Source of the DNA: an uncultured Planctomycetota bacterium | GTDB taxonomy: Bacteria > Planctomycetota > Planctomycetia > Isosphaerales > Isosphaeraceae | Assembly: GCA_963737655.1 (NCBI GenBank) | Contig: CAVTTN010000002.1 | Span: 5,824,001-5,888,000 of the forward strand | Direction: 5' to 3' | Length of the DNA stretch: 64,000 bases | Part shown: positions 1-64,000 of the stretch, in pieces | Numbering within the stretch: the first letter of the stretch is position 1 | Layout of the letters: each line of letters starts with the position of its first letter | Program-made: the position numbers and the translations under genes | Notes under the pieces: model-generated | What the model was told of the DNA's origin: nothing | The model's input: the letters and a program-made list of their open reading frames with translations, nothing else | Databases searched by the model: none

Positions 1-1082
1 GGCCGCGATCGCCCACCAGGGGCGGCCGTCGGGGGCGAAGATGAAGAGGGTCCGGCCCGTCTTGACGTCCCAGACCCTCGACGTGCCGTCCTGGCTGGCC
101 GAGGCGACCCTGGAGCCGTCGGGCGAGAACGCCACCGACCAGACCGGGTTCATCACCGGCGGGTCGGTCAAATGGACATAGCTTCCCCAGCTCTGGAGCT
201 CGGTTTTCACCCGGCTCGTCTCGTGCCCCGAGAGGCTCGCGAGCTTCTGGCCGGTGGTCGCGTCCCAGACCGTCACGGGCACCTCGTCCCCTCCCGCCGC
301 GACGAGCTTCCCATCTCGGGAGAAGGCCAGGGCCCGGGTGAATTCGGCGTCGAGGATCGGGCCGGGCGAGTCGGTCTCGAGGTCGAAAAGCTGGACGGGG
401 AACCCCCGAAGCCCCCGGCCGGGCATGGTGACCTTCGCGGCCATCGTGGGGCCCGTGGGCGAGAGCGCCATCGCCTCCCACGACGCCGAAAGGGCCTTCA
501 AGGGGACGAGGTGGCCGTCGGCCAGGTCCCAGACCTTCATCGGCAGCCCTCCGGCCGCGACGAACCGGCCGTCGGCGGAGATGGCCACGGACGAGAGGCC
601 GTATTTCTCCCGGGCGATCACCCGGCGGACCCGCGTCGGGACGTCCAAAACGCTGACCTCGCCGTCGCCCCCGGTCGCCGCCAGGCTCCGGCCGTCGGGC
701 GAGAACGCGAGGCACCAGGCCCAGGCCCCCTGATCGGGGAACGCGGCGACCTCCCGGCCGGTCGCCGAGTCACGGAGCCGGACCACCCCGTCCGAACCCG
801 AGGTGGCCAGCGACGAGCCATCGGGCCGATACGCCAGCCCGAGGAGCTTCCCGGCGCACCGGACCCGCCACCGGAGCCGCCCGGTCGCCGAGTCGTGGAC
901 CTCCACGACCCCGGAATTCGTCGGGCCCCGGACCACGCCCGCCACGGCCACGCTCCGGCCGTCGGGAGAGAACCTCACCGTGACGAGCGACCGGACCTCG
1001 GCCCGGTCAAGCCCCAGGCCGCCACCATCGCCGAGGCGCAGGCGATCGTTCCGACGAGGGGGAGTCGACGGGATTGGGACAT
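1..1082 (-). CDS. WD40/beta-propeller repeat protein; runs off window start; probable frameshift near 1000-1005
   Basis: Minus-strand translation gives WD40 repeats (VWSVAFSPDGSRVASASQDGTSRVWD; LAFSRDGKLVAAG; LAYRPDGSSLATSGSDG). The signal-peptide-like start MSQSRRLPLVGTIACASAMVAAWGLT (ATG at 1082) lies in another frame. Confidence 0.8.
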
Positions 1083-1140
1083 CTGTCCGAGGATAGCCCG
1101 GGAGGCGATGGAGGGCAAGACGGGTGCGAGAGCGGCGCCT

Positions 1141-2556
1141 TTACACGGCCAGCTCGCGCTCCAGGGCGTTGAGGACGTCGCCCATCGTCTCGAAGCCGGC
1201 GAGGAGGCGGTTGCGTTGCTCGTCCTTCAGCCAGGAGGCCACCTTCTTCTCGGCCGAGATCACCGTCGAGTGGTTCCTCCCGCCGAAGAACCGGCCGATC
1301 TCGCTGAAGGCGGCGCCGGTGTGCTTCCTGGCGAGGTACATGGCGAGCATCCTCGGGTGCGCCACGGCGTGGGACCGGGCGTCGGACTTCAGCGCCTCGG
1401 GGTCGAGGTTGAAGAGGCGGCAGACGGCGCGTTCGATGTCCTTCAGGGCCACGGCCTGGGCGGTGTGGCGGATCGTGTCGCGGAGGGCCGTCTTCGCCAG
1501 GGCGAGGTCGAGCCTCTTGCCCGAGAGCAGCGCGTGGGCGATCAGGCTATGCAGGGCGCCTTCCAGCTCCCGGACGCTCGACCGCAGGCTATCGGCGAGG
1601 AACGCGAGGACGGCCTCGGGCACCGGGACCCCCCGGGCGGCGGCCTTGGCGCGGAGGATCGCCTTCCTCGTGGCCGGGTCGGGCATGTCGAGCTTCACGA
1701 CCATCCCGCCGAGGAACCTCGTGGCGAGCTCGTCGGTGAGCTTGGCGACCTGCCGGGGGTGCCCTTCGCTGGCCAGGACGATCGGCGCCCCCTCGGCCAC
1801 CAGGGCGTTGAAGGTGTGGAGGAACTCGTCCTGGGTCGCCCTCTTGGCGGCGAGGAAATGGACGTCGTCCACGATCAGGGCGGCGGCGCCTCGATAGCGA
1901 GCACGGAAGGCGTTCAGGCCGCCGGACCTCATCGCGTCGAGGAATCCATTGGTGAACGCCTCGGCGGTGACCTGGACGACGTTCCGCCCGGGGTTCGCGG
2001 CCCTCATCGCCTGGGCGATCCCGTCGAGGAGGTGCGTCTTGCCCAGCCCGACGGCCCCGTGGATGACCAGCGGGTTGAACGCCGATCCCATCGACCGGGC
2101 CATCTCCACCGAAGCGGCCAGGGCGAGGCGGTTGCCGGGCCCGGCGATGAAGTCGTCGAGCCTCCGGGGCGGGCGGCCCTGGGGGCGCGGCTTCTCGCGA
2201 GACGGTTCGGACTTCGTCGGCAAGGGGACCGTCGGAGAGGGCCGGTGGGCCGGGTCGGACGGCCGATCGATCTCGATCAGGTGGCCATCGGGCCGGGGCT
2301 CGGCCTCCGCGTCGATCGAGAACGCCAGGCGCATCGGGCGGCCGACGACCGCCTCGGCCGCCTCGACGAGGCTGCCGGCGAAGTGGCCGCGAATCCTCTC
2401 GCGGAAGAAGCCGTTGGGCACGTCCACCGTCAGCGAGTCGCCGTCCACCCCGAAGCGGACCCCCTCGCCGAACCACAGGCCGAATTTCGCCTCGCCGATC
2501 TTCTCGGCCACGGCCTCGCGGAGGCGAGACTCGACGGCCATCTGGGTTGAAACCAT
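1141..2556 (-). CDS. dnaA: Chromosomal replication initiator DnaA
   Basis: N-terminal domain (VPNGFFRERI), AAA+ motifs FNPLVIHGAVGLGKTHLL, LIVDDVHFL, QDEFLHTFN, SVRELEGAL, and domain IV IGRFFGGRNHSTVI. Confidence 0.95.
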   Translation of the reverse strand: MVSTQMAVESRLREAVAEKIGEAKFGLWFGEGVRFGVDGDSLTVDVPNGFFRERIRGHFAGSLVEAAEAVVGRPMRLAFSIDAEAEPRPDGHLIEIDRPSDPAHRPSPTVPLPTKSEPSREKPRPQGRPPRRLDDFIAGPGNRLALAASVEMARSMGSAFNPLVIHGAVGLGKTHLLDGIAQAMRAANPGRNVVQVTAEAFTNGFLDAMRSGGLNAFRARYRGAAALIVDDVHFLAAKRATQDEFLHTFNALVAEGAPIVLASEGHPRQVAKLTDELATRFLGGMVVKLDMPDPATRKAILRAKAAARGVPVPEAVLAFLADSLRSSVRELEGALHSLIAHALLSGKRLDLALAKTALRDTIRHTAQAVALKDIERAVCRLFNLDPEALKSDARSHAVAHPRMLAMYLARKHTGAAFSEIGRFFGGRNHSTVISAEKKVASWLKDEQRNRLLAGFETMGDVLNALERELAV

Positions 2557-2796
2557 GACCCCCTCCCGGAGCGCTTCTCGGCGCGGACGAATCGATGATG
2601 CGGCCGGCGCGGGATGTCCCGATCGCCCGGAAGGGGGAAGCTCTGGAGGTCGCGTCGAGGCGAAGGTCCGCCGGCCGAGGCAACTATGCGCGCCGGCCGA
2701 TGCGAGTCAAAGCGCCCAGGGGCCATTCTCCGGGCCCGAAGGCGCGATCGGGCGCGGAGTTCCGACGATGAGGCGCCTGGCGAGGGACCAGAGGAC

Positions 2797-3009
2797 TAAC
2801 CGCCAAGCCGCCAAGATCGCCAAGGAGGGGAGGAGGGAAGGAGAAGAGGAGAGGAGGGAGGGAGAAGAGGAGAGGAGGAAAAGAGTCGAGAAGAGGAGAA
2901 GAGACGAGAAGAGAGAAGACGAGAAACTGCTTTTCACTACATTTCCCATCTCCTCTCCTCCTCTCCTCTTCTCCTCCTCACCTTGGCGATCTTGGCGGCT
3001 TGGCGGTTA
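2797..3009. repeat. 29-bp perfect inverted repeat around a polypurine/polypyrimidine core
   Basis: TAACCGCCAAGCCGCCAAGATCGCCAAGG (2797-2825) and its exact reverse complement (2981-3009); the interior is GA-rich then CT-rich. Confidence 0.85.
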
Positions 3010-3057
3010 ATCTCCCCCGCCTCCCCGAACGATCTCGGCGGTGAGTCTCCCTCTCCC

Positions 3058-4809
3058 CTACTTCTTCGCATAAGCCCGAACATAGTCCACCAGCATGACC
3101 GACGGGTCCGGCGTCCGGTCGATCGGCCATCCTCCGCCCAGGGCCAGGTCCACCATCAGGTAGAGCGGCACCTTGGCCTCCTTCGGCGTCTTGCACCGGC
3201 GGAGCTCCACCCGGTCGAAGTAGAAGATGATGACGTCGTCTTCCACCGAGACCCCATAGGTGTGGAAATCGTCGGTCATCCCCGAGACGACCGACGGCTC
3301 CCCCTCGGCCCAGTGGAAATTGCCGGGGCCCCAGAGGTGGAGCGTGGTGTGGAGCGCGTTCGGGCCCACCCCGTATTGCTCCACCACGTCGATCTCGACC
3401 TGCGTGATCGTCTTCCTGTCGCGGGGCTCGACCAGTTGCGGCACGCCCATCAGCCAGAACGCCGGCCAGGTGCCCAGGCCCTTCGGGAGCTTCGCCCTCA
3501 TCTCGAAGTAGCCGAACTTCTGCGAGAACCCCTGCCCTTTGGGATCGACCGAGCAGATCAGGCCCGACCGCCATCGGCCCTCGACCTTCTTCGCCTCGAT
3601 CTTGAGGATTCCGTCCGAGACGGAGAACGGCGAGTTCGGCCCGGGGTCGCCGAACCCGGCGTCGCCGAAGTCCCCCGCATACGGCGTGTGGGCGATCCAC
3701 CGAGTCCCCGGCCCCCAGGCCGAGATGCTCAGCGGCTCGCGGAAATCCTCGTCGAACGTGAGCTTGTAGGCGTCCAGGTTCAACGAAGGTGACCCGAGCT
3801 TCGGCAACGGGGCCGAGTTCGAGACCGTGAACGAGCCGACCCGGTACGCCGTCGCGTCGCCGGGGACGGCCGACACGCCCGGGCCCGTCTTGAGCGGCTT
3901 GCGGCCTCCCGCGCTGGCCTTCGGGTCATACAGGCCGAGGACGACCTGATATTCCCCCTCGGCGGCGTCGGTCGGCACGATCACCGTCTTCGCATACTCG
4001 ACCTTCCCCGACCACTTCGCGGTGGGGACCGGCGGCTCGTGGTCTCCCTGGAAGGCCATCCGGCCCTTCGAGTCGCGGAAATGGACGAAGACGGTGCAGT
4101 CGCGGCCGGTGGGCTCGGCCTCCCAGCGATAGGTAATTCGCGTCCCGAAGCCGGGACGGCACGAGGTCGGCGACGCGGAGCAGGCGAGGACCGTCGGCTC
4201 CTTCATCGACGGGACCACGGCGCTCAGGTCATCGATCCAGAGACTGCCCAGGCCGGGCGTCTCCGGGCCGACCGAGTCCCTGCCGACGTTCAGGCCGAGG
4301 CCCGCAGGCCCGCCATGCCACGACCCGTCATTGGCGCCTCCCCAGTGCTCGCCGCCGACGAGGTCGCGGACCTTCAGGACGACCTCCCGCCAGCCATCGG
4401 GCCCGGCGGGGGGCAGCGCCACGCCCTTCTGATGGCACTGGCCGGTCCCGTCGACGAGCCTCACGCCGACCTGATTCACGTTCGCGGTGCGGACCCAGAG
4501 GCGGAACTCCTCGACGTCGGGCAGGCCGGCCGGATCGAGGTCCTTCCAGACCCCGACGTAGGCCCCGCCGCCGCGGAAGTCGGCATCGAGCTTGTAAGAC
4601 GCCTTCCCGCCGTGGGCCCGCGTCGAGTCGCGGACGAGCGACCCCTTCGCCCCGGGGAACTCCTCGCCTCCGACGAACTTCCAGCCCCTGGGCTCGGCCT
4701 CGAAGTCGTCGAGGGGGACGGGCTTCGATGGGCCCTGGGCCGAGGATCGCCCGGCGAGGCCGACGAGCAGCGCGAGCGTGACGGTCCGAATCACCTTGTT
4801 CCTGAGCAC
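3058..4809 (-). CDS. Secreted glycoside hydrolase family 16 with N-terminal carbohydrate-binding-like domains
   Basis: Signal peptide; GH16 motifs FGYFEMRAKLPKGLGTWPAFWL, EIDVVE, DFHTYGV and MLVDYVRAY. Confidence 0.88.
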   Translation of the reverse strand: MLRNKVIRTVTLALLVGLAGRSSAQGPSKPVPLDDFEAEPRGWKFVGGEEFPGAKGSLVRDSTRAHGGKASYKLDADFRGGGAYVGVWKDLDPAGLPDVEEFRLWVRTANVNQVGVRLVDGTGQCHQKGVALPPAGPDGWREVVLKVRDLVGGEHWGGANDGSWHGGPAGLGLNVGRDSVGPETPGLGSLWIDDLSAVVPSMKEPTVLACSASPTSCRPGFGTRITYRWEAEPTGRDCTVFVHFRDSKGRMAFQGDHEPPVPTAKWSGKVEYAKTVIVPTDAAEGEYQVVLGLYDPKASAGGRKPLKTGPGVSAVPGDATAYRVGSFTVSNSAPLPKLGSPSLNLDAYKLTFDEDFREPLSISAWGPGTRWIAHTPYAGDFGDAGFGDPGPNSPFSVSDGILKIEAKKVEGRWRSGLICSVDPKGQGFSQKFGYFEMRAKLPKGLGTWPAFWLMGVPQLVEPRDRKTITQVEIDVVEQYGVGPNALHTTLHLWGPGNFHWAEGEPSVVSGMTDDFHTYGVSVEDDVIIFYFDRVELRRCKTPKEAKVPLYLMVDLALGGGWPIDRTPDPSVMLVDYVRAYAKK

Positions 4810-4909
4810 GGTTCGCCCTCACGATCGGGGACATCCGGGTCAGCCTCTCCCGGCCGATCGTCCTCGTCCCAGAGCGAGGACCGATCGGCGAGTCGCTGCC
4901 CGGAGGGGT

Positions 4910-5479
4910 TCAGAGAAGTGCCGCGAATTCTCGGAGACTCGCGACCGTCTCGGCCAGCCCTTGCCGTTCCAGGGTCGCCAGATAGTCCTCCACCGACCTC
5001 GGAGGTCTCTTCAGACGGGCGCGGACGATCTTGACGGATTCACACACCGACGATTGATGGAGTTCGAGTTCGTTCGCGACGAAATCGTCGGGGTGGAGGG
5101 CCTCGATGCCATACGGCGCGAGGGCGGTTTCGGGGAAGTCCTTGAGGTTGAACGTCACGATGGCATCCGCGTGACATCGGACGGCCGCGGCCAGGACGTG
5201 CCGGTCCTCCGGGTCGGGCAGGACGAGTTCGGGGAGGATCTTCTCGTAGCCGGTGACCAGGCAATCGCGGACGTTCCGGTTCATCAGGTCGCGGGTTCGT
5301 TCCAACGGCCCCAGGGTGAGGTCGCCGCGAACGGCCAGGAGATTCCGGATCCATTCGTCATGGATGCGATCCGTCCAGCGCGCCCGGAAGAGGTCGGCCG
5401 AGGCGAGCTGCATCAGCAGGTCGCGCAGAGGGGCCGGATAGAGCACGCAGGCGTCGTAGACGACCGTCAGCACGGCCAT
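4910..5479 (-). CDS. PIN-domain protein (putative toxin)
   Basis: VVYDACVLYP...LPDPEDRHVLAAA...AIVTFNLKDFP; directly downstream of an excisionase-type HTH gene. Confidence 0.9.
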   Translation of the reverse strand: MAVLTVVYDACVLYPAPLRDLLMQLASADLFRARWTDRIHDEWIRNLLAVRGDLTLGPLERTRDLMNRNVRDCLVTGYEKILPELVLPDPEDRHVLAAAVRCHADAIVTFNLKDFPETALAPYGIEALHPDDFVANELELHQSSVCESVKIVRARLKRPPRSVEDYLATLERQGLAETVASLREFAALL

Positions 5480-5482
5480 TTT

Positions 5483-5986
5483 CTAATAACCCATGTCGAG
5501 CTCTTGGGCCTGGGCCGCGAGCTCGTCGAGGGTCAGGGATCGGGCCTCGTCGGTCCGCCTCTTGTAGTCCATCAAGTCGACGAACTTGACGCGACGGTGC
5601 CTGCCGACCTTGCGATGCGGGATCTCCCCGCCGTCGAGCAGCTTGCAGAGGTAGGGTCGCGAGACGTTCAGCAGGTCGGCGGCCTGCTTCGTCGTCAGCT
5701 CGGCGTGGACCGGGGTCAGGGTCACCGCGTGGCCCTGGGCCATCTCCGCGAGGATGCCGCCGAGCAGGCGCAACGCCGACGCCGGGATCGGGAGCGGCTC
5801 CCCGGCCGGCTTCCCCGAGACCCGAACGACGAGTTCGGCGGTCCGAGCGGGGCCGTTCCCGTCGTTCGGCATCAGGAGATCGGCCAGCGCCGGGCCGAGC
5901 CGTCGGCTCGATTCCCGGGCCAACCGGCTTTCCGCCTCGGTCGGGGGTCGCGGGATGGGCCGGGCGGCCGTCTTCGGAGCCGCCAT
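5483..5986 (-). CDS. Excisionase-family helix-turn-helix protein (putative antitoxin)
   Basis: ELTTKQAADLLNVSRPYLCKLLDGGEIPHRKVGRHRRV; ATG at 5986 preceded by GGAGGC. Confidence 0.9.
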   Translation of the reverse strand: MAAPKTAARPIPRPPTEAESRLARESSRRLGPALADLLMPNDGNGPARTAELVVRVSGKPAGEPLPIPASALRLLGGILAEMAQGHAVTLTPVHAELTTKQAADLLNVSRPYLCKLLDGGEIPHRKVGRHRRVKFVDLMDYKRRTDEARSLTLDELAAQAQELDMGY

Positions 5987-6212
5987 GTCTCTGCCTCCTG
6001 AGCGAGGACCCGGACGGGATGGGGCACCGGCCCCGCCCTTCCCCTCCTCGGGCGCATTATCCGCCGCAATCGCAATAAACGCAATGGCCGAGATCGGAGG
6101 ATCCACGCTCGGCGGTCCCAGGATCGACCGGGCCGACCGGTGCCATCATGGCCGGAGGGTGGGCTACCCCTTCTGGGGGCCCACCACTCCGGGAAACGCC
6201 TTCGGGCGGCCT

Positions 6213-9200
6213 TCAATCGATCTGGATGTCCCCCTCGCGCCTCCCTTTCTTCCTCGTCCTCCTCGTCCATCTCGGCCTCTTCCTGCTCCTGGGCGTCGGC
6301 CGAGGCGATCTCTCCGGGCGGGGTGTTGGGGTCGGGCTCGACCCGGACGCTCTGCGCGTATTCCTTGCCATCGACGGTGAGGACGATCCGGTACATGCCG
6401 GGAGGGACGGGCCTCAGGCCGCCCCCTCCGCCGAATCCTCCGCCTCCGCCTCCGAACCCGCCGCCCCCGCCGCCGGGGCCCGATTCCATGTCCTGGGAGC
6501 CGGCCGCTTCCTCGCCGGGCGTCTCGCGAGGGGGGGCGGCCTTCCTCGTGGTCATGTCCCAGGTCGTCCGGTGGAGGCCCGGCGCGTTCTCGGTCCGGAG
6601 CTCCCGGATCGTGGTGCCCTCGTGGTCGAGCACCTTGATGTTGATCTTCTCGGCCTTCTTCGCCAGGTAGTAGTCGACTCGGGCCCCGGGCTGCGGGTTC
6701 TGGCCGACGTACTGCCGGTTCGTCCCCCCTCGGACCGGCGACGGCCGCCAGCGGATCGCCGAGACCGGCCTGTACAGGTGGGCCGGCTCGGACAGGATCT
6801 TGGGCGTGGTCTGGCGGATCGGCGTGACGTCGAGGATCCACAGGCTCCGGCCGTGGGTCGCCGCCACGACCTCGCCGGCCGTCGGGTGCTGGGCGAAGTC
6901 GTGGATCGCCACCGTCGGCAGGTTCGCGTTGATCTTCGACCACGTCTTGCCCCGGTCGATCGACGCGTAGGCGAAGAACTCGGTGCCGAGGTACAGGACG
7001 TCGGGGTTGAACAGGTCTTCACGAAGGCAGCGGGTGGGGCCGGTCGGCAGGTCGCCCTTCAGGGGCTTCCAGGTCTTGCCGTAGTCGTCGCTGACGTAGG
7101 GCATCGGCTCGTCGTCGTCGGAGCGGTGGCCGTCGAAGGCGGCGTAGACCCGGCCGTTGGCGAACCGGGAGGCCTCGATCGTATCGACGTACCTCGGCCC
7201 GGCGAGCTTCACGTTCTTCGAGATCTCCTCCCACGCCTTGCCGCCGTCCTTCGTGACCCAGAGGTGGCCGTCGTCCGTGCCGACGTAGAGGACGTTCGGG
7301 TCCCTCGGGGATTCGGAGATGGCCGTGGCGCTGCCCTGGTCGGTGCGGGTCAGCTCGGGCGAGATCAGCTTGAGGTCCTCGCCCCGGTCGAGCGACCGGA
7401 ACAGGTAGTTGCCCGCGCAGTAGAAGATTTTCGAGTTGTGATGCGAGACGATGAACGGGGTGTTCCAGTTGAACCTCATCGGCTTGCGGTCGGGGTGGCG
7501 GGGGCGGATCGCGGCGGTCTCCCTCGTCCGGAAGTTGCGGCGGACCATCGCGCCGCCCTGGCTGGTGAAGTAGACCTGATCGGGGTCGTCGGGGTCCACG
7601 ACGGCGCCGAAGCCGTCGCCGCCGCCGACGGAGACCCAGTCCTCGTTCACCGGGCCGGACCGCGAGTGGGTGAAGCTGGGGCCTCCCCAGGTCCCGTTGT
7701 CCTGGAGGCCGCCGTAGACCCTGTAATCGCGGCGCGTGTCCACGGCGACGCCGTAGAACTGGCCGATCGCGGACTGATTCAGGTGGTCCCAGTTCTCCAT
7801 GCGATCATAGGTGGCATAGTAGCCGCCGTCGCACCCGAGGACCATGTGGCGGCCGTCCTTCGGGTCGATCCAGAGGGCGTGGCCGTCGGCGTGGACGCCC
7901 TTGCCGCCGTCGTTGCGGAACGTCTTGCCGCCGTCCTTCGAGCGGTAGAACTCGATCCCCAGGACGTACAGCAACTCGGGGTCGCTGGGGTCGATCCGCA
8001 CCTGGCTAAAATACATCGGCCGGGGGTTGATGCTGTTGACCCGGCTCCAGGTCGCCCCGCCGTCGGTGGACTTGTAGACGCCGCCGGTCTGGTAGCCGTC
8101 GGGGCCCTGGCGGTCCTGGACGTTCTCCCTCTGGCTGTTGAGCTGGCCGGCGAACGGGCGGGTCGGGTCGATGTTCCCCTGGGCGTTGGGCGGCCTCCGG
8201 GCGAACTCGACCTCGACCTCCTTCTTCTGGTCGCCCCTCTTGATGCCGAGCTTGACCTTCTCCTCGGGCTTCTTGTCGCGGATCAAGTCCATCACGGCCG
8301 CATACGTCTTCACGGGCTTGCCATCGACGGTCTCGAGGACGTCGCCGGACTCCAGCCCGGCCTTGGCGGCGGGGCCTTCGGGCACGACGGTCCTCAAGAC
8401 GGCGCGGTCGGGGTCATTGCCGCCGACGATCCCGAGGTAGCCGCCGCCCCCGGGCGTGCGGTTCGGCGGGCCGAAGCCGTTCTTCTCGCTCTCGACGATC
8501 GCGACGACGAGGTTCGGGTCCTTGCGGTGCCAGTCCAGGCCGATCCGGCCGAGGTTGCACTCGGGGAGGCCCTTGGTGACCTTCACGAACGACTTGCCGC
8601 CGTCGGTCGTCCGGTACAGGCCCGAGCCCGGCCCCCAGCGCTTGGCCGGCTCGTTCACGTCGAACTCGTCTCGCTGGCGCTCGTACGTGGCGACCATGAG
8701 CGTCTCGGGGTCGAGCGGGTGCATCCTCATGTCGATCACGCCGGTCTTGAAGTCGACGTAAAGGACGCGCTCCCACGTCTTCCCGCCGTCGCACGTCTTG
8801 TACAGGCCGCGGTCCAGGCTCGGGCCGTACAGCCGGCCCAGGGCGCCGACGTAGACGATGTTCGGGTCCTTGGGATGGATCAGGATCTTGCCGATCTGAT
8901 ACGTATTCTTGAGGCCCATGCAGGTCCACGTCTTGCCGCCATCGACCGACTTGTACACGCCGTCGCCGAACGAGACGGAGTTCCTCGGGTTGTTCTCGCC
9001 GGTGCCGACCCAGACGACCTTCCTGTCCGAGGGGGCCACGCAGACGTCGCCGATCGAGACGGTGGATTCCTTGTCGAACTGGTGCTCGAAGGTCACGCCG
9101 TTGTTCTCGGTCTTCAGGAGCCCGCCGCCGCCGGTGGCGACCCAGAAGGTGCAGGGGTCGGCCTCGAACACGGAGAGGGCGACGACGCGACCGCCCATGT

Positions 9201-9504
9201 TCGCCGGGCCGATCGGCCTCCAGGCCAGGCCCTTGACCCACTCGGGCGAGAGCGAGGTGGATTCGACGGGCTTCGGCGAGTCCTTCGGCTCCTCCTTCGG
9301 CGCCTCGTTGGTCTTCGGGACGTCGGCCGGCTTCGGCTCATCCTTCGGTGAGGTGCCGGTGGCGGACTTCGCGGCCTCCTGGCCTTTCGTCTGCTCCTGG
9401 GCGTTCGCCGAGGGCACGGCGACGGCCAGGGCCGCCAGGATCAGGACCAATCGCCCGACCGTCGGCGCGGTCGGGATGCGGTCATCGCTCGGGAGGGGCG
9501 TCAC
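6213..9504 (-). CDS. Secreted sortilin/BNR(Asp-box)-repeat glycosyl-hydrolase-like protein with inserted PDZ domain
   Basis: WRPIGPANMGGRV, repeated S/TxDGGKTW Asp-boxes and PDZ-like GPAAKAGLESGDV. The ORF track extends to 5872 and overlaps the next gene; a one-base shift near 6240 would give a natural end GDIQID* at 6213. Confidence 0.8.
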
Positions 9505-9693
9505 GGTGGGGGCTCCAGGAGGGGCGACGGCGAGACTCGGATCGATCGCGACGGCCTGGCTTGAGGGGAGAGGGCGCGGCCCAGCCTTCGGCGAGTCGTA
9601 AGAAAGAGCGTCAGAGATCGGCCGCCCGTCCCGAGTTGTGGGCGAGGGGGCCGGCCCCTATGATAGCGGAAAAGTCGCCGAAAGGAGGCAGTC

Positions 9694-10023
9694 ATGGCCC
9701 CCCGGATCGTCGAAGGCATCTACGGAGACGGCCGAATCCGCCTGGACGAGACCCCCGAGGGCCTCGCCGAGGGGACGCGCGTCCAGGTCGTCTTCCCCGA
9801 GCCGACCGTCTCGGAAGCGGAACGTCAAGCGGCCTGGGATCGGGCGAGGGCCCGCATGGAGGAGGGGTTCCCGCTCGGTGGAGGCCCCTACCCCAGGAGG
9901 GAGGAGCTTTATGACCGCACTTATCGTTTTGATCAAGGAAATCGTCGACACGAATGTCCTCGTCTAGGCCCTGGACCCGCTCTCGGGTGCCAAGCAGAAA
10001 ATCGCGCTGGCCCTTCTCGATGA
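9694..10023 (+). CDS. Putative antitoxin (AF2212/DUF104-like)
   Basis: IVEGIYGDGRIRLDETPEGLAEGTRVQVVF...YPRREELYDR; overlaps a PIN gene. Confidence 0.65.
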   Translation: MAPRIVEGIYGDGRIRLDETPEGLAEGTRVQVVFPEPTVSEAERQAAWDRARARMEEGFPLGGGPYPRREELYDRTYRFDQGNRRHECPRLGPGPALGCQAENRAGPSR

Positions 10024-10396
10024 CCTCCGAAGGCGCGGTGTCCTGGCCCTCACGGCCCAGGTCTTGAACGAGCTTTACAACGTCGTGACCCGTCTGAACA
10101 AATCCCCATCGCTCTCCCACGTCCGGGCGGCGACGATCGTCCGGGATTTGGCGGCCTCGACCGTGGTCTTCCCGCTGACCTCGGCCGTGACGTTGCGGGC
10201 CCTGGACGCCATCCCTCGCCACGGCCTTTCCTTCTGGGATGCCCTGGTCTGGGCCGCCGCCAAGGAGAATGGGGTCCGGGTGATCTATACCGAGGATTTC
10301 CAGGACGGCCGGGACGTCGAGGGTGTCCTCTACGTCAACCCGTTCCTCGCCGAGGCCGCCGGGCCGCCCCCGTCGGAGGCTATTCCTCCGGCTTGA
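9911..10396 (+). pseudogene. PIN/VapC toxin with an in-frame TAG at 9965-9967
   Basis: VDTNVLV*A (family pattern VDTNVLVYA), then QVLNELY...LSFWDALVWAAA...IYTEDFQDG...VNPF in the same frame. Confidence 0.8.
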
Positions 10397-11308
10397 GGGC
10401 CTCATCGAGGTCCATCGCCGAGGTGATCCGGGGCTCGGGGCCCTTCAGCGAGTCGAGGTCGGCCTCGTCGCCCTTCTTGAGGTATTCGGTGCGGACGGTG
10501 CCTTCCTCCTTGCCGGGCAGGTAGGCGACGACGTAGGAGTCGCCCAGGACCGTCAGCCGGCCGCTCCGGAGGACCAGGGCCGTCCGTTCGTCCACGCCGA
10601 AGCCGAGGTGGCCGGGATGCTTGGCCAGGAGGCCGAGGAGCCGGTTCATCCTCTTGCGTTGCAGGAAGTGCTGATCGACGATCATGTCTCGGAGGAGGTC
10701 GAACCCCTTGCCCTCGACGGCCTGGGTCCGGCCCGAGACGATCATCACGCGGGAGAGGATCGCCGCCCCGGCCGAGGTCCCGCCGATCACTCCGCCCCGG
10801 GCGAGGAGGGCCTGGAGCCTCGTTTCGACCCGGGTGCCGACGTAGGCGTCGGCCAGGGCCGATTGCTTCCCCCCGCTGATCCAGACGGCGGTGGCCTTCT
10901 CCAACGGGGCGGAGAACGCGGGGTCGTCGGCCGTCTGGCGGGACCGGGTGTGGAGGAGCCGGACGTTCTTGAGGCCGAGGTCTCGCCAGGGCTTGAGGTA
11001 GACGGCTTCGACCTGGGGCGAGTCGGCCAGGGCATGGGCGGTGGGGATGACGACCAGATCGGCCTCGGCTCCGCCGGCCATCTCCACGAACCGGGCCCGG
11101 ACCTCGTCCGGGAGCTTGCCCCCTCCGCAGACGAACACGGCCCCATGACCGGGCCCTCGGGCGCGACCGGCATCGGGCCCTCGCCGACGACCCGCCAGGC
11201 CAGGGACCGGCCCGTCAGCCCCAGGACCAGGGCGACGACGGCCAAGAACGCATAGATCGCCACCTTCCCAGGAGGCCGCCCCGGCGCCGCGATCGTCCGG
11301 ATCGCCAT
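10380..11308 (-). CDS. Cyanophycinase-like peptidase S51; frameshift near 11145
   Basis: VFVCGGG, LVVIPTA, VWISGGKQ, GGTSAGA nucleophile, VDQHF and GVDERTA. The N-terminal TM/signal segment (ATG 11308) is in another frame. Confidence 0.85.
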
Positions 11309-11415
11309 CGATTCCCCTCCGCCATGCCGATCTCTGTCCCCGACAGGGGATTGTAAGGCCCGGGCGCCGATGCGTCCAGGCGGCTCGGGGCCGGCCTCGC
11401 CGCGAGGTGCCCGGG

Positions 11416-13410
11416 TCATCGAGAGACGGGCGATCCCCCCGGCGAGGCGGCCAGGGCCTCGCCGTCCTCGGCCCCCCTCGGGCCCCCCGGGGCCAGGTGA
11501 CGTCGCCAGCGTTCCCGGGATCGCGGGTCGTCGCCGCAGAGCCAGGGGGACGACAGGCCCAGGCCCGCGGCGAAGAGGCCGAGCCCGGCGAACGCCGGCG
11601 CCAGGTGTTTCAGGTTGTGGTAGCCCACGACCATGTGGACGGCGATCGCGGCGCCATAGCCGGGGATCCCCGCCAGGAGGAAGGTCCACCACAGCCAGCC
11701 CTCGCCCCGGCGGAATCCCCAGAGGGCGGCCAGGAGGAAGGCCGTCCCCGAGGCCACGAGCATCCCTCCCAGCATCGCGCGGTCGTGGGCGATGAGCGGG
11801 ACCAGCCGAGGATGGGCCGCCCGGATCGCCTCGGCCGAGGTGCCGAGGAATTCCAGGTCCTCGGGGACGAAGACCCGGGTGATCCCGACCCCGGCGATCA
11901 CGGCCCCGGCCGTCAGGAAGGCGGAGGCCTGCACGACGAACGCGAGCTGGCCCCACTGGCCCAGTCGCCATCGCCAGCCGTCGTCCAGGTCGGGCGCCGG
12001 GACCCCCCGGGGCGGGTCCAGCCGCGAATGGACGCCCAGCAACAGGAGCTGGAACAGGATCGCGGTCACGAACGCATGAAACGGATCGAAATATCCGAAC
12101 CCCAGGAACAGGAAGAAGCTGGCGAAGCCGATCGAGGCCGACCAGACCACGGCGACCTTCGCCCAGTGCCGCCCCCGGCGGCTGCCGAGCAGCGACAGGC
12201 CGATGTAGAGGACGCCGAGGGTCATCATCACGCCGGCCAGGGTCACGCGGTCGTGCGCCAGGAACCGCAGGAGGTGGTCGTTGATCGCGTGGATTTGCGG
12301 GAGGGTCAGCGTCACGAATCCTTCGTCGTAGGGGAGCATGACCCGCGTCGAGGCGATCGCCAGGGCCAGGACGCCCCCGCCCAGCATGCCCAGGCCCATC
12401 AGCAAGGTCCAGAACCACGAGGCCTCGGCGGCCCTCAGCGGCGGGGCGATGGGCGCGGGCGATCCCGAATTCTCGCGGGCGAAGAGGATCGCCTCATTCG
12501 CGCGCTTCGGCAGCCCGGGGCCGGAAAAGACCAGCCCGCTGTCGACCTCGACGAGGTCGGCGCCGGCCTCGCGGAGCCCCAGGGCGTCCTCGGGCGAATG
12601 CACGCCTCCCGAGCATGCGATGGCGAACGCCTCGCCCATGGCCCGGCGGATCGTCCGGACGGTCGCCAGGGTCGGCTCGCGGGCCGACGGCCCCTTCACC
12701 GGGCCATCGATCAGGACGCCCCGGACGCCGGCCTCGGCCCAGCGTTCCAGGCGATCCTCGTCGTCCCCGAGGGCCGGATCGGGCGGGACGTGGAGCAAGA
12801 CCGGCGCGGTCGGGGCGACCTCCCTGGCGAGGTCCATCAACGGGCCCGGCGCGACCCCGGGACCGACGGAGAGGACGAAGATATCGACGAGGTCGGCGAG
12901 CCGCGCCATCATCGGCCGGAGCTCGCGCCGGACCGTCTCGCAATCCGCCCCGCGATCGAAGACCAGGCGGGCGAGGCGGGGGATCGCCCGCTTCGGGCCC
13001 CCCTCCAATCGCCGGGCGAGCGCCTCGAACCCCGGATTCCTGGGCGGATCGGCCATCACGAGCGATTCGGTGGCGAGGTCGCGCCGGACGTCGTCGGCCG
13101 AGGCCCTCGGGGCGAACGAGACGGGCCCGACCTCGACGAAGCCGAACCCGAATCGCGAGAGGGCCGGCAGGGCCAGGGCGTGGACATCGACCCCGCATCC
13201 CAGGCCGACCGGGCTGGGGAACGGGATGCCGATCACGGTCGTCCTCAGGCGATCGGACGGGCCCATGTGGCCGAGGAAATCGATCACGGCCGGTCCCAGG
13301 GGCATCCTCGCGAGCAGGCCCATCGCCCCCAGGGTCAGGTCGCGGGCGAGGAGGCCGGGCATCCGGAAGAGCACCGGGCGGAAGACGGTGCGATAGGACC
13401 AGTCGGGCAC
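11416..13410 (-). CDS. Degenerate dihydroorotate-dehydrogenase-like domain fused to a multi-pass membrane domain
   Basis: PDWSYRTVFRPVLF, FPSPVGL, FGFGFVEVGPV, SGGVHSPEDA and SGLVFSGPGL, followed by about 8 hydrophobic segments in two repeated AHDR modules. Confidence 0.8.
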   Translation of the reverse strand: MPDWSYRTVFRPVLFRMPGLLARDLTLGAMGLLARMPLGPAVIDFLGHMGPSDRLRTTVIGIPFPSPVGLGCGVDVHALALPALSRFGFGFVEVGPVSFAPRASADDVRRDLATESLVMADPPRNPGFEALARRLEGGPKRAIPRLARLVFDRGADCETVRRELRPMMARLADLVDIFVLSVGPGVAPGPLMDLAREVAPTAPVLLHVPPDPALGDDEDRLERWAEAGVRGVLIDGPVKGPSAREPTLATVRTIRRAMGEAFAIACSGGVHSPEDALGLREAGADLVEVDSGLVFSGPGLPKRANEAILFARENSGSPAPIAPPLRAAEASWFWTLLMGLGMLGGGVLALAIASTRVMLPYDEGFVTLTLPQIHAINDHLLRFLAHDRVTLAGVMMTLGVLYIGLSLLGSRRGRHWAKVAVVWSASIGFASFFLFLGFGYFDPFHAFVTAILFQLLLLGVHSRLDPPRGVPAPDLDDGWRWRLGQWGQLAFVVQASAFLTAGAVIAGVGITRVFVPEDLEFLGTSAEAIRAAHPRLVPLIAHDRAMLGGMLVASGTAFLLAALWGFRRGEGWLWWTFLLAGIPGYGAAIAVHMVVGYHNLKHLAPAFAGLGLFAAGLGLSSPWLCGDDPRSRERWRRHLAPGGPRGAEDGEALAASPGGSPVSR

Positions 13411-13595
13411 GGCGGCCTCCCGCGATCCAAAGGGTTCCCCGGCGGTTTGACGTAGCCTAACCGAGCCGCCGAAGGGGAGCGAGGGGCGCGTCCTCATTGC
13501 CCGGCCGGGGCGCGGTCCTTATGATGTCGGGATTGCGGGCAAAGGCCGGGCCGAGGGGTCGGCCCGCCGCGACGTCCCGAAGGCCCCGAGCCGTC

Positions 13596-15101
13596 ATGGG
13601 CACCATCTTCACCACCGATTACCTCGCCCTGGACCTCGGCGCCGAGAGCGGCCGGGGGCTGCTCGGCCGGTTCGACGGCGAACGCCTGAGCCTGGAGGAG
13701 GTCCACCGCTTCCCCAACGGGCCGGTCCGCCTGGTCAATACGCTGGTCTGGCCCCTCCCCCGGCTCTGGGACGAGTGCAAGACGGCCCTCCGCAAGGCCG
13801 GCGCCGGCCGGGGGCTGGACGGCGTGGGCGTGGACACCTGGGGCGTCGATTTCGCGCTGATCGGCAAGGGCGAGACCCTCCTGGGCAACCCCGTCCACTA
13901 TCGAGACGCCCGGACCGAGGGGATGCTGGACCTCGCCTGCTCGCTCGTCCCCCGGGAGCGGATCTATGAGGTCTCGGGCCTGCAATTCCTCCCCCTGAAC
14001 ACGCTCTATCAGCTCCTGGCGATGAAGCAGGCCGGCTCCCCCCTGCTGGACATGGCCGAATCGCTCCTGATGATGCCCGACCTCTTCGGCTGGCTCCTGA
14101 CCGGCCGGAGGGCCGTCGAGAGGACCGACGCCTCGACGACCCAGCTCATGGACCCCAGGACCGGGACGTGGTCCGACGAGTTGATCTCCGGCTTCGGCCT
14201 GCCCCGGCGGATCTTCGGCGACCCGATCGAGCCGGGGACCGTGCTCGGGCCGCTCCTGCCGAGCGTCGCCGAGGAGGTGAACCTCCGGGACGTGAAGGTC
14301 CTGGCCACCGCCGGGCACGACACGGCCGCCGCCGTCGCCGCCGTCCCCACCCTCGGCCGGTCCGACCCGCCGGATTGGTGCTACCTGAGCTCCGGGACGT
14401 GGTCGCTCCTGGGCGTCGAGTCTTCGAGGCCGATCATCAACGACGCCACCTACAAATACAATTTCACGAACGAGGGGGGCGTCCTCGGCACCACGCGGCT
14501 CCTCAAGAACATCATGGGCCTGTGGCTGGTCCAGGAGTGCCGGCGGACCTGGGCGCGGTCGGGCAAGGATTATACGTATGACGAATTGATCGCCAAGGCC
14601 GGGGCCGCACGGCCGTTCTCGGCGATCATCGAGCCGGACGACCCCTCGTTCTACGCCCCGGGCGACATGCCCGCCCGGATCGCCGCCTTCTGCGCCCGGA
14701 CCGGCCAGGCCGCGCCGGTCGGCGACGGCGCGATCGTCCGCTCGGCGCTGGAGGGCCTGGCCCTGAAGTACCGATGGACGATCGAGAAGCTCGAAGAGGT
14801 CACCGGGGGGACGATCCGGACGATCCACGTCGTCGGCGGGGGGTGCAAGAACGCCCTGTTGAACCAGTTCACGGCCGACGCCTGCAACCGCCCCGTCGTG
14901 GCCGGGCCCGTCGAGGCGACGGCGATGGGCAACGTGTTGATCCAGGCGATGGCCCGGGGGCGGATCGGCTCGCTCGGCGACCTCCGGGAGATCGTCGCCC
15001 GGTCCTTCCCGGTCGCCACCTACGAGCCGAAGGACACCGCCGCCTGGGACGAGGCCGCCGCGAAGTTCGCGAGCCTCGCCCCGGGCCGATCGGGTGCCTA
15101 G
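13596..15101 (+). CDS. rhaB: Rhamnulokinase (FGGY carbohydrate kinase)
   Basis: LALDLGAESGR, GVDTWGVDF, YRDART, GHDTAAA, LSSGTWSLLG, FTNEGG, LKNIMGLW and GPVEATAMGN. Confidence 0.92.
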   Translation: MGTIFTTDYLALDLGAESGRGLLGRFDGERLSLEEVHRFPNGPVRLVNTLVWPLPRLWDECKTALRKAGAGRGLDGVGVDTWGVDFALIGKGETLLGNPVHYRDARTEGMLDLACSLVPRERIYEVSGLQFLPLNTLYQLLAMKQAGSPLLDMAESLLMMPDLFGWLLTGRRAVERTDASTTQLMDPRTGTWSDELISGFGLPRRIFGDPIEPGTVLGPLLPSVAEEVNLRDVKVLATAGHDTAAAVAAVPTLGRSDPPDWCYLSSGTWSLLGVESSRPIINDATYKYNFTNEGGVLGTTRLLKNIMGLWLVQECRRTWARSGKDYTYDELIAKAGAARPFSAIIEPDDPSFYAPGDMPARIAAFCARTGQAAPVGDGAIVRSALEGLALKYRWTIEKLEEVTGGTIRTIHVVGGGCKNALLNQFTADACNRPVVAGPVEATAMGNVLIQAMARGRIGSLGDLREIVARSFPVATYEPKDTAAWDEAAAKFASLAPGRSGA

Positions 15102-15126
15102 AATCCTCGGGAACCGTCTCGAAGGA

Positions 15127-15230
15127 TCGGGTTCCGGGTGGCATGCTTACGTCTTCGTAAGCACGTCTTCGGCCGAATGCCGGACTGCGGACATGCTTAC
15201 GAAGACGTAAGCATGCCACCCGGAACCCGA
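15127..15230. repeat. REP-like palindromic doublet (GGGTGGCATGC family)
   Basis: TCGGGTTCCGGGTGGCATGCTTACGTCTTCGTAAGC...GCTTACGAAGACGTAAGCATGCCACCCGGAACCCGA between convergent genes; related copies at 27892 and 51101. Confidence 0.85.
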
Positions 15231-15274
15231 CGTCAACCCGATCGGATGCGACACTTTCCACCATCGGGCCTCGA

Positions 15275-16036
15275 TCAAGCCTCGGCCTTCTTGCGACGGC
15301 GGATCGCCCGGCCGGCGGCCGTGAGGGTCCCGATGCCGAGGAGGGCGAGCGAGGACGGCTCGGGGACGACCCCCCCTTGCACGGGCGTCCCGGGGAAGGT
15401 CGGGATCAGCGGGTCGGCGCGGATGCTGAAGTTGTCGGCCTCGAACCCGGTGCCGAGGTTGCCGTTGTTGAAGACGATCTCGTCGAACGTCGTGCCGTTG
15501 GTGCCGATGAAGTTCAGGTAGGCGAACTTCTCGCCGCCGTCGGTGCCGTAATAGGTGGGGTTGCCGTTGTACGACGAGTCGAGCTGGCCGAGGGCCGCCG
15601 CCGAGTCGAAGCTGCCGAGGAACTGGCCGTTGGAGTAGAACGAGACGCTGTTGAACGGGTCGGCCGCCGACCACCACATCCCGAAATACGCCTGGGGGGC
15701 GTTCAGGGTGAGCGTGGCCTGGAGTTGCCCGCTCTCGGCCCCGATCACGAAGTAATGGCCGGCGCCGCCCGCTCCGCCGTACTGGTCGGCCTCGTGGATG
15801 TTCAGGCCGGGGCCCGGTGCGGAGAAGGTGCCCACGGCCGTTTGCAGGGACGTGTACGATCCGGTGGAGATGCCGTCGAAGGTCTCGGTGACGGCCCCCG
15901 AGACCTGGGTGGTCTCGACCCCGGCGGCCTCGGCCGTCAACATCAGGTCGGCCCGCGACGTCGTCGCCAGGCCCATTGCGAACAGGAAGGCCGCCGCCGG
16001 GGCGGCCTGTCGGAAGAAGGCGCGTACTCGGTTCAT
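15275..16036 (-). CDS. PEP-CTERM (exosortase-target) surface protein
   Basis: Signal peptide; C-terminal VPEPSSLALLGIGTL plus basic tail RRRKK. Confidence 0.9.
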   Translation of the reverse strand: MNRVRAFFRQAAPAAAFLFAMGLATTSRADLMLTAEAAGVETTQVSGAVTETFDGISTGSYTSLQTAVGTFSAPGPGLNIHEADQYGGAGGAGHYFVIGAESGQLQATLTLNAPQAYFGMWWSAADPFNSVSFYSNGQFLGSFDSAAALGQLDSSYNGNPTYYGTDGGEKFAYLNFIGTNGTTFDEIVFNNGNLGTGFEADNFSIRADPLIPTFPGTPVQGGVVPEPSSLALLGIGTLTAAGRAIRRRKKAEA

Positions 16037-16262
16037 CGCTGCTCGCTCATACCATCCCGGAGAATCCCCGGCCGCCTCGCCGGGGACGGTCGCCCCTCCT
16101 GGGCACGATCCGATTCCCTCCCGGGCCGCTGGAAGGCCCGGAATCACTCTAGGCCGATCGCCGGGGATCGTCCGGGACGTTGCTTGGAATCCTCATCTCG
16201 GATCAAGAATCGACAAGTTTGGTCATAGAATTCCATCCCGCGATGGCTTTCCTCGCCGCGGC

Positions 16263-17896
16263 TCAATCCCCGTCGCGGAGGGTCAGCCGGGCGACGATCG
16301 GAGGTCGAGCGACGACCTCGGCCAGCCCCTCGGGCATGGGGCGGTCGGCCAGGATCTCGACCCCGGCGACGGCCCGGGGCTCGATCGCCGAGAAGACGCG
16401 ATCGACGACCGTTCCCGCCGGGTCGCTGACCAGGACGAACCCGCCGGAGGGCCCCGAGGCCGTCGCCCGGACGATCATCCCGGGCTGCACCTCCGGGCCG
16501 AGGCGACGGCCTCCGCCGAGACGTCCTGGCCGATCAGGAGCCAGTCTCCCGAGCCCGGGGGGATCGACTCGATCGACCCGGGGCGAGGGGCCGCGACGAT
16601 CCGGACGGCCGACCACTCCCCGCTCGCCCCTCGGGACCGGACCAGCAAGTGATCGGGCCCGGCGCACCCCTCGACCCGATCGACCGTGAGCTTCCGGGAC
16701 CTCCGGTGGAGGACGGCCACCGGCGGGACGTCTCCGGGCCGGGGGGGCAGGTCGCGATAATCCAGGCGGAAGTGGCTGTCGAGGTGCTCGGCCAGGGCGC
16801 GGACCTCGGCCGCCGAGGCGTGAGGGAGCAGCCACAGGTCCATCCCGAGGTCCGACAGGGCCCAGCCCAGCCCGGCGAGCCGCTCGGGGAACGGTCGGCG
16901 GGCGTCCTTCAGATTGAGGAACGCCACGTCGAGCTCCGAGCCTTCGCGGCGGCTTCCGGCGGAGACGAACTCGGCCGCCGATCGGCCTCGGAGCCATCGG
17001 CCGATCGCCCCGAAGAACCCGGCGCCGGGGTCCAGCCCGCGGAACAGGCCGCGGAGCCTGGCCGCGACCTCGGGCCCGGCGATCTGCTCCGCCTCCCGAC
17101 TCTCCAGCCACAGCGCAATGGCCGAGATCCGGATCCCCTCGTTCAGGAACCGGGAGCCGGCCGGCGCCCCCTTGACCCGCTTGCCCCCCTCGGCCGAGAC
17201 CGAGGCGTGATGCAGGGCCACCAGCCGCCAGTGGTTGTCGAACACCGGGCTGCCCGAGGAGCCGGGCTCGGTGTCGCAGGCGTATTGCAGGACCACCCGA
17301 TCGGCCTTGACCACGTGATTATCCCGGAGGGCCACCTGCTTCGGCCTTCCCCGGGGGTGCTGGATGATGTTCACCGGGTCCGAGGCGTCCACCCGCCGGC
17401 TGTCCCTCTCCAACACGATCGCGCCGAGGGCCTCCAGGCCCTTGACCCCGCAGAACGTGAAGTCCAGGCCCGATTCGGTCACGAACAGGGATTGCGGGTC
17501 CAGCGTGGCCTCGATCGGGAAGACCGGCGGGTCGAGGTCTTCGGGCCTCTCGGCGTCGTACAGGGCGATGGCCCGGGCCGCCCAGGCCGTGGCCGGGTCG
17601 GGCAGGACGTGATGGTTGGTCAGGAGGACGTCCGGGCCGACGAGGAACCCCGTCCCGCTCGCGCCGTCGCCCCGGACGATCTTCACCACCGAGCGCCCCC
17701 GGAGGTCTCCGGTGCGGAGGAAGACGAAGGGCAGCAATTCATTCTCTTCGAGGATGAGCTCCGGGCGGACCACCGGGCCGCCCGAGAACTGGAGGGCCGG
17801 GCCCGGAGGGGCGACCCGGGGCCGTCGGGAGCGGCGATCGTAACCGGACAGGAATCGGCCATTGAGCGGGGATTCGTCCCGCGAATACCTGGGCAT
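16263..17896 (-). CDS. Trypsin-like (V8-type) serine protease with C-terminal extension; probable frameshift near 16495
   Basis: SGTGFLVG, LLTNHHV, LDF, IIQHPRG and DTEPGSSGSPVF. Protein-like sequence continues in the 16263 frame after the 16475 stop. Confidence 0.8.
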
Positions 17897-18234
17897 GATC
17901 GACGGCCTCTTAACGCAACACGACTCGAACCGACCGCGGGCTGGACTCGACGTGGCTCCCAGGCCCCGGACGATGGCTCGCCGTGGAGAAGGCCCTCCGA
18001 TCTCAGGGGGATGATCCGATCCGTCGGACGGCCGGAGGCGCCCGCTCGCCCCGGGGCATGTCGGGCACCCGTCGCGAGCGAATCCTCAACGCACCGTCCC
18101 TTGCTAGCATCGAGACGGGGATCGGCGAGGGATTGCCAAAGCGGGACTCCCGGGCAACTCCGAGGGATTTCGTTGTCACGGGCCGATCGCGCTGGTAGGC
18201 TCGGGGCGAGGCGAGGCGAAGGGGGGCCGGCGCG

Positions 18235-19678
18235 ATGACCGAGACCGTCGAGACGCCGAGACGATCGCCGATCGGGACGGCGCTGAGGGCGCTGATCCTG
18301 CCGGCCGTCTGGCTGGAGAGGGCCGAGGGCGGCGACGGCTGGCGTTGCTGCTCGCCTATGGCCTGATCGCCGGGTTCCTGGTCCTGGTGGGGCTGAGGAT
18401 GGCCGCGCTCCGGGGGCTGCCGGACGTCGGCGACCCGTTCGCGGAGGATCGGATCGCGGAAACGCGGCTCCCCGCCGTCGATCCAGCCGCGCTCCGCGAG
18501 GCGGTCGGGCACTACCGCCGGGCCGCCGAGCTGTTCCGCGGCCTGCCTCCGGGCCGGGACCTCCGCAGTGGCATGCTTCCCGCGACGCCGGCCAACCCCT
18601 TCGGCGAGTTCGCCGCGAAGGACTTCGAGGTCACCGACTCCCTGAACCGCGACCGGGGGGATGGGCCCGGCGTGGCGGTCCGCTATCGCGACTGGCTCGA
18701 CGCCAACGGCCCCGCCCTGGCCGAGTGGCGGGAATGGGCCGAGAGCCAGCCGGACGCCGCGGCCCAGGCGTCTCGGGCCGGCGCCCCGGGCCCCTCGGCA
18801 CGCTCGCCTTCTCCAACAATCACGGCTTCCCCGGCCTGGCGATGCTCGACGCCCTCCGCCGCCAGTCTCAGGGCGACCCGGCCGGCGCCTGGGAGGCGCT
18901 CCGGCTCTGCCTCCAGTCGGTCCGTCGGGTCGAGTCTCCGGCCCTGTTCGGCCCCGGCGATCGGACGACGGCCATCGTGGTCCCGTCCCTCCTGATCGCC
19001 TTCGATCGCTGGTCGAGCGACCCGAACGTCGATGCCGCGATGCTCCGCCGGGCCCTGGAGGATGTCCTCGCCATCGACGCCCCGAATCCCGACCAACGGG
19101 CCGCCCTCCGCGACGAATACGACCGGGTGATGAAGGCCATCGAGAGTCCGGGCGAAGCGATCTGGAAGTCGATCGAAGCCGAGCTCAACGACCCGTGGGA
19201 CGAGTCGTACCTCAACCGCCAGGTGCCGGGGATGGCCTGGTGCCGCCTCTTCGTCCGCAACGAGCCGGAGAGGAGCCGCCGCGTGGCCCGCCTGGTCTTC
19301 GCGAACTGGAGGAGGCGGCTGCAGGAGCCGTGGCGGGTCGATCCAGGCCCGATCGCCGTGCCTCTCGGGTCGGTGTACTCGTCGTCGCTGACCATACCGT
19401 CGGTCTGGATCTACCCCGACGACCCGGCCTGGCCTCCGTCTCTGGAGGAGAAGGCCGAGCGGATGACCGAAGCCCTGGTCTTCAAACGAGTGATCACGAA
19501 TTCCCAGGGCCCGAGCCAACTCCTGGATATCCAGGCCGGTCATCGGCGGGCGCTCCTGGCCGTCCTCCTGGCCGCGCTCCACCAAAGAGAGCGTGGCCAG
19601 CCGTTCCCGGGCGATCCCGACGCCCTGATCGATCCCTTTCTCGCCTCGCGGAAGGCCCGGGGAGACCGGAACCCATGA
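18235..19678 (+). CDS. Hypothetical membrane-anchored protein split by two apparent frameshifts (about 18330 and 18790)
   Basis: Protein-like segments in three successive frames (MTETVETP..; LLAYGLIAGF..GLPDVGDPF; LAMLDALRRQSQGDPAGAW..). Confidence 0.55.
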
Positions 19679-20985
19679 TCGCCTTGATGCTGATGCCCGC
19701 CCTCCTTGCCGCCGATGCCCCGCCACCGCCTCCCAAGGCGAAGCCGGCCGGCGATCCCGTCGTGGCCCAGGCCGTGGCGAAGTTCCGCGAGAACTTCGAC
19801 CGATTCGGAACCCTGGAAGTCCAGTGGCGCCGAGAGCAGCACTACACCGAGGCCTGGATCGCGATGCAGGACCGTCTGGCGGAGGAGCAGGCCAAGGCCG
19901 TGGAGGCCATGGACCCGTCCGACCCCAGGTTCGACCAGGCTCAAAAGGCATCTCAGGCCAAGCGGGGCGCGATGACGCAATTCCGGGTGCCGACGGCCTT
20001 CCATCAGACGTTCCTCACCGACCGGATTCGGTTCCAGATGAGGACCGCCCGCCAGCCGGGGATCGTTCTCGATCCCGACGCGAAGCTCGACATGCCCTCC
20101 GACGGCCCGACCACGGCGGCCAACCTCCCCCAGGACTTCGTCGGCGTGAGCTTCATCTCCTATCGCGGGATTCCGTCCGAGGGGTTCCGCACCTGGCGGA
20201 TCGACTACCCCGGGAATCCCGGCTACGGCTCGATCCTGACTCGGAATCAGAACACCGGCGAGGCCTTCTTCCCGCCCCTGGGGATCAACCGGAGGGACTG
20301 GGCCGGCGACGACTCCCAATGGCACCCGATCGACCTGTTCCTCCGCGACCCGACCGCCGAGATCCGCGCCGTCGGCCGGGAGAAGGTGGGGGACCGCGAA
20401 ACGGTCGTCCTGGAGCGCTGGGGAGGCCCCGAGCCGAACAAGCCCGGGATGACGACCGGCGGCCCCGTGATCCGCGCCTTCCTCGACATGGAGCGAGGCG
20501 CCCTGCCCCTGAAGATCGAATGGACCATGGGCCAGAAGGCGATGGGCCAGCCGCCGACGACTTCCCCGGGCGTCCGGCCCCATCAGGTCCTGGAGACGAC
20601 CGAGATCGTCCAGGTCAAGGGAGCCGGCTTCTACCCCAAGAGGGGGACGATCCGCACCTTCGGCTCCGACCCGGGGTCCTGGAAGGGGACGGGCCCGCCC
20701 CCCGTGGACCTGATGGAGGAGACCACCTGGAGGGCCGTCGCCATCGAGGCCAACGCCCCCTTGAAGGACGACATGAGCCTGCCGTTCCCCCAGGGTGTCT
20801 ACTACTTCGACCAGAGGATCGGCGCCTCGCTTTACGAAGGCGCGATCGTCGCGGGAGGAACCCGCCTGCCCTGGCTCCTCTGCCTGGGCCTCCTGGCCGG
20901 CTGGGCGATTTTTGGCGTGGTCATGATGGCGAGGTCGATGATCCGGAAGTCCCGGAAGCGATCGCTGAGGATGGCCCGGGGCTAA
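19675..20985 (+). CDS. Hypothetical exported protein with C-terminal TM anchor
   Basis: MIALMLMPALLAADA signal peptide, C-terminal TM and basic tail; ATGA overlap with the upstream gene. Confidence 0.7.
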   Translation: MIALMLMPALLAADAPPPPPKAKPAGDPVVAQAVAKFRENFDRFGTLEVQWRREQHYTEAWIAMQDRLAEEQAKAVEAMDPSDPRFDQAQKASQAKRGAMTQFRVPTAFHQTFLTDRIRFQMRTARQPGIVLDPDAKLDMPSDGPTTAANLPQDFVGVSFISYRGIPSEGFRTWRIDYPGNPGYGSILTRNQNTGEAFFPPLGINRRDWAGDDSQWHPIDLFLRDPTAEIRAVGREKVGDRETVVLERWGGPEPNKPGMTTGGPVIRAFLDMERGALPLKIEWTMGQKAMGQPPTTSPGVRPHQVLETTEIVQVKGAGFYPKRGTIRTFGSDPGSWKGTGPPPVDLMEETTWRAVAIEANAPLKDDMSLPFPQGVYYFDQRIGASLYEGAIVAGGTRLPWLLCLGLLAGWAIFGVVMMARSMIRKSRKRSLRMARG

Positions 20986-22162
20986 TCGGCGGACGACTCG
21001 ATCACCGACCCGGACGAAGGGGCCGCCGCCGAGGCCACGACCCGGGCGATCCGGCCGACCGCCTCGTCGATGTCCCCCTCGGTCGTGGACGGCCCCAGGC
21101 TGAACCGGACCGACGACTTCAGCAGCGAATCCGGCACCTTCATGGCCCGGAGGGTCGGCGAGGGGCGAGTCGATCCGCTGGCGCAGGCCGATCCGAGCGA
21201 CGCGCGGATACCGGCCAGGTCCAGGCCCATCAACAGGGCGTCGCCCTCGCGACCGGGGAACGCCAGGAGGAGCGTTTGAGGGAGCCTGATCGCCGGGTCG
21301 TCCGGTCCGTGGCGGACGACGTTCCCGGGCCCGAGGGCCGCGATCAATCCCGCCTCCAATCGGTCGCGGAGGGCCGTCCAGCGGGCGATTCGCGCCCGGA
21401 GTCGCGATGGGCGATCTCCAGGGCCCTGGCGAGCCCGACGATCATCGCCACCGGCACCGTCCCCGGCCTCAGGCCCCGTTGCTGCCCCCCTCCGAACAAC
21501 ATCGGGGGCAATTTCACGCCCCGACGCACCAGGAGCAGCCCGATCCCGCCCGGCCCGCCGAACTTGTGGCCACTGGCGGCCAGCGTCGCCACGCCCAACT
21601 CGTGAAATCGCACCGGGATGCGGCCGACGGCCTGGACGGCGTCCGTGTGGACCGGAATCCCCCGATCGCCGAGGAGGCTCGCCAGCCGGCCGACCGGCTG
21701 GATCGCCCCGGTCTCGTTGTGGGCGAGGATCAGGGTCGCGAACCGGGTCTCGGGACGGGCCAGTTCGGCCATCGCCTCCGGAACGGCCAGCCCTCGGCCG
21801 TCGATCTCGGGCCGATCGACGGCGAACCCGAGCCGCCCGAGCCTCTCGACGGCCTCGGAGACGGCCGGATGCTCCATCGGCGAGGAAAGGACGGCGCCGG
21901 GGCCTCGGTCCGGGTCGGCCAGTCCGAAGATGGCCAGGTTATTCGCCTCGGTCCCGCCGGAGGTGAAGAGGACCTCGTCGGGATGGGCGTCCAGGAGGTT
22001 CGCGAGGGTCTCGGAGGCGTGGGTCAGGAGCCTCCGGGCGGCCCGCCCCGAGGCATGGCGGCTCTCGGGGTTCCCGCCGGCAAGCCAGGCGGGCCCCATC
22101 GCGTCGAGGACCTCGGGCAAGACCGGCGAGGTCGCGTTGTGGTCCAGGTCGATCGGGCGCAT
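20982..22162 (-). CDS. Cysteine desulfurase (IscS/NifS class V aminotransferase); frameshift near 21380
   Basis: IDLDHNATSP, GNPES, FTSGGTEANN, HNETG, HTDAVQA, SGHKFGGP and RPGT; SLGSACASG and SSVRFSLG lie in a second frame. Confidence 0.9.
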
Positions 22163-22181
22163 GGGGGCCGGCCCCCTCGGG

Positions 22182-22385
22182 TCAGCCGAAGCTCCGCAAC
22201 ATCAGGATCAGGCCGATGACGAACACCGGGACGCCGATCGGGTAAAGCATCCCCGAGCACATCGCCACGCCCAGGACCATCAGGGCGAAGCCGACGACCA
22301 CGCCCACGAACCGGCCCAGGAGCTCGACCCCCGAGCCGATCAGGCGGAACGGCCACGTGACGACCGACCAGAGCGCTCCGAACAT
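22182..22385 (-). CDS. Small membrane protein
   Basis: About 67 aa, almost entirely hydrophobic, co-oriented with the desulfurase. Confidence 0.65.
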   Translation of the reverse strand: MFGALWSVVTWPFRLIGSGVELLGRFVGVVVGFALMVLGVAMCSGMLYPIGVPVFVIGLILMLRSFG

Positions 22386-22597
22386 GATCACCTAGCCTAG
22401 CACGAGACGGGCCCGCGAGGGAACAGGGCGAAGGCCCGGAGTCGGGCCGGACTGACCTTGCCGGAATCGTCCCGAAGGATTCCAATACGACGCGATCTGA
22501 GGGGGATTCGTCGAGGACGGCGGACCCTTGGATCGGTCCGCCTCCGATTTTTCCCGAGGGCCGGGCCGAGACGTCGCGGGCAGGGAGGCCGGGCAAG

Positions 22598-23329
22598 ATG
22601 CGTAAAGCGCTGTTGGTCGTGGCGCTGGTCGCGGCCTCGTTCGCCGGGGGGGCGGCCGTCAACGGCCCGGGGCTGAAGTGGGCGAAGTCCGCCCTGGGCA
22701 GCCGGCTCCACGACTCCGAATCGATCCCCACGCTGGACGTCTCCGACGGTCCGCCGAAGCCCCGGCCGGACGAGGAGCCCGATCCCCCATCGGGTCGGGA
22801 CGCGATCCCCTCGACCCCCGCGCCTCCTCTGGGGAGCGACTTCAAGCCCAGGGACAGGCCGGCCGCCAGTGCCCCACCCCGTCCCAGGCCCGAACCCGAG
22901 GCCCCGCCGCGTCTTCAGGAAGAACCTCCGGCCGCCGATCATCCGGCTCCGGAACCCGTGAGGGCCCGGCCCGATCCCGCCCCCGAACCCCCACCCGTCG
23001 CCAATACCCCGAATCTCGCGGACCCCCCTCGCGACGATCCCGCCGTGTCCGCCACATCCGGCCCAAATCCCGCATCGTCCCCAGAACTCCCGGTGTCTCC
23101 ACCTTCGGCGTCCTGGGCCCTCCTCCGCAAGAAGATGGAGGGGCTGGGCGTGACCCGGTACTGGCTCGAAGGGGCGCCGGGGGGGCCGTCGGTCTTCCGG
23201 TGCTTCGTCCCCTTGGCCGGTTCGGATTCGGTCGGCCAGCAATTCCAGGCCGAGGGGGATGACGATCTCCAGGCCGCCGAGGCCGCCCTCCGGCGGATCG
23301 CCCTGTGGCGGGCCAGCGAACGGCCGTGA
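22598..23329 (+). CDS. Hypothetical secreted Pro-rich protein
   Basis: Signal peptide, Pro-rich linker and globular C-terminus (FRCFVPL...ALRRIALWRA). Confidence 0.7.
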   Translation: MRKALLVVALVAASFAGGAAVNGPGLKWAKSALGSRLHDSESIPTLDVSDGPPKPRPDEEPDPPSGRDAIPSTPAPPLGSDFKPRDRPAASAPPRPRPEPEAPPRLQEEPPAADHPAPEPVRARPDPAPEPPPVANTPNLADPPRDDPAVSATSGPNPASSPELPVSPPSASWALLRKKMEGLGVTRYWLEGAPGGPSVFRCFVPLAGSDSVGQQFQAEGDDDLQAAEAALRRIALWRASERP

Positions 23330-23439
23330 CCGGGCGAATGCCGGGCTTTCTTGTCGGAACCCGGCGATGGAGGGTAAGATGAACCGATCGTGAGGGGCTG
23401 TCCCCTCGACCCGTCCCGCAGCCGAAAGCAGGCCCGCCG

Positions 23440-23943
23440 ATGGCCGAGGACCCGCCGGAGAAAATGCTCCTGATCGTCACCGGGAGCACCCTCCGCGCCG
23501 AGGAGGTGGATCGGCCCCTGGCGTACTACCTGAAGCAGCAGGTCGAGGCGCGCCTGGCCGCGTCGTCGTCGTCCGAGCCGCCGCCGGTCCGGGTGATCGC
23601 CGACTTCCGCTGGCTCCACGAGGACGACCTCCAGAGGCTGCCGACGATCTCCCTGGGCGGCCCCGGCGTCAACGCCCTGGCCCAGAAGTGGCTGGAAGAC
23701 CTGCCGGTCTCCCTGGCCGTCGATGAGTTGTACTATATTCAAATGGATCCGGACCTGGACGAGCCCCGGGCCAGCATCTGGGGGATGGACAACCCGACCA
23801 CCCAGATCGCCACTTCGGCGTTCATCCAGAAGTTCCTGCCCCGATTCCTCGCGCGATCCTCGATCGCCCTGGACGAGCTGGAGGTCGGGCCGCCCGACCT
23901 CTCCGACGACGACGACGACCCGGACGTCGAGACCGATTCCTGA
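23440..23943 (+). CDS. Hypothetical protein
   Basis: Protein-like composition (TISLGGPGVNAL) and acidic tail. Confidence 0.75.
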   Translation: MAEDPPEKMLLIVTGSTLRAEEVDRPLAYYLKQQVEARLAASSSSEPPPVRVIADFRWLHEDDLQRLPTISLGGPGVNALAQKWLEDLPVSLAVDELYYIQMDPDLDEPRASIWGMDNPTTQIATSAFIQKFLPRFLARSSIALDELEVGPPDLSDDDDDPDVETDS

Positions 23944-24178
23944 CCGCCCGCCCTCCGCTCGCTTGGCTCCCGTGGTTTTTTCGCAACTCGCCGCGCCCTC
24001 TCGATTTCGATGATGACCGCAAAGGAAGGCCCCCCGCGCCGTCGCGGCGGGCCCGAGACCGCCGGACCGGCCCTCGGGAGTGATCCCGGCCCTCGCCCCG
24101 GTCCGGGGCGCCCGCCCTCAGGACGAGGCGATGCGCCAGGCCCCAGACCGGAACCCCAAGGATGGGGGGAATCCACGC

Positions 24179-25281
24179 ATGCACGGCTTTCCCTGTCGAT
24201 GCCTCGTCCAAGCCCTGGCGGCCTCGCTGCTGACGGCCGCCGTGTCCCTCGGATTCCCGGGCTCGTCCCGGCCCAGGCCCCGCCGTCGAAGCCCTGGACG
24301 ATCGCCCATCGGTCGATCGGCCAGGGCCGGGCCTCCGGGCGGTTCTGGCAGATCGATTACTGGCTCCGCAACGATGGCGAGGAGCCGGCGACGATCCGGC
24401 CCGAGTCCGTGGCCGCGACGCTCGACGGCCTGGTGTCGAACTCCCGGGTCGCCGCCCATGCCTCGCCCCGGCCCTCGAAGATCGCGGTCTCGGGGTCGTC
24501 CGGGCTCTGCGGGACGAGCGAGGTCATCGCGTCGTCCGACGACGCCCGGCGATGCCGGGAGAAGGCCGTCCTCCAGGCATGGCCGGCGGCCCGGGGAGAC
24601 GACCCGCCCGAGCCGGTGTCCAAGGCCACCGTCCGCCTCGTCGCCCTGACCGAGCAGCCGTCGTGGACCGTCCCGCCCGGAGGCGTCCTGCGGGTCCGCC
24701 TGAGGCTGGAGCACGACCACTTCCTGTATGGCCCGTATGAGCCGCTGCTCGGCCCGAGGACCCTGGCGATGAAACTCGGGGGCGCCTCGCTCCGCGACGT
24801 CCTGCCGCTGGACCGCGAGGGCAGGATCGACCCGCCCGACTCGCCCCCCTGGCCCGGACCCGGCGACCCCCCGGCCGATCGCCGCGACCACCGAGTGTTC
24901 GTCTCGGCGCCGGACAGCCTCCACCTGGAAGCCCACGTCCCGGGCGACCAGTCGTATCGATTCAAGGAATGCCCGGTCAAGTATGGCTCAAGGATGAGGC
25001 TCCGCTACTGGTACCTGGTCTCCCCCGGCACCGAAGGGGATTGCAAGGCCCGGATCGTCCAGTACCGAGACGCCCCGACCGCCTGGAAGATCCTCTCCGA
25101 CGGCGACATCGACCAGGTCCTGGCCGCCCGAGGGCGATGGACGAAGGTGGAACGGATCTTCCGGACCGAATCCGAGGCCACGACGCTGACCCTGGAGTTC
25201 CGCCTCCTCGGCGACGTCGGCGAGATGTGGATCGACGACGTGAGCCTCGAACCGCTCGACGAGGAATCCCACATCCCGTAG
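24179..25281 (+). CDS. Hypothetical secreted protein with C-terminal carbohydrate-binding-like beta-sandwich; frameshift near 24260
   Basis: Signal-like MHGFPCRCLVQALAASLLTAAVS is in a different frame from the body; C-terminus WTKVERIFRT...GEMWIDDVSLEP. Confidence 0.6.
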
Positions 25282-25405
25282 GGTGCATGAAATGCACCAA
25301 CGTCAGGCGGCCCAAGGCCGCCCTCCGCTCTCTCCTCGTCTCATCAAGAAGCCAAGGTGGTGGGCGGCCTTGCCGCCGCATGTTGGTGCATTTCATGCAC
25401 CCTAC
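25278..25405. repeat. GTAG-type REP doublet
   Basis: GTAGGGTGCATGAAATGCACCAAC ... GTTGGTGCATTTCATGCACCCTAC between convergent genes; a single related unit at about 32872. Confidence 0.85.
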
Positions 25406-25920
25406 TTGCGGGGCACCGGCGTCCCGCAGGCCCGGCAGGCCTCGGCGCCGAGGTGGACGGGCAGGCCGCATCGAGGGCAGACTCGGAGGCCGACCTCGTC
25501 CCGGACCGGCGGCGGAGGGGCGGCGATCGCGGCCCCTCCGCCGGACCTGGCCCGGTGGTCGGCCGCCCAGCGGTCGAGCATCGCGCGATCGACGGCGCTG
25601 AGTTCCTCGGTCGGGGCCTCGGGGTGGCCCGACGGCCGGTTCGGCGCCAGGTCGGTCTTCGGCACCGGGACGACCGTCTTGCAATCGGGACACTGGCCGT
25701 GGCTCGGCGGGTCGATCGCATCGACCTTCAGCCGCCTCCCGCACGGGCAGAAGAATCGGAGGAAGCCGTCGGGCGAGAACTGCGTCGCCTCCAGGGCCGA
25801 GCTCGACGGGCCCTTCACTCGGATGCGCACCTTGGCACCGCAACTGGGGCAGGTCACCCGTTCCGAGGGGTCGCTCGGGATCGGCAGGTCCTGGCCGCAT
25901 CGGCAGACGGCGCGGGGCAT
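25402..25920 (-). CDS. Multi zinc-ribbon protein
   Basis: CRC, CPSC, CPC, CPDC, CPRC and CRAC pairs. Confidence 0.75.
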   Translation of the reverse strand: MPRAVCRCGQDLPIPSDPSERVTCPSCGAKVRIRVKGPSSSALEATQFSPDGFLRFFCPCGRRLKVDAIDPPSHGQCPDCKTVVPVPKTDLAPNRPSGHPEAPTEELSAVDRAMLDRWAADHRARSGGGAAIAAPPPPVRDEVGLRVCPRCGLPVHLGAEACRACGTPVPRK

Positions 25921-26022
25921 CGCGAGGGGGTCCTTCGGCTCGGGGAGGAAGAGGCGGGGCGGACCATCATCAGGCGAGAGCTCAACGGCAGGCTTCCCCC
26001 TCGGCACTCAGCACTCCGAGGC

Positions 26023-26890
26023 TCAGGCGTGGAAGGCCATCGCGGAGGGCTTCTGGAGGCTTTCCAGGGGGATCACCGCGTTCATGCTGCCGGAGCGGAA
26101 GCCGTCGAGGTCCAGCGTCACATACTTGAAGCCCAGGGCGCGGAAAGCGGCGGTCAGCTCGTCGCGAACCCCGGGGGCGGCCAGGGCGGGAAGTTCCTCG
26201 GCCGGGACTTCGATCCGGGCGAGATCGCCCTTGTGGTAGCGGACCCTCAGCAGCCTCAGCCCCCGCCGCCTCAGCCACATCTCGGCCGAGTCGATCATCT
26301 TGACCCGCTCCGGGGTGACCTCCTCGCCGTAGGCGATCCGGCTGGACAGGCAGGGCGTCGCCGGCTTGTCCCAGGTCGGCAGGCCCCAGGACTTCGCCAG
26401 GGCCCGGACCCGGTCCTTGGTCAGCCCGCATTCCAGCAACGGGTGGCGGACCGCGTTCTCCCCCGCCGCGCATCCCGGGGCGATGGTCCCCGGCGTCGTC
26501 GGCGTTCGCCCCGGAGGCGATCACGTCCACCTCCAAAGCGCCGAGCAGGGAGGAGAGCCGGCCGTACAGCTCGCTCTTGCAGAAGTAGCAACGATCGGGG
26601 TTGTTCCGCAGATAATTCGGGTCGGCGAACTCCTCGGTGCGGATCACCCGATGGCGGATGCCGATCTGGCGGGCCAGGGCCTCGGCGTCTTCCAGCTCGC
26701 CCGAGGCGAGGCTGTCCGAGACCGCCGTGACGGCCACGGCCGACTCCCCGAGGGCCAGGTGGGCCGCCTGGGCGACCACCGCACTATCGACCCCGCCGGA
26801 GAAGGCCACCGCCACCCGGCCGTAACCCCGGAGGGTCGCCAGGAGCCGCTGGCGGTCCTGGTCGAGTTCGGGGTCAGTCTTATCGGCCAC
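26023..26890 (-). CDS. larE: ATP-dependent sacrificial sulfur transferase LarE; frameshift near 26465
   Basis: VAFSGGVDS, NNPDRCYFCK and DDAGDHRPG; second frame WDKPATPCLSSRIAYG and GFRSGSMN. Confidence 0.9.
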
Positions 26891-27078
26891 GGCGCACCTC
26901 CCTCGGTCCGGCGAACTTGCGGCCAGAATCCTCGATGCCCATTGTAGAGGGGCGGAGGCCGGGGCATCAAGCCATTGGCCCGCATTCCGCGGTCGGCGAG
27001 GTCCCTGAATCCGCGGGATCTCCCAGGCCCGGGGCAGACTCGTTGTCCGGCCGATCGCGGACCGCCGAAAGCCGACCG

Positions 27079-27429
27079 CTAGAGCCCGTCGGTCCCGGGG
27101 TCTTCGTTCATCATGGCTTCGAGCCTCGCCACGTACCGCCCGAGGATCGCCTCCTGGGCCTCGGGCGGAAGGTCGCAAAGGTAGAGCACCGCCGCGTTAA
27201 TGGCCGCTTCATTCGTGAGCTTCCGGCCGCGGAAGCCGACGCGCCTCGCCGCGCCCATCCGCGCCACCAGGAGCTTCAGCCCATCGCAAATCTCGGGCAA
27301 CGACCGGCTAGTCAGGCGATATTCCTGCGAGAAGTCGCGGCGGGATGCGGACTTCTCCGACCGGGCGGACTGGTCGTGCGCCCTCTCGTCCCGGGCCGTT
27401 TCCAGAGCTACCGTCACTGTCCTCGTCAT
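27079..27429 (-). CDS. Hypothetical protein
   Basis: 116-aa ORF with RBS-like GAGG and protein-like composition. Confidence 0.55.
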   Translation of the reverse strand: MTRTVTVALETARDERAHDQSARSEKSASRRDFSQEYRLTSRSLPEICDGLKLLVARMGAARRVGFRGRKLTNEAAINAAVLYLCDLPPEAQEAILGRYVARLEAMMNEDPGTDGL

Positions 27430-27649
27430 TGCCTCGCCCCCTCGCCTCGACAGAGTCCATGAACGCCATCGCGCGACGCCTGAGACAATGACCAGACCTC
27501 AAACGCGGCGCCTCTCCACCATGTCATGATGGATGGTATAGACGCGCCAGGGTCGGGATCAACCCAAAGCAGCGAATATCCGACGAAATTGCCTAATTTG
27601 GATCAAGCAGGCCAAAAACGAATCGGGCCGGGCCTCGGGCTTCGATCCC

Positions 27650-27847
27650 TCAGCGAGAGTCGTGGAATTGAGGGCCGAGGTGGTTGCCATCGACGATGTC
27701 CACGAACATCGCCACCCACTCGGGATGGTCCGGCCAGGGTTTCTCCAGGACCTCCACCGGCCGGGCCGGGGCCTTCCTCGGAGGGTCGGACGCCAGCGCC
27801 GGGGCCGCGAGGCCGAGCAGGGCAATAGCCAGGATCGATCGCTTCAT
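27650..27847 (-). pseudogene. Truncated N-terminus of a secreted protein
   Basis: Signal peptide MKRSILAIALLGLAAPALA plus WPDHPEWVAMFVDI, ending abruptly where composition changes. Confidence 0.45.
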
Positions 27848-27891
27848 GGCGAGTCTCTCCAAAGCGTGTCTCGGTCGAGCCCCGAAGATTC

Positions 27892-27978
27892 GGGTGGCAT
27901 GCCTACGGCTTCGTAGGCATGTCTTTGACCGATGGCCAGGGGTTCGGACATGCCTACGCAGACGTAGGCATGCCACCC
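27892..27978. repeat. REP-like palindromic doublet (GGGTGGCATGC family)
   Basis: GGGTGGCATGCCTACGGCTTCGTAGGCATGTC...GACATGCCTACGCAGACGTAGGCATGCCACCC. Confidence 0.85.
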
Positions 27979-28021
27979 AAAATCCGCGCGTCAAAGCGGC
28001 CGAGCGGGGCTCTGCGACGGC

Positions 28022-29380
28022 CTATCGCTCCAGGCGCAGCCCGGCCGATTCGGTCAGGCGGTCGAAGAACGCGGCCTCGGTGACCTGGAAGACGATCTCG
28101 GCCGTCTGCTTGTCGGTGAAGTGCTTGCGGAGGGCGGCGATGTCGTCGTCCTCGATCCTCGCCGGGTCGGTGGTGAGCTTCTTAGCCAGGGAGACCACGG
28201 CCTTCTGCGCCGGGTCGAGGCCGTCGCCGGGGCCGTCGAGGGCGAAGATCGCGTCGTCGGACTGCCCGAGGTCGAGCAGGCGTTGCCGGGCGTGCCCGAG
28301 GGCATACCAGGCGCGATCGTTCCTCGCGGCGACCCAGGAGATCCTCGCCTTGGTCAGGGCGTCGAGCGTGCCCTTGTCCTCGCTCGCGCGGTGCATGGCG
28401 ACCCTCGCCGGACCGGCCTTGGGGAACGTGGCCAGCAAGCGGACCCACTGCGGCAAGGGGCCGCTCGGCCACTCGCCCGAGAGCAAGGGACGGGCGGCCT
28501 CATCGGCCACGAGCGGGAGGCGGGGCGCCCGGGCGCGGGCGGCGTTCAGGGCCTTTTCGACCTCCTCTCGCGATTCCAGAGCGGGGCGTTGCGACGGCCG
28601 GGCGCACGTCGGGGCCGTCTTCGAGCGAGTCGGGTCGAGCGGGGCGTTCGTGCTCTCGGCATCGCGGAACTTCGCCGACGTGGGCGAGAGGTAGACCCGG
28701 TGCTCCTCCTGGGGGATGCGCAGGGCCCCGGTCCAGCGGTTCATCGCGTTGAAGTTGCCCGTCACGAGCAGGATCTCGAGGATCTGCGGGCCCGTGAAAT
28801 GCTCCCGGAGGCGGGCGATGTCCTCGTCGCGGACGTTCTCGGGCTCGAAGGTGACCTTGCGGGTGAAGGCGAAGGCGGCGCGTTCGGCCGGGGTGAACTC
28901 GGACCAGTCGCCGTCGAGGGCGGCGATCCGGTCCTCCTCCATCCCGGTGGCGGCGAGCTTCGCCTCCTGGTGGCCCATGCAATAGGTGCAGTTATTGGCG
29001 CGCGAGACGATCCAGAACAGCGTCGTCTGGAACGGGTAGCCGAGCGTCATCGCCGGGTCGGGCTCGCGGACGAACCCGCCGCCGGTGACCTCCTTGGGCA
29101 GGTAGAACTGCCTCATCCGGCCGTTGTTGACGATCCCCGGCCCCAGCCCGCCCCCCTTCGCCGAGGCGTCCGCCGGCCGTTTCGCCTGAGCCTCCTGCTC
29201 GGGCGAGAGCGGGGGCAGAGGGAGCCGGGGGACGTTCCTCTTCGAGTCTTCGAGGGCCTTCTTGAGGTCGGGCCGAGTGGCCGGGACCGTCGGCGCCCCC
29301 CGGCTCGCCGGGTCGTCGGCCCGAGCCGCCCCCGCCATCGCGAGGGCCACCGCCACCGCCTGAAATCTTCTTGCGAACAT
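28022..29380 (-). CDS. Secreted AhpD/carboxymuconolactone-decarboxylase-like protein with two domains
   Basis: VSRANNCTYCMGH motif; the second domain has NDRAWYALGH, without cysteines. Confidence 0.8.
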   Translation of the reverse strand: MFARRFQAVAVALAMAGAARADDPASRGAPTVPATRPDLKKALEDSKRNVPRLPLPPLSPEQEAQAKRPADASAKGGGLGPGIVNNGRMRQFYLPKEVTGGGFVREPDPAMTLGYPFQTTLFWIVSRANNCTYCMGHQEAKLAATGMEEDRIAALDGDWSEFTPAERAAFAFTRKVTFEPENVRDEDIARLREHFTGPQILEILLVTGNFNAMNRWTGALRIPQEEHRVYLSPTSAKFRDAESTNAPLDPTRSKTAPTCARPSQRPALESREEVEKALNAARARAPRLPLVADEAARPLLSGEWPSGPLPQWVRLLATFPKAGPARVAMHRASEDKGTLDALTKARISWVAARNDRAWYALGHARQRLLDLGQSDDAIFALDGPGDGLDPAQKAVVSLAKKLTTDPARIEDDDIAALRKHFTDKQTAEIVFQVTEAAFFDRLTESAGLRLER

Positions 29381-29426
29381 GCGTCGATGCTCCTCGAATT
29401 GGGGCCGATTGCCATCCCAGATGCGA

Positions 29427-29810
29427 TCAATCCTGACGGGAGACGACGACGACCGGGTCGGTCGAGACGCGGTACTCGACCCGCCTGACGACCGGCTTCT
29501 TCCCGGCGAGGGCGAGGGTCAAGGCGACGGGGAAGCTCCTCTCGCCGACGACCTCTCGCCCCTCGCCGTCGATCCGGTAATCCACCAGCTTCGTCCCGGC
29601 CTTCCAGTCCTCGTCGGCCACGCGGACCGGCGGGTTCTTCGACGACGGGGCGTCGAACGGCTCCCCCTTCTTCCACGACTCCAGGGCGTCGGCCAGCGCC
29701 ACCTTCGCCATCGCCGGGTCGGCCGGCTTCGACGGCGCCCCGTCCCCGCAACCGGCCGAGGCGAGCAGCACCGCGAGGCCCGACAGACTCAAGAACCGAT
29801 TCATTTTCAT
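29427..29810 (-). CDS. Putative lipoprotein downstream of the DUF1559 gene
   Basis: Lipobox-like LASAGC; DUF1559 followed by a small lipoprotein is a typical planctomycete arrangement. Confidence 0.75.
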   Translation of the reverse strand: MKMNRFLSLSGLAVLLASAGCGDGAPSKPADPAMAKVALADALESWKKGEPFDAPSSKNPPVRVADEDWKAGTKLVDYRIDGEGREVVGERSFPVALTLALAGKKPVVRRVEYRVSTDPVVVVSRQD

Positions 29811-29859
29811 CGCAAAATCCCCCGATTCTCGGCGATCCCGGTTCGATGGGTCGGGGATG

Positions 29860-29949
29860 ATCCGCGGGGGACGCAGAAGGACGCAGATCAAAGCCACAAG
29901 TTTATGGAAATCTTTTCCCGATCTGCGTCCTTCTGCGTCCTCCGCGGAT
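29860..29949. repeat. Intergenic inverted repeat
   Basis: ATCCGCGG(G)GGACGCAGAAGGACGCAGATC ... GATCTGCGTCCTTCTGCGTCCTCCGCGGAT. Confidence 0.75.
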
Positions 29950-29965
29950 CGATCCTCCTCCCCGA

Positions 29966-30964
29966 TCAATTCGCGGCGTCGCCCGGGACGATCTCGCCGG
30001 AGGACCGGGTCCCGATGGCCCTCCAGGTGGCGATGTTGATCCCGTCCTTGAAGAACTTGACCGAGCCGTCGGCCATCCCCACGTTCACGCCTCCGGGGTG
30101 GTTGCTGTTGGCCGTGGTCATGATCCGGGACGGCGGGAACATGCACGACCGCCCGTTGGGCGGGCCGGAATGCCAGTAGCACGTGGTCGAGTGATAGCCA
30201 TAAATCCACGGCGCCCCGACGTCGGAGACGCCCTGGAGGCTCAGGTCGAAGACGTTGGTCGCCTTGCAGAGGGCGACGGCCTGGTCGGGCGTGGCGGGAT
30301 AGGTGCCGGGGCGGAAGGTGTCGGACCGTTCCGACGACAGGTTCTGATTGAAGTCCCCCTTGAGGTGCTCGCTGAAGGCGGCCGTGTTGCTCGTGCCATC
30401 GACGATGTCCGCCAGCCGGACGTTCATGTTCGCGAAGAACAGGCCGTTGGGCTCGGGCATCCCCGCGTTCACGCCGGCCGTGTCGCTGACGCCGTACCAC
30501 ATCACGACACTCGTGCCCTCGTTCGCTCGGTAGTTCGTCCCGGCCCAGCCGTTGGGGATCACGGTCTTGTTGTCCGACGGGCAGAGCAGGACCGACAGCG
30601 ACGAGCCGTACGCCGTGCCGTTGGCCGGCGCCAGGTACGGGAGGCTGAAGTTCAGCGAGGCCGCGATGTTCCCCTGCTCGATGTAGGGCAGGATCCGGGC
30701 GAACGGCGAGAACGAGAAGTCGTAAACGCCATAGCCCGGCGGCGGGTTCGGCACCACCACGCGACCCGGAGGCAGCGTGCCCTGGGTGTCGTGATAGTTG
30801 TGCATGGCCAGCCCGAGCTGCTTCAAGTTGTTCACGCACTGGGCCCGCCGGGCGGCCTCTCGGGCCGCCTGGACCGCCGGCAGGAGCAGCGCGATCAGCA
30901 CGCCGATGATCGCGATCACCACCAGGAGCTCGATCAGAGTGAAGCCGGATCGACGACGAGACAT
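29966..30964 (-). CDS. DUF1559 prepilin-type N-terminal cleavage/methylation protein
   Basis: [34 protein letters not shown] and [14 protein letters not shown] (H-X9-DG). Confidence 0.95.
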
Positions 30965-31461
30965 GTCAGAACCTCCGAAAAAAGTTCAATAATAAATGCG
31001 TGGGAATGCGCGGACGGCGAACGCATCGCGTCCGGGCGCGAGAACGAGGCGATCACGGAATCCCGGGAGGCATGCCCACGGCATCGGTGAGCATGGGCCG
31101 ACCGGCCCGCCGACGAAGGCAGGTCCGCGCACAGCCAGGGCCGGCACGCCGCCCGGGGAATCCGCCGTGGAACGCTTGCGAGCCTGGGCTAGGCCATCAG
31201 GACCGAGACGCCCAGGGTGAGCAGGGTCGCCGCGATCAGGGCCAGGCCGCAGAGCCGGGAGAAGCGCTCGTCGACGGGCTTCGAGAATCGGTAGGTCATC
31301 GTTCCACCCTCCGCCCGGGCGCCACGGTCCCCGGGACGGGGCATGGGTCGGCGCCGGGGCCTCTGGTAATGAGGCCGGTTCGCTCGTTCGTCAGGGTCAC
31401 GCGGGAAGACAGCACGACCGGGCCGATCGCGAGGGATGAATGGAGCGATCGACTCGGCGGA

Positions 31462-31878
31462 TCATCCGAGGGACGACGAGCGGGGCGGGTGGAAGATCGA
31501 GGCGGCTCGGCGGTCGGGCCGGGCCTCGCGTTCGGGAGGGGGCAGAGGGGCGGGATTCGGCGAGACGGCGGCTTCGGGCGTCGCCAGGCAGGCCCACGGC
31601 TCGACGCCGAAGGCGGCCGTCACGGGCATCACCGGGGGGGCCGCCGGAGGCTTCGAGCACATCGGCCCGGAGCACGGCTTCGGCCTCTCCGACGGCATCG
31701 GCTCGGCCTCGGGCATCGCGCCGGCCGAGACGAGCTGCTCGAAATGGGCGAGCCCCGGTCCGGGGTGATCGCAACCCGCGAGGGCCGATCCGCCCGAGAG
31801 CGCCAGCGAGCCGGCCAGGAGCGTCAACAACGCCCCTACCGCGATCCTCGCCAGACGTCCCGGAGACCAGCCCCGCAT
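31462..31878 (-). CDS. Small secreted hypothetical protein
   Basis: Signal peptide, CSGPMCS and C-terminal IFHPPR. Confidence 0.55.
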   Translation of the reverse strand: MRGWSPGRLARIAVGALLTLLAGSLALSGGSALAGCDHPGPGLAHFEQLVSAGAMPEAEPMPSERPKPCSGPMCSKPPAAPPVMPVTAAFGVEPWACLATPEAAVSPNPAPLPPPEREARPDRRAASIFHPPRSSSLG

Positions 31879-32035
31879 GCCGGGCCTCGTTCGATTCGAA
31901 AATGTCGGAAGGATCTCGCCCGAAATGGAGGGCGAACCGGAGGGGATTCCGCCACAATCTAATCGGCCCGGATCGGCCGATCAAGGAAATCTTTCTCCGA
32001 TCGCGCGGATTCTTCGCCACGGGAGGCCGCCGACC

Positions 32036-32875
32036 ATGCCCTCGCCCGTGTTGCTCGCGATCAACTGCCAGCAGGACCGCAGCTACGCCAACCGCCAGAC
32101 CCTCAGGGCGCTCTACGGCGACCGCTTCCCGGACCTCGTGTTCCTGGTCGGGTCAACCTGCCCGATCGACCCGGACTTCCCCACGATCGCCACCGACTGG
32201 ACGCCTCGGCGGACCGACAACCTCTGCGCCTGCTGCGACCCGAGGTCCGACCGCCACCCCTCGGGCCGTCACGCCACCCATCCGCGACTGGTCCAACTCG
32301 CCCGATATGCCGAGGAACACGGATATCAATCCGTCCTCTTCGTCGAGGACGACTGCCTCCTCGCCCCCTCCTGGACGCCCGAAACGGTCCTCGATCGCGG
32401 CGAGGCGTTCGACGCCCTGGTCCCCTACCTCGGCTTCTGCGACCGCGACGACCCCTCCTGGTGCTGGACCAACCACCCCACCGGCTACCCCGCCTTCGAC
32501 CGCGTGGCCGACCGCTTCGACCGCCCGAAAATGCTGAGGAATGCGTCGATCCACAACGGGGAGCCGGCCCCTCCGGTCCTCTACACGCCCCTATTCGGCG
32601 GATTCGTGGATATCTTGATCTTCCGGGTCGAGACGCTCCGCAAGATCGCCCCGGACCTCACGCTTTTGCAAGACGTCTGGCACGAGATCGCGATCCCGAC
32701 GGCCCTGATCCACCGAACGCCCCGGATCGGCCACCTCCCGGGCCTCCCCCTCTGGGGAGGCGACCGCAACCGCCCGTTCGCCGAACTCTTCGGCCTCCTG
32801 AAGCGTCACGAATACGTTCATCCGATCAAATTATCGTATCTGTTGCAGGGCGAAGCGATATCCCTTTATCCGTAG
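32036..32875 (+). CDS. Hypothetical protein, possibly glycosyltransferase-like
   Basis: VLFVEDD (DxD-like), EIAIPT and YVHPIKLS. Confidence 0.6.
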   Translation: MPSPVLLAINCQQDRSYANRQTLRALYGDRFPDLVFLVGSTCPIDPDFPTIATDWTPRRTDNLCACCDPRSDRHPSGRHATHPRLVQLARYAEEHGYQSVLFVEDDCLLAPSWTPETVLDRGEAFDALVPYLGFCDRDDPSWCWTNHPTGYPAFDRVADRFDRPKMLRNASIHNGEPAPPVLYTPLFGGFVDILIFRVETLRKIAPDLTLLQDVWHEIAIPTALIHRTPRIGHLPGLPLWGGDRNRPFAELFGLLKRHEYVHPIKLSYLLQGEAISLYP

Positions 32876-32924
32876 GGTGCACGCGATGCACCTACCACAG
32901 CGGGCAACGCCCACCGACCGCGGT

Positions 32925-33695
32925 TCAAGGCCGGGGCCCCGACCAGTCCCAGCCGCCGAGCTCGCCGATCAGGTCGTGACGGGTCAGGTCGAAGTGCAAG
33001 GGGGTCACGGTGATGTATCCCTCGGAGAGGCTCGACACGTCGGTGTCGGGGCCGTCGAGGAAGTACGGCGGGGCATAGGTCAGCCAGTAATAGGTGCGCC
33101 CGCGAGGGTCCTTGCGGCGCTCGAACCCCTCGCCGTGGCGGCCGACGGCCATCGGCACCACGCGGACCCCCTTGGGCTCCCCTCGCGAGTGCGACGGCAG
33201 GTTCACGTTGAACAGGGAGCCGGCCGGCGGCTTGTTGGCGAGGATGCGCTCGATCACCCGGGCGGCCTGCTTCGCGGCGTGGGGATAGTCGAAGTGCTCG
33301 GCCAATTCCAGAGACACCGCGATGCTGGTGATCTTGAAGAACGACCCCTCGATGGCCGCCGCCACCGTGCCCGAATACAGGACGTTGATCCCGGCGTTCG
33401 CCCCCGAGTTGATCCCCGAGACGATCAGGTCGGGGGGGCGGGCCATGAGCTCCAGGACCGCGAGCTTCACGCAATCGGCCGGGCTCCCCTCGATCGAATA
33501 GCCGAGGGTCGAGCCGTCCTCCTCGTCCACGGTCTTGACGACCAGGGGGTCGAGGATGGTGATCGAGTGGCCCACGCCGCTCTGCTCCATCGCCGGGGCG
33601 ACGACCGAGACGTCGCCGAACCGGGCCAGCTCCTTGCGGAGGGCCCGCAAGCCGGGGGCGAACACGCCGTCGTCATTGGTCAGGAGGATATGCAC
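32925..33695 (-). CDS. surE: 5'/3'-nucleotidase SurE
   Basis: ILLTNDDG, EQSGVGHSIT, GSPADCV, VSGINSGAN and YSGTVAAAIEG. Confidence 0.95.
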   Translation of the reverse strand: MHILLTNDDGVFAPGLRALRKELARFGDVSVVAPAMEQSGVGHSITILDPLVVKTVDEEDGSTLGYSIEGSPADCVKLAVLELMARPPDLIVSGINSGANAGINVLYSGTVAAAIEGSFFKITSIAVSLELAEHFDYPHAAKQAARVIERILANKPPAGSLFNVNLPSHSRGEPKGVRVVPMAVGRHGEGFERRKDPRGRTYYWLTYAPPYFLDGPDTDVSSLSEGYITVTPLHFDLTRHDLIGELGGWDWSGPRP

Positions 33696-33933
33696 GGGGC
33701 GGCTCGCCGAAAGGGCCAAGGAAGAGGGGACCGCGACCTCTCGGGCGATGGTAAGGCCCGGCGCAGGCCCCGTCAACCGAGGGCCCCCAGGGCCGGAGGG
33801 GGGACCTCTGATCCAAAGGCCGATCGGCCGGGGGTGCCGCCTCAGGATTCCCAGGAGGAGGCCCTCCCCTCCCGAGTCGCTCGCTCCCCGGTCCATCGCC
33901 CCTGCCGAGACAGGGCCGGACGGCCCCGCTAGA

Positions 33934-34185
33934 ATGGGGCATGGAAACGATCCAGGCCCAACCCCAGACCCTGGGACAGCCTTCGGGCCGCGAGCCGCGC
34001 CGGACCGGGTCCGCATCGTGAGCACGCCCGGGACGTGCGGCGGGAGGCCGCGGATCGACGGCCGCCGGATCACGGTCGAGGACGTCGCGACCTGGCACGA
34101 GCGATCGGGCCTCAGCCCCGACGAGATCGTCTCCGCCCACCCGGGCCTGTCGCTCTCCGACGTCCACGCGGCCCTCGCCTACTAC
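33934..34185 (+). pseudogene. DUF433 antitoxin-like protein, 3'-truncated
   Basis: IVSTPGTCGGRPRIDGRRITV...LSLSDVHAALAYY, then abuts an oppositely oriented transposase fragment. Confidence 0.75.
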
Positions 34186-34376
34186 TTAGTGCGGTCGACG
34201 ACCATCGGCTTGCCGTCAGCGTCGAAGTGGCCCAGCGCCTCGGCGGTGGCGGCGACGTCGGCCTCGTTGAAGTGCGGCCCTATAGCCTCCTCGGCGTCGA
34301 GCATCGAGTCGCGGTAGGGGACCTCGACCTGGACGGTAAAGCCGGTCTCGGTGCAGGCGACGATCGTTGCCTTCAT
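34182..34376 (-). mobile_element. Transposase N-terminal fragment (ISKra4-like)
   Basis: TVQVEVPYRDSMLDAEEAI...NEADVAATAEALGHFDADGKP resembles ISKra4-family N-termini (from memory); only about 64 aa present. Confidence 0.55.
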
Positions 34377-34396
34377 AGCGCGATCACCGACCGCAG

Positions 34397-35608
34397 TCAC
34401 CCGGCAGGCCCGGGATCGATCACCGTATTCCAGGGCACGGACGGGATCGCTTTTCGGACCTCGTCCAGGTTACTTTCGGGGATTTCATATCCGTTCGCCT
34501 TGAGGGTCACCCTCTCCAAATTCGGCATCCCTCCCAACACTTTGAGTCCCTCGATGGTGATTCCCTGGTCGCCCGAATCGTAGTCCAGCTCCAGGAAGCG
34601 GAGGCGGCGGAGCCTGGCCAGGCCGGGCAGGATGTCGTCCTGCGTATTCTCGATGGACAGCCTTTCCAGGTTCGGCATCTCGTTGAGGACGTCCAGGACG
34701 TTGGCCTTGACAAATTTCTCGTATGTGTTTTCTTTGTTTTTATATCGATTGTCCATCGGTCTCCCAGTAATGATCAAGTGTTTGAGTTTGTGAAGCTTTG
34801 CGACATAAATCAGGTTGTTCCAATCCAGGTTCGTGCACGACACGTCGAGTCGCTCGAGCCTCGCCTGGGACGCCAGCACGGGCAGGATGGCGGGCCCGAC
34901 GTCCCCGCAGCCGGAGAGGCCAAGGACGCGGAGGGACGGCAGGGCCGGGAGGCCCGCGAGCTGGGAATCGGTGCATCGAACCTGATCCAGGACGAGTTCC
35001 TCGAGGGAATCCATCCCCCGGAGTGCGCGCAGGCAGTCCCCGAGGTCCCGCGGGGACCCGACCAAGGCCCGCCCGGACGCGCCGATCGACAATCGGCGCA
35101 ATCGGGTGACCTTGCCGAGGGACGCGATCAGCCCCGGCCTCCTCAGCTCCTGGATGTCCACTTCCTTCAGCCGCGGCAGTCGGGACAGGGGGGAGAGGTC
35201 CGGTTCCTCCGGGGACGTCGGCTTGATGTGCAGCGTCTCCAGCTCGAGGAAATTGTCGGAGATTTTATCAATGTGATCGCACGACATAATTATACAATCT
35301 TTTGATTCATAAAAGTATTCGACTCCGAGCAAATCGACGAGCCACCCCGGGAAGGGAGGGGCCGAATACCTGATCGGGCTAGATCTCGGGTATGAACTGA
35401 TAAGTCGACCATTCCATCGCTGCACCAGGGTGACAAGGCCACCCGAACGACCGACGAGATCCCAGGCGTGTCGGATCCTGCGAGCCCGCCGAACCTCGAG
35501 GGCGATGAGGAGCCCCGCGAGGAGCACCGAGAGCAGGAAGGTACGAACACTTATGCGGAACCAACGCCGCAGCGATTTGAAGCCCCGCTTCGATACGGAG
35601 GTGTCCAT
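34397..35608 (-). CDS. Membrane-anchored leucine-rich-repeat protein
   Basis: RWFRISVRTFLL-TM N-terminus and LxxLxxLxxLxL repeats; lower GC than the core genes. Confidence 0.85.
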   Translation of the reverse strand: MDTSVSKRGFKSLRRWFRISVRTFLLSVLLAGLLIALEVRRARRIRHAWDLVGRSGGLVTLVQRWNGRLISSYPRSSPIRYSAPPFPGWLVDLLGVEYFYESKDCIIMSCDHIDKISDNFLELETLHIKPTSPEEPDLSPLSRLPRLKEVDIQELRRPGLIASLGKVTRLRRLSIGASGRALVGSPRDLGDCLRALRGMDSLEELVLDQVRCTDSQLAGLPALPSLRVLGLSGCGDVGPAILPVLASQARLERLDVSCTNLDWNNLIYVAKLHKLKHLIITGRPMDNRYKNKENTYEKFVKANVLDVLNEMPNLERLSIENTQDDILPGLARLRRLRFLELDYDSGDQGITIEGLKVLGGMPNLERVTLKANGYEIPESNLDEVRKAIPSVPWNTVIDPGPAG

Positions 35609-35675
35609 GATCCGGCGTCCCCTCGCGCTCTGGGAATTCAAGCGTCTTGCACTGGAAGGAGCGGAGTCCTCGGCA

Positions 35676-35800
35676 GAAGAGAAAGGGGACGGAGCGAATT
35701 ATCGCAATTATTTACTCCGTCCCCTTTCTCTTCCCTCGTCCCCTTTCTCTTCCCTTACTCCGTCCCCTTTCTCTTCCCCCCGTCCCCTTTCTCTTCCCCC
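35676..35800. repeat. GAGAAAGGGGAC-type palindrome plus tandem GTCCCCTTTCTC units
   Basis: GAGAAAGGGGACGGAG...CTCCGTCCCCTTTCTC (35679-35730) followed by three more GTCCCCTTTCTCTTCCC units; near-identical palindrome at 37055-37106. Confidence 0.85.
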
Positions 35801-35907
35801 CAAGAAGAACATGAAGATCGTGTTTGACAAGGTTCTCCCCAAATGGAACTATCGAGCAGTTCCAAAGCCAACATGAAATCGGGAAGTTATTTGCGTCCCG
35901 TTCCTTA
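35801..35907 (+). mobile_element. Transposase C-terminus and right end remnant (ISAzo13-like)
   Basis: KIVFDKVLPKWNYRAVP* resembles the ISAzo13 'WNYxIxP' terminus and is followed by GTTATTTGCGTCCCGTTCCTTA. Confidence 0.55.
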
Positions 35908-36184
35908 TGGGCCGAAAGGACCTCCTCAAGGACGCAAGTGAACGCTTTCACCGCCTTCGGGTGGGAGCTTCGGTGGGACGGACTCAGGCCCTGTTCCCAA
36001 CGAAGTTCGGCTTGAGGCGACCCATCCGAAAGGGGCTGTGCCCGGTTGGCCCCCACCCGAACGGGCTCGCGGCACCGACGGGAGACGGCCGACCACGCAG
36101 ATGACGATTGGCCATCTCAGTTAACGAAGGTAATCCCAGAACTTCCTCCTCAAATCCCTTCAACCCACCCAGAGGCATTGAACC

Positions 36185-36736
36185 ATGGAGACCGATCTTC
36201 GCAGGATCCTTACCAGGCTCGACGAGGCAGAAGCCGCTAATCGCCGCATGGCGAAGGGAAACACACATTTGAAGTATGCCACAATCTCTCTCGCGATCCT
36301 GATTTTGTTCATCCTTGTAGGAAGCACGCCGCGCCTCTGGGCCCAGGATAAGCAGAAGGCCAACAACGCTGAGCTGCGGTTCCGTTTCGGTTCGACGCTG
36401 GAGATCAACCGTGTCGACCTCCGTGCACTCACCTTGGTCGATGCTCAAGGCGACATTTGCGCCGCCATGCATTCCCCGACCGGCAAGCCGGCGTTTCTCC
36501 TCATGAACGGCGACGGCATCCCGGTCATGATGATCCTGAGACGAGGAGACATGGAGCCGGCCATCGTCTTCTACGATCGCGACGGCCACGATCCCTACGA
36601 GCTCCGGGTCAATCGCGACGGCGAGCCGAAGTTGGAATTGAGGAAGTTCCAGGATGTGCCAGGGCCCATCAAGCCGGAACCCGTCCCCCCTGGCTTCCCG
36701 ATCCCGGAGGGCAACAAACCCAAGGAAGGCAAATAA
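36185..36736 (+). CDS. Hypothetical membrane-anchored protein
   Basis: Coiled-coil N-terminus, a TM helix and repeated LxxxDG beta-hairpin segments. Confidence 0.65.
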   Translation: METDLRRILTRLDEAEAANRRMAKGNTHLKYATISLAILILFILVGSTPRLWAQDKQKANNAELRFRFGSTLEINRVDLRALTLVDAQGDICAAMHSPTGKPAFLLMNGDGIPVMMILRRGDMEPAIVFYDRDGHDPYELRVNRDGEPKLELRKFQDVPGPIKPEPVPPGFPIPEGNKPKEGK

Positions 36737-36913
36737 CGTAAGCTTTCAGCCGAATTCAGTTGATCTTGCAATCTGAGAGGCTATCCGGAAAGCTACGCAG
36801 CTTTATATTTCGGATATTTGAAAGGTATCCTCTTCCTCGATTCATCGGGGGCCAGGCGGAAAAGGGGTCAGGAGCCTATTGACGGCTTCGGGACTCCCGG
36901 ATCTCCTGGCCCC

Positions 36914-37054
36914 ATGCCACGCATCCCCCGCGCCGCCGAGACCGGCCTAGTCTACCATGCCCTCAACCGCGCCGTCGCACGCCTCGCCATCTTCCACCGC
37001 CCCGACGACTACGCCGCCTTCCTCCGCGTCCTCGCCCAAGCCGTCGCGACGCGA
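36914..37054 (+). mobile_element. REP-associated tyrosine transposase (RAYT/Y1) N-terminal fragment
   Basis: MPRIPRAAETGLVYHALNRAVARLAIFHRPDDYAAFLRVL. Preceded by GGCGGAAAAGGGGTCAGGAGCC (about 36855) and cut by the 37055 palindrome before the HUH motif. Confidence 0.8.
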
Positions 37055-37293
37055 GAGAAAGGGGACGGAGCAAATTGTCGCAATTATTTGCTCCGGCCCC
37101 TTTCTCGGATCCCCCTCGGTGGCGGAAAGGCGTTTCTCGAAATTGACTGGGAATCGGGTTCGGCGGGCCTTATAGTGCGCCTCGGGCTGGCCCTGTGCAT
37201 TGCCGGCCCGTGCCGCGGCGTCCGCGGCGCGATTCGGCCTCGAAGCGAGAGGCCGATCCGATCGGTCCGACTCTAGAAGAAAGGCGTTTCCCC

Positions 37294-38001
37294 ATGCGGC
37301 GTACCCTGTTACTCTGCGTCGGCCTCCTCGCGTCCCAGGGCGCGATGGCCAGGGCCGACATCTTCTTCACCCAGAATTTCGTCGCCGATTTCGAGTTCTC
37401 CCTGCCGCCCGGCTCGCCCCTGAATTCCGGTTCCACGACGGTCGGCCCCATCCCCTTCGAGGCCGTCGGCAGCCTGACGATCGGGGTCGATAACGCGCTG
37501 AACGACCCGAGCATGCCGACCTCGGTCGCGATCACGAGCTTCTCGGGCAACCTGATCGGCGTCGCTCCGTCGAATTTCTTGCCCTACTCGATCGACCCGA
37601 ACGTCAGCTTCGTCGGCGGGAGCCTGACGAACATCGTCCGCGACGGCTCCGGCCAGGTGACCTCGGCCGACGTGACCGGCCTGTCGGCCTACTGGGAGAT
37701 GTTCGCGCCGGGCATCCGGCTCTACGGCGACACCCCCCTGGTCTTCGACGGGCCCATCACCGGCCTGCCGTTCACGCCGGGGGACATCATCGCCGGGCCG
37801 GACCCGTTCAACGTCTACCTCGACACGGGCAAAGGCCCCGGGGGGGGCGATCCCCTCTTCGCGATCGGCCAGAACCGGACGCTGAGGGCCGTCCCCGAGC
37901 CGGCCAGCCTCGCCCTGTTCGGGATCGGCGCGTCCTCGCTCCTGGGCCTCGCCCGCCGGAATCGGAAGAGGGCCGAGGCGGCTCGTCAAGTCGCCCGATA
38001 A
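37294..38001 (+). CDS. PEP-CTERM surface protein
   Basis: Signal peptide; VPEPASLALFGIG plus basic tail. Confidence 0.9.
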   Translation: MRRTLLLCVGLLASQGAMARADIFFTQNFVADFEFSLPPGSPLNSGSTTVGPIPFEAVGSLTIGVDNALNDPSMPTSVAITSFSGNLIGVAPSNFLPYSIDPNVSFVGGSLTNIVRDGSGQVTSADVTGLSAYWEMFAPGIRLYGDTPLVFDGPITGLPFTPGDIIAGPDPFNVYLDTGKGPGGGDPLFAIGQNRTLRAVPEPASLALFGIGASSLLGLARRNRKRAEAARQVAR

Positions 38002-38111
38002 CGGGGCCGGTTCCGTTCGAAGAGATTCCTGCCGGCCGATCGGGGGCAGCGAAACGACTTCTAGAGGAGGAACGCCCTCCATCCCGCCCGATCGGCCGGC
38101 AGGAATCCGAA

Positions 38112-38180
38112 TCATCTTTTCAAAGGCCCGCCTCTTCTCTGGGTAAACTTGCACATCCTCTTGCCGCGGACGGGCCTCAC
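38112..38180 (-). pseudogene. HicA-like toxin remnant
   Basis: VRPVRGKRMCKFTQRRGGPLKR* starts at a GTGA overlap with the hicB stop and resembles HicA N-termini, but stops before the GSH motif. Confidence 0.5.
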
Positions 38181-38449
38181 GGCGTTGCCTCGCTCGGCAG
38201 CGGGCAGAAGAGGTCCCGGATCGCCCGATCTTTTTCGCGTTCGTGGGCCATGTCCAGGAGGGCCTCGGCGAGTTCGGCGGCCATCGCCCGGACCTCGTCG
38301 ATGTCCTCGCCCTGGGTGACGCATCCGGGGACCTCCGGGACGACGACCGAATCGCCCCCGTCCGGCTCCGGGAAGGCCAGCGCCTTGACGGTGACCTGGA
38401 CCTCGACAACGACAGGCACAATCGACCTCGATCCCTTCGTCGTGGCCAT
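38177..38449 (-). CDS. hicB: HicB-family antitoxin
   Basis: EPDGGDSVVVPEVPGCVTQGEDIDEVRAMAAE. Confidence 0.8.
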   Translation of the reverse strand: MATTKGSRSIVPVVVEVQVTVKALAFPEPDGGDSVVVPEVPGCVTQGEDIDEVRAMAAELAEALLDMAHEREKDRAIRDLFCPLPSEATP

Positions 38450-38807
38450 GCTCGGGGTCTCCTGGTGGGGGCGATTGGAAGGGGTGATCCGATCCCGGTC
38501 CCTTCGGGCGAGTCGGCTGGCGTCACCGATCGCTCGGATCGTCTTCATCGTTCTGGCCTCGGGCGGAATCGGAAAGCCTGGACGCGAGTCTACCAAACTC
38601 GGGAATCGGCCGCCCCGGGCGAACCCTGGGATCGTCGGAATCGAAAAAAGTCAACAGGAACAGGATTGCTCCGCCGACCGATGAAGCTTAGGATAATGGA
38701 TGGATTGTATCAGACTCGGCGGCGGGCCTTTGGTTGGCCCCTCGGACCGGGCCGCCGGCCCCTGGCGGACGCCTTCTTCGGACGAGGCCCCGAAAGGAGT
38801 TCCGACC

Positions 38808-40757
38808 GTGCTGCGTGACGCGATCGACTGGATCTACGACCGTCACCCGCGGGTCGCCCGATGGCTGGGCGATCGGCTGGACCTCCAGGCCCCGGCCTGG
38901 GGCGTGAGCGTGGTCCTCCACGTGGGGCTGATCGGCGGCCTGGCGATGGTCGGCTATGCCGCCCACACCCAGCCGAAGCCGCCGGAGTTCCGCACCGAGG
39001 TCCTCAATACCGAGCTCTCCGACTTCGCCCGGCTCGACACCGCCGCGCTCCTGGAGATGGACAAGCCCACCCAGATGGCCCCGGTCGCCGGGTCGTTCGG
39101 GCCGAAGACCTCGGCCCTGATCGTCGCCGCCCCGCCCACCGATCGCCCGCCGCCGAAGCCCGCTCCCGATCTGGCCAACCCCGGGATCGCCAAGATCGCC
39201 TCGGTCGCCCTGCCCACGCCGACCCACCTGGATCGCAACGTCCAGATCCAGGGCTCGGGCGCCGAGCACGTCGGCAGCGTCGAGGGGGCCGTGGACCGGA
39301 TCGCCGTCGAGATCCTCCGCAAGATGGAGTCCGGCCACACCCTGGTCGTCTGGGCGTTCGACGCCTCCGGCTCGCTCGTCCCCGAGCGCGAACGGCTGGT
39401 CAAGTACATCGACGGCGTCTATACGCACGTCCTCCAGCTGGACAAGACCGGCTCGGCCGCCGACGACGGCCTGCTGACCGCCGTGGTCGCCTTCGGCAAG
39501 GATCGGAAGGTCCTCACCACCGAGCCGACGTCCGACCGCTCGGCGATCGCGGCGGCCATCGCCTCGGTCCCCCTGGACACCACGGGCGTCGAGAGCACGT
39601 TCACGACCATCGGCGACGTCGCCCGGAAGTACGGCAAGTTCTCCCGGGACAAGCAGCCGTATCACACCATGGTGATCGTGGTGACGGACGAAGTCGGCGA
39701 CGACGAGGAGCACCTGGAAGAGGCCATCGCCGCCGCCAACGCGGTCAAGATGCCGGTCTACGTGCTGGGCTCGCCGGCCCTCTTCGGCCGGATCGACGGC
39801 TACATGAACTACACCGACCCGAAATCCAAGCAGACGTACTACAATCTCCCCGTCAGGCAAGGGCCCGAGAGCGTCGCCCTGGAAGGCATCCGCCTGCCGT
39901 TCTGGTACGACGGCCCGCAGTACGACTTCCTCGACGCCGGGTTCGGCCCCTATGCCCTCTCCCGGATGGCCGGGGCGACCGGCGGGATCTACTTCGTGAC
40001 CCGGATGGGCGGCAACCGGATCACCTTCGACCCGGCCGGGATGCGCGAGTACAAGCCGGACTGGGTCAGCAAGGAGCAGTACATCGCGGCCGTGAACAAG
40101 CACGCGATCCGCCGGGCCGTGATGAGGGCGTCGGTGATCACCCAGCAGCAGCTCCCCGGCCAGCCCACGCTCTCTTTCCCCGCGGCCGACGGCCCCGAGT
40201 TCAAGGACGCGATGGGCCGCAGCCAGGAGGTCGTCGCGAGGATCCAGTACACGGTGGACGAGGCCCTGGGCGTGAGCGGGGCCGGCCCCCACGAGCCGAC
40301 GATCCTCTCGACGGTCAAGCTCCGCGACCACGAGACCTCCCGCCGCTGGCAGGCCCACTACGACCTGATCCGAGGGCGCCTCCTGGCCATGAAGAGCCGC
40401 TGCCTGGAATACAACACCGCCTGCGCCAAGATGAAGAAGGACGCGCCCAAATTCTCCAAGCCCACCTCCAACGGCTGGAGGCTCGTGCCCGACAAGGAAG
40501 TCCACCTGAAGGGCCGCGACCTGGCCGACGCGAAGGAGGCCCAGTCCCTCCTGGAGCGGGTCGTCAAGGACCACCCCGGCACCCCCTGGGCCTTGCTCGC
40601 CAGGCGCGAGCTGAAGGACCCGTTCGGATTCCGCTGGGAAGAGGTGACGGTCGCCCCCCGGGCCAAGATGAACGACAACGACGCCGAAGCGAAGAAGAAG
40701 AAGGCCCAGCCCAAGCCGGGCCCGGCCCCCAAGCCCGCCGAACTGCCCAAGCTCTGA
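38808..40757 (+). CDS. Membrane-anchored vWA-domain protein
   Basis: SVVLHVG TM segment; MIDAS-like VWAFDASGS and VVTDE. Confidence 0.85.
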   Translation: MLRDAIDWIYDRHPRVARWLGDRLDLQAPAWGVSVVLHVGLIGGLAMVGYAAHTQPKPPEFRTEVLNTELSDFARLDTAALLEMDKPTQMAPVAGSFGPKTSALIVAAPPTDRPPPKPAPDLANPGIAKIASVALPTPTHLDRNVQIQGSGAEHVGSVEGAVDRIAVEILRKMESGHTLVVWAFDASGSLVPERERLVKYIDGVYTHVLQLDKTGSAADDGLLTAVVAFGKDRKVLTTEPTSDRSAIAAAIASVPLDTTGVESTFTTIGDVARKYGKFSRDKQPYHTMVIVVTDEVGDDEEHLEEAIAAANAVKMPVYVLGSPALFGRIDGYMNYTDPKSKQTYYNLPVRQGPESVALEGIRLPFWYDGPQYDFLDAGFGPYALSRMAGATGGIYFVTRMGGNRITFDPAGMREYKPDWVSKEQYIAAVNKHAIRRAVMRASVITQQQLPGQPTLSFPAADGPEFKDAMGRSQEVVARIQYTVDEALGVSGAGPHEPTILSTVKLRDHETSRRWQAHYDLIRGRLLAMKSRCLEYNTACAKMKKDAPKFSKPTSNGWRLVPDKEVHLKGRDLADAKEAQSLLERVVKDHPGTPWALLARRELKDPFGFRWEEVTVAPRAKMNDNDAEAKKKKAQPKPGPAPKPAELPKL

Positions 40758-40881
40758 GCCTCCGGGACGAGGGCCGCCGGCCTGGGGTTGCCGGCCGCCC
40801 CCTGCCCCGCCAAGATGGATCCATGCCCCCTTCGCGCTCGATGGGCCCCCTCCGCCCCTCTCTTCCCGGGGATGCTCCGCC

Positions 40882-43152
40882 ATGGCTGTGCACGCGCCTC
40901 CGTCGGATGACGGCATCTATGGCCTGGTCGACCTGTCCCACGACGCCCCGGCCGAGACCGACGGGGAGTCCGAAGGGACCGTGGAGACGACCGGCTCCGC
41001 CTCGTCGCCGGCATCGGCCCCGGTAGCGGCTCAGGCCCCGGCCCCCCCGTCGTCGCCGTCCCCGGCCGAGGCCCCGACGGCCCGCAAGGGCCTTTTCGGC
41101 CGGTTCCTCCGCAAGGACAAGGCCGCCGAACCCGCGCCAGGGACCGAGGCCGCCTCGTCCCAGGCGGACCCGAAGGCCCAGACTTCGTCTCCGCCCTCGC
41201 CCCCGCCCAAACCCGCCGAGCCCGCCGGCCCGAAGCTGAGGACCCGGAAGAAGAAGGCCCGGACCTTGCGGTACACGGCCCCGGCCTGGGTCGTCTCGGC
41301 CGTGATCCACGGCGGACTCCTCGGCTTCCTCGGCGTGGTCGCCATCACGGCCGAGGCCGTCCACAAGCCCCCTCAGATCGATTCCGCCCCGTTCGACCCG
41401 AAGCTCTCCGCCGGCCAGGCCGAGGAGCTCGTCCACATCTACGCGCCCCCCTCGGCCCAGGCGCGCGACCAGGCCGTCGGCGACGCCTCGGCCAGCTCCT
41501 CGGCCCCCGGGGCCGGCCTCGGCGTCGGCACCGGGCCGCCCTCGGCCACCCCTCGCGTGGGGATGAGCACCGCCGTGGGCGAGGGCCACAGCCTGCCCCA
41601 GGTCAAGGTCGTCGGCAACCTCTCCGGCCTCGCCATGCTGCCCAACATGCCGTCCAAGGACTTCGGCCTCGGCGGCTCCTCCGGCGGAGGGGGCGGCGGC
41701 GGGATCTCCGGCGACGTGACGATGGGCACCAAGGACGTCGGCGAGGCCCTGGACCAGCTCGCCCGCGAGATCCTCCGCCACCTCCAGGCCCACAAGCTCA
41801 CCGTCGTCTGGCTGTTCGACGAATCCGGCTCGATGAAGGACGACCAGAAGGCCATCAAGGACAAGTTCTCCCGGGTCTCCAGCGAGCTGAAGCTCAACGT
41901 GGACGCCGACAAGAAGTCCGCCGGGGCCCTGAACCACGCCGTGATCGGCTTCGGCGAGAACTACGACGACGACCAGGGCAAGCCCACGCCCGACGTCGAT
42001 CGCGTCGGCAAGGCCATCGACCGCCTCCGCGTCGATTCCAGCGGCACGGAGAACACCTGCCAGGCCATCACCCGGGTCGTCAACGACTACGCGAAGCTGA
42101 TCGGCAAGGACCGCCGCCTCCTGATCGTCCTGGTGACCGACGAATCGGGCGACGACGGCGACTATGTCGAGGAAGCCCGGACGGCCCTGGTGAGCCGGGG
42201 CGTCCCCCTCTACGTGATCGGCCGCCAGGCCCTCTTTGGCTACGACCGGGCCCACCTCCTCTACATCGACCCGGTGACCAAGGAGCACTACTGGCCCACC
42301 ATCAAGCGAGGCCCCGAGAGCGCCGCCAGGGAAACCCTCCAGGTGGACGGCCTCCACGACCGCTGGGACGAGCAGCCCTCGGGCTTCGCCCCGTATGAGC
42401 TCGCCCGGCTGGCGAAGGACTCCGGCGGCATCTATTTCCTCCTCCCCAGCGAGGAGAACATGAGGGTCCGCCAGCGCGAGAAGGCGTACTCCATGACCAT
42501 CCTGAAGGAGTACGTGCCGGACTACGAGTCCCGCGCCGCCTACTTCGCCGCGAGGGACAAGTCCGAGCTCCGCAAGGCGATCGCCGAGGTCATCGACCTG
42601 ACCTCCAAGGACTTCGTCCCCAGGCGCCACTACCCGGTGAACCCGCCGGAATGCCTCCAGGCGATCCTGGACGAGTTCCCCAAGTGCCGGGCGAGGCTCA
42701 CGGCCTGGGTCGAGGTCGAGAAGAGGCTCCGCAAGCTCCAGCCCCTGCGCGACCGCGAGCCCGACAAGCGCTGGCAGGCCCACTTCGACCTCATGCTGGC
42801 GCAGGTCGTCACCTATCAGGTCAAGATCTACGAGTACATGGCCTGCCTCGACGAGATGGTGGCCCTCCTGAAGAAGGACGCCCTGAAGCCCAGCAAGATG
42901 CCCGAGCCCGGCAAGCTGGACATCACCTGGGTGATCAACCACTCGACCGACCGCAAGGCCCCGAAGGCCGAGACCGACAAGAAGTACGCCGAGGCCAAGC
43001 ACCTCCTGGAGCTGGTGATCCAGAGGCACAAGAACACCCCCTGGGCCGACCTCGCCCAGGACGAATTCGCCCGGGGCTTCGGCTGCCAGAGGAACGAGGA
43101 GCACCACGGCCCCGGCTACGCCGAGAGGGCCAAGTACGTGCCCAAATACTGA
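40882..43152 (+). CDS. Membrane-anchored vWA-domain protein (paralog of the upstream gene)
   Basis: SAVIHGG TM segment; VWLFDESGS and LVTDE; shares RWQAH and TPWA motifs with the upstream paralog. Confidence 0.85.
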   Translation: MAVHAPPSDDGIYGLVDLSHDAPAETDGESEGTVETTGSASSPASAPVAAQAPAPPSSPSPAEAPTARKGLFGRFLRKDKAAEPAPGTEAASSQADPKAQTSSPPSPPPKPAEPAGPKLRTRKKKARTLRYTAPAWVVSAVIHGGLLGFLGVVAITAEAVHKPPQIDSAPFDPKLSAGQAEELVHIYAPPSAQARDQAVGDASASSSAPGAGLGVGTGPPSATPRVGMSTAVGEGHSLPQVKVVGNLSGLAMLPNMPSKDFGLGGSSGGGGGGGISGDVTMGTKDVGEALDQLAREILRHLQAHKLTVVWLFDESGSMKDDQKAIKDKFSRVSSELKLNVDADKKSAGALNHAVIGFGENYDDDQGKPTPDVDRVGKAIDRLRVDSSGTENTCQAITRVVNDYAKLIGKDRRLLIVLVTDESGDDGDYVEEARTALVSRGVPLYVIGRQALFGYDRAHLLYIDPVTKEHYWPTIKRGPESAARETLQVDGLHDRWDEQPSGFAPYELARLAKDSGGIYFLLPSEENMRVRQREKAYSMTILKEYVPDYESRAAYFAARDKSELRKAIAEVIDLTSKDFVPRRHYPVNPPECLQAILDEFPKCRARLTAWVEVEKRLRKLQPLRDREPDKRWQAHFDLMLAQVVTYQVKIYEYMACLDEMVALLKKDALKPSKMPEPGKLDITWVINHSTDRKAPKAETDKKYAEAKHLLELVIQRHKNTPWADLAQDEFARGFGCQRNEEHHGPGYAERAKYVPKY

Positions 43153-43359
43153 CGAAGGAACGATCCTGAAGCTGAATGGGGCGGGGCCTGGAGCCGACCG
43201 CGGAACACGCGGGCTTCAGGCCGGTCGGTGGCCCGGTCGAACCCAAGCCCGCGACAAGCCGAGACGCTCCGACGGATCACCCTCGGATCGCGCACGACGG
43301 TCCTTCGTCGGGCAGGCCCCGGCCGGCCGTCCCACGAGCCGGATTCCGTGAGGACTCAA

Positions 43360-43728
43360 GTGATTCGCTCAAGTCGCCATTTTTGGGTCTTGAATCTCCT
43401 GCTCATCCTGGTTGCTAGTCCAGGCTCGAGGGCCAACGGTCCTTCGGGGCGATTGCCGATTGTGCAAGCGCGCGACATTACAAAGGACGAGGCGATCGCG
43501 ATCGCCAGGGATTACCTGGTCAGGAAAAATCAATTGCCGGAAACATATACAAATATTAATTCACGCTGGAACAAGGAACGGATGATTTGGATTGTCATCT
43601 TCTCAAGGGAACCTCGCGCCCGGGGCGAGCAAAGATCGTACATGTCGATACTGAGGGGAAACCAAGGATGGGTCCCAGGCTCAAATGATCCAGGCGGGAC
43701 AGGAACGGCCGCGTCTCACCGGGGATGA
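43360..43728 (+). CDS. Small hypothetical exported protein
   Basis: Signal-like segment, then ITKDEAIAIARDYL; low GC. Confidence 0.4.
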   Translation: MIRSSRHFWVLNLLLILVASPGSRANGPSGRLPIVQARDITKDEAIAIARDYLVRKNQLPETYTNINSRWNKERMIWIVIFSREPRARGEQRSYMSILRGNQGWVPGSNDPGGTGTAASHRG

Positions 43729-43818
43729 GGACAGGTGGGTCTCGCTGGTCGTACTCGATTCATGCTGATTTGAAGATCGTTAATGATCGACTACGACCGT
43801 ACCCGTTCAACGTGTTCA

Positions 43819-43912
43819 AGGGCGGTTTTCGTAGGGTCCGCCCTTGCGCACTCCTTCGGGACCCGGCGCAATCGAAGAGGTCCGCAATAGCGGACCCTAC
43901 GAAAACCGCCCT
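43819..43912. repeat. GTAG-type REP doublet
   Basis: AGGGCGGTTTTCGTAGGGTCCGC ... GCGGACCCTACGAAAACCGCCCT. Confidence 0.85.
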
Positions 43913-43989
43913 CGACCTCGCGAAACACGAACGTGTGATTATGGGCTCCGGTTCGGCCCGGGCCGTCCGGGGCGTTGGCGGATCGGCGG

Positions 43990-44808
43990 TCAGTGGGCGA
44001 TCCCGCCCATCCTCCTGAGGTCGGAGCCTTCGAGGAGGTCGATGTGCGGGCCGGGGACGTGGTGGTCCCGGGAGCGGAGCCATTTGTAGATCAGGGGGAC
44101 GAGCTCTCGGTTCAGGGCGTGGTAGCCTGCGGGGTTCAGGTGCAGCGTGTCCTGGGCGAAGTCGCGGCGGACCTCCTCGCGGTCGTTGAGGAGGGCGTGC
44201 GCGTCGAGGACCTCGACCCCGTCGGCGTCCATCCCGCGGATGAACTGGTTGACCTCCTCGACGGCCTCGCCGATGGCGGGCGACCAGAAGGGCTTGCGCT
44301 CGATCGGGACCGAGGAGTTCGGGAAGATCGTCGTGACGATCACGTCGGCCCCGATCTCCTGGAAGCGGGCGACCAGCTCCGCGATCCCCTCGCGGCAATT
44401 GTTCACCGTGAGGTCGCGCCGCCCGGGGAACAGGGGGATCGTCTTCAGGTCGTTGATCCCGACCTGGAGGATCGCCAGGTCGGGCGCGAGCGGGGCGGCG
44501 TGGAGGTCGAACCGGCTGAGGACCTGGGCCGTGGTCTGGCCGCTGATGCCCCGATTCACGAACTCGACGCCCTCGATGGTCGGGGGGATCCAGCCCACCG
44601 ACCGCGAGTCCCCGTAGAACATGATCCGGGGCCGCGATCGATCCCGCCTCTCCGCCGGGGCGGCCGCCGGGTAGTAGCGCGTGCCCAGGGGATCGATGCA
44701 TGTTATATTGTATCGCAAATAATATTTTTTCGCATGATGGAGCAACTTAAAATTAACGAAGACGGAAACCAACAAGATGACGACCAGGACAGCGAGCAGT
44801 CCATACAT
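43990..44808 (-). CDS. SGNH/GDSL hydrolase
   Basis: YGDS, NRGISGQTT, QVGINDL and DTLHLNPAGY. Confidence 0.9.
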   Translation of the reverse strand: MYGLLAVLVVILLVSVFVNFKLLHHAKKYYLRYNITCIDPLGTRYYPAAAPAERRDRSRPRIMFYGDSRSVGWIPPTIEGVEFVNRGISGQTTAQVLSRFDLHAAPLAPDLAILQVGINDLKTIPLFPGRRDLTVNNCREGIAELVARFQEIGADVIVTTIFPNSSVPIERKPFWSPAIGEAVEEVNQFIRGMDADGVEVLDAHALLNDREEVRRDFAQDTLHLNPAGYHALNRELVPLIYKWLRSRDHHVPGPHIDLLEGSDLRRMGGIAH

Positions 44809-45355
44809 TGCGGATGACTCCTGGTGGACTGAGGGCCGCGCCGTTGCGGTCATCGATTTCGATGAAAAACTGTAGACAATCCTCGTCTGTTGTACCATAT
44901 CTTTTCGCAAGATCGTCAAGACCTGTATGATGAGCCCAACATAAGGTTTCTGCATGCTGTAATGGCTCCTTGATAGGAGTTACGCCAAAGATTGCGTCGG
45001 AGCCGCCATTCCGGGGGGTGCCGTCGTCTCAGAAGGCCGATGTTCGGCGGGAACGAGTGTCACAAGGCGGGAAGGCGAGCCCGAGAGGCGGTGGGGCCAT
45101 CGCGGCAATCCGGGAGATGGGGCGGAAAGATCGAGGAAAGAATTCCCGAATCGCGCCGGGGCCGAGTCCCGAACGGGGCCGGCGAACCGTTCGCGACCGC
45201 GGCCGGAGGGATCGCCCGGAGGCGAGGTTCCCGGCCGTTGATGACCCCGGAGAGACTCGTCGGCGTCCCCGGGGTTTGATGGAGTAGGGGGGCCGCGGGC
45301 CGGCGGACCGGGTCGCGTCGTCTCCGGGGCGTTCGTGGAGGAGGAGGGATTCGTC

Positions 45356-46192
45356 ATGAGGGCCATCTGGGGCTGGGTGGGGGCGGGCCTGATCGTGGTC
45401 GGTGGCCTGCTGACGCCGTCGTCGGGGGCGTTCGGGGCCAGGGGCAAGGGGGGCGGGGGTCGGCCGGCAGCCCATCGGTCCGCGCCTCGGCCCCATCCGC
45501 CGTCTCGGAGCACCTATCGGCCGCCGAAGCCGCCGAGCCATCCCTCCCGGCCTCGGGCGGCGGCGCCCCGGCGGTCGGCCCCGAAGCCGGCCCATCATTC
45601 GAGCGTCCCGGCGAGCCGCCCGAAGGCCCATCCGTCGGCCTCGACGCCCCATCCGAGCCGGTCCGCCGCGACCCATTCGACGCGAGTCCGAACGGCCGGG
45701 CCGACGGCCCGCGCCCCTCGCTCGACGAGGACGACGACCGTCCGTCGTCCCTCCCGCCATCACCCCGGGCGTCGCTACACGCATCGGGGGGGCGTCCGGC
45801 TTTCCCGGGGGTGGGGCTATTCGCGACGCTACGCGGTGAGCAATGGGAACGTCCGGGCGATCGTCGGCCGGCTCCGGGCGACCCATTCCGGGCTCTCCCG
45901 GCTCGATCGAGACTACAACGGGCATCGCGCCCGGGCGATGCGTTCGATCCGGCGGGCCGTGAGGCTCCTGACCCACTCGTCCCGAGGGCTCCGGACCTCG
46001 ACGACCGGCCGGAGGGGGGGCGCGACGATGCCGCAGGCCCAGTCCGATACGATGATGAGGCGGGGCCTCCAGACGTTACGGGGTGTTCACGTCCAGATGA
46101 CGAGAAATGCTCTCATGTCGAGCCATAACGCGGCGAGGGCCTCGGTCCGCCGGGCGATCCGGGAGCTGGAGGTGGGCCTGCGGGTTCGTTGA
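45356..46192 (+). CDS. Hypothetical secreted Arg/Pro-rich protein
   Basis: RBS GGAGG, signal peptide and helical C-terminus DYNGHRARAM...PQAQSD. Confidence 0.65.
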   Translation: MRAIWGWVGAGLIVVGGLLTPSSGAFGARGKGGGGRPAAHRSAPRPHPPSRSTYRPPKPPSHPSRPRAAAPRRSAPKPAHHSSVPASRPKAHPSASTPHPSRSAATHSTRVRTAGPTARAPRSTRTTTVRRPSRHHPGRRYTHRGGVRLSRGWGYSRRYAVSNGNVRAIVGRLRATHSGLSRLDRDYNGHRARAMRSIRRAVRLLTHSSRGLRTSTTGRRGGATMPQAQSDTMMRRGLQTLRGVHVQMTRNALMSSHNAARASVRRAIRELEVGLRVR

Positions 46193-46210
46193 TCGCGACG
46201 AGGGGCGGGT

Positions 46211-46927
46211 TCAGGGCTTCGGAGGGGCCGGCTCGTCCTGGTCCTGGAGGCTCTTGGTGATGAGCCCGCCCCCCTCGGTGAGCTCGACGAAGTAGGATCG
46301 GCCCTTGATCTCGATCTCGGCTTCGAAGACGTGGCCGCCGATCCCGGTGGCCCGGGTGATCGGCCCGATCTTGCCCCCCTGGGCCTGCTCCTTGAAGGCG
46401 TGCTGGACGGCGTTGGGGCAGTGGGTCAGCTCGATCTCGTCCTCGGCGACGATCAGCATCTTCTCGACGAGCGTGCCGTTCTCGGCCACGACGATCGAGT
46501 ACTCCTTGCCGCCGAGCGAGACGATGGCCTCGAAGACGGGGACGCCGTACTTGAGGTCGCGGGCGACGGCGTCGAATTTGGCGTCCCTGGCCTCGCGCTT
46601 GAACGTCGCCTGGACGGCCGCCGGGCAGGCCGAGAACTTCACCTCCTCCTCGCCGACCTCCAGGCCCATTTCTGTGAGCATGCCTTCGGCATCGACATAA
46701 ATGCGATATTTCCGCCCGCCGAGCGTCGCGGACGCGTCGTAGCTGGTCCGTCCGTCCTCGACGATCTTCTCGATCGAGTCGAGCCGGCCGCCCCTGGTCT
46801 CGACCTCCAGCATCTTCTTCACGGCGGGCGGGCAATCGGCGAGCTTGATCGGGGTCGCGTCGTCGCCGAGGACCGAGAGCGTCAAGGCGAGGCCGAGCCA
46901 GGTCGCCAGGGCCGAGGATCGGGTCAT
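46211..46927 (-). CDS. Secreted PepSY-like repeat protein
   Basis: Signal peptide; three repeats of CPxAV...YEA..G..Y.I.V..xG.L. Confidence 0.75.
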   Translation of the reverse strand: MTRSSALATWLGLALTLSVLGDDATPIKLADCPPAVKKMLEVETRGGRLDSIEKIVEDGRTSYDASATLGGRKYRIYVDAEGMLTEMGLEVGEEEVKFSACPAAVQATFKREARDAKFDAVARDLKYGVPVFEAIVSLGGKEYSIVVAENGTLVEKMLIVAEDEIELTHCPNAVQHAFKEQAQGGKIGPITRATGIGGHVFEAEIEIKGRSYFVELTEGGGLITKSLQDQDEPAPPKP

Positions 46928-47007
46928 TCGAGGTCGCTCCCGGGTTCGAGGACCATCGGATCGGGTCGGGATCGGAACGAGGAGGCCGGGCGTCCCGGGC
47001 TCGCGGC

Positions 47008-48198
47008 TCAATTCCCCGCCTTTTTCTTCGCCTCGGCGGCCTTGGCCGGGGCTTCGGCGGCCTTGGGCTCGGCCTTCTTGGCCGCGGCCGTCTCGACCAC
47101 GCCCTCGCTCTCGTACTGGACCGGGGTGAAGAGGAACCGCGGCTCCCAGTCGAGGACTCGGGCCTTGACCGGGTCGTCCAGGTACTTCATCAGCGTGGGC
47201 GCGACCTTGGGGATGAACTGGAGGAGCTTGGTGCCGTGGAGCGAGGATTCGACGTAGGAAACCTTGCTCCTCTGGTGCCGCTCGACGATCGGCTGGGCGG
47301 CCTTCACCGCGTCGACCGAGGGGCCATCCCGGTCTCCGCAGAGCAGCAGGATCGGGATTCTCGGGGCGATCGGCGGGAGGAGCTGCTGGAGCTTCAGGCC
47401 CTGGGAATCGACCACGGGCGAGAGCAGGGCCAGCCCCGAGAGGTCGCCGATCCGGCCCTCCGACGACACCGCCGCGCCCGGCGTGGCGGCCCAGGCGGCG
47501 ACGAGGTTCGCGCCGTCGCCGATGGCGATCACGCCGAGCTTCGCCAGGTTCAGCTCCTCGCGGTTGTGACGATCGACGAGGAAGAGGTAGACCGATTGGA
47601 GGTCGGCGGTCATGGCCCGCCACTGCTCGGCCCCGGGCTCGTGCCGGGGGTTGCGGCCGTGGCCCCGGAGGTCGGGCACGATCACGGCGTACCCCTGTTC
47701 CTGGAGGGTCTCGGCCATCCCCTTGCCCTTGAGCTCCTCCAGGGGCTCGGAGAAGTCCTTGCCCGATCGGCCGGCGCCCCGGTCGTGGATCAGGAGGACG
47801 ACCGGGGCGGTCCTCCGGGTCCTGGCCGGGTAATAGTCGACGGCCAGGGGGGCGCCGTCGGCCCCGGCGATCCTCATCTGGAAGTGGAACGGCCAGGTCG
47901 GCGGCGCGAGCGGGACGGCGGCCGGGGCGTTGTCGGCCTTGGCCATGTTGCCGCCGGCCTTCCTCAGCGGATCGCCGGCGTTGGGCCGACCCTTCTTCGG
48001 AGGCGCCCCGGCCGGCGCCACCGGGCCCTTCTTCTTGCCGGCCGGCTTGGCCTTCTCGGCCTTGGCCGCCCCCTTGGGGTCGGGCTCGGGCGGCTGGTCC
48101 TGGGCCGAGACGAGCCCGAGGCCCAGGGTGAGCATCAACGAGGCCCCCGCCGAGGCCAGGAGGCCCATCGTCCTCGGGCCGATCAGGGATCGTCGCAT
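47008..48198 (-). CDS. Secreted alpha/beta-hydrolase-fold protein
   Basis: PVVLLIHD, GYAVIVPDLRGHG, LALLSP and SLHGTKLL; the nucleophile elbow reads AIGDG. Confidence 0.8.
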   Translation of the reverse strand: MRRSLIGPRTMGLLASAGASLMLTLGLGLVSAQDQPPEPDPKGAAKAEKAKPAGKKKGPVAPAGAPPKKGRPNAGDPLRKAGGNMAKADNAPAAVPLAPPTWPFHFQMRIAGADGAPLAVDYYPARTRRTAPVVLLIHDRGAGRSGKDFSEPLEELKGKGMAETLQEQGYAVIVPDLRGHGRNPRHEPGAEQWRAMTADLQSVYLFLVDRHNREELNLAKLGVIAIGDGANLVAAWAATPGAAVSSEGRIGDLSGLALLSPVVDSQGLKLQQLLPPIAPRIPILLLCGDRDGPSVDAVKAAQPIVERHQRSKVSYVESSLHGTKLLQFIPKVAPTLMKYLDDPVKARVLDWEPRFLFTPVQYESEGVVETAAAKKAEPKAAEAPAKAAEAKKKAGN

Positions 48199-48359
48199 CG
48201 GGCCTCGCCTCCCCTCTCGCAGACCTCCGCCCCCCGGAACAAGGGCGACTCCCTCCATCGTAAGGCCCCCCGACGGCCCCGACAAGCGCCGGAGCCGGCC
48301 CGACTCGGGCAATCCGGCAACTTCTCCGCTACAATCGATCCGAGAGGGGAGGCCCGGCC

Positions 48360-49169
48360 ATGATCGCCCTGATCGAATCGAAGAAGGAAGAACTCTTCGA
48401 CCCCTGCCGCCGCCACGGGGTCAAGACGCTGGAGCTCTTCGGCTCGGCCCTCTCCGACCGCTTCGACACGGAGGCCAGCGACCTGGATTTCCTCGTCGAA
48501 TACGGCCCTGAAAGGGAATCGCTTCGAGATTACTTCGACTTCAAGTTCGCCCTCGAAGACCTCTTCGGGAGGGACGTCGACCTCATCGACGCCGGAGCGA
48601 TCCGCAACCCCTATTTCCTCGAAGCGATCGCGGGGGAGCGGACGCGAGTCTATGCCGACGGACCCGGCGGAGCCTGCCCCTCCCCGGCCCGGTCGGGTCG
48701 TCGCGTCGTGACCACGCCCGCGAACGGCCTTCCGCTTCGGGCCCTCCAACGGCTGTGGGACATCCAGCAGGCCGCGCTCCGGCTGGCGAGCTTTGCCGAG
48801 TCGGGGCCGCCGTCGACCGATCGGGGCCAGGCGATCCTCCGTGCCGCCGCGGAGGGGCAGATCCTCGCCCTCGGCCGGGCCCTGGCGAGGGGGGATGAGG
48901 AATTGCCCGCCCTCCCGTTCCGGGACACGCGATCGCTCGCGAAAGTCCGGGAGGCGCTGACCCTGGACGCTTCGACCGTCGGCGATGCGACGATCTGGGA
49001 GGCCGTGGGCGACGACCTGCCCCCTCTCCTGGCCGAGGTCGAGGCCCGGCTTTCGGGCGATCCCCTCGCAGCTCCCGAGGGGAGGGCGTCGCCTCCCGCC
49101 GAATCCGGGGCGACCGGAGGTCCCGTCGGGTTCAGGAAATGCACAGTCTTTCCTGCGTCCTCGGCCTGA
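48360..49169 (+). CDS. Minimal nucleotidyltransferase (MNT) fused to a degenerate HEPN/DUF86 domain
   Basis: LFGSAL..SDLDFLVE..LEDLFGRDVDLI..IRNPYF, then LWDI..LRAA.E....LG.A..IWEAV.DDLP.L. Confidence 0.75.
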   Translation: MIALIESKKEELFDPCRRHGVKTLELFGSALSDRFDTEASDLDFLVEYGPERESLRDYFDFKFALEDLFGRDVDLIDAGAIRNPYFLEAIAGERTRVYADGPGGACPSPARSGRRVVTTPANGLPLRALQRLWDIQQAALRLASFAESGPPSTDRGQAILRAAAEGQILALGRALARGDEELPALPFRDTRSLAKVREALTLDASTVGDATIWEAVGDDLPPLLAEVEARLSGDPLAAPEGRASPPAESGATGGPVGFRKCTVFPASSA

Positions 49170-49244
49170 CGGCTTCCCTGATCACGTCGGAGAAGGTCCC
49201 ACTCCGATCCCTCCTCTTCCCCTCAATCCCCGCGAGTCGCACCC

Positions 49245-51086
49245 ATGCCCGAATCCTCATCCTCCCCCGCCCTGCCCCGTCGCGAGTTCCTCCGCCGGGC
49301 CGCCGCCGCCTCGGTCGCCGTCCCCTTGCTGGCGTCTTCCGAGGCCCTGGGCGCGACCGCCCAGCGGGAGGCCGACGCCTTCCTCGCGAAATATGTCGAT
49401 GGCTGGCTCCCCCTCGAAGCCGCCGCCAATCAGGCGTCGTGGACCGCCTTGACCGACGTGACCGAGGCCCACACCGCCGCCCAGGTCGCGAAGAACCAGG
49501 CCCTCAACGAGTTCGTCGGCTCTCGCGAGGTCATCGACGGCGTCAAGTCCCTGCTCGCCCGCCGGGCCGAGCTCTCGGACCTGACCGTCCGCCAGCTCGA
49601 AAAGGCCCGCCTCCGCGCCGCCGAGGCCCCGGGCACCATCCCCGAAATCGTCAAGGAACGGACCGAGGCCGAGGCCCGCCAATCCGCCGTCCAGGACGGC
49701 TACACCTTCTTCATGGCCCGGGGCGCCCAGGGAGGCCCCGTCTCGGCCAACGAGATCGACGGCGTCCTCGTCGGGTCTCGCGACCTGCCGGAGAGGCTCG
49801 GGGCGTGGGCTGCGTCCAAGACGATCGGCCAGGCGCTCCGGCCGGGCCTCTTGAAGCTCCGCGACCTCCGCAACCGCGCGGCCCGCGAGCTCGGCTTCGA
49901 CGACTTCTTCGCCTTGCAGGTCGCCGACTACGGGATGACCACCGCCGAGATGATCGCCCTGTGCGACGGCTTCGTGGCGCAGGTCAAGCCCCTGTATGAA
50001 CAGCTCCACACCTGGGCCAAGCACGAGCTCGCCCGCCGCTACAAGGCCGACGCCCCCGACGGCAAGATCCCCGCCCACTGGCTCCCCAACCGCTGGGGCC
50101 AGAACTGGCCGGGCCTGGTCGAGGGCGTGGACATGGACGCCCCGTTCCAGGGCAAGACCAAGGAGTACATCACCGAGCAGGCCGAACGGTTCTACACCTC
50201 TTTGGGATTCCCCCCCCTGCCCCGATCCTTCTACGAGAAGAGCGACCTCTACCCGCCCGACCCCAAGTCCAACCGCAAGAAGAACTCGCACGCCAGCGCC
50301 TGGCACGTCGATCTGAAGCAGGACGTCCGCAGCCTGATGAGCATCGAGCCCGACTCCCGATGGTTCGGCACCGCCCACCACGAACTCGGCCATATTTACT
50401 ATTACATCAGCTATTCCACACCCCAGGTCCCGTACCTCCTCCGGGGCGGCGCCAATCGCGCCTTCCACGAAGGCATCGGCGACCTGATCGGCGTGGCGGC
50501 CGGCCAGAAGCCGTACTTGAAGCAGATGGGCCTGCTCACGCCCGAGGCCGAGAAGGCCGACACCGTCACCTACCTCCTCGACGCCGCACTCGACCGCTCG
50601 ATCACCTTCATCCCCTTCTCCGCCGGGACCATGACGAGGTTCGAGCGCGACTTCTACGCCGGGAGCATCCAGCCCGACGCCCTGAACGCCGCCTGGTGGC
50701 AGATCGTCGGGCAATACCAGGGGATCGCCCCGCCGATCGACCGGCCCGAGCACCTCTGCGACGCCGCCACCAAGACCCACATCAACGACGACCCGGCGCA
50801 ATACTACGACTACGCCATCGGGACCGTCCTGAAGTTCCAGCTCCACGACCACATCGCCCGCGAAATCCTCAAGCAAGACCCCCGCGAGTGCAATTACTAC
50901 GGGAACAAGAAGGTCGGCGACTTCCTCTCAGGAATCCTCGGCCTCGGGGCCACGAAAGACTGGAACACCGTCCTCCGAGACGCCACCGGCTCGGGCCTCT
51001 CCGCCGCGCCCATGGTCGCCTACTTCGAGCCGCTCAAGGCGTGGCTGGAGCAGAAGAACCAGGGCCGCAAAATCGGCTGGGGCTGA
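49245..51086 (+). CDS. Peptidase M2 (ACE-like peptidyl-dipeptidase) with Tat signal
   Basis: RREFLRR Tat motif; HHELGH zinc motif, GANRAFHEGIG, HASAW and LKFQLH. Confidence 0.92.
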   Translation: MPESSSSPALPRREFLRRAAAASVAVPLLASSEALGATAQREADAFLAKYVDGWLPLEAAANQASWTALTDVTEAHTAAQVAKNQALNEFVGSREVIDGVKSLLARRAELSDLTVRQLEKARLRAAEAPGTIPEIVKERTEAEARQSAVQDGYTFFMARGAQGGPVSANEIDGVLVGSRDLPERLGAWAASKTIGQALRPGLLKLRDLRNRAARELGFDDFFALQVADYGMTTAEMIALCDGFVAQVKPLYEQLHTWAKHELARRYKADAPDGKIPAHWLPNRWGQNWPGLVEGVDMDAPFQGKTKEYITEQAERFYTSLGFPPLPRSFYEKSDLYPPDPKSNRKKNSHASAWHVDLKQDVRSLMSIEPDSRWFGTAHHELGHIYYYISYSTPQVPYLLRGGANRAFHEGIGDLIGVAAGQKPYLKQMGLLTPEAEKADTVTYLLDAALDRSITFIPFSAGTMTRFERDFYAGSIQPDALNAAWWQIVGQYQGIAPPIDRPEHLCDAATKTHINDDPAQYYDYAIGTVLKFQLHDHIAREILKQDPRECNYYGNKKVGDFLSGILGLGATKDWNTVLRDATGSGLSAAPMVAYFEPLKAWLEQKNQGRKIGWG

Positions 51087-51100
51087 GCAGATCACCGGCC

Positions 51101-51165
51101 GGGTGGCATGCTTACGTCCGCGTAAGCATGTCTTCCTGCGACGCCCGCGCGGACATGCCCACCCA
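51101..51165. repeat. REP-like unit (GGGTGGCATGC family)
   Basis: GGGTGGCATGCTTACGTCCGCGTAAGCATGTC with a degenerate partner. Confidence 0.7.
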
Positions 51166-51937
51166 AACGCATGCATGTCTCCGCATGTTGTCCCGGAGGG
51201 TCCAGGCCCCAAACCAGGGGCCTCGGACCGTCCCCCGGGGGCATCCGATCACAAACCGAAGGGCGGATCACGGCAGACCTCCGAACCACGACCCGCACCA
51301 AGGCCGGAACCCCCGGCCCCAAGCGAGTCACCTTGCTCAAAACCATCGCGACCAACGCCCCCGACGATCACCCAATCCCAAAAATCGAACGGCGGCCCGA
51401 GAAACCACACGCCCTCGAAGGCCCTCGACCACGACCCGGGACTGCGCCGATTCGGACAGAAAACGAGCAAAAAGGCCCCGAAACCCCCTCGACGCAACTC
51501 CAGGAAGGGCCAGGACTTGAACGTGATACGAACAAAAAACTCAAATATGAGGATCGGACCCGCGTGCGCAGTCGCTGCGCGCTCGGAAACAGCCTGAAAA
51601 CCGCCGTTCCCGACGTTTCTCGGGAAAAAGTGTCGTCAACTTCCCCGAAAGTGTCGTCAACTTTCCCCCAACATCTGCGCTCACGCATCTCTAATTTCCT
51701 TCAAATCCACAGCGTCGAACAAATTTTCAAGATTCGCAGATTCGCACACCAGAACATCGGCAAGCTACCACTCTCAACTGCGACCCCCCTCTCCCGCGAC
51801 GACACTTCGGAGGGCAAGCCGCGGGCCGCCGTCATCGACGCAAGAACACCCCACCAAACTCCCCTTTCCCCCATCTTTCTCCGTGAATTTCGCAAATTAC
51901 CCCAAAGCTCCAAATTTCCCAAACCAACAGGAACAAG

Positions 51938-52332
51938 GAATCCTGCGAGGCCCCCTGCGCTCCGGGGGACGACCCGATCGAGACGCAACCGAGGAGGCCG
52001 CGACGCTCGTCGATTAGACCGCATCCACAGATTTATGAAAAATCAAATCTCGATTATATCAGCCTTGAACCGGCGGGTCGGCAAGGGCCGCCGATCTCCA
52101 AATTCGGGGTAACTCAGCTCGCACGTTGCCCCGGCTTTCTGATTTCCCGGCGGAGCACGCGGCGGGGATAACCCAGAGCACCCAGAACGCCAGGAAGGAA
52201 CCGGACCACCGGCCGAATCGAATCCAGGAGGAAAAAATCCAAGAAATTTCTTGCGGGGCGAGTTCCTCGCCGGCAAGATGAAAATCCGGCTCAGGATTAT
52301 ACGTCACTTTCGATGTCTACTTCATGTTAGGC
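51938..52332 (+). other. attI-like leader of cassette array 1
   Basis: About 390 bp homologous to 60449-60908. Homology ends just after ...GATGTCTACTTCAT-GTTAGGC (core 52326-52332), and no attC hairpin precedes the core. Confidence 0.7.
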
Positions 52333-52605
52333 GGAACGCCGCGAGGGTTGCCGGCGCTTGACGAGGCGGTTACGCTCGATGGCGCGTCGTGAGCTCGCTC
52401 GGCGACCGGTCGTCGAGCGCAACAGTCGCGCGGCCCGCGTCCCGGGATCGGGGGTGGCGTCCCGTCTAACTCCCGGTAGGCGGAACGGTCGTTCCGCCTA
52501 GCCATTCGGCGTTGAAGTGGATTGCTCGCGGGCCTTCCGTATCGGTCATATGCGCATGTGACGATGTATTTAATTCCTCATTAGCCGAAGTGAGGCCCGA
52601 CGACC

Positions 52606-52917
52606 ATGGCTCTAACGGCTTGCCCGGAGTGCGGGCGAGAGGTGTCCGACCGTGCCCCAACCTGCCCTCAGTGCGGGTGCCCGATCGCCAGCGCGACGCC
52701 CCGACCTCCCACCGCACCACCTCCAGCCCCGCGAACTCCCACACAACCACCTCAGGCCGCGCAGACGCATACCCGCAGCCAGGAGGTCGGCTCCTTCGAC
52801 AAGAGCTTCGGTAACGCGGCCGGGACCAGGCTCGGGTGCATGGCTGTGGGTGGGATCATACTTGCCATCTTATTCGTGTTCATAATGATTATCGCCGCCA
52901 TAGCCAACAGCCGGTAG
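52606..52917 (+). CDS. Cassette gene: zinc-ribbon protein with C-terminal TM
   Basis: MALTACPECGREVSDRAPTCPQCGCP plus hydrophobic tail. Confidence 0.8.
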   Translation: MALTACPECGREVSDRAPTCPQCGCPIASATPRPPTAPPPAPRTPTQPPQAAQTHTRSQEVGSFDKSFGNAAGTRLGCMAVGGIILAILFVFIMIIAAIANSR

Positions 52918-52974
52918 AGTCGGCCCGACGAAAAGGAGACGGGATGGAATGCCATCGTCACGAGTCGGCCGCCT

Positions 52975-53354
52975 CTTCGTGAACTCTTTGGCTGGGAACG
53001 GCCATCGACGCGCGACACTACCCCAACCCCAGGCTTTGTGGCCGGGCAGCGGCGAGGTCCGGGTAGCAAACCGACGGATTCAAGAGCGGCGGACGAGGCG
53101 CGGGCCGAGAGGGGAGTCGGTTACGCTTGCAGTCTCTTCGACGGGAACATCCCCGCGAGTCGGCTCGCGGGGCGTCGCCAATGACCGGATCACGACCTCT
53201 CGGGCCAGGCTAACCTACGGGCAGGGAGCACCAAGGTGGAGACGGCCGGGAGGCCCGCGCCACACTCAGGCTACGCCGCGCCGGGTCGGCGGGCAAGTCG
53301 TCCCCGACCCCCGTTCACGCCCCGTCGGGAGCGGACGAAGGCCGCAGGATGGTT
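52975..53354 (+). mobile_element. 380-bp attC-inserted non-coding element, copy 1
   Basis: GCCT|CTTCGTGAACTC...GCAGGATGGTT|AACCTCG; five copies of equal length. Confidence 0.9.
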
Positions 53355-53449
53355 AACCTCGCGCTGCAGCGGACCCGCACCGCCGCGACGGTTATCGTGC
53401 TATCATGGCTTACTCGGCGGTGCGGGTCCGCTGAGCTTTGGCGTTAGGC
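53355..53449 (+). other. attC site 1 (R'' box split; GCCT at 52971-52974)
   Basis: AAC-CTCGC-GCTGCAGCGGACCCGCACCGCCG..loop..CGGCGGTGCGGGTCCGCTGAGC-TTTGGC-GTTAGGC, with one unpaired base between the L boxes. Confidence 0.88.
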
Positions 53450-53564
53450 GGCGGAGAACACCCCGTCGTCGCGTCGTGCCTGAAACCTCCTATCATCACG
53501 TCGAAGCTCCCCCGATCAGGCTCGCAACACCGGTCGGGAGTGAACGGCGGGAGTCGATCGCGCC

Positions 53565-53930
53565 ATGGAGAATGCCTCGCACTACCGCGATGATCCCAGG
53601 CGATTAGAGGCCGCTGAGCTGTTGGGCACATTGTTCTCATCGGCTCCGCGTCCGGCGGCGGAAATCCTGACCATCGCGAGGAAGCTGGAGGGCCATGACG
53701 GGGTCGGGTTCTTCAAGTTGCCGGTCCCCTATTTCATCAAATCGAATGGTATCGTGCTTAAGTCCGGATTAAACTCGATGAGGGGCGCGGTGAGTTCGCT
53801 CATAGCCGATCTAGAGGCGATGGACCCAGCGGCACTCGTCGTCGTCGATATCGACGCCAGTGCCCTGGGCGGTGGCCTGGCACCTGAAGAGCCGGTGCCA
53901 CCCGACAGCCGACCGGACGCCTCTTCGTGA
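53565..53930 (+). CDS. Cassette gene: hypothetical protein
   Basis: 121-aa ORF between attC sites; its stop lies in element copy 2. Confidence 0.55.
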   Translation: MENASHYRDDPRRLEAAELLGTLFSSAPRPAAEILTIARKLEGHDGVGFFKLPVPYFIKSNGIVLKSGLNSMRGAVSSLIADLEAMDPAALVVVDIDASALGGGLAPEEPVPPDSRPDASS

Positions 53931-54302
53931 ACTCTTTGGCTGGGAACGGCCATCGACGCGCGACACTACCCCAACCCCAGGCTTTGTGGCCGGGCAGCGG
54001 CGAGGTCCGGGTAGCAAACCGACGGATTCAAGAGCGGCGGACGAGGCGCGGGCCGAGAGGGGAGTCGGTTACGCTTGCAGTCTCTTCGACGGGAACATCC
54101 CCGCGAGTCGGCTCGCGGGGCGTCGCCAATGACCGGATCACGACCTCTCGGGCCAGGCTAACCTACGGGCAGGGAGCACCAAGGTGGAGACGGCCGGGAG
54201 GCCCGCGCCACACTCAGGCTACGCCGCGCCGGGTCGGCGGGCAAGTCGTCCCCGACCCCCGTTCACGCCCCGTCGGGAGCGGACGAAGGCCGCAGGATGG
54301 TT
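53923..54302 (+). mobile_element. 380-bp attC-inserted element, copy 2
   Basis: Same sequence and GCCT|AAC junctions as copy 1. Confidence 0.9.
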
Positions 54303-54398
54303 AACCTCGCGCTGCAGCGGACCCCGCACCGCCGCGGCGCCTTCTCTGTTATCCTGCCCCTCTCGGCGGTGCGGGTCCGCTGAGCTTAGGTGTTAGGC
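54303..54398 (+). other. attC site 2
   Basis: Same stem with a different loop; GTTAGGC at 54392-54398. Confidence 0.88.
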
Positions 54399-54450
54399 GG
54401 CTCCAAAGAACCTCTGGCGTTATCGCCACCCTCGAAGTGGAGATTCAGCG

Positions 54451-55125
54451 ATGAGGAATCGAACAACGTCGCTATTTGTCAGTCTGGTCGTGATGGCCTC
54501 AGCCAGTGGCGCCAAGGGCGACCTACTTATCAACCCAGGGGCCGAGACGGGCGACCTGACCGGCTGGACCAAGGGCGGGGTCTCGAACCCGTTCGTCGAC
54601 AACGGGTCCTTCGACCCGGGCATCAATCCTCACTCCGGTCGCTTCGATTTCGTCGGCGGCACGGGCGCGTTCGGGACGCTCACCCAGAACGTCTCCTTGG
54701 CCGGCGCTCCGGGAGTTACCGACGCCCAGATCGATAGCGGGATCGTCTCTGCTCAGGTATCCTTCTGGGAGCAGGGACTCAACCAAGGCCCCACCAGCGA
54801 TAACGGCTTCGTCTCGCTCACCTTCCGTGACGCGAACAACTCGGTGTTGGGCACCGTCTCTACTCCAGTGATCGATTCTCACGACCTGACCTGGGAGAAC
54901 TTCACCGGGAGCTTCGCGGTCCTGGCTGGCACTCGTTCTATCGATTACACGATGAACTTCACGCGCCATGTCGGCAGCGATAACGATGCATTTTTCGACG
55001 ACAACAGCCTCACGGTCTCGGTTAATTCCGTGCCGGAGCCGACCAGTCTCTTTATGTTGGGGTCCGGTGCTCTGGCGGTTCTCGGCTACGCCCGGCGGCG
55101 AAGGGTGCAGACCGCCTCTTCGTGA
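54451..55125 (+). CDS. Cassette gene: PEP-CTERM surface protein
   Basis: Signal peptide, LLINPGAETGDLTGW and VPEPTSLFMLGSG..RRRR; stop supplied by element copy 3. Confidence 0.9.
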   Translation: MRNRTTSLFVSLVVMASASGAKGDLLINPGAETGDLTGWTKGGVSNPFVDNGSFDPGINPHSGRFDFVGGTGAFGTLTQNVSLAGAPGVTDAQIDSGIVSAQVSFWEQGLNQGPTSDNGFVSLTFRDANNSVLGTVSTPVIDSHDLTWENFTGSFAVLAGTRSIDYTMNFTRHVGSDNDAFFDDNSLTVSVNSVPEPTSLFMLGSGALAVLGYARRRRVQTASS

Positions 55126-55497
55126 ACTCTTTGGCTGGGAACGGCCATCGACGCGCGACACTACCCCAACCCCAGGCTTTGTGGCCGGGCAGCGGCGAGG
55201 TCCGGGTAGCAAACCGACGGATTCAAGAGCGGCGGACGAGGCGCGGGCCGAGAGGGGAGTCGGTTACGCTTGCAGTCTCTTCGACGGGAACATCCCCGCG
55301 AGTCGGCTCGCGGGGCGTCGCCAATGACCGGATCACGACCTCTCGGGCCAGGCTAACCTACGGGCAGGGAGCACCAAGGTGGAGACGGCCGGGAGGCCCG
55401 CGCCACACTCAGGCTACGCCGCGCCGGGTCGGCGGGCAAGTCGTCCCCGACCCCCGTTCACGCCCCGTCGGGAGCGGACGAAGGCCGCAGGATGGTT
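55118..55497 (+). mobile_element. 380-bp attC-inserted element, copy 3
   Basis: Same sequence and junctions as copy 1. Confidence 0.9.
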
Positions 55498-55593
55498 AAC
55501 CTCGCGCTGCAGCGGACCCCGCACCGCCGCGGCGCTCACTCTGCTATCATGGCTCACTCGGCGGTGCGGGTCCGCTGAGCTTTGTTGTTAGGC
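55498..55593 (+). other. attC site 3
   Basis: Hairpin ending in GTTAGGC at 55587-55593. Confidence 0.88.
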
Positions 55594-55615
55594 GGCGGGG
55601 TTAGGGGGGTCGTCG

Positions 55616-55981
55616 ATGCATGCGGGTCACCCCGAACCGACGGAGCGTTGGGGAGCGGTCCCCGAGTGGTACGCCGCTTTCGCTTCGGAGCGGCACTGGG
55701 AGTTTCTCACTCCCATGGTCGGCTTCACGCGATGGGTCGGCTCCTTGCCCATCGCCGCTATGCTGTATCCGCACACATCGCACGAATACCTTTGCGTGCA
55801 ACTGCGGCCCGGGCATCTTCCCGACGAGCCATTGGTCTTCGCATGCGTGCGCCCCGACGGTCAGTTCGAGTGCGGGCTCCAAGGGTGCAAGGGACAACTT
55901 CTGTCGTGTCGTACCAGCCCGATCGAGTCGGCTCACGATGCGTTCGCTTCGGCCCTCATCGGGTTGGGCCTCGTGGCCTGA
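55616..55981 (+). CDS. Cassette gene: hypothetical protein
   Basis: 121-aa ORF filling the space between attC 3 and the next R'' box. Confidence 0.55.
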   Translation: MHAGHPEPTERWGAVPEWYAAFASERHWEFLTPMVGFTRWVGSLPIAAMLYPHTSHEYLCVQLRPGHLPDEPLVFACVRPDGQFECGLQGCKGQLLSCRTSPIESAHDAFASALIGLGLVA

Positions 55982-56008
55982 TCCACCCGGCATCGGTCGA
56001 CGCCGCCT

Positions 56009-56388
56009 CTTCGTGAACTCTTTGGCTTGGAACGGCCATCGACGCGCGACACTACCCCAACCCCAGGCTTTGTGGCCGGGCAGCGGCGAGGTCCGGGTAG
56101 CAAACCGACGGATTCAAGAGCGGCGGACGAGGCGCGGGCCGAGAGGGGAGTCGGTTACGCTTGCAGTCTCTTCGACGGGAACATCCCCGCGAGTCGGCTC
56201 GCGGGGCGTCGCCAATGACCGGATCACGACCTCTCGGGCCAGGCTAACCTACGGGCAGGGAGCACCAAGGTGGAGACGGCCGGGAGGCCCGCGCCACACT
56301 CAGGCTACGCCGCGCCGGGTCGGCGGGCAAGTCGTCCCCGACCCCCGTTCACGCCCCGTCGGGAGCGGACGAAGGCCGCAGGATGGTT
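56009..56388 (+). mobile_element. 380-bp attC-inserted element, copy 4
   Basis: Same junctions; one substitution (GGCTTGGAAC vs GGCTGGGAAC). Confidence 0.9.
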
Positions 56389-56484
56389 AACCTCGCGCTG
56401 CAGCGGACCCGGCCCGCCGCGGCGCTTTCTGGTAATATCAAGGTCAATCTCGGCGGGCCGGTCCGCTGAGCTTTGTCGTTAGGC
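56389..56484 (+). other. attC site 4
   Basis: Stem variant CCCGGCCCGCCG/CGGCGGGCCGGG with compensatory changes; GTTAGGC at 56478-56484. Confidence 0.88.
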
Positions 56485-56501
56485 GGCGGAGGGCTACGGA
56501 G

Positions 56502-57398
56502 TTGAAGCGTGAAGCGCGACTCAACGAGACTATAGACGCAATCCTTGAGGATTTCATTGCGATCGGGTCGCCTCGTGCTGGTGCGCTGCTCAGCAACGAT
56601 GCTGATCCTGAATTCATCCGGGGTGTTCAGGCTGCGATTGTTTCGCTTGAAATGGGAATTTCATTATCTTATGCTGAAAAGCGATACGTCCCACCAGCAG
56701 GCCCAATCGTCCTCCCAAAACGGTACATCTTGTTTCAAGGCGCTTATCGTACCGCCGTTGATCATGTTAGTCGCATAAAGAAAAAGTGGAGACAGCGACC
56801 CGATGAGGAGCAGATTTGCAGTGTTGGCGGTATCGTGTTCTCAAATGTTGCTCTTCGGCGAGTGGAGGGCACCTTCCGCGCGGCGGGTCTATTGTTTCGA
56901 ATAGGATATATGCTCGAAGCCCGAGCAGTTGCACGAACTATTTTGGAACAAGTAGCGTGGTCTTATGCAGTCCGCGACATTATTGATTTTGATCAAGCAT
57001 CTAAATTGAGTCCTACAAAATGTATTTCGGAGTTAAAGAAATTGCTGCCTTACGTTGGGCGGCTTTATGGGGATTTAAGTGAAGAGACGCACCTAGGGTT
57101 GGAAGAGCATGGTCGCTTCCTGCGTATTGAGGGAAATACCTCGAAAGTGCTTTTTTGTCATGGCGAAGATAGTTGGGAGAGCGGGCTAGTTTTGTTGAAT
57201 TTGGCAGACATCTGGGCTGTTGTCTTTGAATGCTCCCAGCGAGCATTCGTGTTGCAGCCGGAATGCTGGTCCGCGAAAATCAACGGCTTCGAGCTCAACA
57301 AAGATCGCCCTATGGTCAAGACCATCGAAGAATACTACGCCGACGCCGATGGAATAGCTGAGATGGCGGCCGATCTCAGGGATAATGCGGACGCCTAA
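56502..57398 (+). CDS. Cassette gene: low-GC hypothetical protein (DUF5677-like motifs)
   Basis: 298 aa; ARAVARTILE and LYGDLSEETH; stop TAA lies within GCCTAA (R'' remnant). Confidence 0.75.
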   Translation: MKREARLNETIDAILEDFIAIGSPRAGALLSNDADPEFIRGVQAAIVSLEMGISLSYAEKRYVPPAGPIVLPKRYILFQGAYRTAVDHVSRIKKKWRQRPDEEQICSVGGIVFSNVALRRVEGTFRAAGLLFRIGYMLEARAVARTILEQVAWSYAVRDIIDFDQASKLSPTKCISELKKLLPYVGRLYGDLSEETHLGLEEHGRFLRIEGNTSKVLFCHGEDSWESGLVLLNLADIWAVVFECSQRAFVLQPECWSAKINGFELNKDRPMVKTIEEYYADADGIAEMAADLRDNADA

Positions 57399-57787
57399 AG
57401 GCGGAAAAGGGGACGAAGGCGGAAAAGGGGACGGAGGGAATTAGGGGCGGAAAAGGCGGAAAAGGGGACGGAGGGAATTAGGGGCGGAAAAGGGGTCAGG
57501 AGCCGAAAACGGGTTTATTTAGGCGCAGTTTCGGCTCCTGACCCCTTTTCCGCCCTCGTTTTCGGCTCCTGACCCCTTTTCCGCCTTTGACCCCTTTTCC
57601 GCCTTGACCCCTTTTCCGCCTCCCCGCAAATCCGGGGATTCTGCGCCACTTTCGATGTCTACTTCATGTGGGGCGGAAAAGGGGACGGTGGGAATAAACA
57701 AGATTAATACAACCTATTTATTCCCTCCGTCCCCTTTTCCGCCCCCCCGTCCCCTTTTCCGCCCCCCGTCCCCTTTTCCGCCCCCCG
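57399..57787. repeat. Cluster of GGCGGAAAAGGGG(AC/TC) direct and inverted repeats
   Basis: More than 10 units in both orientations, including the palindrome AAAAGGGGTCAGGAGCCGAAA..TTTCGGCTCCTGACCCCTTTT. Confidence 0.9.
57623..57669 (+). other. Truncated third attI-like fragment
   Basis: CCCGCAAATCCGGGGATTCTGCGCCACTTTCGATGTCTACTTCATGT matches 60857-60903 and stops inside the GTT core. Confidence 0.75.
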
Positions 57788-57850
57788 AAGGATGCTGTTG
57801 CGATTGAGTACGAGCAACGCTTTATCGATTCGTGCAGTTGAGCCGAGCGA

Positions 57851-59815
57851 TTACTCACCCCGGGAACCACCCGGCGCCCAGTTTCCGGCGAATTTGCCGG
57901 CCCGCAAGTCCGGCAACAACTTCAGGATGCAGTCTCCCGGGATGACCATACCTCCGTGCGGACCGGGCCTGGCGATCGTGACCCCGATCGCACGCCCGGT
58001 GAGATCTACGATGGGACCCCCGCACTCGTAGGTAAAGAACGGCACGGCGCACTCGATCACCGTGGGAAAGTCGTCCGCCCGATAGTTGGTGTCGCCGTAA
58101 CGCGTTTCCGGCGCCAGGGGGAGCAACAGATCCATCATCGTGCCGCCCCTCTCGAGGCGGACCGGCACGACGTCCCCTGCCCGTCGGTGCTTGACCGCTT
58201 CCAGGACGTCGGCTTCGGCCTGAACTGAGCGGCCGTCGATGCTACGCAGGAGATCGTGTGGCTTGATGCCGGCGGAATCGGCCAGGCCGAAGGCACCCGT
58301 AACGCGATAGACGGTCGCTCGGGGTAGGCCGAACGCGGCTCGCAGCGAGTAACCACCGATCGGCCGCGGGATTCCGTGGATTTTCGGGCGCCCGGCGGGT
58401 ATCCGCAACGGCAGGGTCTCGGTCGGACGGACCGGCGCAGCGAGATCGCGACGCGGTACGCTGACCACGCCGACGGCCAGCGGCTGCTCGGTGCCGACGG
58501 CCGTCAGGAGCGTCCCGAGCGGGGGATCGAAGTCATCGGCCCACCGCACCGGCTCCAGGCCCGACGCCGGCACCGTGAGCAAGGCCAGGTCGAATGCCGG
58601 GTCGACGCCGGCGACCCGTGCGGACACGACCTTGCCATCCGGGAGGCGGCACGTCGGCCGGTTGGGCAGTTCACTCGCCTTCGTGACCACCCATCCGTCG
58701 GCGGCGACGACCGTGCCCAGGGCGACGGCGACCCCCTCGTTCAGCACGACGACTACGCTGGGGCGAGTCGGCTCCGCGATCGACCGGTATCGAGCCAACG
58801 TCGCGGAGCCCTGGGAGTAGTCCGCCTGTTGGAGACGTGCGCTGGCAAGAAATTCGCCGTCGGTCCTGGCGACGCCCCCTTTGCCGGGCGGAGAGATCTC
58901 TCCGCTTCGCATCGTGTCCATCAGGGAGTCGATGAGCTTGCTCCCCGCGACTTGCCACAGGCCGAATCCGCCGCGACGCTGGAAGCCGGCGTCAAGATCA
59001 CGCCCGAGCGCCAGCCGTCCGTCGTTGCGATGCACGATCCCCAGCAACTTTCCGTCGAGGTCGAAGAAAGGGCCGCCCGAGTCGCCGCCGGCCACCATGC
59101 AATCAGTGGCAAAAAATTCCGCCGTCCCGCCGATCACGCGGCCGAGGCGCACGGGAGCGGATCGGTCCTTGCGGTATCCGAGCGGGTGGCCGATCTTGAG
59201 GACCCAGTCGCCCGCCTCGACCGGGGCCGTGGCGCTGAGCGGCACGTGCGGGTACGGACCGGGCTCGAGCAACCGCAGGAGAGAGAGGTCATAATCGCGA
59301 TTCGCGCCCAGCAGTTCGGCGGGGCACTCGCTGCCGTCGTGGAGGATGACCGTCGTCCTCTCGCCCGCCTTGCCGGACGGCCTGTCCGCCTGATTCGCCG
59401 CGTGGTGTCCATCCTCGGAAGGCTTCTCGTGGCTGACGTGCCACTGCGACAGGACGACCCCGTCGGCGGTGATGATCACCCCGGAGGCATGGTCCTGGTG
59501 TCGCCCCACCTTCGATGGCTTCTTGTAGGGATTCTTCACGGCAACGACGGACGGGAGAACCGCCCGGGCCGACCTGCGGACCCGTTCCTCCAGTTGCGTG
59601 AGGTCGCCCGCCTCACGCCGGACGGTCGGACCGACGCCGCGGTCGTATCCGACCACATCGTCCGCCTGGTCCGGCAAGTAAGTCATCCAGAGACGGATGG
59701 CCAGCCAGCCAGAGAAGACGGCGATGATGAACAATGAGATATAAGAAACTCGCGTTCGCCAGGTGCGACGGGAGCCGACGGCGGTGGTTGCGGGCCAGGC
59801 GGGCACCATTCGCAT
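57851..59815 (-). CDS. Trypsin-like serine protease with two protease-like domains and PDZ
   Basis: ASGVII..WHV, DLSLL and GGDSGGP; the second domain ends ECGGP (no Ser); N-terminal TM. Confidence 0.85.
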   Translation of the reverse strand: MRMVPAWPATTAVGSRRTWRTRVSYISLFIIAVFSGWLAIRLWMTYLPDQADDVVGYDRGVGPTVRREAGDLTQLEERVRRSARAVLPSVVAVKNPYKKPSKVGRHQDHASGVIITADGVVLSQWHVSHEKPSEDGHHAANQADRPSGKAGERTTVILHDGSECPAELLGANRDYDLSLLRLLEPGPYPHVPLSATAPVEAGDWVLKIGHPLGYRKDRSAPVRLGRVIGGTAEFFATDCMVAGGDSGGPFFDLDGKLLGIVHRNDGRLALGRDLDAGFQRRGGFGLWQVAGSKLIDSLMDTMRSGEISPPGKGGVARTDGEFLASARLQQADYSQGSATLARYRSIAEPTRPSVVVVLNEGVAVALGTVVAADGWVVTKASELPNRPTCRLPDGKVVSARVAGVDPAFDLALLTVPASGLEPVRWADDFDPPLGTLLTAVGTEQPLAVGVVSVPRRDLAAPVRPTETLPLRIPAGRPKIHGIPRPIGGYSLRAAFGLPRATVYRVTGAFGLADSAGIKPHDLLRSIDGRSVQAEADVLEAVKHRRAGDVVPVRLERGGTMMDLLLPLAPETRYGDTNYRADDFPTVIECAVPFFTYECGGPIVDLTGRAIGVTIARPGPHGGMVIPGDCILKLLPDLRAGKFAGNWAPGGSRGE

Positions 59816-59945
59816 CGGGGCATCTCCTCCGGGGAGGCCGTCGCCATCCGATTAAAGTCACTGGCCATAGGCTTGACGTGGGACGACGCTCGATTCTACC
59901 GGAATTCTACAATTGTCGGAATGCTCTCCTCCCAACCGAGTGAGG

Positions 59946-60252
59946 TCAGGTGTCGTAGGCCCCGCTCATGTTCAGCAGCCGGAGGATGCGACGTTGCAGG
60001 CGGCTCAACTTCGTAGTCAAGACCACCGCCGGGCGCCGGCCCGCTGACAACTCATGCCGCTGCACCTCCTCGAACAGGTCGATCACTTTCCGCGCCGTCG
60101 GCCGCCGACACGCTCGACCCTCCGGGTACAACGGCAGGCTCTCGATCCCCGCGCTTCCCATCGCTCGTCTCAGCTCCCGCTCCAGGAGCGACTCCACCAG
60201 CAAAGCCCAGAAAAAGACGCAGAGCAACGCCTGAATCCGGCTCACCTCCTTC
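59946..60252 (-). mobile_element. IS1634-like transposase C-terminal fragment
   Basis: LKEVSRIQALLCVFFWALLVESLLERELR..LPLYPEGR..RPTARKVIDLF..LSRLQRRILRLL; the 5' part is replaced by the GGCGGAAAGGGGG repeats. Confidence 0.75.
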
Positions 60253-60444
60253 AGGCGGAAAGGGGGACGAGGCGGAAAGGGGGACGCGAGGCGGAAAGGG
60301 GGACGGAGGGAATTATGAGCTTTCCGAGCCACTGAAGGCCGCCTCCCCGTGGGGACGGAAAAGGGGTCAGGGGACGGAAAAGGGGTCAGGAGCCGAAAAT
60401 GGATTTATTTAGGCCCATTTTCGGCTCCTGACCCCTTTTCCGCC
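60253..60444. repeat. GGCGGAAA(A/G)GGGG repeat cluster and palindrome
   Basis: Same family as 57399-57787; 60293-60350 is nearly duplicated at 62051-62113. Confidence 0.85.
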
Positions 60445-60448
60445 CAAA

Positions 60449-60908
60449 GAATCCTGCGAGGCCCCCTGCGCTCCGGGGGACGACCCGATCGAGACGCAAC
60501 CGAGGAGGCCGCGACGATCGTCCATTAGAACGAATCTACAGGTACAGAAAGAATCAAATATCGATTACGTCGGCCCCGAACCGGTGGGTCGGCAAGGTCC
60601 CCCGATCTCCGAATTCGGGGTAACCCAGCTCGCACGTTGCCCCAGTTTTCTGATTTCCCGGCGGAGCACGCGGCGAGGATAACCCAGAGCACCCAGAACG
60701 CCAGGAAGGAACCGGACCACCGGCCGGATCGAATCCAGGAGGAAAAAATCCAAGAAATCCCTTGCGAGGCGAGTTCCCCGCCGGCAAAATCAAAATCCGC
60801 CTCAGGATTATACGTGCTAAACGACGTGATAAGTCACGTCGTTTAGCACGTATAATCCCGCAAATTCGGGGATTCTGCGTCACTTTCGATGTCTGCTTCA
60901 TGTTAGGC
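60449..60908 (+). other. attI-like leader of cassette array 2
   Basis: Homologous to 51938-52332 and ends GATGTCTGCTTCAT-GTTAGGC (60902-60908); contains a 25-bp perfect inverted repeat at 60805-60858. Confidence 0.7.
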
Positions 60909-61033
60909 GGGCTTCGACTCGAACGACCGGACTGCCCGGCGCAGCCGGCACCGGTCGGGAAGTGTCGCAACCCAGGGGACCTCGGTAGAATCGATCGAGG
61001 TCGGTCGGCGATCTTCGAATCCCGGGGAGGGGC

Positions 61034-62044
61034 GTGATGGGAGTGTCGCACCCGATGAAACGGATCGTCCAGACATCCACGATGGTCGCATTGCTGGCCG
61101 TGGCCGGTAGGCCGGCTCGGGCCGACATGGCGACCTACGCATTCGCGCTCAACAACGCGGGGGTGACCGTCGGTGCCTATTACGACGAATCGAGCACCGT
61201 CCCCTACTATGGTCACGGCTTCCTCTATTCCGGCGGCCAGTACACGACTCTCGACGACCCCCTGGCGGCCTACGGCACGGAGGCGACCTCGATCAACAAC
61301 TCCGGTCAGGTTGTGGGAAATTATTTTGATGGCTCTGGCAAGTCACAGGACTTCCTCTATTCGGGGGGGATGTTCACCACGCTCAACCTCCCCTTCGGGA
61401 CGATCCGGAGCACCCAGGCGCTGGGGATCAACGACTCCTCGGCGATCGTGGGCTACTACGAAGACGGCTCGCGGGTCTATCACGGCTTCCTCTCCTCCGG
61501 GGGGGCCTATTCCACGATCGACGTCCCCGGCGCGAGCTTCACGGTCACGGCCGGGATCAACAACGCCGGCCAGATCGTGGGCAGTTTCGACGACGCCACC
61601 GGGGGCCACGGCTTCCTTTACTCCGGCGGGATCTTCACCGCGCTGGACGACCCCTTAGGAGTGAACGGCACGGTCGCTTCGGGGATCAATAATCTGGGCC
61701 AGATCGTCGGCTACTACACGGACAGCTCGAACAAGGCCCACGGCTTCATCGAGTCGGGCGGCCAGTACACCACGATTGACTATCCCGGCGGAATCAACGG
61801 CTCGTTCGCGAATGGGATCAACGACTCCGGATCGGTCGCCGGCTATTTCTACGACGACACGAACGGATTTCTGTATGCCAACGGGTCGTTTACCGTGCTC
61901 TCGGTGCCGGAGCCGTCGTCGCTCTTGCATTTCATGACCGCGTCGCTGGTCGGTCTCGGCGGGCTGATCCATCGTGGCCTGGCGGGACGCGGAAAAGGGG
62001 ACGGCGGAAATTGTGGGCCTGCCGAGTCGCCGAAGATCGCCTAA
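61034..62044 (+). CDS. Cassette gene: PEP-CTERM protein with HAF-like extracellular repeats
   Basis: Repeats GINNxGQIVGYY..HGFLYSGG and VPEPSSL; stop TAA lies within an intact GCCTAAC. Confidence 0.88.
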   Translation: MMGVSHPMKRIVQTSTMVALLAVAGRPARADMATYAFALNNAGVTVGAYYDESSTVPYYGHGFLYSGGQYTTLDDPLAAYGTEATSINNSGQVVGNYFDGSGKSQDFLYSGGMFTTLNLPFGTIRSTQALGINDSSAIVGYYEDGSRVYHGFLSSGGAYSTIDVPGASFTVTAGINNAGQIVGSFDDATGGHGFLYSGGIFTALDDPLGVNGTVASGINNLGQIVGYYTDSSNKAHGFIESGGQYTTIDYPGGINGSFANGINDSGSVAGYFYDDTNGFLYANGSFTVLSVPEPSSLLHFMTASLVGLGGLIHRGLAGRGKGDGGNCGPAESPKIA

Positions 62045-62049
62045 CCTCG
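62039..62049 (+). other. Uninterrupted attC start (empty target site), truncated by a repeat
   Basis: GCCTAACCTCG equals the left flank plus right flank of the five element insertions; followed by AGGCGGAAAAGGGGAC. Confidence 0.8.
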
Positions 62050-62201
62050 AGGCGGAAAAGGGGACGGAGGGAATTCTGAGCTTTCCGAGCCACTGAAGGC
62101 CGCCCCCACGGGGAGGCGACCTCTGCATGGCGCTTCCCTCGGCCGGGCGCTTCGTCTAGAGTGATCCCGACTCGGGGGCGGTCCGCAGACGAGAGGAACC
62201 C

Positions 62202-62588
62202 ATGCCCTTATTCGATGACGCCCCTCCCACGGACCATGCCGGCGGAGGCGGGAGCCGCTTCGATCCCATCAAAGTGCGGACTCGGCCGGCCTCCCGCCAG
62301 GAGCGGTATGTGAGCGGGGTCCTCCTGGCGTTCGGCTCGCTCGCCCTGTCGATGTGCGTTCAACAGACGTGGGCCCACGACTTCCGGGCCCCGAACAGCG
62401 GCTGGCGGCTATTCGGGATGTACCTGGTCCCGGCCGTCCTCTTTGCCCTCGCCCTCCATCAGAGGAGGGCCCGCCGCGTGATCGGGTCTGTTTCGGAGGA
62501 GGAGGGGGATGGCGACGGGAGGCGAGGAAAGGGGTCAGGAGCGAGGCGAGGAAAGGGGTCAGGAGCCGATTTTGGCGGGCGGGTCTGA
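62202..62588 (+). CDS. Hypothetical membrane protein; C-terminus runs into repeats
   Basis: RBS GAGGA and two TM segments; the tail is encoded by GAAAGGGGTCAGGAG repeats (62520-62615). Confidence 0.55.
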   Translation: MPLFDDAPPTDHAGGGGSRFDPIKVRTRPASRQERYVSGVLLAFGSLALSMCVQQTWAHDFRAPNSGWRLFGMYLVPAVLFALALHQRRARRVIGSVSEEEGDGDGRRGKGSGARRGKGSGADFGGRV

Positions 62589-62666
62589 GAATCGGCTCCT
62601 GACCCCTTTCCGCCTCCCGGGCGGCGGAAGACAGGTTACGTCCATTCCGATCTTGGAGGTTAGAAC

Positions 62667-62897
62667 ATGAGCGCGGAACCAACTCGGTGTACCAAGTGCA
62701 ACGGCGAGATGGAGCAGGGGTTCCTCTTCGAGTCCGAGGGTCACAGTCTCGACACCTGGGTCGAGGGGACGCCGGAGAAGTCTTGGTGGGGGGGCGCGAA
62801 GGTTCCGAAGGAAAAGCGCATGCCGGTGGGCACCTTCCGGTGTTCGGTGTGCGGATTCTTGGAATCCTATGCGCGGCCAGAGTTCGGCACGAATTAA
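62667..62897 (+). CDS. Small zinc-ribbon protein (DUF6487/PF20097-like)
   Basis: CTKCNGEMEQGF..W..G.P..TFRCSVCGFLESYA; RBS GGAGGT. Confidence 0.75.
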   Translation: MSAEPTRCTKCNGEMEQGFLFESEGHSLDTWVEGTPEKSWWGGAKVPKEKRMPVGTFRCSVCGFLESYARPEFGTN

Positions 62898-62979
62898 CGC
62901 CGCATCGCCCGTAGAGAGACAAATGGGGTCAGTTCAATAGGTCGGCCCAGTTACCCATTCAGGCCGGGCCGAGACGCCT

Positions 62980-63359
62980 CTTCGTGAACTCTTTGGCTGG
63001 GAACGGCCATCGACGCGCGACACTACCCCAACCCCAGGCTTTGTGGCCGGGCAGCGGCGAGGTCCGGGTAGCAAACCGACGGATTCAAGAGCGGCGGACG
63101 AGGCGCGGGCCGAGAGGGGAGTCGGTTACGCTTGCAGTCTCTTCGACGGGAACATCCCCGCGAGTCGGCTCGCGGGGCGTCGCCAATGACCGGATCACGA
63201 CCTCTCGGGCCAGGCTAACCTACGGGCAGGGAGCACCAAGGTGGAGACGGCCGGGAGGCCCGCGCCACACTCAGGCTACGCCGCGCCGGGTCGGCGGGCA
63301 AGTCGTCCCCGACCCCCGTTCACGCCCCGTCGGGAGCGGACGAAGGCCGCAGGATGGTT
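62980..63359 (+). mobile_element. 380-bp attC-inserted element, copy 5
   Basis: Same sequence and GCCT|AAC junctions, in the second array. Confidence 0.9.
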
Positions 63360-63456
63360 AACCTCGCGCTGCAGCGGACCCCGGCCACGGGCCGCGTTTT
63401 TTCTGATCTCGAGCTCACTGTTCCGTGGCCGGGTCCGCTGAACTTGGTCGTTAGGC
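63360..63456 (+). other. attC site 5
   Basis: Stem CCCGGCCACGG/CCGTGGCCGGG; GTTAGGC at 63450-63456. Confidence 0.88.
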
Positions 63457-63636
63457 GGCGTCGAGCGACGGCCCCCGATGAACTCGAAGTCGTCTTCGGC
63501 TAGAGGCCGGGTGCATGAGTCAACGGGCGGCCACTTCCTCAGGAAGAATAAACTGATACCTTATTCCCCCTATTCCCCTGCAAGCATGACCTCCTGCGAA
63601 TGAGCCGAGCCGAGACGGAAAAGCTCTGGAGGAACA

Positions 63637-64000
63637 ATGCGTTCTTTCCTCTTCGCCCTGATCCCGGGCCTCTTCCTGGCCGACTCCTCGCGGGCCGATG
63701 ATCCGCCCGGGCCGCCGCCGCTGAAGATCGCCGGTACGCAAATCCAGACCCTCGATGGGAAGGCCGTGCGCCTGCGAGGTGTCAATCTCCCCGGCCTGAT
63801 GTGGGGCGAGAGGGCACACCTTGGGTCGTCGATCCGCGTCGCTACCGAAGAGTGGGGCGCCAACATCATCCGGGTGTGCCTGTCGCCGGATCTCTGGTAT
63901 GGCAAGGCGAAGGGGGACAAGGACGGAGGCGCAGGCTACCGTAAGACCGTGCATGCCGTCGTCGACCAGGTAGCCGCCCGGCACTGCTACGTGATCCTCG
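63637..64000 (+). CDS. Glycoside hydrolase family 5-like protein, partial (runs off window end)
   Basis: Own translation: signal peptide, LKIAGTQI..DGKAVRLRGVN, WGANIIRV and VDQVAARHCYVIL; RBS GGAGGA. Confidence 0.8.
   Translation, partial: MRSFLFALIPGLFLADSSRADDPPGPPPLKIAGTQIQTLDGKAVRLRGVNLPGLMWGERAHLGSSIRVATEEWGANIIRVCLSPDLWYGKAKGDKDGGAGYRKTVHAVVDQVAARHCYVIL

What the first reader, a model, noticed from the sequence alone, without database searches (positions are those of the whole stretch)
52971..63456. Identical 380-bp non-coding element inserted at the same base of five different attC sites
Seen: five copies (52975-53354, 53923-54302, 55118-55497, 56009-56388, 62980-63359), all 380 bp, with one substitution noticed. 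Each is flanked by GCCT on the left and AACCTCG on the right. Removing it rebuilds the canonical attC R'' box GCCTAAC, and the empty form GCCTAACCTCG is present at 62039-62049. The attC loops and cassette genes all differ, so the element is much younger than the cassettes. There is no target duplication (only a 1-nt T ambiguity), no long terminal inverted repeat and no credible ORF. Known: IS1111-attC elements and group IIC-attC introns target attC, but both normally encode their own enzyme. Inference: a non-autonomous, sequence-specific attC parasite mobilised in trans that has occupied every intact attC in this window.
Basis: partly seen in the sequence, partly recalled or inferred. Interest (0 to 1): 0.95.

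Follow-up and report, generated by a model that had tools for sequence, protein, structure and literature searches.

The report
Guide-RNA-only mini-transposon in integron sites
The 380-base repeat is a jumping element with no gene of its own: it appears to keep only the guide RNA of an RNA-guided (IS110-type) recombinase, probably borrows the enzyme from a full-length relative in the same genome, and always lands at the same base of integron cassette sites.

Summary
Confirmed and explained. The genome holds 28 copies of the 380-bp element, all at GCCT|AAC of attC R''. A full IS110-family element (about 1.8 kb, 450-aa DEDD recombinase, 6 intact copies) sits at the same base. The mini is the two ends of such an IS without the gene, and keeps a bridge-RNA-like region on the minus strand. 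Its target guide (AGGTTAG) spells the attC insertion site: 36 of 36 filled sites match, 0 of 30 mismatched attCs are filled. Its donor guide (CGAAG-AG) matches its own end, not the helper's (CGGGG-AG); in relatives this guide follows the element's own end (23 of 24). The mini lineage is old (three genomes, own clade) and was not cut from the resident helper. Closest known: MITEPpu9/ssr9 of ISPpu9, with the same end spacing. This scan noted IS110 minis before on other DNA. Not shown: RNA expression, circles, mobilisation in trans; the helper's own guide could also read the mini's end through two G-T wobbles. Verdict: new variant of a known kind. Most attCs of the genome (46 of 82) are empty.

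The parts
52975..53354 (-). Mini-IS110 copy 1 (left end in recombinase orientation at 53354, right end at 52975)
53923..54302 (-). Mini-IS110 copy 2
55118..55497 (-). Mini-IS110 copy 3
56009..56388 (-). Mini-IS110 copy 4 (one substitution)
62980..63359 (-). Mini-IS110 copy 5
53093..53251 (-). Bridge-RNA-like region of copy 1, two lobes (target-binding, then donor-binding); the same region in the other copies: 54041-54199, 55236-55394, 56127-56285, 63098-63256
53210..53216 (-). Left target guide AGGTTAG = attC bottom strand across the insertion point (5 nt + AG core)
53233..53242 (-). Probable right target guide strand (only partial match to the attC right flank)
   Evidence: weak
53134..53140 (-). 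Left donor guide CGAAG-AG = the element's own right end plus core
52973..52979 (-). Right-end donor sequence CGAAG plus AG core at the junction
53313..53319 (-). Sub-terminal inverted repeat, left copy (CGTGAAC)
52978..52984 (-). Sub-terminal inverted repeat, right copy (GTTCACG)
53268..53296 (-). Promoter-like TTGCCC-17 nt-TAGCCT just upstream of the RNA region; same position in G003 and L047 minis, fails in subfamily B, below the strict scan threshold
   Evidence: inconclusive
53355..53449 (+). attC 1 body (R'' split: GCCT at 52971-52974, AAC at 53355)
54303..54398 (+). attC 2 body
55498..55593 (+). attC 3 body
56389..56484 (+). attC 4 body
63360..63456 (+). attC 5 body
62039..62049 (+). Empty R'' target; the rest of this attC is replaced by another repeat

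Best explanation
The element is a gene-less IS110-family insertion sequence of the ISPpu9-like type: left end with a bridge (guide) RNA, joined straight to the right end. SHOWN by sequence: it has the ends and RNA region of this IS clade; a full element with intact DEDD + Ser recombinase sits in the same genome at the same attC base; its target guide spells the attC R'' site and its donor guide spells its own end. INFERRED from known IS110 biology: the mini transcribes its bridge RNA from the minus strand, the RNA loads the helper's recombinase, the element is copied or cut out as a circle joined at the A(G/A) core, and is inserted at GGTT^AG on the attC bottom strand without duplication. INFERRED: because its donor guide has A where the helper's end has G, the mini RNA steers borrowed enzyme to minis and not to the helper, which fits 28 minis against 8 full copies. 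It lands at the outer edge of attC, so the core hairpin survives and the element sits between the gene and its attC.
For: Full IS110 at the same base, 6 intact copies with D-E-D-D and Ser motifs. Mini positions 125-285 are 75% identical to the helper's non-coding region upstream of the gene; the mini's last 125 nt align with right ends of full elements. Two-lobed consensus fold, 95.8% of cells paired, covariation 0.259 vs 0.143 shuffled, mostly in one helix. Guide rule in relatives: donor guide found at own right end in 23 of 24 distinct elements vs 26 of 448 cross pairs; target-guide 5-mer at own left boundary in 20 of 21 vs 60 of 400 (38 of 79 loci could be parsed). In this genome 36 of 36 filled sites have CTAACCT, 30 mismatched attCs are all empty (p 4.6e-11; 4.2e-9 after collapsing to 68 distinct cassette ends). 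Same cassette empty at C2:6787902 and filled at C2:1971445. Guides and ends are unchanged in copies down to 83-88% identity; the L047 mini has TGAAG in both guide and end. End spacing equals the ISPpu9 A/B boxes.
Against: No RNA data and no circle junction seen. The helper's donor guide CGGGG could pair with the mini end through two G-T wobbles, so the mini's own RNA may be dispensable. The right donor guide could not be located (1 of 14 own vs 12 of 180 cross) and the right target guide of the mini matches only partly. The promoter-like site fails in subfamily B and in the strict scan. The mini's RNA is only 75% like the helper's and the two fall in different clades, so the resident IS is the helper by co-occurrence only; the genome is 87.7% complete. 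In L047 the mini's target guide carries extra bases and does not match its flank. Some copies are mosaics, so conversion also spreads them.
Confidence: 0.8

Rival explanations
1. Passive IS110 MITE: it moves with the helper's recombinase AND the helper's bridge RNA; its own RNA region is kept as an antisense sponge or regulator (the role proposed for Ssr9) or as a relic.
For: Helper and mini share the target guide; the helper's donor guide can wobble-pair with the mini end; Ssr9 was described as a sponge for Asr9 and was not needed for ISPpu9 transposition.
Against: The mini's donor guide tracks its own end, including a matching C>T change in guide and end in L047; guides stay fixed while neighbouring bases drift by 12-17%.
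Confidence: 0.13
2. Copies spread mainly by cassette duplication and gene conversion, with little present-day transposition.
For: Two cassettes occur filled at two loci each; one copy is an A/B mosaic.
Against: 33 distinct cassette ends are filled, 15 copies are identical, one cassette occurs both empty and filled, and filling follows the guide match exactly.
Confidence: 0.04
3. Remnant of a group IIC-attC intron, or product of the integron integrase or an HUH enzyme.
For: IIC-attC introns also insert in the attC bottom strand between gene and attC; the genome has IntI and three RT-domain matches.
Against: No group II intron match in Rfam over 51000-64000; ends are not GUGYG...AY (consensus recalled); clear homology to IS110 ends and RNA region.
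Confidence: 0.01
4. Constitutive part of this attC family, or an assembly artefact.
For: All five intact attCs of the window carry it.
Against: 46 of 82 sites are empty; 10 haplotypes; an 83% identical homologue at the same attC base in another species.
Confidence: 0.01

Closest known systems
MITEPpu9 (ssr9 module) of ISPpu9, IS110 group, Pseudomonas putida KT2440 (PMC12288879, PMC8450116)
   Same: Gene-less element bounded by IS110 ends, AG core, same end spacing (inverted motif at positions 38-42 of the left end, and 5 nt plus AG after it at the right end), carries an RNA that resembles the leader of the transposase mRNA (Ssr9 is complementary to the antisense RNA of that leader), can sit in tandem behind a full IS as in L047.
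   Different: Targets REP, not attC; 8 copies in three near-clonal strains, with ends 1-3 mismatches from the helper; Ssr9 is discussed as a sponge or hitch-hiker, and in the parts I read no guide function is assigned to it. Here the lineage spans three genomes, lies in another clade than its helper, has its own donor guide and outnumbers the helper 28 to 8. Protein-level kinship to ISPpu9 was not tested.
IS110-group bridge recombinases (IS621, ISEc21; PMC11208160, PMC11187229)
   Same: DEDD + Transposase_20 helper, long non-coding region upstream of the gene, two-loop RNA whose guides match target and donor, no target duplication.
   Different: No recombinase gene; AG rather than CT core; top-strand guide comes before the bottom-strand guide, the order reported for IS1111-type seekRNAs (weak support).
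IS1111-attC group (ISKpn4, ISPst6, ISPa25; PMC11187229)
   Same: RNA-guided insertion at one position of attC sites.
   Different: Those are autonomous, RNA downstream of the gene, inverted repeats of 11-13 bp at 7 and 3 nt from the ends; here the RNA is upstream and the repeat is 7 bp at 35 and 3 nt.
Group IIC-attC introns (PMC3001079)
   Same: Insert in the attC bottom strand and separate the gene from its attC.
   Different: Ribozyme plus reverse transcriptase; no such structure or gene here.

Membership tests
IS110 family, IS110 group (helper element) | DEDD_Tnp_IS110 and Transposase_20 domains with D-E-D-D and Ser | tested here: met
   (helper); the mini has no gene
IS110 family, IS110 group (helper and mini) | Long non-coding region upstream of the gene holding a two-loop RNA | tested here: met
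IS110 family bridge RNA | Left target guide matches target left of and including the core | tested here: met
IS110 family bridge RNA | Left donor guide matches the element's right end plus core | tested here: met
IS110 family bridge RNA | Right target guide complementary to the right target | tested here: inconclusive
   5 of 19 own vs 5 of 342 cross pairs with 5-nt perfect complement in relatives; partial match in the mini
IS110 family bridge RNA | Right donor guide complementary to the element's left end | tested here: inconclusive
   no signal at the guessed position: 1 of 14 vs 12 of 180
IS110 family bridge RNA | RNA is expressed and binds the recombinase | not testable with these tools
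   no RNA run listed
IS110 family | Circular intermediate joined at the core | not testable with these tools
   runs laid do not cover the mini
IS110 family | Fixed target position, no target duplication | tested here: met
   36 of 36 insertions at one base; empty/filled pair
IS110-derived MITE (MITEPpu9 type) | IS ends without transposase, several dispersed copies, full element in the same genome | tested here: met
IS110-derived MITE (MITEPpu9 type) | Movement depends on transposase in trans | not testable with these tools
   needs the bench
ISPpu9-like clade | A-box/B-box end layout with AG core | tested here: met
   spacing compared by eye with the supplement passages
ISPpu9-like clade | Transposase groups with ISPpu9 Tnp | not tested
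   no named ISPpu9 protein came up
IS1111-attC group | Non-coding region downstream of gene; 11-13 bp inverted repeats at 7 and 3 nt | tested here: not met
Group IIC-attC intron | Group II intron RNA domains and RT gene | tested here: not met

The most novel reading that the evidence does not exclude
A long-lived lineage of guide-RNA-only parasites: the mini supplies its own bridge RNA, reprogrammes a non-cognate recombinase (75% RNA identity, different clade) to its own ends through a donor guide that the helper's end cannot satisfy, and by sitting as an identical 380-bp joint between gene and attC in a third of all cassettes lets genes swap attC sites, a route to new integron cassettes. Two attCs in this genome occur with two different upstream genes, and both cases involve a mini.
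Probability: 0.45. Interest if true: 0.8.

Novelty: new variant of a known kind. Interest (0 to 1): 0.62.

Why it matters
It is a natural minimal bridge-recombination cassette: two ends and a guide RNA. If the RNA is functional, it shows that a bridge recombinase accepts a foreign RNA in nature and that parasites can compete for the enzyme by rewriting the donor guide; it would also suggest re-reading Ssr9 of MITEPpu9 as a guide RNA. The clade (AG core, 450-aa enzyme, guide order as in IS1111) gives a set of natural guide/target pairs for programmable recombination. For integron biology it adds a third kind of attC-seeking element, on the R'' edge, filling 36 of 82 sites in one genome, and a candidate joint for gene-attC reshuffling, which bears on the open question of how cassettes arise.

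Tried and rejected
Rfam scan of 51000-64000: nothing on the element; only sub-threshold hairpin hits on other repeats. Single-sequence folding of the whole 380 nt is no better than shuffles on either strand (z 0.17 and -0.65); structure support comes only from the alignment. An 18-nt pattern scan of the metagenome collection for a full element with the mini's donor guide: 29 hits, none extends beyond the pattern or lies beside a recombinase gene, so no cognate autonomous parent was found; that search is exact-match and narrow. Sequencing runs: no RNA holder listed; three small-share DNA runs cover attC arms and one cassette but not the mini, and no contig joins across an insertion point, so they show nothing on empty sites or circles. 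Strict promoter/terminator scan: 0 sites. Right donor guide: not found. The second IS110 of the genome (429 aa, C2:4848044 region, one broken copy near 287100) was considered as helper and set aside, because the RNA model finds 36 matches in the genome, all on minis or the 450-aa element. Plasmid searches gave only generic 'IS110 family transposase' labels. No structure or complex prediction was run. Literature: eight searches listed no paper on a bridge-RNA-carrying mini in attC; the library lacks most subscription papers, and Post & Hall 2009 and Tetu & Holmes 2008 were seen only as references.
Full report
Observation. The five copies align without gaps over 380 bp with one substitution, between GCCT and AACCTCG, each followed by a different attC loop. 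The window lies on contig C2 of a 7.63-Mb, three-contig genome. BLAST finds 28 full-length copies in 10 haplotypes: 15 identical, a second subfamily at about 88%, and one A/B mosaic. A census with an attC left-arm pattern gave 476 raw hits; 81 were kept because they had the right arm or an insertion, and one mini with a truncated attC was added: 82 sites, 46 empty, 28 with the mini, 8 with a longer element. One integron integrase lies at C2:6777135; the window's arrays lack one but begin with the attI-like motif found next to it.

The enzyme. The longer element is 1784-1802 bp, inserted at the same base, and encodes on the minus strand a 450-aa protein with Pfam DEDD_Tnp_IS110 and Transposase_20. 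Six copies are intact with D, E, D, D and the C-terminal Ser motif, two are broken. Its non-coding region upstream of the gene is 75% identical to mini positions 125-285; both share the 7-bp sub-terminal repeat; and the mini's last 125 nt align with right ends of full elements of this clade. The mini is therefore left end plus right end, gene removed.

The RNA. Seventeen such regions from minis and full elements give a two-lobed consensus of 32 pairs; 95.8% of cells pair, covariation score 0.259 against 0.143 in shuffles and at most 0.12 in slid controls, but 7 of the 8 doubly changing pairs are in one helix, and the structure was derived from these same rows. To test the loops as guides I took 79 loci of recombinase relatives; 38 could be parsed by a fixed pattern, 41 could not. 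Among distinct elements the 6-mer of the second loop stood at the element's own right end in 23 of 24 (cross pairs 26 of 448), and the 5-mer of the first loop stood at its own left boundary in 20 of 21 (cross 60 of 400). This is the left-target and left-donor rule described for IS621 (PMC11208160, passages read). For the mini the target guide is AGGTTAG, the attC bottom strand across the insertion point, and the donor guide is CGAAG-AG, its own end; the helper has the same target guide but CGGGG-AG, matching its own end. All 36 filled sites rebuild CTAACCT; of 46 empty sites 16 have it and 30 do not (p 4.6e-11; with 68 distinct cassette ends 33/0 vs 13/22, p 4.2e-9; sites are not fully independent). 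The 9-mer GCCTAACCT occurs 21 times in the main contig, about 15 of them at attC or attC stubs, so a linear guide is nearly enough to find attC here. The right target guide has weak support (5 of 19 vs 5 of 342) and the right donor guide none.

History. The mini has an 83% identical homologue at the same attC base in G003, same genus (4 matches, one complete); G002 has the full element in attC. In L047 a homologous mini follows directly behind a full element 85% identical in protein, with TGAAG in both guide and end. On a tree of 24 left-end/RNA regions these four minis form one clade (99/99) and the resident full element falls in another (100/99); root is arbitrary. So the mini is an old gene-less lineage, not a deletion of today's helper, though subfamily A shares a short stretch of the first stem with the helper, which suggests exchange (inference). 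The RNA model hits 25 of 121 genomes of the family; of 29 outside loci read, 21 parsed: 14 with a gene, 3 cut or interrupted, 4 gene-less and closed. Three of these four (L166, L167, L170; about 480 bp) form a second, separate mini clade.

Mechanism. Shown: anatomy, guide matches, helper presence. Inferred from IS110 work: a bridge RNA expressed from the integrated element loads the recombinase and drives excision to a circle and insertion (abstract of PMC13626964; copy-out reported for another IS110, abstract of bioRxiv 10.1101/2025.10.25.684509). Left junctions read AA and right junctions AG, so exchange falls at the shared A. The asymmetry of the donor guides matters: helper G can wobble on the mini's T, but mini A cannot pair with the helper's C. 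That leaves room for the passive rival and also gives a selfish bias. Siddiquee et al. note that similar seekRNAs go with transposases only 46% identical (PMC11187229, passages and section 9 read), so cross-use is plausible. Insertion leaves AAC and the inner hairpin intact but weakens the outer box (bottom-strand fold -35.7 vs -45.0 kcal/mol); whether filled attCs still recombine is open. Two attCs occur with two different upstream flanks, both involving a mini (2 of 2121 pairs with a filled site, 0 of 988 empty-empty pairs): a hint only. That IIC-attC introns were proposed to join genes to attC sites is recalled, not read here.

Comparison. MITEPpu9 is the closest precedent (PMC12288879: abstract, introduction, one results section, first part of the discussion and supplement passages read; PMC8450116: passages): gene-less, AG core, same end spacing, tandem with the full IS, circles detected. 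Its RNA is treated as a sponge or hitch-hiker. IS1111-attC elements and IIC-attC introns (PMC3001079, passages) share the target class but fail the membership tests. Eight searches listed no report of a guide-carrying IS110 mini in attC; bioRxiv supplements and ISfinder were not visible and could hold one. Earlier notes of this scan record IS110 minis in other genomes, none by sequence similarity.

Verdict. Real, well explained, a new variant of a known kind. The points of interest are the retained self-specific guide, the old gene-less lineage using a non-cognate enzyme, and the heavy load on attC. Interest 0.62.

Noticed in passing
window 52306-52334, 57648-57676, 60882-60910: Copies of the attI-like motif that lies next to intI (C2:6778256) head the integrase-less arrays; 8 matches in the main contig.
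   Followed up: partly
window 57400-57790, 60270-60450, 62050-62075, 62530-62620; C2:1680718 and 6792334: A palindromic repeat with AAAAGGGGACGG arms (74 hits) sits exactly where attC hairpins and two IS110 copies are cut off; it looks like another mobile or deletion-causing repeat.
   Followed up: no
window 59946-60332 (-): 128-codon frame that reads like the C-terminal remnant of a transposase (family impression from memory); no Pfam hit.
   Followed up: no
L166, L167, L170 (G088, G014, G084): Second, independent gene-less lineage of about 480 bp with the same RNA; L166 also sits at an attC of this family.
   Followed up: partly
L121, L125: A more distant relative in Chloroflexota has target guide TTGTTAG and flanks that read GTTGTT-AG-GCGGC, which looks like a canonical attC box: possible separate targeting of attC in this clade.
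   Followed up: no
L047:1830-2215: Full IS followed at once by a mini whose target guide does not match the flank; suggests the pair moved as one unit, as ISPpu9 with ssr9 does. The contig is 2.3 kb and its bin label may be wrong.
   Followed up: partly
G000:C2:4298600 (-) and C2:819745 (+): Two attCs preceded by GGTT instead of GCCT without a mini or full IS; one has a short end-like stretch, perhaps a third element or a scar.
   Followed up: no
G000:C2:283900-285400, 1673500-1674500: A gene-less cassette of about 330 bp is repeated in tandem in several arrays; its attC has AACCC and is never filled.
   Followed up: no
window 54451-55125, 61034-62044: Cassette genes include a PEP-CTERM protein and a second repeat-rich protein with a similar VPEP tail.
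   Followed up: no

What the first reader, a model, noticed from the sequence alone, without database searches (positions are those of the whole stretch)
52975..53354. The element folds as a + strand structured RNA with matches to its own target (bridge/seek-RNA candidate)
Seen in copy 1: nested helices GGCGCGGGCC/GGCCCGCGCC (53097-53106/53252-53261), CCGAGAGG/CCTCTCGG (53105-53112/53196-53203), TCGGTTA/TGACCGG (needs G-U pairs, favouring the + strand), CCCCGCGAG/CTCGCGGGG (53151-53172) and GGGTCGG/CCGACCC. Target-like segments: CTAACCT (53210-53216) equals the target across the insertion point. GCAGCG(G)CGAGGT (53046-53058) is complementary to attC ACCTCGCGCTGC with one bulge. GAACATCC (53145-53152) is one base short of the complement of the predicted circle junction GGATGGTTC. 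Known: IS110/IS1111 elements insert without duplication and use an RNA from their non-coding end that pairs with target and donor. Inference: a guide-RNA-only mini-IS110. The motifs CTCTTTG..GGCCATC and GGGCAGGGAGCACCAA recall IS110 non-coding ends, from memory and unverified. The matches are short and could be chance.
Basis: partly seen in the sequence, partly recalled or inferred. Interest (0 to 1): 0.85.

Follow-up and report, generated by a model that had tools for sequence, protein, structure and literature searches.

The report
Gene-less bridge-RNA transposon in integron sites
This 380-base repeat is a miniature jumping element with no enzyme gene that still encodes its own complete guide ("bridge") RNA, aimed at integron cassette sites and at its own end, and it probably spreads by borrowing the enzyme of a related full-length IS110 element in the same genome.

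Summary
The element is real: 28 copies lie in the genome (5 in the window), all in the R'' box of integron attC sites (CT|AACCT), without duplication. The same genome holds 6 intact 1.8-kb IS110-group elements with the same insertion point and a homologous non-coding left end. The mini carries a two-loop bridge RNA, but on the MINUS strand (53261-53097). Across homologues the target guide (53216-53210) matches each element's own target (22 of 32; null 1.4) and the donor guide (53140-53134) matches its own right end (22 of 23). The mini's donor guide (CGAAG) and handshake bases fit its own ends and differ from the helper's (CGGGG). It is a sister lineage of the helper, not a deletion of it. Gene-less forms arose at least five times in this clade. 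The left donor guide position shows no covariation. No transcript or mobility data exist. Closest precedent: MITEPpu9/ssr9. This scan noted transposase-less IS110 minis in other genomes before (unchecked). Verdict: new variant of a known kind.

The parts
52975..53354 (-). Mini-IS110, copy 1 (380 bp, no recombinase gene; functional sense = minus)
   Evidence: 28 full copies in genome; no transposase remnant by tblastn
53923..54302 (-). Mini copy 2 (identical)
55118..55497 (-). Mini copy 3 (identical)
56009..56388 (-). Mini copy 4 (one substitution, outside the RNA)
62980..63359 (-). Mini copy 5 (identical)
53268..53296 (-). Putative internal promoter (-35 TTGCCC 53296-53291, 17-nt spacer, -10 TAGCCT 53273-53268)
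   Evidence: Inference. TAnnnT at this position in 31 of 41 homologues vs 57 of 561 background windows; kept in all minis aligned; too weak for the consensus scanner (0 found)
53097..53261 (-). Bridge RNA (about 165 nt, closed by outer helix 53261-53252/53106-53097); ends inferred
   Evidence: HMM built only from transposase-upstream DNA of other genomes hits here on minus, E 4e-19; structure
53203..53247 (-). Target-binding loop: stem, left target guide about 53243-53235 (poor match here), inner hairpin 53233-53218
53210..53216 (-). Right target guide AGGUUAG, pairs with top-strand CTAACCT of attC R''
   Evidence: 22 of 32 homologues match their own junction; 36 of 36 occupied sites carry CT|AACCT
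53208..53209 (-). Target-loop handshake bases CC, complementary to the GG next to the core at the element's own left end
   Evidence: second base covaries in 20 of 25 vs 6.9 expected
53106..53202 (-). Donor-binding loop: stem, left-donor-guide position 53189-53182 (no match to donor), inner hairpin 53172-53151
53134..53140 (-). Right donor guide CGAAGAG, pairs with the element's own end (core + CTTCG, 52975-52979)
   Evidence: guide = own end in 22 of 23 homologues, also in L039 mini and L120
52975..52994 (-). Right end (right donor; short sub-terminal repeat); read on plus it supplies an in-frame TGA two codons after the interrupted TAA
   Evidence: ORFs 53565-53930 and 54451-55125 end there
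53335..53354 (-). Left end (left donor, ending in TT on plus)
52971..52974 (+). Left part of the split attC R'' box (GCCT, with core CT)
53355..53449 (+). Rest of the attC site (AACCT ... GTTAGGC)
   Evidence: attC-like bottom-strand hairpin; integron integrase in the genome
52321..52334 (+). attI-like site heading the cassette array
   Evidence: same motif about 190 bp from the intI start and at the head of 4 of the arrays; inference

Best explanation
A non-autonomous IS110-group element that keeps both ends, an internal promoter and a complete bridge RNA, but no recombinase. SHOWN (sequence): copy number, target, homology to the left end of transposase-bearing elements, strand, two-loop structure, and the match of guides to its own target and own ends. 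INFERRED: the RNA is transcribed from the minus strand and loads on the 450-aa DEDD/Ser recombinase made by the 6 intact resident IS110 copies. The target loop pairs with the attC top strand CTAACCT and the donor loop with the mini's own right end. Top strands are cut 3' of the core and exchanged, helped by the CC handshake, and the product is resolved by replication or repair. This explains why every left junction keeps the target's CT and every right junction the donor's TT. The mini's guide would form two A-C mismatches with the helper's end, whereas the helper's guide can read the mini's end through two G-T wobbles. The mini therefore probably diverts the shared enzyme to itself (28 vs 6 intact copies). 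Extra attC specificity probably comes from the hairpin, or from selection against insertions elsewhere. Odds: identity and strand about 0.93; own RNA actually guiding with the resident enzyme about 0.65.
For: 28 mini and 8 full or part-deleted copies, all at CT|AACCTNGCGC; one filled/empty cassette pair shows clean insertion. Helper: NF033542 251 bits, IS621 hit E 5e-11, D24/E67/D105/D108/S337 intact in 6 of 6. Donor guide vs own end 90 of 92 nt, null 56.9, max 74. Target guide 22 of 32, null 1.4, max 7; handshake 20 of 25, null 6.9. Strand: consensus energy -51.1 vs -40.5, G-U 41 vs A-C 11 in shared pairs, minus more stable in 28 of 39; near-invariant G-U pairs on minus (38, 37, 39 of 39). 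The RNA core is more conserved than the rest between minis (G003 12/151 vs 31/102 differences, p 5e-6). No attC lacking CTAACCT is occupied (0 of 35 such sites, some dubious or duplicates), against 36 of 54 with it. Helper-clade DNA occurs in all 3 places where this mini lineage was found (G000; a G003 fragment; in tandem in L039). Top-strand, copy-out transposition and trans action are reported for other IS110s.
Against: No transcript, circle, binding or transposition data (runs held contigs only). The left donor guide position does not covary with the donor in any of 4 registers, and the left target guide matches poorly in this element, so the canonical four-guide scheme is only half met. 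Homologues are kin and only 8 distinct donor-guide types occur among 23 rows, so null p-values overstate. The helper RNA could move the mini through wobbles. The mini's nearest full relative is L120-like, not the resident element; the genome is 87.7% complete. No helper was found with this query in G014 (60% complete) or G084, which hold other minis.
Confidence: 0.7

Rival explanations
1. Passive MITE: the mini is moved by helper recombinase plus helper bridge RNA (two G-T wobbles at the donor guide). Its own RNA is a leftover of the left end or acts only as a decoy or regulator, as proposed for Ssr9.
For: The helper guide can pair with the mini end by wobbles. A simple internal deletion leaves the left-end RNA by default. 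About 100-bp ends-only minis of the second IS110 in this genome exist without a long RNA region. Ssr9 was not required for ISPpu9 transposition.
Against: The core RNA is more conserved than its flanks among minis, helix changes are wobble or compensatory, and guide and end change together in the L039 mini (TGAAG/TGAAG). Handshake bases fit the mini's own end and the promoter motif is kept.
Confidence: 0.17
2. The RNA is functional but its true partner is another recombinase: an L120-like full element now lost or unassembled, or the second (412-aa) IS110 of this genome.
For: Minis group with L120 (100/98), sister to the resident helper clade; assembly 87.7% complete.
Against: The HMM scan of the genome finds only minis and the resident element. 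15 of 24 near-identical copies checked are identical, so movement is recent. The second IS110 has different ends, a different target and no homologous RNA.
Confidence: 0.09
3. One reading: a plus-strand RNA using CTAACCT, GCAGCG(G)CGAGGT and GAACATCC as guides.
For: One helix has two G-U pairs on plus and is kept among minis; cassette-array transcription would read through on plus (inference).
Against: Antisense to the transposase in all full elements; conserved G-U pairs would be A-C; two proposed guides are at chance level.
Confidence: 0.02
4. Remnant of another attC-targeting or guide-RNA element (group IIC-attC intron, IS1111-attC, TnpB omega-RNA MITE).
For: Those also insert near the attC 5' end, antisense to the array; earlier scan notes found omega-RNA minis behind similar first readings.
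Against: No Rfam hit over the element in the list returned; direct homology and shared ends with an IS110 whose long non-coding end is upstream of the gene.
Confidence: 0.02

Closest known systems
MITEPpu9 (ssr9 module) of ISPpu9, Pseudomonas putida KT2440 (PMC12288879, PMC8450116)
   Same: Gene-less IS110 derivative with both ends and a sense small RNA; AG core in transposase orientation; native internal promoter; found alone and in tandem with the full element (as in L039).
   Different: In the sections I read, Ssr9 is treated as a hitchhiker or regulator and no guides are mapped on it. Its ends nearly equal the helper's. Here the mini has its own donor guide and handshake, different from the helper's, outnumbers it 28:6, and targets attC, not REP.
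IS621 bridge recombinase and bridge RNA (PMC11208160, PMC11208158; PDB 8WT6)
   Same: DEDD + Ser recombinase; RNA in the long left end; target loop then donor loop; right guides pair with top strands; handshake bases; CT core on the guided strand.
   Different: The element lies in the opposite orientation to the CT strand (the donor guide reads the right end). No left-donor pairing detected. Donor core TT vs target CT. Promoter inside the end, not at the circle junction (inferred). Recombinase 450 aa vs 328-residue PDB chain.
IS1111-attC group (ISPa21, ISPst6, ISKpn4; PMC11187229, PMC3001079)
   Same: Insert near the 5' end of attC, antisense to the cassette array.
   Different: Those have the long non-coding region downstream of tnp and long sub-terminal repeats. 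Here it is upstream (271-289 vs about 160 bp). Exact insertion points were not compared (primary papers not read).
Group IIC-attC introns (PMC3001079)
   Same: Insert between cassette gene and attC on the bottom strand.
   Different: No intron features or RT gene; DNA recombination rather than retrohoming.

Membership tests
IS110 group (bridge recombinase elements) | DEDD RuvC-like domain plus Tnp domain with catalytic Ser | tested here: met
   In the helper only: PF01548 + PF02371, residues intact in 6 of 6. The mini has no gene.
IS110 group (bridge recombinase elements) | Long non-coding left end upstream of the gene, same strand, with a two-loop RNA | tested here: met
IS110 group (bridge recombinase elements) | Right target guide pairs with target top strand | tested here: met
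   22 of 32
IS110 group (bridge recombinase elements) | Right donor guide pairs with donor top strand | tested here: met
   22 of 23
IS110 group (bridge recombinase elements) | Left target guide pairs with target bottom strand | tested here: inconclusive
   Weak signal over homologues (50 of 138 vs 34.8, p 0.0016, best of 2 registers), poor in this mini
IS110 group (bridge recombinase elements) | Left donor guide pairs with donor bottom strand | tested here: not met
   No covariation in 4 registers, 25 elements; so this is not a canonical IS621-type four-guide RNA
IS110 group (bridge recombinase elements) | No target duplication; shared 2-bp core | tested here: inconclusive
   No duplication (filled/empty pair); core shares only 1 of 2 bases (CT vs TT) in 36 of 36
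IS110 group (bridge recombinase elements) | Circular intermediate; RNA expressed and bound by recombinase | not testable with these tools
   only contigs available
MITE-like non-autonomous IS110 (MITEPpu9 type) | No gene, ends shared with a co-resident autonomous element, multiple dispersed copies | tested here: met
MITE-like non-autonomous IS110 (MITEPpu9 type) | Mobilisation in trans | not testable with these tools
   inferred from copy number and identity
IS1111-attC group | Long non-coding region downstream of tnp, long sub-terminal inverted repeats | tested here: not met
   long end is upstream; repeat at most 12 bp in helper, degenerate in mini
Group IIC-attC intron | Intron RNA domains and RT ORF | tested here: not met
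   no Rfam match over the element; no such ORF

The most novel reading that the evidence does not exclude
A long-lived lineage of 'guide-RNA parasites': gene-less elements whose bridge RNA loads onto a sister lineage's recombinase and redirects it to their own, different ends. The crosstalk is one-way (helper RNA tolerates the parasite's end, parasite RNA excludes the helper's), in an IS110 clade that uses only the two top-strand guides plus handshake. By filling most matching attC sites they also act as portable homology that reshuffles integron cassettes between arrays.
Probability: 0.45. Interest if true: 0.78.

Novelty: new variant of a known kind. Interest (0 to 1): 0.6.

Why it matters
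It would be a natural case of donor reprogramming in trans: one recombinase, two bridge RNAs, two donors, one target. That makes competition between guide RNAs for an enzyme directly testable. It points to an IS110 clade in which the left donor guide appears unused and the cores are mismatched, which bears on the open question of top-strand versus double-strand exchange and on bridge-editing design. It also adds an IS110-group route to attC targeting (the ones I found in print are IS1111-attC elements and group IIC introns) that occupies 36 of 54 matching attC sites in this genome and weakens their R box.

Tried and rejected
Whole-element folding: not significant on either strand. Rfam scan of 50000-64000: no match over the element copies; listed hits are hairpin noise. 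Sigma-70 and terminator scan: none. Plasmid collection: no DNA match to the mini; 384 records with helper-like proteins, all under 60% identity and without IS names. Metagenome pattern scan: 3 loci, 1 real (L120, full element), 2 apparently chance. Sequencing runs: 24 listed, best share 0.14. 4 were laid, all contigs, giving fragments of relatives only, with no strand, ends or circle junction; the one RNA run gave one 175-nt contig. These are no evidence either way. Left donor guide: no signal. An extended target guide explaining the invariant GCGC after AACCT: none by inspection. L013 (G021) has a target loop but no donor loop or gene; treated as decayed. Not done: structure prediction, R-scape, viral collection, comparison of insertion points with ISKpn4/ISPst6, direct TnpB search.

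Full report
OBSERVATION. Window 52975-53354 is a 380-bp element with five copies in the window (52975, 53923, 55118, 56009, 62980) and 28 full-length copies in genome G000 (87-100% identical); 15 of the 24 closest copies checked are identical. Every copy sits in the R'' box of an attC-like site, GCCT|AACCT. The genome has an integron integrase beside one array (TIGR02249, 475 bits), and an attI-like motif heads that array and others, including this window's. One cassette occurs filled and empty, showing insertion without duplication. The whole element folds no better than shuffles; the 169-nt core does, better on minus (z -3.54) than on plus (z -1.76). The host is probably a planctomycete (an unchecked scan note on this genome, and the nearest transposase relatives).

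THE HELPER. A search for PF02371 gave 8 matches in the genome. Six are copies of a 1.8-kb element inserted at the same point of attC sites; two more copies are internally deleted. It encodes a 450-aa IS110 recombinase with D24, E67, D105, D108 and S337 intact in 6 of 6 copies (residue roles by alignment to IS621). The gene runs antisense to the array. Its long non-coding end (271-289 bp) lies upstream of the gene and is 75% identical to mini positions 125-285. Transposase sense therefore equals the window's minus strand.

STRAND AND STRUCTURE. 79 loci encoding relatives were fetched. An HMM built only from their upstream regions hits the window copies on minus (E 4e-19). Of 51 non-redundant regions, 39 were aligned (12 short, gapped or weak ones left out). 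The consensus fold is -51.1 on minus vs -40.5 on plus; in 15 pairs common to both folds there are 41 G-U vs 11 A-C cells; minus is more stable in 28 of 39 sequences. The 35-pair structure has 86.8% paired cells and 22 pairs with two-sided changes, 0 of 500 shuffles as high. The structure was derived from this alignment and the rows are kin, so this is support, not a p-value. It shows a target loop then a donor loop, each with UGG-hairpin-CCCG inside, closed by an outer helix. A TAnnnT box lies just upstream in 31 of 41 parsable homologues vs 57 of 561 background windows, giving an inferred internal promoter at 53296-53268, which the consensus scanner did not call. Against: the helix TCGGTTA/TGACCGG has two G-U pairs on plus and is kept among minis. 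I first recognised the loop geometry from recall of IS621, then checked it against paper passages.

GUIDES. Of 51 regions, 37 could be parsed and 23 had a right end found by a motif independent of the guide. The donor guide equals the element's own end at 90 of 92 positions (22 of 23 perfect; null mean 56.9, maximum 74). The one miss, L090, is a parsing slip: one search shows a match. Only 8 distinct types occur. The target guide matches the left junction exactly in 22 of 32 elements with enough flank (null 1.4, maximum 7). In 25 with a called junction, the second handshake base matches the element's own left end in 20 (null 6.9). The left target guide gives a weak signal (50 of 138 vs 34.8; better of two registers) and fits poorly in this element. 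The left donor position shows nothing in four registers. In the mini: target guide AGGUUAG (53216-53210), handshake CC, donor guide CGAAGAG (53140-53134) matching its own end; the helper has CGGGGAG matching its own. All 36 insertions have CT on the left and TT-AACCT on the right. Of attC-like sites, 36 of 54 with CTAACCT are occupied and 0 of 35 without it (4 dubious, many duplicates of one cassette). About 35 CTAACCT sites outside attC are empty (counted by eye), so a further determinant or selection operates; a target stem-loop requirement is reported for ISPpu10 (abstract).

LINEAGE. The DNA search matched 8 of 121 genomes of the order and the RNA model 23 of 121. A close mini (82%) is in G003, also in attC, and a 71% mini stands in tandem behind a full element in L039, where guide and end have changed together. 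Among the hits I inspected (30 loci plus 15 fetched stretches, not all hits), further gene-less forms occur in G014 (2 copies), G019, G064, G084 and G088. In a 50-row tree (12 of the 51 regions left out, 11 added) the 8 minis are not one clade (p-AU 5e-7, at least 5 changes). The window mini groups with the G003 and L039 minis and the full element L120 (100/98; long branch), sister to the helper clade (96/92). It is thus not a deletion of the resident helper. Between minis the RNA core is more conserved than the stretch behind it (10/151 vs 17/102; 12/151 vs 31/102; 32/151 vs 38/102), and helix changes are mostly G-U on minus or compensatory; the L039 mini's target-loop hairpin is damaged.

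MECHANISM (inferred). The minus-strand RNA loads the helper recombinase. The target loop binds the attC top strand and the donor loop the mini's right end. Cutting 3' of the core and exchange of top strands only yields exactly the observed CT/TT junctions; top-strand and single-strand copy-out reactions are reported for CazIS110-1 and IS621, and trans action for ISPpu10. By pairing rules the mini guide mismatches the helper end twice (A-C) while the helper guide reads the mini end with two G-T wobbles, which suggests one-way parasitism but also leaves the passive-MITE rival open. Effects on the integron: the terminal R stem of attC is lost or shifted in 5 of 5 predicted folds (2.7-4.2 kcal/mol weaker), though AAC is kept. 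Cassette genes ending in the R'' TAA gain two codons and a new stop. One cassette bounded exactly by two minis occurs in two arrays with different mini variants, which suggests recombination between copies.

COMPARISON AND NOVELTY. Closest is MITEPpu9/ssr9 (PMC12288879: abstract, passages, sections 14 and 18; PMC8450116: passages). Bridge RNA: PMC11208160 and PMC11208158 (passages), PMC13626964 (abstract), 10.1101/2025.05.14.653916 and 10.64898/2026.10.21.760802 (passages), 10.1101/2025.10.25.684509 (first fifth), 10.64898/2026.03.19.712850 (abstract, section 6), 10.64898/2026.08.31.748434 (abstract, discussion). attC targeting: PMC11187229 and PMC3001079 (passages); Tetu and Holmes 2008 and Post and Hall 2009 were seen only as citations. 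Searches pairing IS110 or bridge RNA with non-autonomous, MITE, orphan, miniature or attC and planctomycete integrons found no description of a gene-less element with its own mapped guides, or of an IS110-group element at attC. The library lacks most subscription papers, ISfinder was not available and no supplements were read; the element tables of the bridge-RNA papers may already hold this clade. This scan earlier noted transposase-less IS110 minis in other genomes (unchecked); no note matched this sequence. Verdict: new variant of a known kind; interest 0.6.

Noticed in passing
G000 C2 4847050-4848542 (L001); fragments at 287101-287599; minis at 4298432-4298522 and 1121397-1121487: A second IS110 (412 aa, other clade) inserts at GTT|AG on the plus strand, i.e. 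at attI- or R'-type crossover sites, and has about 100-bp ends-only minis without a homologous RNA.
   Followed up: partly
L039 1821-2211: Diverged mini in tandem directly behind a full IS110; altered target loop; contig labelled Actinomycetota although its relatives are from the window's family.
   Followed up: partly
L165, L194 (G014), L168 (G084), L182 (G088), L188 (G064), L190 (G019): Independent gene-less elements of the same clade with intact guides; L182 lies in an attC-like site.
   Followed up: partly
L116, L117 (Chloroflexota): Related IS110 targets GTTGTT|AG|GCGGC, also attC-like, so attC targeting may have arisen more than once in the clade.
   Followed up: no
G000 C2 1678866-1680137 vs 1976602-1977873: A cassette bounded exactly by two minis is duplicated in two arrays 298 kb apart with different mini variants: recombination between copies or composite movement.
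   Followed up: partly
window 57398-57786, 60259-60445, 62048-62118, 62530-62620: Purine-rich palindromic REP-like repeats interrupt the array and bound deletions, including in two helper copies and in attC sites.
   Followed up: no
window 51934-52334 and 60445-60910: Duplicated intI-upstream/attI-like region without an integrase gene; six such heads in the genome, one beside intI.
   Followed up: partly
window 54451-55125, 61034-62044, 52606-52917: Cassette genes include PEP-CTERM-type secreted proteins and a zinc-ribbon membrane protein.
   Followed up: no
G000 C2 near 4298508: Remnant of another left end (ending in GGTT before AACCT) in an attC next to a mini.
   Followed up: no
helper residues 335-339; L039-L050, L120, L154, L161: The catalytic Ser is followed by Asn in this subclade, where IS621 and more distant relatives mostly have Gly; this subclade also mostly has the mismatched donor core.
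   Followed up: no
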